Source: Glycera tridactyla (taxonomy: Eukaryota). Taken from it: 64,000 bases of DNA. The notes below the pieces were generated by a model that was given only the letters and a program-made list of their open reading frames with translations, did not search any database and had not been told where the DNA came from. Location: positions 74,710,001 to 74,774,000 of the forward strand of contig OZ286463.1 in assembly GCA_965644265.1 (NCBI GenBank). The letters run 5' to 3'. Made by a program: the position numbers and the translations under genes. Shown here one piece after another: positions 1 through 64,000 of this stretch. How positions within the stretch are numbered: position 1 is the stretch's first letter; every line of letters starts with the position of its first letter.

Positions 1-27500: not shown

Positions 27501-30399
27501 ACAGAAGTGTTCAATTTCAATAATTTACTCGGATACAGTACATTTCGGGTATTTTGTGCTTTTTTGTCCAATACAGAAAAAGAGAACAGCACACTATAAG
27601 CACCTATTAGAATCCCCCTGCTCTGAAGAGTGCTGTGTCTATACTTAGCTCAGAAAATATACATTAACTGTCTGGATATACAGCTAGCATCAAGCTAGCC
27701 AATGTCATCATTCTTTTTTTTTAATTCGCATCTCTCTTAAAGAACCAGTAATAGGGAAAATCATGGATCTGAAGGGAAGCAGACCTAATAAAGATGATTT
27801 GCCTTTGCGATCATGCGAATAATTTCATGCAATATTCTCTTCATTTCATTGGACAGGGAGAACAAATAATGAAATCAATATATTTGCAACAGGCTCATCA
27901 CACAAAATTGCATCTGAGACTATGATTAGCAGAAAGGGAACATAAATTTCATTTCTCACTTTGATAACATCTATATACATCTATTGGACTTGAAATCGAC
28001 ACGATATACGTCACTTGCATGAGTGTAAGTAGCGGTAGTACTATTGATTATGGTGGGTATCATTGGGTGAAATGATGAAGAAATTTGAGCTGTGTATGTT
28101 GAGAACAAAATTGCCACCCCGACTGGAAACTGGCACAACTACCATCATCCCCAGATACAATCATCGTTAATACTGTTTTCACAACCTTGGATCATCATGC
28201 CTCTAATTATTCCCACAGTCGCCAAATTCCAATACCACATGACTTTGATATGGCATATATCATGTGCATGCTTTAGAGAGAAAATAGCTGTAGTTCACAG
28301 AGAATACTGTTCAATCATTTAGATCAGCATTCACAGCTCAATGCCTTCAGCATTTCGACAGACGAAGAACCCAAATTGTGGTAAATTTCTTTGAACATGC
28401 ATGTACTAATACTTCCTATGATCATCAACCTACATCATAACTAATAATTGATCGATATTCACCTATATCATCACCACTCTCAATTTCAGAATTCTTCAAA
28501 TCGAAATTTAATGAATCACAATTGACCTAATCATTGGCTTCATGATTAGACAAGATAATGTCTTCAGTCAAACATTGAGAACCGATCAGAAAGGACTCTG
28601 GGAAGGAGCAATCTCTTCCATACTCTTGTGACTTTTAGGAGATGGACAGAATGGGGCATTCTTTGGCATTGTGTTGAGCATCTTCCTCTACTACATTTAT
28701 CAAGATGTAATGTGATATGTTTATTTGAGACCAAAACAGCACTGAAATACCTTCTATCATATAGGATTGATATCAGTGCATAAAGAAATGCACAAAAGAA
28801 TGCGTTCCCACCAGGTAAAGTTCCAATCAAGTTTGATTTCTCATTGCTCCATTATCTTTGGCTAGTTGAAAAGTATGCAGAAATGACCAATTATCATCAC
28901 TGCCATACAATTAAGAATATCTTGCAGAAAGAACATCTTGTGTTGAGACTCTCCACCAGCAAGACTAGGTGGAATCTGATTACTATTGTGGTCTTATATT
29001 GGAAAGGATTGAACATTTGGATTTGTCGAGGAACGGGATAATGTCACTTTATGTGGCTCCAGAATGGATACGAGGATTAACTGATGAGATACATGATAAA
29101 AAAAAAAAAAACAGGTAGGCAGAATTTCAGGGTGCCTGGAAATTCTCCCAGTTTGTGACGTTCCCTCATGCATATCACCCAAGACAGCTCTCAATCCACC
29201 ATAGCTTCCAATCCAACATCTCACAGAAAAAAGAGAGGAGCTTACGCAGCATATGAGATCAGGTAGTGCATAATTTATGGTTTCATGCAGATTTCAACCG
29301 ACCATTGATAAGTCAATCATTTCTGGTGAAATATACAAGCCTCACTGACAATTGACAATTCACTACATCATGAAATATAGGATTCATATATTTGAGTCAA
29401 AAAGTGATGCTGAATGAATTATATATGTCCACGAATTTCCGGAATTGAAATGTTTCGGAACTATCTCCAAAATACCGTAGTCAATGATAAAACAATGATT
29501 TACACATTGGCGCAAATGATATGGTGCGATATCTATGTCAGGCAAAGCACAAAACAGTTCATTGTATATATATATCTATATATACTAGAGGAAGCTGTTC
29601 AAAATTGATTGTATCACCCATCATACTCGTGGGCATTGATCTCATGATGATATATGTCACCTTGATTTACTTCCCTGAATCTCGGATTTCCAGTTGTCGT
29701 TTAGGCATCATTTACCACCGCATCTCACTAAAGAAATGTGCTGACTGGCAAAGAATCAGCCGTTTCACACAGAGCAAGAGAAGACTACAAAGTACGAATC
29801 TATCATCAGATTACAATGAGAGTAAGATGGGTTGTATACTTAAGCCAGTAATGTACTCAAAACCAAAACATCTATGTTCAATATTACCCTGATTAATGCA
29901 TGTTGAGAAGGTGGAATACCAATATTTCAATAAATACTGCTATTCTAACAACTACTATTGTTCATAAGGCTTGTATAGATCAGTTTAACATTGGTGTAGT
30001 AATGACAGAAGACTACAAAAATTGTTGAGGACAGTGACAAGGGTGTGCTCGAAGTTTATCAGACACTCAAGCACATGCTATAATTTGAGTTCTTCTATGA
30101 GAGCATGCAAAATTCATGTGTCCCAACTCTGCTAAGTTCGCACATTGACTGTATTTGATTACACAGCTCCTATACAGTATGCAGCACATAACGTACTGTT
30201 TCAAAACACACCAGCTCGAGACGAACATCTTCAGAATCATTGGCGGCACACATTTAACTCGTCCCAAAAGCAACCAATGTCATTCCAACACAAAGCCATT
30301 CCTTGCGAATGGTCCGGTGTCGACTTAACACGGATTACCCTGAGATAGACAGCTCTAGAAGAAGAAGCTTCCCAGTCATATTAATAACTTGGCAATAAT

Positions 30400-31806
30400 A
30401 ATGATGATTGATAATTATAACAAGTTTATTTTTGTGATTTTTTTTCGCTTAAATCAAATCACACATGAATACAACAAAAGCAACATTAACAATTGAAACA
30501 CCGCAAACAAAACTACAACATGCCACCTTGTAATCATTGAATATACTACAAATCCATCATGATTGTGCCACCACCATATACACACCCAACCCAATTTACT
30601 GCATGCAGCAGAAGCCATCCGGATTGCTACTGCTGATATCCATTTTATCAGTTTATCTCAATTTCTCCTAACCTGCATAGCTTGAGAAATATATCTGTGC
30701 AAAAGTTTGCAGAGAACTTCAGGAGAGAATGAAAGCATCACGACTGTCTTTCCGGTAATGTTTGATGAAGTAATGAGATACATTCAACAGAGACGCAAAT
30801 GCTCACAGACAATGAATTCAAACTGAAGACAAGTGTCTATATGACAGAGAGCATTCATGCTTTTGGCCAACTACATATGCCCAAATCACACAATCCGACA
30901 CTATTTTTGATCATATATCACTTAGGGCCTCAGCCTTAGCATCCCTAGAGTGATCTGAATCTCTGCAATCCCCGATGCAGATGCCATCGAGGCAACAGCA
31001 CTATGATACGCCGTCAATAATGCATGATGAGGATGGGGAGTGCTCAGGATTGTGGAGCAAGGCCTTTCATACTGGCGATGGAATACGTCACAAACTTCTC
31101 ATAAACATGGACTGGACATGATGACTGAATGGCACAACCAGGAGGAGAACAAATCTCTTGACGAGAGAACAAAGTTTGTCCTGATATAATTATGTGTTTA
31201 TATGGATCACAAAACGAAGAGGTGAAGTTGATCTGTACGCTGTGCCAGCACTAATATGCTTATGTCTACGTACAATGTTGCAGCGCAGGCATTAATATCA
31301 GGCTAGACGCCCGCAGTCCAGTCCTACATCACCCTATTACACACGGACAACATGCAAGAACAGTACATTGATTGCAAAAGCTTTGCGTTGGATGGCAAGA
31401 TTGTGTATAAATTAGTGAGTGGCAAAATTACATACACCCCAAAAAACAACTTCAAAGTCCAATAGTTTGGCTAAAACCCCTTCACAAGACATAAATACAA
31501 TTTTTGTTTTAGTGTACACTACACTACATCAACATCAAGAGTAACTTGTTTCAGTAAACACCACAAAACATCCCAAAATCCACAATAAATTCTTTATAGT
31601 TATCATCTAATAACTGGCGCTCTCAATGCGTGAATGCACACACAAGGGTTGCTGCCGGCGCCCGATACTTGTAGACCTCCGCCATAGGAGTGGCACGCAC
31701 AAGACGTGGCTGACAAGAACGACAGCACGAAAACGCAACAGTAGAGGATTCCATAAACACGTCAGACGACACGCGGTTACAGGGTACAGACGCCACGCCA
31801 TGTAAT
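30400..31806 (-). other. CELF1/2: Probable non-coding terminal (3'UTR) exon of the CELF1/2 gene; left end approximate and may extend several kb further
   Basis: Strong acceptor ...CTGACtcttttatttaatcatcactgctttatatcttctctcAG|ATTACA (exon starts 31806); GU-rich text follows; the first AATAAA I found is at 30425-30430, with U-rich context. Confidence 0.55.
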
Positions 31807-34800
31807 CTGAGAGAAGATATAAAGCAGTGATGATTAAATAAAAGAGTCAGCAGCGGGAGGGCGGCTTGCCTTCCATATATAGAGGGCACCACTAGAGACG
31901 TTCTTAACCCTTTCCCTCCTATATCATGCATACAATATGGCAACATCCCTCTAATCCTAACATTTTCCCCAACTGGTATCAGCTCAATATCCCACCTTAG
32001 TATCTACCCTGCAAGACAACCTTGAGATCAACAATCGAGGCATGATTTGGGAGGTCAAAACTTCAGAAATCATGCCCCAAGCATGAAATTTCAGAAGGTT
32101 TCAATGGCTATGTATGCCCATAAAAACATCTACCTAATCTCAATTATCTCAACCTTTTCATACTCACAAATTTTTATTTTCTACTGCATGGGAGAATGAC
32201 AAATTGAATGAAAACCATATGCAACAGTCAAAATTGCACATGCATTTTAAAGACAATAAGACAGAAGCAGCATGGAATATGCAATAATTATAAAAGATCC
32301 CGTAAAAGATCTGAACTTCTCATAAGAACAGTTTTTATTTTGAACTGAATTCTCACCAATTTTCTTGACAAATATTTCTGCCGAGAGCATTTTCTTGGTA
32401 ATTGCCCATGAACGACAAAGTGGTATCAAACTCCCTTTATTACATTCAATGGTTTGTGATATTAGTGTTCAAGTATGTCACTATAATCTCATATTTTGGG
32501 CTGAAAGTATCTGTCATGCTTCTTGAAAGAATAATTCATTCCACATATGTGTCCAGATTTTGGCCCCACGTCTATCATATGGAAATCCAATGTGCCAAAC
32601 ATTCATTCTCCATGTAGCTTCCATCTTCAATTCATATATGAACATTCAATCATCAGACATGACTCAAAGCACCAGGCATTAGGGACTGCTAATTCATATA
32701 TATATCAAAAGTAGAAGAGAAATTGATGGATTCACAGCAAGCAGCACTAACTAAGAATGAAACACATCATGCACACAACATATGCAAGTGTTGAAATGGA
32801 TGGGCTCTGGAGGGGTGTATCTAGGTGTTATTCTGCAAACAAGATCCTGCTTTCACCAAATGAATCACCATCATATGCTTTGCCATAAAAAAGAATCAGC
32901 AATGTTTTCGTATCACAGATGAGCTGTTTCAAAATCAGATCACCAATGACAAGGTCTTTTGTATGAAATTTTTCGAAATGTTCTACAGTTTCAAAGATGT
33001 ATTTGAGAAGAATCAGGGATAGGTCTGTAACATATCCTACAATGATGGGCCGACAAATTCCATCCATAGCGATGTAATGACATGATTTTGGGCAACTGAA
33101 AATGCAACTGTCTACTGATGAATGTGGAATGAAGTGCATCTTTCAGACAAAATTTATTCAATAATGGTGATCCCAGGGATATTCCAACACCATGCACTGT
33201 GCCAGAAGGCACATGGACTGAGGAAAGAGCACATACTGTGCTGTATAATGCACCTAGAAGGCACATGAGATTCAGCATACTTTCATCAGCTGACATGATT
33301 CAGGGCAAACGTTTCTCTGGTAGAGAAATCCTGCATGTGCTGAAGTGACGAATATTGATCAATCCCTCAATTTCCACAAGAGAGTCCCCATGAATCTGAC
33401 AATATTCATGATATAGTGACAGGGTGCATGACGATAAAAAGGAAAGGGGACAGGACCTGAATTTTTTGAAAAGTGACTTTGAACTGATCGACATTGTGGC
33501 TTTTGGTGTCATCGTGCATTGAACTTTATGCAAAAATGAATCAGCTCTCTCCCATTGGCCTAGCAGAGTTCCACCGAATCTGATCTATCCTATTCATTTC
33601 AATATATACAGTAGAATATGAAACTATACAATGAAATGAAGTCATTTCCCTTTGGCAGGGAACTATATGAAATATCATTTTGATATCATCAGAATTATAC
33701 AATGTATGGAAATAGTATGTCACTTGATATCTCAGCTTTGACGGGCATGGGTGAAGTTGCTTGGAAAATGTGTCAATATAGAGGTATTTCTGAGAGCCCC
33801 TGCTCTTTTTGGCAGAGACAAATACACCTATAGGAGACCAACTGTCTTTTTTTGTCATTCAGAGCAGTGTCTAATCACAGGTCTCAGCATATATTACAGA
33901 AGAGTTCATTCCTTCAAATATTTATTGACAAGATGCAGCAATCTGCCCCTCATTCAAATAGGTTCTTGATGATTGATAAAACTTAAGGATTGACAGTCCT
34001 AACTGCTAATAAGTATCGGGGGTTGACAGAGTGGAACAAGTTAAAAAGACAATGACAGGAGGAATTAAGAGAAAGCCTCTTTGTGGTGCTCTACTACATA
34101 TGGCATGCATCATCATTCATAGGTACGGATAAAGGGCATAGAGCGAGAGCGTGAAAAAAAGGCGAAAAATTAAAATGAAGTGAGTGATACAATGGGATTG
34201 GATAGATGTGGACCTAAACATGCTGTCTGTGCATACATCTCCATCGCCAATGAGATGAGATTCATACGATGTAGAAGCGATTTCCCGTTTATTTTTTTGC
34301 GGGCAAGATTGCATCTCAGGACTGAAATCAGGATATGAGATACTATCCCTGGATGTGATACATTTATTTGTTTCAGTCATGCAAGCCAAACTGATATTGT
34401 CCACTCTTGTGGATTGAGAGGTCCCATAAATTTTATCAATTTTGGTCAATATTGTGTAGTCTCTTATGCAGCCTCCGAATGAGGCACATGCTAAAGTAGT
34501 TACTCATCACCATCTGGGTTCTTTCAGACTGAATTCTTCAATGGTAATTTGTCTTACCCACACCAGTACCTACATTAAACCATAAAAATATCTGAGGTGA
34601 GTTGGACACTGAGATTATCCAATTATGAAATATCAATATTCAATTAATGAAATGCAGCAAATGAGAGGCAATACGCTTAGGCTCCTTTTGCAGAATAGGT
34701 CAAAATACTGGCATGACAAAAAAGTGCGGAAAAGCATAGAAAAAGGCAGAAGGGAGAGCTGGTTAACAATTTTTTAAATACATTCGGATGTGCATATCTT

Positions 34801-35423
34801 TCAACCCTGAAGATTGAAGCTTGAAAGTTGTTTTATTTTCAAGATCAAGTGACGCAGTAAGATGTGGATGGAAATATGTTAAAAGGATCACCTCTCATAG
34901 AAATCCACCTGCATGAAAGGTAGAGTTGCATCCAAAACATTTGGAATGTTGTGCCCTCAAATCTGACAATGGGAAGTGAAAGCCTAAATGATTCAGCAAG
35001 CATTGCAGCCCTTGATTATCTTGAAACTGGGCCCATACATGGTAAAATGTGGTAAATGTCCCCATGCCTCTCTCTGTATGCAACCACATTCAAAGAGTGA
35101 CTACTTAGATATAACCATGGTGCTATTGTGCACCTCGAACAATCAAACTAAGACTCAAATTAAAATGTTGCGCCATACTGCAATATATGGTGTTCCCTGA
35201 GGGATGCTATGATATAGCTCTCAAGAATACAGCCAGAGAAGAGAGTGAGAAGGTTGGGGGGATACACTGCACAACACACAACACGATCTACAGTGACACT
35301 ACAGAAACACATGCAAAAGACATGAAATCTTGGATCTCCCACGATGAAACCCTCCCCAGATTCATAATCTCACAGATAAAATTGTGAATATGAATAATCC
35401 CTTCCCCTTTCTACTTAGCAGTA

Positions 35424-35551
35424 CAGTGAAACCTGCGACGAGAGATCCCTCAGTGAGAGATAACATTTTCAGGGCAGCTCCTCTATTCGACATAGTCAAA
35501 TATACCTTTTTCTATGACATTTAGGGAAATATCTGGTCATAGATTTTACTG
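35424..35551. mobile_element. Short MITE with TA flanks
   Basis: TA|CAGTGAAACCT ... AGATTTTACTG|TA terminal inverted repeats. Confidence 0.65.
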
Positions 35552-36990
35552 TATTGATAAAAAGAGTAGCATGCACAGAACTTGAATCAACAAAACTCAT
35601 CCGAGAAGAATGCTTCAGAACTAGACATTTCTGAGGAGACCAAAACAAAACTGATCAAATCTGTTAAATCCAAATGTCATGGGTATATTTCATATTCACA
35701 TTGTAATATTGAGCGTAATATTGCAATGGGTAAATATTCACTCACCTTTCACACTTGATGAAGTGCGAATTGCAGCACTCGGCTATGATACTATTGACAA
35801 CTATACTAGGGAAGTGATTGATTTCACCCATATTCAATCCCATTTCAAGGTGACGTGACATCCCTCTCGGCTTAAAACTCTTAATAAAATCCTCACCTGT
35901 TAATTGTTTTGTCCATTTGTTCGACTATGACAGAGTTACTAATGTACTCAAATCAGAGGTGTGAGCTTCCAGTCATTAAAACTGTATTCAAAGCATTGAC
36001 ATAAAATGGCTTCTCAACAGGAATTATCTCAAAAGCCCTAACAAAACTCCTACCAACAAATACCAGCTGAATGTTAATGAGAATTTCCACACTTTCTTGT
36101 TCTCAATTAATATTCACAAGCTTGACCGCTGGTCTCCATATAACCAATATAATGCCCAAAATATAGTTCAGTTTTTAACCCCGATAGGGTCCATGATTAC
36201 AAAAGCCCGAAACTCTCGATGAAAAAATGCTAGGAGCAAATATTTCATAGACAAGAATTAATGAGCTTTGAAGAATTATTTGTTTCTCCATTCATAGCAG
36301 CACAGAGTCATTGGTTGCTCACCCCACTTTGATGATATATTTGAACAGATACGGCTAATCCTCTCCAGACTACCATAACTACTTTTTTCAGCTGGAATGA
36401 TTGGACTCTCAAACAGTTTCTGTTGACATACCTTCAGCTCCTCCTGCAGACATCTTCAATGCACTTTCATATATAACAGGTGTCAAAATGTTTCTCATAC
36501 ACACCATGTGATGACCATCTGGCACTTTTATCCTAACAAAGAGCATCTACTGAACCATTTTGCACCCATCTTCAGCCTCGTTGTTCTGATTTCCACGCTG
36601 GAGTTAGCGATGTACTGTACTGTACTGCTTCATCTGCAAATGGCTACTGCAGGTTTGCTGATGCAGGATACGATTTTCATGGAGCTTAAGGCCTCGAGAA
36701 ACTTGTGACAAAGCCACTCCAAGAGAAATTACTCATATGGTAATTATTATGTTTCAATTTCAGAATCTTAGGAAACTGCCATTACAGATGCATGATCACA
36801 TATCGATTATTCAATGAGACAGCTCAAGCAATTCAAGCTGATTTGATGAATTCATCATGGATAATGACAAGGCATATACGGGCGAAATGGTCAGTGTATA
36901 TATGTATGAATACGTACCACTGTCCAGGCTTCACTAGAATACAGTAAGATAGTATGTTATTTTTGAGTACGTACCTCAGAGTGTGAGAAG

Positions 36991-37118
36991 TCAGTATGGT
37001 TTACTGTCACTCTTGGGTCGCTTTAGCTGAACCTTAAGCCGCTTCATACCTATCTGGAAGCCATTCATAGCTTGGATGGCTGCGCCCGCACTTACTGGGT
37101 TATCGTAACTCACAAACC
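36991..37118 (-). CDS. CELF1/2: CELF1/2-type RNA-binding protein, last coding exon (second half of RRM3 and stop)
   Basis: ttgcag|GG TTT GTG... translates (G)[41 protein letters not shown], the CELF C-terminus; TGA at 36991-36993; the exon continues to a donor after 36975. Confidence 0.97.
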
Positions 37119-37291
37119 CTGCAAACAACAAACAACAACCAAATGAATCATATATTCCCTTTAACCCTCAGTAGTGGTGAGGCCTTTGCTGATACATTTC
37201 ATATATAATTGATGATTATGATGATTGAGAATACATTTACATCAGACATAGGATGCTGTATTTTCAAATCATGTGAATTTTCAATCTTGCA

Positions 37292-37508
37292 CAGGGCTCT
37301 ACATTGCTACCTGTTGGTAGCCAATTGCTACCAAATACACCCTCTGGCTACCATATTTTACCAAAATGAGGAGTCAGTCGCCCTATAATTTTGAGAGGTT
37401 GTAATTGGGAACGTTTAGACTGGCTACCAAAGTTTTACACTGGCTACCAGAATTTCCAACTTAGAAGCCAGTTGGCTCCTGAATATTTTGGCCAACCTAG
37501 AGTCCTAT
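37292..37508. mobile_element. MITE, possibly hAT-derived, in the intron splitting RRM3
   Basis: CAGGGCTCTA ... TAGAGTCCT terminal inverted repeats and internal (T)GGCTACCA repeats; no clean 8-bp target duplication seen. Confidence 0.5.
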
Positions 37509-37745
37509 AACACCAAACCTGACCCCTTCAATTTAATGGGACTGATTGATTTCAAATCATCAATCGATATCACGGCCATTCATATGCTTATCAAGATTCT
37601 TCTTGAAATGTTACCAATTCCCACCAAATGCCACCCAGATTAAATGAAATCAGATTCACTGCATTTCTGATATTACATGATGATCCCTGTTGTGAAATCA
37701 TTTGGTAACTCTACACAATTTGAAGTTTGGATCAATGCTACTCAC

Positions 37746-37889
37746 CGAAGCATTTGCTGAGATTGGTTTGCTTGTCGATGAAAACTTTCGCAGACACTAC
37801 ATTACCAAAGGGCATAAACATTTGCATGAGATCATGGTCACCAAACTCTTGGGGAAGATGATAAATAAAAAGATTGGCACCGTCCGGAC
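37746..37889 (-). CDS. CELF1/2: CELF1/2 exon encoding the first half of RRM3 (144 nt, phase 1-1)
   Basis: tttcag|GT CCG GAC...TGC TTC G|gtgag; (G)[62 protein letters not shown] and (next exon) VSYDNP are CELF1/2-type rather than CELF3-6-type (CNL, SSKVFVDRATNQ, VSFDNP). Confidence 0.97.
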
Positions 37890-38357
37890 CTGAAAAGACA
37901 CAACACAAAACATACTCATATACACGGTTGTGTGACATGCAGCATCATTCTTTCATGTTATTCACAAATTCTATAGAAGCAGGTTTCTGAAAGCTGTGAC
38001 TTTCTCAACTAACTGTGCTCATCCTTAACTTCATCATTTTAAGATACAACTTATGTCCTTTAGATAAGAGTGGAGCCTGTGATTGGACACTCTGGTGAGA
38101 GATTGGTCCCAATAGGAAACCACTTTACCTGGTTGCTTTTCAACTTACATAAAGTCAGACATATCTCTGATGAGAGACAACTTCTTAAGACTTCTGATTT
38201 CGAGACAGCAATATTCAGAGCAGTCACTCTTCACAGATTTAACTGCTCTCTGAATGATCTTACATGATAAACGTTCAGAGATGCAATGTTTCGACTAGTA
38301 AGAAGAATGATGTCGAGATGAGGTTAACGACCATGGAGTTGACATCTTGGGATACGA

Positions 38358-38558
38358 GTTACTCAAGTACTGATGGTGATTTGTTGGAAGTTGAGAAGTT
38401 TTCAGGGTGAATCCATCCGTGACGTGATCAGCCCCTAACTACGAGGTCACGTGACGACGCTTCTACAGTGCATTTGCCATGAGCTGAAGAAAGGGACCGG
38501 ATGGATTCACCTGAAAGCTTCTCAACTTTCAACAAATCACCTTGAGTACTTGAGTAAC
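38358..38558. repeat. ~60-bp inverted repeat with 78-nt spacer, formed by two hammerhead-bearing elements
   Basis: 38358-38419 and 38498-38558 are reverse complements with about 5 differences. Confidence 0.9.
38480..38524 (+). ncRNA. Minimal type-I hammerhead ribozyme-like motif (degenerate stem II)
   Basis: TGAG-CTGAAGA-(a)agg..cct-GAAA-GC-TT-CTCA; stem I 4 bp. Confidence 0.5.
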
Positions 38559-38596
38559 AATTATGCCAAGAATGATGTAATTTTAGTACAAGTTAC

Positions 38597-38692
38597 CTTC
38601 TGTCTGTTTGCCTGCGGGTGAGTTAGCCGCGGCCTGCTGGATCTGTGCAGCCGTCTGTGCTGTCTGCGTTGTGAACGCATTCGGAAAAGATG
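38597..38692 (-). CDS. CELF1/2: CELF1/2 linker exon preceding RRM3 (96 nt, phase 1-1)
   Basis: ccttttcag|CA TCT...ACA GAA G|gtaac; (A)SFPNAFTTQTAQTAAQIQQAAANSPAGKQTE(G) joins in frame to GPDG, like vertebrate ...AAGSQKEGPEG. Confidence 0.9.
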
Positions 38693-40041
38693 CTGAAAAG
38701 GTGGAGAAAGCCATTGTAATATTCTGCATTCATCGAGAAAACTATTACAATCATCAAATAATGACATCATTCCAAAAATTCCTCATTTTCAGATTCAGAT
38801 TCAAAACAACTTTGAATTTGAGAATGAAGAATTTATGGGGACAATACAATATCTCAAACATTGTGAAGATCACTGAATTAATCTTCTATCATCATATTTC
38901 ATTATGGATCCAATACTGAAGTAAAAGTCTTTTCTGATCTTTGAAAAGAACACATATCTGGATCAGTTTACATGAATGTTTGAACTGGATTTTGGCAAGA
39001 ATGCAAATCTTACAGTGCTTCTGGCACTGATTAAGTACACTTACATGCTCACAAATTGTCCAGGGGTACATTTCAAAATTTTCTGAGGACAGACTATGTA
39101 CATACACTGATTGAAACGGTACTAATGTGAGAAAAACAAATTTCTGTTTTCTCTCTGGTTGCAGTATTATTTCCTCAACTCAAACTTCCTGAGAAAAGGG
39201 AATGCAACATAGTCCAACAACTTGAATAATTCGCTGATTGAATGCATAAATATTATCACTTCCATCTGTCCTTTGATTGCCTCAACTAACGGTGGTCCTA
39301 ATTACTTGAATATCTAGTCGCTCCTGGTCCAGAAGCATTCAGAATTTTTCATAGTGTTATGTGATTGTTCATATCATGAGAGACTTTCACATGAGGCTTT
39401 CACATAACTGAACAAATGACTGGACAATTAGACATATATGGGAAATTTAATTTGGTACGTAGCATACACATGAAAAGAAGCACAATAGCCGGAATGTAGA
39501 TGAAAATGTAAATGTAAAATATAAATGTACATTGGTTTCAAATCATCCCCAATGAAGAGAGCTTTGGATAACTGAAAATACACATGTTATATCCAGGTTG
39601 ATATGGCTGTACTGGGTCATAAGGGATACATATCCATGCTTTTTTGCCTAAATATGCATAAATATGATTTCAGCATTACTCATACTGAATATCAGCGTGA
39701 TCAGTTCTTGGGATCTCCAATTGAGCGAGAATTCTCAGATTCATCAGCTACGGCCAAACCCTTTGTATTGTCATCTACATTCCAACAACTGCGCATTTGT
39801 GATCACCCAAACACATGAAACTATTGTGAGAGTTTATATGACTCGCAAACAGTCAATAAATACAAATCAACATTGTCTGAGTAGAGAAGTTCCAGTGAGA
39901 GACACTAGGGGGCACTTCATCAATGTTCCTGACATGAGCCATCTGGTGTTTCCAACTGGAACCATCTCAACAGGCAGGTGCTTCAACAAAACGTGGAACC
40001 ACCTCAGCAACACACATCACTCAGTGCATCATATTCCAGTC

Positions 40042-40112
40042 TGATTGATTGATTGATTGATTGATTGATTCATTCATTAGGTTTAATGAGATCTGGATGC
40101 TCTGTCCCCTGC
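40042..40112 (-). mobile_element. (TGAT)n tail plus short family A remnant
   Basis: TGAT run followed by GGTTTAATG and CTCTGTCCCCTGCA. Confidence 0.5.
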
Positions 40113-41956
40113 ACACGGTCCATTTAGAGTGCACCAAAAACGCAAATATAATTTATCCTTTGTAGCATACATTCCTGGAGATCTGAATGTTGAAACACAA
40201 GTTCTGAAGGAACCAGATGGAATTTCAATTTGAAAATCACAGAAATGACAGAATAGAGATGAAGATATTGTCCAAGGTGGAGAGATTGGATTATGTATGC
40301 AGGAGTGATAAAAAAAATTGGATGATGATCCACACCAACATAAATCTGTAAGACATAAAACATGGATTAGCCTTCACCAGCAGCGGCAGCAGCAGCAACC
40401 CAACCACATCACAGTAGCCCCCGGCAACGGTAGCATTCCACTCACGCCCAGACTCAGGCCACCAGACAAAACAAGACATCGCCAGCGTTTAGAATCTTCA
40501 ATCGGAAGATGAACGGATACTCTTGCAAAGTGGGTATCTTGAATCTGCACATTATAGCCTTGTATCTAGTTGAGAAAGTGTACATATGCCAAAGAGTGCG
40601 ACTTATCTTATTAGATAATGTGTGTGCCGTTATTCAGGTATTCATATTTGGTTACATTCTGAGCTATTTATAGGAGTGCTCCATGTGAGATCATCTGGGT
40701 TTATTTTATGAACTGTTATTTCAAGATTATGCACAATTTCATAGGTCTTAGGCTACTCCCAGTCCCTTGTCTATTTGGGATATTGTTTATGTGTTAATAT
40801 AGATGCTATATTGTTTGTTGAAAGAATGTTCTCGTCATCTTTGAAAAAGAACAGCCGATTCTCATGAGTAAAGGGATGAAAGAAACTCAAGTCTCTCTGA
40901 TGGAGGACATCAGGGATCAGATTTCAGTTTAATTTCCATTGGGATCTAAATATCCAGAAATGTGGAATGTTGAAGATGAAATCTCTGAAATATTTATAAT
41001 CATCTGAAAACATATAATGCTAATAAGATATATTTTTGATGGAGAATGAAGAGGAATTTCAAATCTAATCGAACATACTCCTTTATCAGAGGCCTGGCTG
41101 ATATATGTATACAGAGTATCTGGAATTTTTTACAATGCCATTGCTGTGCCAAACAGAAATCGAAATATGTTAGATCACAAAAACTAGAATCTCATTAGAG
41201 ATGATTTTACTAGCTTGACTAACTTGGCAATTCCGTATCAATCACAAAAGTTTGAATCAATCCAAATATAATGAGAGAGGCTGCGGAGTATGTCAGAAGC
41301 CAGCAGATTAGTGATGAGAGGGATAGTATGGTTCAAAGATTCAATCCAGGAAGAGGAGTATCAGCACTCTTCATAACTAAACATGCCAGTTCATCGTTTG
41401 CTGAACACTGGCACAGCATATGCACACACTGAGCTTTCTGTCTCCATGGGGATTATCAATGGTGAAGCAATGGGTTTGCAGGAAATGCAGTGCAACCACT
41501 GTAGCATCAAGGACAGTCAAGTGCTTGCAAGATCTATGAAGATAGTTCTATCATCAGGCAGAGTGTATTCACATGTTAATGCTTCTGATGTCAAATGTTT
41601 ATGCAACAGCAAATTGTGTTCTTTCTAATTCTGACAGGCAGGGTTTCATCAAATTTGATTATAGCTATATTGTGAAATGTAGGTATATTGGTATGCTAAA
41701 CTTCACTGGCATCAGGCTACTGATGGTAATTTTATTCACACTTCTGCAAGATGCAGATGAGCCACTTTTTGTACCAGCAATCATTTATTCATTGTTCAAA
41801 TAGAGATAGATGTCCAGTCATCTGGTACCTATCATTCTATGCTACATGGCCACATATTATGATTATTCAAAATCGGATGTTTTTTTTTTAGCAAAGACTT
41901 AGATTTCTCCAATGCTTTCAACCTAGGAATTCAATCCATTTTTTCCTAGAAGAAAA

Positions 41957-42092
41957 GGATCCCATTTTGTAAACAGAAAAAATTGGCAAATTATGAAAGT
42001 CAAGGAATTCATTACCAGATATTTGGATCCCATTTTGTAAACAGAAAAAATTGGCAAATTATGAAAGTCAAGGAATTCATTACCAGATATTT
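41957..42092. repeat. Perfect 68-bp direct tandem duplication
   Basis: GGATCCCATTTTG...ACCAGATATTT occurs twice (41957, 42025) with no mismatch. Confidence 0.95.
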
Positions 42093-43192
42093 CTTATGGA
42101 TCGTCAAATATAATTGCGGAAAGATACATCCAATCAAGAGTCCCATGATGAAACAACTTTTTCAATCTTTGAGCTCAAATTATTGGATGCACTGCTTCAA
42201 CTCTGTTTATCATATTTCGATTCGATTTCTGAGACCTTATCAAGACTTCAAAAAAGCTGAATAAGCACTGAAATTATGAATGCAAGCGAGCCAATATAGT
42301 GTCAAGGTATTGGGAAGCACCCACACAGATTATAATGCATTTGTACCTCTCCAAAGAACTGATAAGATTTGATTACCAACATTTGTGATGTTAGTTAAAG
42401 GCACCCAAGATGTAGCATTGCAGTTTCTGAGAATCAATTGGGGCAAATTGGGAATTTGTTCTGCATGCGCCCAAAAGCTGGTATATAGTGTTAGTATCAC
42501 ATTTTGAGTAGTGTTTAACCCTTAACCTGCCAAGAATTGCAAATGCCAACAGTATGGCTTGTCTGAAGGTGACATAAGTCCCGCTTATCACAACTTCATA
42601 GATTCCATAATCAAACATGTATATCTTTTCAGGGTCAAATTTAACATGTGAATTTCGTTGAGATTTCTTGCAAACATCGCAGGGTAAGAGTTAATGGTGC
42701 TGTTGGTTTAGGATGATTATTGTGGGTTGTAACACAGCATTATCAGAATGGAAGTTGTGAAATCTGCAACATTTCAAAAACATTAATACACACATTGGGT
42801 GAAACAATAAATCACACAACAGTATGCAAAATAATCTGCTTAATATGCTTAATTTCAATCTATTAAGTGGTGAAGATTTGCCAGGGATTCATGGCTTAAA
42901 AGATTACTTCTCAGTTTTATAAAAGTCACACAAGCTTCAAGAATGAAATATTTAATGTTCTTGTGCAAGATAAAGCCTAAGTGTTGTGGATTAATTGTCA
43001 AAAGAAATCACCCTTTGTGAAAGTGTTGGGAAGTCAGTGATTAGACATATACAAGTGAGGTAAAAAAAAAAGGATGAGGTAGGGCACCAGTGGAGTGTGA
43101 GCACAAAGCGGAGGGTTACACCATCACGTCACGCAACGTCACGCAACACATAACGTCAACGGGTCTGAAAAAGATGGAGAAAAGATCTTTAC

Positions 43193-43402
43193 CTTGACCG
43201 AGTAAACCGGACAAACCTGCGTATTGCTGGATACCCGTGTAGGCCTGCGAAAGCGTATCGCCACTGCTGGCGGACATTGGGGCACTGCCCAGACCGTTGT
43301 GGCTGTTCAATGATGCAGCCATGTTCGCCGCACTTGGTAGGCTGTTCTGGAAACTTGACAGACCCCCAGGGTTTTGAATACCATTATTCGTGTTTGAAGA
43401 CC
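43193..43402 (-). CDS. CELF1/2: CELF1/2 linker exon (210 nt; 186 nt if the donor after 43217 is used)
   Basis: ttttttttcttttcag|GG TCT TCA...; (G)SSNTNNGIQNPGGLSSFQNSLPSAANMAASLNSHNGLGSAPMSASSGDTLSQAYTGIQQYAGLSGLLGQ; LSQAYTGIQQYA matches the conserved CELF LTQAYSGIQQYA motif; donor G|gtaaag. Confidence 0.92.
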
Positions 43403-44990
43403 CTGAAAAGAAAAAAAACCATCATTAACATCACGAAAAGCTACATCCTTAATGCCTGGTATTGTCATAGCTGTAATGCCACACAAAACAGCATTGAATG
43501 GATCCCTCTAAATCTGCAATTGTACTTTGAAAGTGATTACATGTCTTTAGAGAACAGTTCAAGATGTGGATTCCTCATATGGATACTTAGGATGATTCAG
43601 GCATTGCAAATACAAGTGAAGTAATTGAGCAGTTACCATCAAAAGCAGGATGGTTTGATGGTCACTCAGGGTTTGAGCACATGTATCAAATTAAAGGAAC
43701 ATGTGTTCCATGTGTTCCAGATCTAATAGCTGAATGCATTGTTGTGAGCATGGATCACTCTCACACACCCTGAACACGAGCTGATGGGAGCCAGAATAGT
43801 AAAAGTGAAAGTATCTGGCAGTTGATTGATCACATGGTTAGAGTTTAATTGCATGTATCGAGCAAAAGCCAGCTGGCAGTTCACACACACCTCTGCCTAT
43901 ATTTCATGATACAAGTGAGATAACATAGCAGAATAAGGAGATGTGCTACAAGAAAGCTGACAATCATGTTGACTGTGGCAATCTGGCAAAGGTAATCACT
44001 CAGCCCCGGAGTGGATAAAGACATCTATATACCATCATGTAGGTTATGTGAATTAGAGAACAATATTGAGAGAAATTGAACATCTTCCATGTGTTTCAGA
44101 TCTTGAATCTTAGATCTGAAGATTATTGTGTGTATAATGAAATAGATAGGATTCTTCTATTCTTAGATGAACGAAAGAGCTGCGATTCTCAAAAAATCAG
44201 GTATATGTGTGTTTTCAGAAGAGTATCATGATATCCAAAGATATCATCATGCAAAGAACTAGAAAAAATCCTGCATTGTGTAGAGACTCAAATGCTAAAG
44301 GGGGCGAGTGAAAAATTGTAGTCTTCATTACAATGTTACTGGTAAATTCCATCACTATTGCAGCTGGATCATTCCCTACATGTGTGAGAAGACCAATACT
44401 GACATGAGAAACCTTCATGAATAATTTCCCTTGCTATATAATCCACGCACACTTCTAGGATAACTTCAGGCACACAAGTGAAGACAATGGTCCTCGAATA
44501 CAAAAACAACTTAAAAGAAATATATATTAGCATTGTGGAAGAGGGGTCTAAAGGTATCTAGCTCATACTGAAAAGACATAAGGAACAATGCTTCCAGTAG
44601 TGAAATCTAATTTCATCAATCAACTTATATGAACCACTATTGTGTGAGTAAAACTTGAATTGTCAACATATTTGAGAGACTAGTACTTTTCCTCAGATTC
44701 ACCTGCAATAACATATCTGATGATATCCGTGATACTGTTCCCCATTAGAAGAAACGAGACAGCTCCAAAAGTTCACCCAGATGTGACTGGGGGAATAAAA
44801 TGATACTGGCTGGTGATATTGGTTGTATGTTGCTTGTGATAATACATCTGGTCGGGTTTCAAAATGTTAAACAGTGATGTCCGTGCCATTGGCATGGGAG
44901 AGAACTACTTGAGACATTTCCTACCAGGTTACTTACAGAAGCAGTGATCATTGGAGATCACAGAAACTCAATCTGTTATCACAAACAAGA

Positions 44991-45055
44991 TGACTGGCTG
45001 GCTGGCTGGCTGGCTGACTGACTGACTGGCTGGCTGACTGACTAGCTGACTGACT
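44991..45055. repeat. (CTGG/CTGA)n microsatellite running into a gap
   Basis: Tetranucleotide units up to the N run. Confidence 0.9.
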
Positions 45056-45332
45056 NNNNNNNNNNNNNNNNNNNNNNNNNNNNNNNNNNNNNNNNNNNNN
45101 NNNNNNNNNNNNNNNNNNNNNNNNNNNNNNNNNNNNNNNNNNNNNNNNNNNNNNNNNNNNNNNNNNNNNNNNNNNNNNNNNNNNNNNNNNNNNNNNNNNN
45201 NNNNNNNNNNNNNNNNNNNNNNNNNNNNNNNNNNNNNNNNNNNNNNNNNNNNNNNNNNNNNNNNNNNNNNNNNNNNNNNNNNNNNNNNNNNNNNNNNNNN
45301 NNNNNNNNNNNNNNNNNNNNNNNNNNNNNNNN
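45056..45332. other. Assembly gap (N run)
   Basis: Run of N. Confidence 1.
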
Positions 45333-45596
45333 ATATGAATTGCTCATCACAGACTGGATTTACCGCACTTATATTCCAGCTGGTCTATTCTAATGGTCTG
45401 AAATGGATGTTAACCATCAATAGTTTGACAGTTCCTCTAAAGACTAAAGATCAAGCAAGGGCTACATTCCATGCCACAGTCTGGCACTCAACAGGGACCG
45501 GGGTAGACACTCTCTCCTGCCAAGTTACAAAGGAGATACTTGAAATGCCCTGTGATTCCTGCTCAACTTTGGGATCCCATGACGATGCAGGATTGC

Positions 45597-45656
45597 AGTT
45601 GCCATGAGCTGATGAAGGAATCCAGATGAATCTCTGAAAGCTACTCATTTTCAACT
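45597..45656 (+). ncRNA. Minimal type-I hammerhead ribozyme motif (best-preserved copy)
   Basis: Stem I ATGAG(45604-08)/CTCAT(45644-48), extended by AGTTG/CAACT; core CTGATGA 45609-15; imperfect stem II 45616-35; GAAA 45636-39; palindromic AGCT; predicted cleavage after UA at 45643. Confidence 0.65.
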
Positions 45657-45951
45657 ACAACTCTGAGTATCATGGGCTTCCTACATCTACGAGAAAGCAG
45701 AGGCTGATATATTGGGAGTGTAAGAGGTGAAAGAGAAGCAGTTAACAATAGAATGCAATGGCTAATGTCTGGCAAAGACTGAAAGTGGCTGATTCCCATG
45801 TCATCTATGGCCCCTGGATGCCCCTGGATCTCTATATGGGGTTCATAATAGTGATAGTCAGAATAGCAGCTGACCTCTACCTGTTGGAAGCTCTGCAATT
45901 AGTTTGGTTGGAATTTAACAGCACCTGCAAATCCATAGTTATGTGTGCCAT

Positions 45952-46026
45952 CCTCTCTCTGTCTCTGTCTCTGTCTCCCCCCCCCCCTTCCCTCCCTCCA
46001 GGTCTCTCTCACTCACTCTCTCTCAC
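45952..46026. repeat. (CT)n / poly-C low-complexity tract
   Basis: Pyrimidine-rich simple repeat. Confidence 0.85.
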
Positions 46027-46342
46027 GAGAAAAATTGCAGACCTTAACCCCACTAACACAAGATGATGCAGAGCCCGTAAAACTGGGCTAACAGTTGACA
46101 CTTTAGACCCATCCCAACCTGCATTTCATAGCACCGATGAACCTAATTATGCATTCAGGTGTTTCCTCATTGAATTTCTGTCCTTCAAGATGGCCCGAGA
46201 TGCTTCAAAAGAGCTGCTCATGCTGAACATTGGATTCTCTTATTATCTGGTGTGCTGATTTCATGATGGAGCTCACTTTAATTGATCCCAAACATTTCAT
46301 CTCTCACTTTACATTACTGAGTCACTGCTAATGGAGGAATTA

Positions 46343-46486
46343 CAGTCAAACCTGTCACAAGCAGGCACCATATTGGACAGCTGTCTGATGTACGAGGCCA
46401 CTTCATGCATGTCACGCCAGTATTCTCAGTTTCACCAGTCTTGAACAGCCACCATTTGTTATCATCGAAGATGCCTGTTTAGACTG
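46343..46486. mobile_element. Degenerate MITE (CAGTCAAACCTG terminus)
   Basis: TA|CAGTCAAACCTGTC at the left, weak inverted match ...TTTAGACTG at the right. Confidence 0.45.
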
Positions 46487-48435
46487 ATTAGCATAAGATA
46501 CTTCCTACACACCTCAACCCATAGACTGATAACAAGGGAGCTCGCAGGACAGTAGCTGCAGTAAGACTGAGATAAGCTTTCGATACTAAGACCAATCATA
46601 AATTTGGGGGTAAAGCCAAGCTGGAGAGCTGTGATACGCATCACTAGTGTTGTGACAGGAATGGGCTGTTGAATACACAAGCAGCACAGAAGAAAGGTAG
46701 AAATAAAAATCAGGGTTGGTGACAACAAAGACAGCAATGGCAGACAAGTAATATCACCCAAAGCGGGACACATTAAACTCCCTCAACATTAAATCTGGTG
46801 GTCGGAGATAATTTCTTCACGGCAGTAAGCAGGAACATGTTGATTCTGACACTCATAGACAAACTTCAATGATGACTTTGACCAATAATATTGTGCTTTC
46901 ATCGAGAAATTTCTATATTTCTCATGACCTATGTGAAATGCATTGATAGCAGACAAATTTCATGAAAAGTGTAGCAACTATTCAAAAAAATCGGAATAAT
47001 CTGATGGGAACACAGCAAATTTGGGTGGGAGTAAAATCGAAGAGAATTCTTTGCATGCATTATTACCAATGTTATCAACATACTTGGAAAAAAGGCAATC
47101 TCCAAAACAGTACAAACTGAGGAATCAGGTTTCAATGTCTGCCAGAAGGCTTGTAGAACCATGAACTGAATTGTATCTATCAAGATAAGAAAAGAAATGA
47201 CCACCTGGTTTAGATTTAACATTGGAAGCAGCAACTTCTGTCCAGAAAGCATTTTAGGGGTTCATTTCTTCTGAAGTTTAAAGTGTCCTCAATGTTGAAA
47301 CCGGTATTTTCAGTGGATATGGTTTTGGGAAAACCATAGGAAAACACCAGTGTCAGTACCAAGTGCACTTGGACAATTCCACAGCAAATGATAAGTTGAA
47401 AGGAAGGCGGGATTGGTGCAGACCATATCACCTTAGTTTGCTTTCACAAACCCAATGATAATATTTAAACATGTATGACACAGATTTCAGATGATATTCC
47501 TTGAAGGGGCATAAAAATCCATCATTCAGAACGGGTGATCAGCTGTATCCTTTACAAAAGCCCCATGAGTGTTGTTAATAGTATCAACTGCTTGATAATC
47601 AAAAAGGGGTGGGTTCAAGAAAGCACACATAGGCTGAAAAGCAAATTTGGTTTGGCAACAACTAAAGTTCAATCAACATCACACCAGAGAAATTATACCT
47701 GATGATGAGGTGGCATTGGAGCCTACAAAAACAGAACAAAATTCATGTGAAACTTTAAATCCAAAATGTACACCCAAAACTGATATTGAAAACTTAGTTG
47801 GGTACAAAACATTTCATATCTTCAAATATGGCATCTTCAAGTAATGCTCAACAGGTTTGACCTTTGACGATTGCAGAGAAAAGTTTGCTTTTTTTTCAAC
47901 AGCAAAAATGTGACTAGCGGTGTGATATTCAAAAGAATATCCACAAGTTATCAACTGTTCCTTTCACTTCATATGTGTGATATTTTTGTGATGTAATCCT
48001 GTGTTATCTGCAGTCAACAATTTGCCCTGTCCGTTCAAACCTCATTCCTGATAAGTGCTCATGGGGGTTTGTCCTTTGATGAACTGAGAATATCAATTAT
48101 TTTGCCACGCCCTTTGATAAGACATGTATAGAGCATGTGATAGTCAATGTGAAGGTTCCTGGTACTCAACAGAACTTGGAAATTAGGGTCAGAATAAGCT
48201 CAGGCCATGGTTTCAGATCCTAGGTGTTTCTATCTTATACTGTACACTGAAATCTGTGATGTGAGATCACCCTAAATATTACAGAATGGCAATCTATCAT
48301 AAGAAGGTGGTCTCTCACCAGAGGTACTAACCAGTCCTAAATTCCTCCCACCAGAGTATTCATCACTTTATCTGACAAGTACCTAGGATGAACTTGCTCA
48401 AAACATATGATTTCACCCTATCCCTTGCCTTCATG

Positions 48436-48630
48436 CAGTCAAACCTGTCCATAAAGACCACCTTCGGTTGCATCAAAAAGCGGTCTTTATAGGCAGGTGG
48501 TCTTTAAAGAGAGGTAATTTACTGTTGAAAATACTATCACAGTTGCAGCTCTGGGTGGTCTTTATAGACAGGTGGTCTTTATAGAGAGGTGGTCTTTATA
48601 GAAAGGTGGTATTTAGAGCACGTTCATCTG
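48436..48630. mobile_element. MITE, complete copy of the family at 1-135
   Basis: CAGTCAAACCTGTCCATAAAGACCACC left end; repeated GGTGGTCTTTATAGA; degenerate right end then TA. Confidence 0.8.
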
Positions 48631-48707
48631 TATTTGAACAAGAGTTGCCCTATGGAAGTCGGCCTACAAGTGGGATTCATGCAGCAGAAGCAAACCATGC
48701 ATTTGCC

Positions 48708-48746
48708 CTGAGCTGATGAAGACCACTCATTTTGAAAGCTTCTCAG
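48708..48746 (+). ncRNA. Minimal type-I hammerhead ribozyme-like motif
   Basis: CTGAG-CTGATGA-agaccactcatttt-GAAA-GC-TT-CTCAG; perfect 5-bp stem I, weak stem II. Confidence 0.55.
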
Positions 48747-49683
48747 TTTCCAAGTTCGCTGTGAGTACCATGCACTTTTTCTACTGAGAGATTTATGTAT
48801 GTCACGGTATGAGAGAATGCATCACATATCTCTTCAACCCTGGCCATATACTCTGAGGAGACTTGTCTATTCCATTTCCATAGTGCAACCATTAGTATGC
48901 TATGTGCAATAGAGCTCAAGGCTCTGCACACTGGTACCGTCTGATCAGCTCAATATGTTCACTGATAAATGACTTCCCTTCGATGGGAGCTATACCAAGT
49001 GAAGGAAGGTGTCCGAATTTCATACATCTACAGAATTGTCAATCTATTCATCTAACCATAAGACAGCATATTCGGAATCCTGCCGCAATATTGAGAATTT
49101 TACAATAGGATAACTATGTTGATGTATAGACAATTCAATAAAAACCATAACCAACATCATCTTGCTATAATTAGTGATCAAGCTGAATTATCTATAGATA
49201 CTTCTGAAAATCATACTGAAGAAACTCATTCCAACAACGGTCATTATTGGGATCTAACTTATTCAGCGATCTGTCGCCATAATCAATGCTGATTTTGATA
49301 ACAAAGTCACTAAAACATCCAACAAGAGCTCTTGCCCTCAGACAAAAACCAACAGTGGAAGAAACAACTTCAAACTTCCAATTGTATCCCGCATTTTAGC
49401 CAAAGACTGCATCTAGTCGCGATCTTAACTAGCACTCTTCGAGATACAACTTGGACCCCAACCAGGTCACAATATCCAATGAACATCACCATATTGAGTA
49501 ACAAGTAAGATCAAAATGTCCCAGAACAAATGAGGAAGTTCCAGTGATGGTTTTTGGACAGCTGCTGCTGAATCAGCTATACACCACTCTCACTGACAAC
49601 AACTAGCAACTGATGAAATACAGAAGAAAAGATTGATCGGAGGTGGTATACAAATGAGTTGATTTACTGACAGTGCCACCTAC

Positions 49684-49782
49684 CTGTAGTGTTCATGCCT
49701 AAAGAGCCCCCTGGTGTATTATTAGAAGCGGCTGCTAACTGGTTTAATGCAGCTAAATTCTGCATGCCAAGGGCACTGAGAC
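49684..49782 (-). CDS. CELF1/2: CELF1/2 linker exon (99 nt, phase 1-1)
   Basis: ttactgttacag|GT CTC AGT...ACT ACA G|gtaggt; (G)LSALGMQNLAALNQLAAASNNTPGGSLGMNTT resembles the vertebrate CELF1/2 [24 protein letters not shown] segment; joins the 43402 exon in frame. Confidence 0.88.
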
Positions 49783-50436
49783 CTGTAACAGTAATTGGAA
49801 ACAGAAGCCCTGTTAAAGAACAACCTCAATGAAAGAACGGACGGACGGATACACATGCATACACACATCACTGATGTATACAGTGCCGCAGAAACAATGG
49901 ACACAGACAGACTACAACGCTCTACACTGGAAATAATGACATGAACACTTGACTCCAGTCCACCTCATGACCAAGCATAAAATCAATTCACTATACAACA
50001 GTAAAGATGAGAAAGAAAAAAGATGGAGAGAAAAAACAGTTTCTGTATTGTGACCGAATGCTTGAGCTGAACAGTATAACCCATCGTTGGACATCCACTG
50101 CTCTACCTGCCAACACCGAAGCAACTCATAGCCTTGTTAATAAGATTGTGACCCTTCCACTGATCATCAGCACAAACAAGAGACACATCGTCCACTCATT
50201 CTGGCTTGTTGAAAGCAACCACCATGGCAGCATGGAACAAAAGACTTGCAGATAGGAAGTATACCCTCCTCAGACAAGACTACGCATCACTGAACTGAAC
50301 AAGGAAATCTAACTTCCTGGAAGGTGATGACAGTGTATTTCACAAACTATACATCAGCTATCCTCCTCACAGCCTTCAATGTCGAGGAGGAATGTGAAAT
50401 CATTTTCTCGATAGGGCAGATACTTTTCTCAAGAGA

Positions 50437-50494
50437 GCCGACCATGTGCCGACCATGTGCCAATCATGTGCTGACCATGTGCCAATCATGTGCC
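50437..50494. repeat. 11-bp minisatellite, ~5 units
   Basis: GACCATGTGCC / AATCATGTGCC units. Confidence 0.9.
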
Positions 50495-51009
50495 TCCAAG
50501 CAACCTTCTAACATCAAAACCATCCTTGGCAAGGGCTCCCAAGTGACTGCAAATATCAGTCCTCTCTTGCAATGTGAATTGAGAAGAAAACTTTCTGGAG
50601 AGATACCTCAATAAACCAGTCTCAATGAAGAGAGCAAGCAATGATTATTCATGTCATGGGTGTACTTGAATATCTGTGTATATCATCGTCGTGACAATTA
50701 TAAATGAAAGACTCTTAACTCAACTCAACCACCTCAGGACAAAATTGGAATAGCAATCAGCAGACCAACCCAAGTAAATAAAAGAACATCATCACTCAAG
50801 TTCCAATCATCAGGTTATCATATGCAGGGCTACCAGAAGGAGAAATATGCCCAGTCATTAAAAACATAGCCTTCACTGAAGGCGGACCTCATCTCAACAA
50901 AGCCAACTCGAATGCCTCGAATATATGTAACGCATAGATGACCCAACTCATGCTGTGGGAAATCAATTTTCAAACAAAGGTTGGATCTATCAGCTGATGC
51001 TCATCAGAA

Positions 51010-52460
51010 GTCACGTCTGGTTCACATTTACATTTTTGTCCCCCAAATCAAGCAAGGTTGTCATCGGTCGCCATCCATTGCAGGCATTTGTGAAGGAATG
51101 CTATGAAAGGCGTCTGTGTCAAGTTTAGTCTGTGGCTAGGGGCAGCGACAATCTTTAGGAAAAATCTATTTCTGAAAATCCACTTTTGTCCAAAAGTCAA
51201 TGAGCATTGTCAGGAACCCTGATCCCTGGCTGGCATTCATTAGGGAATGATATAAATTGCATCTGTACCAAGTTTGGAGTGGCTACGGACAGCCAACATC
51301 TTTAGGAAAGTCCATTTCTGAAAAAACAATTTTCACCTCAAAACCAACCAGGCCTGTTGGGAGACCCCATCTATGACTAGCATTCATTAGGGAATGATGT
51401 CAAGTACATCTGTACCAAGTTTGCTGTGGCTACGGACAGCCAACATCTTTAGAAAATCCATTTCTGACAAACCCATTTTCACCCCAAAAGCAACCAGTCC
51501 TGTTGGGAGACCCCATCTATGGCTAGCATTCATTAGGAAATGCTATTAAGTACATCTGTACCAAGTATGGTGTGGCTATGGACAGCCACTTTCTTTGGAG
51601 AAATCCATTTCTGAAAAGCCACTTTTCACCCCAAAACCAACCAGGCCTAATGGGAGACCCCATCTATGGCTTAAATTCATCAGGGAATGCTATTACATAC
51701 ATCTGTACCAAGTATGGCAAGGCTACGGACAGCCACCTTCTTTAGAAAAATCCGTTTCTGAAAAACCAATTTTCACCCCAAAACCCACCAGGCCTGATGA
51801 GAGACCCTATCTATGGCTGGCATTCATTAGGGAATGCTATCAAGTACATCTGTACCAAGTATGGTGTGGCTATGGCCAGCCACCTTCTTCAGAAAAATCC
51901 ATTTCTGAAAAACCAATTTTCCCCCCAAAATGAACCAGGCCTGTTAGGAGACCCCACCTATGGCTAGCATTCATTAGGGATTGCTATGAACTACATCCAT
52001 GCTAAGTTTGCTGAGGCTACAGACAGCCGGCATCTTTAGGAAAATACATTTCTGAAAAACCAATTTTCACCCCAAAACCAACCAGGCCTAATGGGAGACC
52101 CTATCTATGGCTAGCATTCATTAGGGAATGCTATTAAGTACATCTGTACCAAGTATGATGTGGCTATGAACAGCCACCTTCTTTAGAAAAATCCATTTCT
52201 GAAAAAACAATTTCCCCAAAAAAACCAACCAGGCCTGTTTGGAGACTCCATCTATGGCTGGCATTCATCAAGGAATGCTATGAACTGTATCCATGCCAAG
52301 TTTGGACTGTCTATGGACAGCCACCTTCTTCAGAAAAATCCATTTCTGACAAACCCATTTTCACCCCAAAACCAACCAGGCCTGTTGGGAGACCCCATCT
52401 ATGGCTAGCATTCATTAGAGAATGCTATGAACTGCATCTATGCCAAGTTTGGTGTGGCTG
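51010..52460. repeat. Tandem satellite array, 147-bp monomer, ~10 copies
   Basis: CATCTGTACCAAG-type anchor at 51111, 51260, 51407, 51553, 51700, 51847, 51994, 52141, 52288, 52435 (spacing 146-149, mostly 147). Confidence 0.97.
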
Positions 52461-52934
52461 GGTACTGAAAAACTCACCAGAAATGACCAAGTTCATTCAT
52501 TTCAAAAAAGTGATTTCATCATCTCGCGCATACCAGTCTTTCATGGGCAATATACAATCACAGGGGATAAAGACACGTGGAGAATCAACTGCAAACTGAA
52601 GATGAATAAATCGGATCATCAGAAATAGCTCATAGATGGCTAAGTCCCATCTCTTCAAAAAACCCAATTTTCATCCCAGTTTCATCCCAGAATTAATCAA
52701 GCAGAACACGGGGATGCTACCTTGATGCAATACCTCCCCTCAACTTCGTTGAGACGAGGTAAAAAACTGCTACCAGTGATCATTAGAAATGCACAACCAT
52801 TATACAGAGAGGTGAAACGAAACAATGAACCAGAATGGCATGGATTGAATGAGACTGAATCAACATGAAGATGGATGGATGTCAGCCTATTTGTCCATTT
52901 CTCAATGCACCAACTTTTACCCGCAGTAGCCATA

Positions 52935-52972
52935 CGCTGAGGACGAAATGTGGATGCATTTTGAAAGCTCCG
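52935..52972 (+). ncRNA. Degenerate minimal hammerhead-like motif
   Basis: CG-CTGAGGA-c-GAAATG/CATTTT stem II-GAAA-GC-TC-CG; stem I only 2 bp; shares the downstream CTGTGAGTACCATG with the 48708 copy. Confidence 0.4.
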
Positions 52973-54200
52973 AAAAGAAATTAACTACACTGTGAGTACC
53001 ATGAATTCCTACATTAACAACTTTTACCCTGCTCCTGAATACCACTAGGTGGAGCGGAAGCCAACATTCATTTTGTACAACTGATGGTGAAAATCTGTGA
53101 AGAATTTAGAAGATGGCTGCCGATGACAGCTGAAATGTCGACAACTGGCAAGTGATTACCCTGGTTGGGAGAAGAGATCTACGTTAATCATGAAGGTGAA
53201 AATGGCTGCCACCAACATGAACATGCAGCATTCACTCTGGAGACTTGTCGGGGACGATGTGGCCTAGGTGTGGATTCATCATTGTCTTGACAGATCCAGA
53301 TCAGGGGCATTCAATGAAATTCACATGTACAACTAATTTCTGTACGGGCATCTTTTCACAACATTCAGATTTTTCTGGCTGATGTTTCTCTTTATCTGCC
53401 CTATACCTCAACAGATGTTTCTTTGTATGATAATCTAATGATTATACATGAGACAGCTGACAGCATAAAGTGACCCACCATCTGTGCTTCAGATCTGTGA
53501 GGGCAATGTTTTACCACTTATAAAGGAAACAAAAATCATATTTTCAAATCTATACAGTTATCGAAGGACATGAGAGGATGTCAAGTAAATCTACAGAACT
53601 AATCATACTCAGCCTTCAATAATATTGATTCCATAATATTGAGATCTGTCACAGACATGACCAAATATACTCCCGCCACCCCTTCGACATAAAGACAACT
53701 ATGTCAATTGTGTTACTCTAACTTGAGGTAGCCACTCAACCAGAACCCTTCCAGGAGGACTTCTTGTTCACATTTGATGAAATCAAATCACCTGAGCTAA
53801 ACATCTGCCAACTTGACTCTTGACTACAAAAAAAGTTGAAGGGTTCATGAAGATTGTGTCTTGCACATCAACACTTCATGGTGATGGCATTCAATTCTAT
53901 AGCTTGAGAAATATGGAAGTATTTTGTTCTGCAAAACTTTTGCAGACAGAAAAACTGACAAACAGGCAGACCGTCAGCAGGATCAGTATATTCCGAACCC
54001 AGGGACCAGCATACGAAGACATTCAGCAATGAGTGGACATGGCTTGAACCCACACTTTCGATTCTAAGAATATGAGGAATTTTGTGTCTCATCACCTTCG
54101 AGTATGAACACTGAGGAGGTTCTATAAGTTAATAAAATATGAAGTATACCCCCAGAAATATCTTGAAAATTGTTGTGATGAATTTGCGAAGCTTACATGA

Positions 54201-54403
54201 GATGCAATTGAGCATCAGATGACAATGTATTGTCGTGGATGATTCTGAACCAGTGGCTTATGCAATTAAGTAATGCAATTGAGCATCAGATGACAATGCA
54301 TTGTCATGGATGATTCTGAACCAATGGCTTATGCAATTAAGTGATGCAATTGAGCATCAGATGACAATGTATTGCTGTGGGTGATTCTGAACCAATGGCT
54401 TAT
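54201..54403. repeat. 71-bp tandem repeat, ~2.8 copies
   Basis: ATGCAATTGAGCATCAGATGACAATG at 54202, 54273, 54344. Confidence 0.95.
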
Positions 54404-56742
54404 CACACAAAGTCTATTCCAATTACCAGTGACCATCCTGAATGCATTAAAAAGTGGTCATTGGGTACAGGTGGTTGCTTATCAGAGGGTCCCAGTGCCT
54501 GCGAGCCAAATGTACATACAAGCCGTCATCCAATAACAATACCTACTAATCATCCACCGAATATATGCCAAAAATAGCACTGAAAAGAATTACAACATTT
54601 CTTCAAGTATGACGGATTTGGTTCATATATTTTACACAAATTCTACACTGATCATTTGCAACCCTGGAATGACTTCTGGTCCAACAGTTTCGATGTGAAT
54701 GGCAGGTGTGAGGAAATTTAAGTTACCCAGATTAAGCGGTTTTCGAGATGCAAATGGCAATGAGACTAGTGGATAAAAGGGGTATTGTAGCAATGGTAAA
54801 AAGTGGCAAAGTTACTCAATCATTTAGAAATATATGGATAGTTGAAGCGCCGATCATTACTGAATCCATGCCAAGCCAAAAACGAGAGGCTGATACAAGC
54901 CCCTCAGACCAACAATCTATTCAGAAGCAAACTTCAGTGCACCAAGCAAAAACTATTGAGCTAAAAAAAAATGTAAGTTGCTTCGAATTGGAGTGAAAAT
55001 TAAGATCAGGCAAGAAGACAAAGAAGAGAGCAAGAAAGCATACTCCAGCAAAGAAGCAAAGTCACACAGGAAAGCAGAGTGACAACTCGAATGAAGCAAG
55101 CATCCAAAGCAAAATCCATGATCATGTCGGAATTGAAATGGGTCATCGTGACTGGCAGCACTGATTCTTTTTTTCTTTTTGGTCTGCCACTAGACATGAA
55201 AGGTTACTGATAATGTATCAAGCTATCGCTGGCTGATATGGTAAACTGACCACAGATACCATTTAATTACTGTATTATCGATGTATGCAATGCTCAAATC
55301 GGATATCCTTGTGCTCATTAATTTTTTGTGCTAATGAAGTTATGAAAATCACAAAATTAGAATAGCTATCAAATTGGGCAAAATGCGACATGAGATCATG
55401 AATTGGCTCAATACATATGATGAAACATGTGGTTCATGGAGATTGCTCAAGAACCGGCCTTTGTAACTGTCATGTGAACAAACACATTCGAAGAAACCAA
55501 AAGCCTGGTGCTACAAGAGCTCATCCAAGTGAATAATCAACAACTCCAACAAAATACCAGAAACCATAGCCATTCTCAACCCCCCCCCCCTCCCCCACCC
55601 AAAAAAAAGTGCTTTGCCATTTGAAAGCTGATGGTACCCCTGACAGAACTCAGTATGAATTGAATAGGACATCCTTCATAGCAAAAAGCCACACAAAAAA
55701 TTAGGGCGAACTCCAGTCTTTTGTTTTGGGGTAGAAAATATTTTATGAAATAGTAGATACATGGAAGAGGATAAACTCCGAATAGGAAGCCCAAATTACA
55801 GGCGGTCCACAGCAGACTATGTTTCCTGTGCAACTGGACTTTGATGAACCAACCCCAACGGCCAGCCAGTTACCAACAGGAGGCAACTTGAAGTAATCAA
55901 AAAATGTCAAAATCAACACATAATCCTATTCAATCAGTCCACAGCACAATCAACTGAGCTGTGACATGGTTTAGTACACATATGCATGAGTACAGACAGG
56001 AGTTGGCGAATGATTAGCTCACACCCTGATGAAAAGAATAAAACAATAGCAAGATCACTCGCAAGAATGCATAATTTTCTTCAGTCCAAGAAAAAAAGGA
56101 AAATGCTAATTGATGGCTAATTATCGTCGATAAGCGTGTATATGTAGCCAGTAGGAACCTCTGTAATCTGGTCAACGAGAACATCATGGTGTTCTAAAAG
56201 AGAGTTGACATGCTGGGGCGATGACATAATGTGGGCATGAGCCTATGAGCAGTGGGGTGGGGTGGCACCAATGAGGAGAGCTCAATTGTGGACTGAGGAT
56301 GATTGATCTGTGGGGACTGGCGATGCCTGATTTGGAGAAAATTGTCCAGAATGTGTACAAATTTTGGGAGAGTAGTGTACTTAAATTCCACTGAATCAAT
56401 ATTACGATTAGCATTAGCAATTTTACAGCCATTTGAAGAAAATTTTAGAAAGAGGAGAGTGTAATGGACCAATATAAAATGGACATGAGAGAAGTATGGC
56501 GGACCAACTTTAGTTGAGAATCAGTGGACTGGATTCGAATAGTCAGGGGTCAGAAAACAATAATGAACGGATGTACCAAGACATGGCACATGCTGAGTAA
56601 GCTAAATTCGAACCTCGTACAAGTAATGCAGATTCCTTGTATTCCAACATCCAAAACAATACATGCCTGTTACTGGGGCCTTTTGACACTATCTTAACGC
56701 ACTCTGTAATATCATGCATCACTAAATGTTCCTGCGCTAAGC

Positions 56743-56808
56743 AAAATCCTGTCTTAAGTGGAAGAAAAATTTGGTCCTGTGACTTTTCACTTAAGACAGG
56801 TTTTACTG
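56743..56808. mobile_element. Small palindromic MITE remnant
   Basis: CCTGTCTTAAGTG / CACTTAAGACAGG inverted repeat ending AGGTTTTACTG|TA. Confidence 0.55.
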
Positions 56809-59758
56809 TAATTCTAATCTACCTTTAATGAAATATCTTCAGCGAGTGATATCCCTTAACATTGAGGATGTGTTAAGAAGAATTTGTGATGCTTTCTCTT
56901 GGGTCTCTAAAAGGCAAGATTGCTTGATTCACTGACATTCAGAGATGATGGGAAGGCATAACACTTTTAATAAACAAAGGGGATCAATTGCAAATGCAAA
57001 GGTATGGCCCCCCAATCTCTTCTTTAATACCAATTCAAACATGAAAATCATACTGATTTTCGGTCAAATTTAACACAAAAATCTGAGTCATGGCCTATAC
57101 CATTAAATAATTCTAGATGATGAAAATATGCCTGTTCATTCATGTAACTACTTCAATAGCATGCTTGTCTACCAGGGGGGAAAGTTATCGCCGATAGTAT
57201 GGAATCCTAGTGGAGGGCAGGGATGATTGGATTTTCTCATTCTGTATCTTGACTCAGTCAATCTTAAGGCAACGCAAGAGTTAATAGTCCACACAGGATT
57301 GTGAGAAAAAGAGAGAGCTCTCCAAACATGGTGGCACTATGGGGGTAAAAAACAAAAACCCATATGCAATACGGCGGCAAGACCAACATAGGATGCAATA
57401 GAAGGAGAAGCTAGAAGACTGGACAGTCATACAACCCTTTCCAACTACATCACCTCTACCATATATGCATGGGATCAAATATTACCAATTTTTTGTTTTG
57501 CTCTCACTTTCATGTGTAGTCACTCAAATTTGCTATCAATTTTTCTCCAGTGATACTGACTTTCTTGAAAATTCTGATACTCTTGCACTCTTCATCTATT
57601 TTTTTTTGGATAATGCACCTGGCCTATTTGAATGACAAAAGGTCTGAACTACAAAGTGAATTCAAAATTTTAAAGAGGCTGAACAATGAAGGTGAGATGG
57701 ACAATGATCCATTCCGCTCATTGGCAGCTTTCGAAATTTGGTGCCAAAAATGAAAATTTAAAGAGGGATACCCGCAAGACAAACTTTGAGAAATACTCCT
57801 TCCTTATCTTCTTCTATGAGGAGTTGGTTTTATATTCTATCAGGCATCAGGCACCATAATGGTTGCCTCCAGATATGACAGAAATATGGTGAATCTATAC
57901 AAAACCATGCATAATTGTTAAAGAGGACAATAGTAGATGGTGAGTTCATCGGAGGGTTGATGGACCACTTACTAGAATCATTCAGCGTAAGAGAGCAGAA
58001 CCTAACTCCAGACTATGTCATACAACCACACTCATGCAATCACTTCATTAAAACCCCACATCCGCGTCATCATTGCTTTTAAGTAAATCTCGGACAACCC
58101 ATCGCCCAAATTCTCTTTCATCAGATCTGTATCGGAAGTTACACAAGTAACTTGAGCTGCAGATCTGACCAAGAAAATATCAGCTATAGGATGTTTCAAC
58201 AAGGTGGGTTGACTGTCAACAGTGGAACTTGGATTGAATATACGCTTCCTGAAGTCTCCTGAATGACCAGCAGTGGTTGATTTATATTCAACACTGTAGC
58301 CCACATGATGAGACATTCCAAGCCAGAATAATTATTTAATTACTTTCAAATCTGATACAGATGGAGTTTGAGACATTGCTGACAAGACATGAGTCAACAC
58401 GTTTTACCAATATAAAGTCAGCAGATCCAATAGAAGATATTCCAAAGGTGTCACATCATCCAATGTATAATGTGTCTCTTTCTTTCTGAATATCATACCG
58501 ATGGAAATTAATTCTAAATCATATCACATGAGCAAAATATTGGAATGAATTCTTAGTCCTGTATATTTTTTCAATATTTCTATGATCTGTGTGATGACTG
58601 ATAAGAATTTCTGTCACACAAAATCAGTCTCTATGTTGTGTATCTGAATTTGCACCAACCATTTATCAATACTTTCAGAAATTGAAAGGATTTCTGACAA
58701 GATCTCCATTTTTGTGAAATGAAATCACTGCAATTCCATTCATATTTGCAATTAGTGTTATGGTGGCAGATGCATGTTGATAAAATTCATAATCCAAGTT
58801 CCACTATGCTGCATCCATGTTGTTCATATGGGAATTTCATATATAATTGTCTTAAGAACATATTCTCCTTAATATCCTTAATTCTCACCCATGAAGGATT
58901 TAATAGATTTTAATCAGGGATGTGGTTGTAAGTACTTAGTCTGCAGAGAATGTTAAACCTATCTCCTCTTACTGGATGTCAGCGTCAAGTTCTTAAATAG
59001 CATTTGAATTCTTTCAAAAATAACAGAAGGCTATTCAATTTGACTTTTGAGTGTAACAGGAGTTATTCTTCATTGACAACAGAACAATCCACTTATGATT
59101 TTGAGAGACATAACTGACATGGAGTGGATTATATGAGATAAATTATCCCTTCAAAACGAATAATACATCATCTTTAATGTTTCCTCAGTGCTAATACAAA
59201 ATCTGAATATAATTTCTAATCTGAAAATCATGTGATTTTTGGCATTTGATTGGATGTTTCAAAGCAAGTATGAATGATTTAGCCAAAGTCAAATGATAAA
59301 TGCAATAGTTCTAGCAAACAATGTGCTCCTCATAGAACGGGATTTGTGATACTGGGAATTTTATTGAGCTGATTCCATAAGTCATGGCCTATACCAAAGA
59401 ATTTGTCATGCGAATAATATGATTTTCACCTGGATCAAAATGAAAAGCCATTCAAGAGAAATTGATTCCCAGAATGATCCCAACAATTGAAGTTGTAATA
59501 TGGATTTCGAATAATGATAATTTTGTACAGAATTCCAATGATAAACAAATGTTTTAATCATAAGAATGATGTGGTATTTCAAACAAAAGGATTGATAGCA
59601 TGATTTCAAATATAAATTTTATATGAATTTGAATATATGCTTCTGATGGTATGATTATCTGTTGGGTTTTAATGACTGACAACCAGCAGTAAGAGATAGG
59701 TTAACTAGTATTTGAAATGAAGATAGAGAGAGAGAGAGAGATGCAGTTGGTTGCTTAC

Positions 59759-59869
59759 ACATCGTATTAGACATGAAAGGCGTAGTGGGCATGGAGTCGG
59801 CACCGCGACCGTCAGCGCCACCCCCGCCACCGCCACCGCTCGTCCACTCTTTACTCGCCATACCAGCAT
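59759..59869 (-). CDS. Candidate cassette or alternative first exon of the CELF1/2 gene (111 nt, phase 1-1)
   Basis: ttcctacattatcag|AT GCT GGT ATG GCG...ACG ATG T|gtaagc; open in the CELF frame (AGMASKEWTSGGGGGGGADGRGADSMPTTPFMSNTM); GC/CpG-rich island in AT-rich intron. No homology that I recognise. Confidence 0.5.
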
Positions 59870-62800
59870 CTGATAATGTAGGAAGCCAACACAGAATTGA
59901 TTCACCGCTCTCCAGCTCCAGAGATAGAGCTTCGCTAACATGGGATCACTCTCACTAGCTCACGACCGTCGTCGTTGTCATCGTGACATGAGCCAACACA
60001 TAGCGGAGTGCATCCCCTGTTCACATATCAGCCATTTTCTCATTCTTAACAGCTGACAATGGAGAAAACCAAGAGAATTCTGGGTTGTTTATCCCAATTT
60101 CTAAGTCATGGCTCGGTCTTCTTGAACAAACTAGCTCTCCAAAGTGTTATTTTATATAAGTCCTCTCCACTTGATTTTTATGACTGTCCGCTGAGTTTGG
60201 CTCGTCATCCCCAATGTGAGCTATTCCCTCTCCCAGAAAATTCAAGCACCTAGCACGAGTTTCAATGCCCTGACATATGAGAGAGAGAAATGTGAATCAC
60301 CATTCCCAGAAATTCATCATGGCTTACACAATCATGTCTGGCACTTAGCTTTGACCTTCAGGCAGCCATTTTGGATATATCTATCCCATAATGCAATATA
60401 TCATCAATGAATCAAATTACTCTCAAAATGGATCCAATGATATCTATTTTTGATGAATATGAATAAATTTACAACAAATTTCCACAATTAATTCCTCGAT
60501 CAAAATTTCGACCCAATATTCTTCTTGGTTTTCTCATCACCCATCAGAAAATTCAACTGCAATTAAACTGAAAATCATTAGGGATGAAATTTTGTGATCA
60601 AATGCAGAATGTGGACATTCCCAAGTGTAATTTCTCTCAGTCCTTACACTCAATGGGTCAGTGCATATCATGGGAAACAAATTAGAAGGAATGTGATAGA
60701 TTCTCACAGGCTGAAAGGAAGAAAACATTACAGAAATATGTCGATGATGGAATAATGAAATAGAGAATATATCCAGGTATAGTTCACATCAGCAAGACTG
60801 GATTAAGAGAAACAAAGAGAGATGCGGCAGAAGTTTCAGCACTATGGGAGGAAACCATATCTATCATGAACTCACGACTGAAACAAAGAGCAACCTGCAA
60901 GCATTCATCTTTGAAAGAAACCATCCCCTAGTGCTCATTATATTCTTTTTAATCTTGATGACCCTGCAAAATCATACAATGTCTGTCAAAATCACCTCTC
61001 ACCTTGCAATTCACAGCTCTTTTAGACCAGCTAAGAACAGGCTGAATTTGCAATACAAATTATGCCATTTCATCAGAAAGATGCTCCATTTCTAATCATC
61101 ATGGCCAATGTTTCAATAGAAACCAATGAATGCTAGTGCAACCAATGTGAGAAGGAAAGTATCAAAGAATTTATTCATCGGGAAGGTTGTTGATAAACAA
61201 TGCATATTGGCTTGAAGTCATACATAATATTAGCTGTGATTGCTGTGATTATTCTTAAAGATAGTCAGGGGATAAAAATGGATCACACAAATACAAAATC
61301 TGATGCCATTAAACATGGATATTAAATATGAAAGCTGTTGTTTAGGACAACTACTTGTGTGGAGCAAAGTCAGAAAATATGGGGGGAGATATTTTCAGTA
61401 GATTCATGAAAGAGACCTTGAATATTCAGAAGGTTGAGGTGGGGAATGATAAATGATGAATAATAAATGTTGGTCAATTTCATCATCACCATCGTACTTG
61501 CACTACAAGTCAGGTGACATCATCAATAAATATACTTAGACTCTGATATACTGCCTCTCCGTGTACCACCATGAATTATATATTATCTTGCCCCTTCATC
61601 ACTACACTCTTTCAACCCTAAAATGTCTAGTCTTTGTATTATACTGATACCAAATATCCTGTGTCTCTTATATAAAGAAGATAGCAATTCTGTGACCTTA
61701 CACTTCATCACTGTACATGTGATTATTTCTTCAATGATGATCTGATTCCCTAAAATTGCAACGATACTAGACATAACCACACACACTCAATGTTGATGGA
61801 AACATAGATATATCATCAACCTGTAATTGGAGTGATTTCTGGTTTGGTTTACTTAGGCTTCAATGGCATTCATCGAATCAAAGGCTTATGTATGCAGTGT
61901 GTTCTTAATCTGCAAAAGCTGGCTGCTTTGTTCCCCGCAGACACTGATGTGTGTTTTGACTGGTATTTTCATCACCACTTGTAATAGACAATGTTATAGA
62001 ATAATTCATAGTAGCATGATCAACATGAGTCCGTATACCATATTTGATTGATTGATTTCTCTTCATTCTGCTTCACCATTGTATGATAAACCATGCATAG
62101 CAATTGCTCCCAAATAAGGGGCTTTTCCAGGTAGACGACCCATAGCGTTGATGAGATATAGTATAGTGGAACCTGCAATAGTTGGCAGTATGACATGGCC
62201 TGCTTAACATTCTACATCAAAATAGTCATTCTGATTCTAAGCCCTGAAAATAATGACCAAATCCTGCAGCATGGCTGGTTGGCAGTCAGGAGTTGGTGTA
62301 TGACCTAGGGTTTACGTTTGCCATGTGTTCCAGATCTGTGAGAGTTGTATGTTCTGTCCACTGCAAGCATCACTCTAACACACTCTGAACACAAGTAGAT
62401 TGTGAGTTAGGAGACGGTCAATTTGAGAAAGCTGACACTTTAGATAAACCTCTACTTTTTAAACATACTGATGTTACTAAAGCTAAAGCTAAAGCCATTA
62501 CTATGTAGCTGGTTTGAAGCTGATACCCATACCTGAGAGTAATGCTGTGAAACACTTCCCATGATGAGAATGGTAGAATTTAGGAATGATTCAATCATGT
62601 GCATGCATAATTCGAAATGTTGTTCTGCCTCATGCAACCTCCAGACAGGCTGCTCAGTGAACAACTGGATACAATTCAATACAAATGACAGTGCAAAGAT
62701 CAACACAATTCTATCATTTAAGGATTTCTGCATTACAGAAAACTAAACAAAGATCAAGATTTAGTGCCAAATGATTCAACAGAAAATTTCACTAACTGAT

Positions 62801-64000
62801 CACAGAAGTTGATAACGACCATATAAAGCATGTCGAAAACTACGCCGGCAACTGTGTGGAGTAGTGAATGGTGGTCAACTGAGGAATGAAATGGAAGGTT
62901 AGGGAGCAATCGACACTGGATCCAACCTCTTCAACAAAATCTATACTGACATCCAATCTTCAAACTGTCACAATGTGAACATGCAAAATCGTAAGCGAAG
63001 GAAAAACCATAGCCACAGAACAAAAATCACCAACAGATTCAAAATCAACATGAATTTCAAAGAACGTGCATGTTGAACACCATCTTGAATTCATATCGAC
63101 CAAGACGAACAAATCGTTTCTTTCAAATGCTGAGGAAATAAAACACTGATACGCTAAAACCTCTGGACTCATATACAGCCTCTTTGTCCTAGCTAAGTCT
63201 TCAACATTTCTATATCAGTCCAATTATATTGCCGATATCAAAGCAATCAAATCCAGTGATGAGGTTTTTGATTGCATTCCTTCTCTCATATGCCAAGACA
63301 TTTTTCGGCACAAATTTGAGTAGGTAAACAAACCTGCGGACTTTCTTTCAAGAGAACTACATGTAATTCACTTAGTCCGGGAGATGGTCAGAATGAAATT
63401 ATGTTTCAGGATACACCATTGAAATATACAAAATAAACTTTCAGAAATCATCTGAGTGTACAGGACAGCTTGCTTCTTCACAAACTGGGCAGTTGGTGCC
63501 AAGCTGGATGTCCCAGGTTCAAATTCACAAAAAATTGGAATATTTCATTCCAACATAGGATCAGTTTGTTGACTGCATTTAACACAGGATTATGGGCTGG
63601 TCTTGCACTGTCTCTATAAGTTTGCCTTGCATATCTGAATGTGAGTTTCCTCTGAGGATAATGCCAGTCCCTCTTAACTCTCCATATACAATTCCTCAGA
63701 ATATAATTCTACAAACTGCTACCAGTGCGACATGTTCTTCATTGACTGCTAATACTACAGAGAATCCTTCCCAAGTCTTCTGAGAGGCAATCTGAACACC
63801 TCATCAGGGAGGATGGCAATAGTGCTGGATTCCTACGAAGCTATACTTAATGATATACAATCCAGCAGCACCATTGATGTATAATTCTCTTTGTTACATA
63901 GAGTTCGAGCTTGGTGCTCTCAAATCATGGCTGAAGACCTATGATTCATGAAGAAAACTAGGTCACAACTAAATAATGACAACAACTGGTCACAAATTCT

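Follow-up and report, generated by a model that had tools for sequence, protein, structure and literature searches.

The window analysed here, a 64,000-nt stretch of the Glycera tridactyla genome (contig OZ286463.1), contains exons of a CELF gene on the - strand: the RRM3 exon near 37858–37881, the last exon, which ends near 36994, and a linker exon at 38597–38692 (acceptor ..ttttcag, donor AAG/gtaac). Scattered over its + strand are four short hammerhead-bearing repeats, designated copies 1 to 4, and an inverted fragment, copy 5, that adjoins copy 1. A distance of 26 nt separates the 5' splice site of the CELF linker exon from the 3' end of copy 1. Because no RRM1 or RRM2 exon of CELF was found in the window, we can only infer that copies 2–4 lie within CELF introns. 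An assembly gap at 45056–45332, bordered on the left by a (CTGG/CTGA)n microsatellite (44991–45055), touches no copy, and copy 2 begins about 230 bp to its right. A 147-bp tandem satellite occupies positions 51095–52459.

A search for the pattern CTGANGA-N8-30-GAAAGCT returned four matches in the 64-kb window, at 38484, 45609, 48713 and 52937, all on the + strand, as the preliminary description of this DNA had reported; shuffles of the window gave a mean of 0.07 matches and never reached four. The core boxes (C3-U4-G5-A6-N7-G8-A9, G12-A13-A14, A15.1/U16.1 and a non-G H17) are present in all four + strand copies, with H17 being U, A, U and C in copies 1, 2, 3 and 4, respectively. A palindrome, AGCU, which stands in place of helix III and would allow a putative dimeric helix III, is invariant across all copies. 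Alignment of the copies bore out the shared flanks, ..TTGCC(A/C)TGAG upstream and (G/C)TGAGTA downstream, as well as the reported covariation in helix I, which reads ATGAG/CTCAT in copy 2 and CTGAG/CTCAG in copy 3. The description of the cores as intact holds for the two conserved boxes but not for the helices, since helix II has lost its 5' strand in copy 3 and the helices of copies 2 and 4 are weakened. A covariance model of the family, run with filters off on both strands of the 64 kb, recovered only the four copies and the inverted fragment.

Two results could be taken to mean that the descriptor is loose and matches these motifs by chance: the curated Rfam models gave no match to the window, either at the gathering score or at E<=10, and none of the predicted folds of the four copies is more stable than its own shuffles. 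RF00163 was also silent against the whole genome, and likewise in control genomes. Given those silent controls, and a minimal form devoid of the helix III that the model expects, the Rfam silence was not taken as evidence of absence. The genome-wide search proposed in the preliminary description was productive with the descriptor and blank with Rfam. The descriptor yielded 3655+3629 matches (7284), an 11-fold excess over the 297+331 found in a reversed control, and the window copies share extended homology, over 100–160 bp, with hundreds of genomic copies. Within the family alignment, 90.5% of cells are paired, compared with 84% in shuffles, and 0 of 500 shuffles reach the observed value. Six of the ten pairs vary on both sides through compensatory change (pair 7-52 is AU in 11 and UA in 10 sequences; pair 21-38 is GC in 30 and AU in 5), and the sequence of helix II varies among subfamilies while its pairing is kept. 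Covariation in genome-wide copies, whose absence the preliminary description had named as grounds for rejecting its reading, is present. With four matches against 0.07 expected, the genomic excess, the extended homology and the helix covariation, the chance-match reading, to which we assign a negligible probability, is already refuted. The boxes, the covariation and the homology across the family support the view, at the level of sequence, that the window motifs are real minimal type-I hammerheads of the kind found in Penelope-like elements (PLEs) and that they form a real family, as had been proposed.

Copy 1 (38405–38571, + strand) is a 5'-truncated PLE 3' end, terminating at 38571 and 89–93% identical to the 40 genomic copies scored among 717 candidates. 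Its minimal hammerhead (38480–38524, + strand; 84.9 bits with the covariance model) is identical to the consensus of its own subfamily and comprises a helix I UGAG/CUCA, the CUGAAGA box at 38484–38490, helix II with its loop at 38492–38512, and GAAA at 38513–38516, which overlaps the palindrome AGCU at 38516–38519; H17 is U38520, after which cleavage is predicted. Helix II is irregular in this subfamily, with 5 bp and a bulge. Immediately upstream, a remnant of the C-terminus of the PLE ORF spans 38423–38482 (+ strand), with 19 codons and a TGA stop at 38480–38482 that sits in the 5' strand of helix I. Its translation ends in ..TTRSRDDASTVHLP before the stop and matches the C-terminus of the reverse transcriptase-endonuclease (RT-EN) frame of long genomic copies. 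Copy 5 (38345–38419, - strand) is an inverted, 5'-truncated PLE 3' end, 88% identical to 38498–38571 in inverted orientation. It retains the tail and, of the hammerhead, the 3' half starting in loop II; it carries no CUGANGA box and has the common 3' end of the family, ..CCCAAGA, at 38345. The preliminary description had placed a sense-strand copy with a broken core at 38358–38440; its true span is 38345–38419, it is truncated inside loop II, and the segment 38420–38440, read as a mutated core, is the reverse complement of the upstream part of copy 1 itself. The 5' junction of the two copies falls somewhere in 38405–38420, within a patch of microhomology, and copy 5 looks like a truncated inverted product of the same insertion event as copy 1, joined to it head-to-head. 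Such head-to-head inverted pairs, represented in the window at 38345–38571, are also present elsewhere in the genome, on C34 and C10.

The three remaining copies belong to other subfamilies. Copy 2 (45564–45692, + strand), an older PLE 3' end with its hammerhead at 45604–45648, has an intact helix I (AUGAG/CUCAU), pairs at 5 of 7 positions of helix II, and retains the ORF tail ..SHDDAGLQLP followed by a stop. Its 151 genomic candidates are 76–82% identical (up to 90% for short partial matches), and its relatives end at 45688–45694. Copy 3 (48682–48790, + strand; boxes at 48713–48740) is also an older PLE 3' end, its own end being estimated at or beyond 48785. Here, an 8-nt deletion took out the 5' strand of helix II, and the predicted fold has no helix II; the relatives, which have ..GCAAUGA-AGACCAC-UCAUU.., give subject matches 8 nt longer than the query, and the 123 genomic candidates are mostly 75–86% identical. 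Copy 4 (52919–53018, + strand; hammerhead at 52933–52975) is the PLE 3' end of a younger subfamily, with 478 genomic candidates at 86–93% identity and relatives ending at 53015–53020. Its helix II is intact (7–8 bp), and an internal mismatch weakens helix I.

The preliminary description had suggested following the flanks outward to a full-length Penelope-like partner. Long relatives of copy 1 extend upstream into an ORF of reverse-transcriptase and GIY-YIG type: in long copies L061, L062 and L036, RVT_1 lies upstream of the hammerhead (36.8 bits in L061; cut-off 29.6), and a GIY-YIG-type domain (..GVVYKIQCEKCPSNYIGETERS..LNRDRG..) lies downstream of the RT in the same orientation. Pfam PF01541 scored the long copies at E 0.012–0.043, under Pfam's cut-off, and a PDB sequence-profile search for the endonuclease was blank. 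The endonuclease motif VVY..C..C..YIGETERS..R..H..E..N is readable in the long copies, and the nearest Atlas clusters carry PF01541 and PF26215 (score 0.97). The 1248 RT homologues include uncharacterised echinoderm proteins and many unnamed proteins as relatives, and the genome itself holds at least 5412 RT candidates, many with stop-free frames of 830–857 aa. The ORF stop lies 4–5 nt upstream of CUGANGA, and the window copies retain the ORF C-terminus; what had been described as a conserved upstream motif corresponds to the last codons of the PLE ORF (..HLP and the stop). This link to RT and EN is direct for the copy-1 subfamily only, and extends to copies 2–4 through their shared layout and conserved ORF tail. 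The best explanation of the locus, which we consider highly probable, is that four separate insertions, seen as five fragments, took place in it; the elements were canonical endonuclease-positive PLEs of at least four subfamilies, and 5' truncation left the last ~75–165 bp of each.

The preliminary description had instead suspected a non-autonomous family that it could not name, having seen no RT ORF; indeed, a search for RT fragments in the window was blank. Short copies of a separate retrozyme- or SINE-like family with a PLE-type hammerhead, mobilised in trans by PLE proteins, could explain this absence, and they could also explain why short copies far outnumber the coding part (717 candidates for copy 1 as opposed to 39 for the part 200–400 bp upstream); moreover, the case has been made in a 2026 preprint that PLE pseudo-LTRs gave rise to animal retrozymes (10.64898/2026.07.22.740005). 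Nevertheless, the 5' ends of the copies vary continuously and define no common head, whereas the 3' end is sharp and common, and 28 of 30 copy-1 relatives are 129–385 bp long. The copies run colinear with the RT-EN ORF, whose final codons and stop codon they preserve. Head-to-tail tandem monomers each bearing a hammerhead, the retrozyme trait, were not found in the window, where the covariance model detects isolated copies only; the nearby 147-bp satellite was considered as a retrozyme and rejected, its array containing no hammerhead. Since the copies are colinear 3' fragments with an ORF tail and have variable 5' ends around a common 3' end, they do not constitute a separate family, and mobilisation of such a family in trans appears improbable. 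The copy-1 lineage yielded no full-length copy bearing a pseudo-LTR; its closest RT copies (83–89% identity) are degraded, and no partial tandem (pseudo-LTR) was present in the window or at the 63 genomic loci examined.

Under the preferred reading, that of truncated PLE insertions, the terminal piece has a constant order. The last ORF codons, whose stop falls inside helix I, pass into the minimal type-I hammerhead, made up of the CUGANGA box, a long helix II whose loop contains GGAUG, the GAAA box and a 1-bp helix III in the palindrome AGCU. A spacer of 22–25 nt, the conserved GUGAGUA and a further ~22 nt then lead to a sharp 3' end without poly(A). Where the stop codon has changed from TGA to TAG, the opposite strand of helix I shows a compensating change. 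GGAUG in loop II and the splice-donor-like GUGAGUA, ~22–25 nt past the ribozyme, are kept in every subfamily. An AUG occurs in loop II of 3800 of the 7284 genomic motifs (52 in the control), and GUGAGUA lies 25–55 nt downstream in 163 cases as opposed to 0 in the control, a spacing window that excludes the copy-1 subfamily (22 nt). By analogy with the Poseidon element PAc, we considered whether the loop II AUG might be a PLE start codon and GUGAGUA the donor site of an intron that is retained; neither role was supported. In the most abundant subfamily, the AUG opens a frame that runs for 8 codons before a stop (8–14 in the subfamilies read), and the phase at GUGAGUA differs between copies. In contigs of four small RNA runs, repeat relatives occur in a variety of contexts, and such contigs reveal neither strand nor where a molecule began or ended; several stop at 38488, a position distinct from the cleavage site that seems to mark a repeat-related break in the assembly.

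The preliminary description further noted that the four copies with intact boxes all lie antisense to CELF and proposed selection against hammerhead self-cleavage of the host pre-mRNA. The opposite strands of CELF and of the copies were confirmed, with the intron placement of copies 2–4 being inferred as stated above, and a preprint reports that retrozymes are depleted from introns in Xenopus (10.64898/2026.07.22.740005). However, copies 1 and 5 represent one event with both orientations, and the sense fragment, which had been cited as a sign of selection, was truncated rather than mutated. Selection is unsupported because only three independent oriented insertions remain (3/3, two-sided p=0.25). 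Moreover, the antisense copies include a dead one (copy 3) and two weakened ones (copies 2 and 4). Depletion of sense copies could equally stem from the consensus 5'-splice-site-like GUGAGUA in every copy, or from the general antisense bias that intronic retroelements show. The proposed selective force is itself weakened, since single minimal PLE hammerheads are essentially inactive alone, with no detectable cleavage in vitro (PMC4209133), or depend on PLE protein, as does the anole PLE hammerhead, for which reads ending at the cleavage site were not found (PMC11167929). Selection against self-cleavage is thus very unlikely to account for the orientation of these copies. It also seems unlikely, if marginally less so, that intact minimal hammerheads are depleted genome-wide in intron sense orientation beyond age-matched broken copies; genome-wide strand totals are symmetric, necessarily, and uninformative on genes. 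If true, such depletion would mean that even "weak" minimal hammerheads cleave the pre-mRNAs of the host in vivo and influence where PLEs can persist. The question of orientation is a reasonable one, to be addressed with gene models and counts over the whole genome rather than with a single window.

Judging from the literature, the ribozyme would serve the element's own cycle: it would process PLE transcripts that are multimeric or tandem, and would probably do so as a dimer or aided by a PLE protein. It would have no role for CELF; the window copies were presumably dead on arrival and are now decaying, and their common orientation may be chance or at most reflect the general antisense bias of intronic retroelements. 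The first insertion shows the classic PLE arrangement, in which a 5'-truncated inverted copy stands head-to-head with the main copy. PLE-type minimal hammerheads are already known, and the window copies are ordinary broken-off tails, present by the thousand in the genome. The window's "hammerhead family" should thus be masked as PLE 3' ends, which is mostly a matter of repeat annotation, and the same annotation applies to ~6,600 similar motifs in the 2-Gb genome. For PLE specialists, the points of interest are the ORF ending inside helix I and the conservation of the loop II GGAUG and of GUGAGUA.

Like animal non-LTR retrozymes, in which tandem hammerhead repeats give circular RNAs, the copies are short, non-coding and equipped with a type-I hammerhead of PLE ancestry (10.64898/2026.07.22.740005); unlike them, they are solitary (3–7 kb apart), colinear with the ORF end and variable in length. 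PLE insertions are characterised by 5' truncation, an adjacent inverted 5'-truncated copy and a hammerhead near the 3' end (Craig et al. 2021, PMC8557442). The heavy 5' truncation, common 3' end and adjacent inverted copy seen here agree with these hallmarks, from which the locus departs in having no pseudo-LTR partial tandem. As in PAc, the Poseidon PLE of Anolis carolinensis (PMC11167929), the hammerhead lies at the junction of successive ORF units and overlaps coding sequence, an AUG is found in the helix II/loop II region, and insertions have a defined 3' end shortly past the ribozyme (internal reverse-transcription initiation, "tail"); the PAc ORF begins at helix II, whereas here only the ORF end in helix I is shown. 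The closest counterparts are the minimal hammerheads of Cervera and De la Peña 2014 (PMC4209133), which number thousands in each metazoan genome, mostly as single motifs from truncated PLEs, occur as pairs on opposite strands 100–700 bp apart, and show a long helix II, a helix I of 4–5 bp, an unpaired nucleotide before helix II and palindromic positions 15.2–16.2. The main text of that study does not mention echinoderm-type hosts, and we did not find stated in it the ORF stop in helix I or the conserved downstream GUGAGUA. It stresses G10.1-C11.1, whereas the first helix II pair here is mostly A-U. In all other respects compared, the Glycera motifs resemble that set: they have the CUGANGA and GAAA boxes, an A-U helix III within a palindrome (AGCU), a helix I of 4–5 bp, a long covarying helix II preceded by an unpaired nucleotide, and thousands of mostly solitary copies, with opposite-strand pairs and many consensus subfamilies per genome.

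A descriptor search for CTGANGA-N8-30-GAAAGCT returned exactly four matches in the window, at 38484, 45609, 48713 and 52937 (copies 1 to 4), all on the + strand, against a chance expectation of 0.07 in dinucleotide-preserving shuffles, in which four matches were never reached. Reading and alignment of the four places revealed a common upstream ..TTGCC(A/C)TGAG, GAAAGCUH and a downstream (G/C)TGAGTA, and helix I shows covariation at its fifth pair, A-U in copy 2 versus C-G in copy 3. These findings confirm that the hammerhead family put forward in the preliminary description, with its upstream motif, GAAAGCUH and downstream TGAGTA, is real and was correctly recognised as being of the type found in Penelope-like elements (PLEs). 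Neither the Rfam gathering score nor a limit of E<=10 yielded a hammerhead in the window, a silence that is expected because helix III of the minimal type-I hammerhead is a single pair. A family covariance model, applied unfiltered to both strands of the full 64 kb, scored the four copies at 85, 57, 47 and 30 bits and a weak inverted fragment (copy 5, 38345-38419, - strand) at 18.6 bits, with no further credible match on either strand.

Across the 2.04-Gb assembly, the same descriptor gave 3655+3629 matches versus 297+331 for a reversed control. Copy 1 (query 38437-38566) had 717 candidates in the genome, and the 40 that were scored showed 89-93% identity. The 30 copy-1 relatives that were fetched and oriented share a sharp 3' end (..GTGAGTACTCGAGTAACTTCTATCCCAAGA) without poly(A), have scattered 5' ends and, in 28 of 30 cases, measure 129-385 bp; the region 200-400 bp further upstream of the query had only 39 candidates. 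Given this common 3' end, the scattered 5' ends and the far rarer coding side, we regard these sequences as 5'-truncated retrocopies. The 3' end lies at a similar distance in the other copies, copy 1 ending at 38571 and the relatives of copies 2 and 4 stopping at 45688-45694 and 53015-53020.

The longest copies (genomic loci L061, L062 and L036) carry a reverse-transcriptase (RT) frame directly upstream in the same orientation, the RVT_1 match in long copy-1 relatives reaching 36.8 bits versus a cut-off of 29.6. A second upstream domain in these loci reads ..GVVYKIQCEKCPSNYIGETERS..AHMQH..AEAVHI..LNRDRG..; its Pfam GIY-YIG match is weak (E 0.012-0.043), and PF01541 and PF26215 are found in the closest Atlas clusters (score 0.97). 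Homologues of the RT number 1248, of which the few with names are uncharacterised proteins of a brittle star and a feather star. At least 5412 RT candidates occur in the genome, and in many of them a frame of 830-857 aa is free of stops (identity 62-71% or 42-47%); intact autonomous PLEs are therefore present. The RT lineage closest to copy 1 (83-89% identity) appears degraded.

In every long copy, the frame spanning RT and the putative GIY-YIG-type endonuclease (EN) ends ..TTRSRDDA..AHLP, and the stop codon that closes it is placed 4-5 nt ahead of CUGANGA, within the 5' strand of helix I. The window retains this tail as ..TTRSRDDASTVHLP in copy 1, ..SHDDAGLQLP in copy 2 and ..MHLP in copy 3, each followed by the stop. 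Because the window copies keep the ORF tail and stop of the long ones, the upstream motif CA(T/G)T(T/A)GCC, whose sharing had been rightly noted, acquires a new identity as the codons that end the PLE protein. The earlier suggestion of a non-autonomous family is unsupported, since the 5' ends are scattered, the 3' end is common and the RT-EN tail is kept. Judged by their sequence, the copies derive from autonomous PLEs by truncation to the 3' end, the RT-EN link being read directly for the copy-1 subfamily and through the shared layout and conserved ORF tail for copies 2-4.

The copy-1 subfamily (loci L002-L057; window 38480-38524) comprises two variants, one in which TGA (..CCATGAG; in RNA, CCA-UGA-G) faces CUCA and one in which TAG (..CCATAGAG; CCA-UAG-AG) faces CUCU. 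The stop-codon switch is thus compensated on the opposite strand of helix I, with AU in 11 and UA in 10 sequences at that pair. Across the subfamily alignment, 90.5% of cells pair versus 84% in shuffles (0/500 reaching the observed value), and slid controls fall to 30-58%. Cleavage in this subfamily is predicted after GAAAGCUU. Helix II varies in sequence by subfamily with pairing kept (for example AGAGCUC/GGGCUCU, AGAAUCC/GGGUUCU and GAAAUGU/GCAUUUU in the genome-wide lists) and a loop containing GGAUG. On the 3' side of the ribozyme, 22-25 nt are followed by a conserved GUGAGUA (38542-38548, 45663-45669, 48761-48767 and 52992-52998 in copies 1-4, + strand) and then by ~22 nt to the 3' end of the insertion. 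Both GGAUG and the splice-donor-like GUGAGUA are conserved across subfamilies, and a simple coding frame explains neither. The loop II AUG is present in 3800 of 7284 motifs genome-wide versus 52 in the control. A possible analogy with PAc, the Poseidon PLE of Anolis carolinensis, would make it the start of an ORF; this reading finds no support, as the frame begun by the AUG meets a stop after 8-14 codons in those subfamilies that were read. Relatives of the repeat also occur in contigs of four small public runs, which are uninformative on ends, strand and splicing. In three of these runs, contigs have a start or an end precisely at 38488, which lies within the CUGAAGA box and off the predicted cleavage site; most likely the assembly graph breaks there at the edge of a repeat.

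The copy 1 ribozyme is identical to its own subfamily consensus. In copy 2, helix I still has its 5 bp and helix II pairs at just 5/7 positions. In copy 3, an 8-nt deletion between two ATGAAG repeats has removed the 5' strand of helix II (over this stretch its relatives have 8 nt more and read ..GCAAUGA-AGACCAC-UCAUU..). Copy 4 combines a sound 7-8-bp helix II with an internal mismatch in helix I. Fold stability exceeded that of shuffles in none of the four (z +0.8 to -1.2). Identity to relatives indicates that copies 2 and 3 (mostly ~76-86%) are old and that copies 1 and 4 (~90%) are younger.

Several other repeats accompany these copies. Upstream of copy 4, at a distance of 460 bp, a 147-bp satellite (51095-52459; 9.3 copies, ~82% identity) holds no hammerhead boxes. 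Short arrays of a 17-bp repeat (GGTGGTCTTTATAGAAA), which holds a hairpin with weak miRNA-like Rfam scores, lie directly upstream of copy 3 at 48467-48624, with related arrays at 3-141 and 17279-17314. A 68-bp unit is present as a tandem pair without mismatch (41957-42092, 100% identical), the product of either a very recent duplication or an artefact of assembly.

On the - strand, translated reading located the last CELF exon, ending ..DSKPY and a stop near 36994, and the RRM3 exon near 37858-37881; a linker exon with acceptor and donor sites occupies 38597-38692, its 5' splice site 26 nt from the 3' end of copy 1. An AT-rich imperfect palindrome of ~95 nt adjoining this exon (38756-38854), probably a small inverted-repeat element, gives a weak mir-580 match on each strand (E 0.28 and 1.6), far under the gathering score. 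The 64-kb window holds no RRM1 or RRM2 exon of CELF; these must consequently lie beyond 64000, and for this reason we infer the placing of copies 2-4 inside CELF introns, assuming one transcription unit with copy 1 across the assembly gap at 45056-45332. This gap comes after a (CTGG/CTGA)n microsatellite (44991-45055) and is touched by no copy, copy 2 starting ~230 bp to its right.

Copy 5 matches 38498-38571 inverted at 87-88% identity and begins inside loop II (CGGAUGG); hence it never had a CUGANGA box. The apparent mutated box at 38420-38440 is upstream sequence of copy 1 itself in reverse complement, and what had been taken for a sense copy with a broken core is instead a fragment truncated inside loop II. 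Copies 1 and 5 join head-to-head at a microhomology patch (38405-38420) with both 3' ends outward. The pair (38345-38571), transcribed from either strand, could fold into a hairpin of ~62-75 bp; it lies 26 nt from the CELF 5' splice site.

As copies 1 and 5 look like a single insertion event with both orientations, three independent oriented insertions are left, all antisense to CELF (one-sided p = 0.125, two-sided p = 0.25); counting 4/4 antisense gives a one-sided p of 0.06. Intronic retroelements in general carry an orientation bias. Any real antisense bias could equally stem from this general tendency or from the strong splice-donor-like GUGAGUA present in each copy. The preliminary description had invoked selection against self-cleavage of the pre-mRNA by sense copies. 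Single minimal type-I hammerheads showed no detectable cleavage and dimers only slight activity (PMC4209133), and the anole PLE hammerhead cleaves only when PLE protein is present, with no RNA-seq reads ending at its site (PMC11167929). Given the uncleaved single hammerheads and the protein dependence in anole, the proposed selective force would be weak; with three independent insertions, a two-sided p of 0.25 and weak published activity, it finds no support here. We found no published report on the orientation of PLE hammerheads in introns; a preprint (10.64898/2026.07.22.740005) describes retrozymes as depleted from Xenopus introns, without orientation data.

At two other loci, hammerhead-bearing ends of PLEs from different subfamilies are spaced ~300-350 bp apart, in direct orientation in L008 (1533-1929) and inverted in L002 (1528-1931), which suggests that PLE insertions cluster in or beside older PLE ends. 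Relatives of copies 3 and 4 also include head-to-head pairs similar to that of copies 1 and 5 (loci C34 and C10). The pair in the window matches the standard PLE arrangement, an inverted 5'-truncated copy beside the main copy (PMC8557442), and Cervera & De la Pena described minimal type-I hammerhead pairs on opposite strands 100-700 bp apart (PMC4209133). The motif family is real but ordinary, its kind having been described in 2014.
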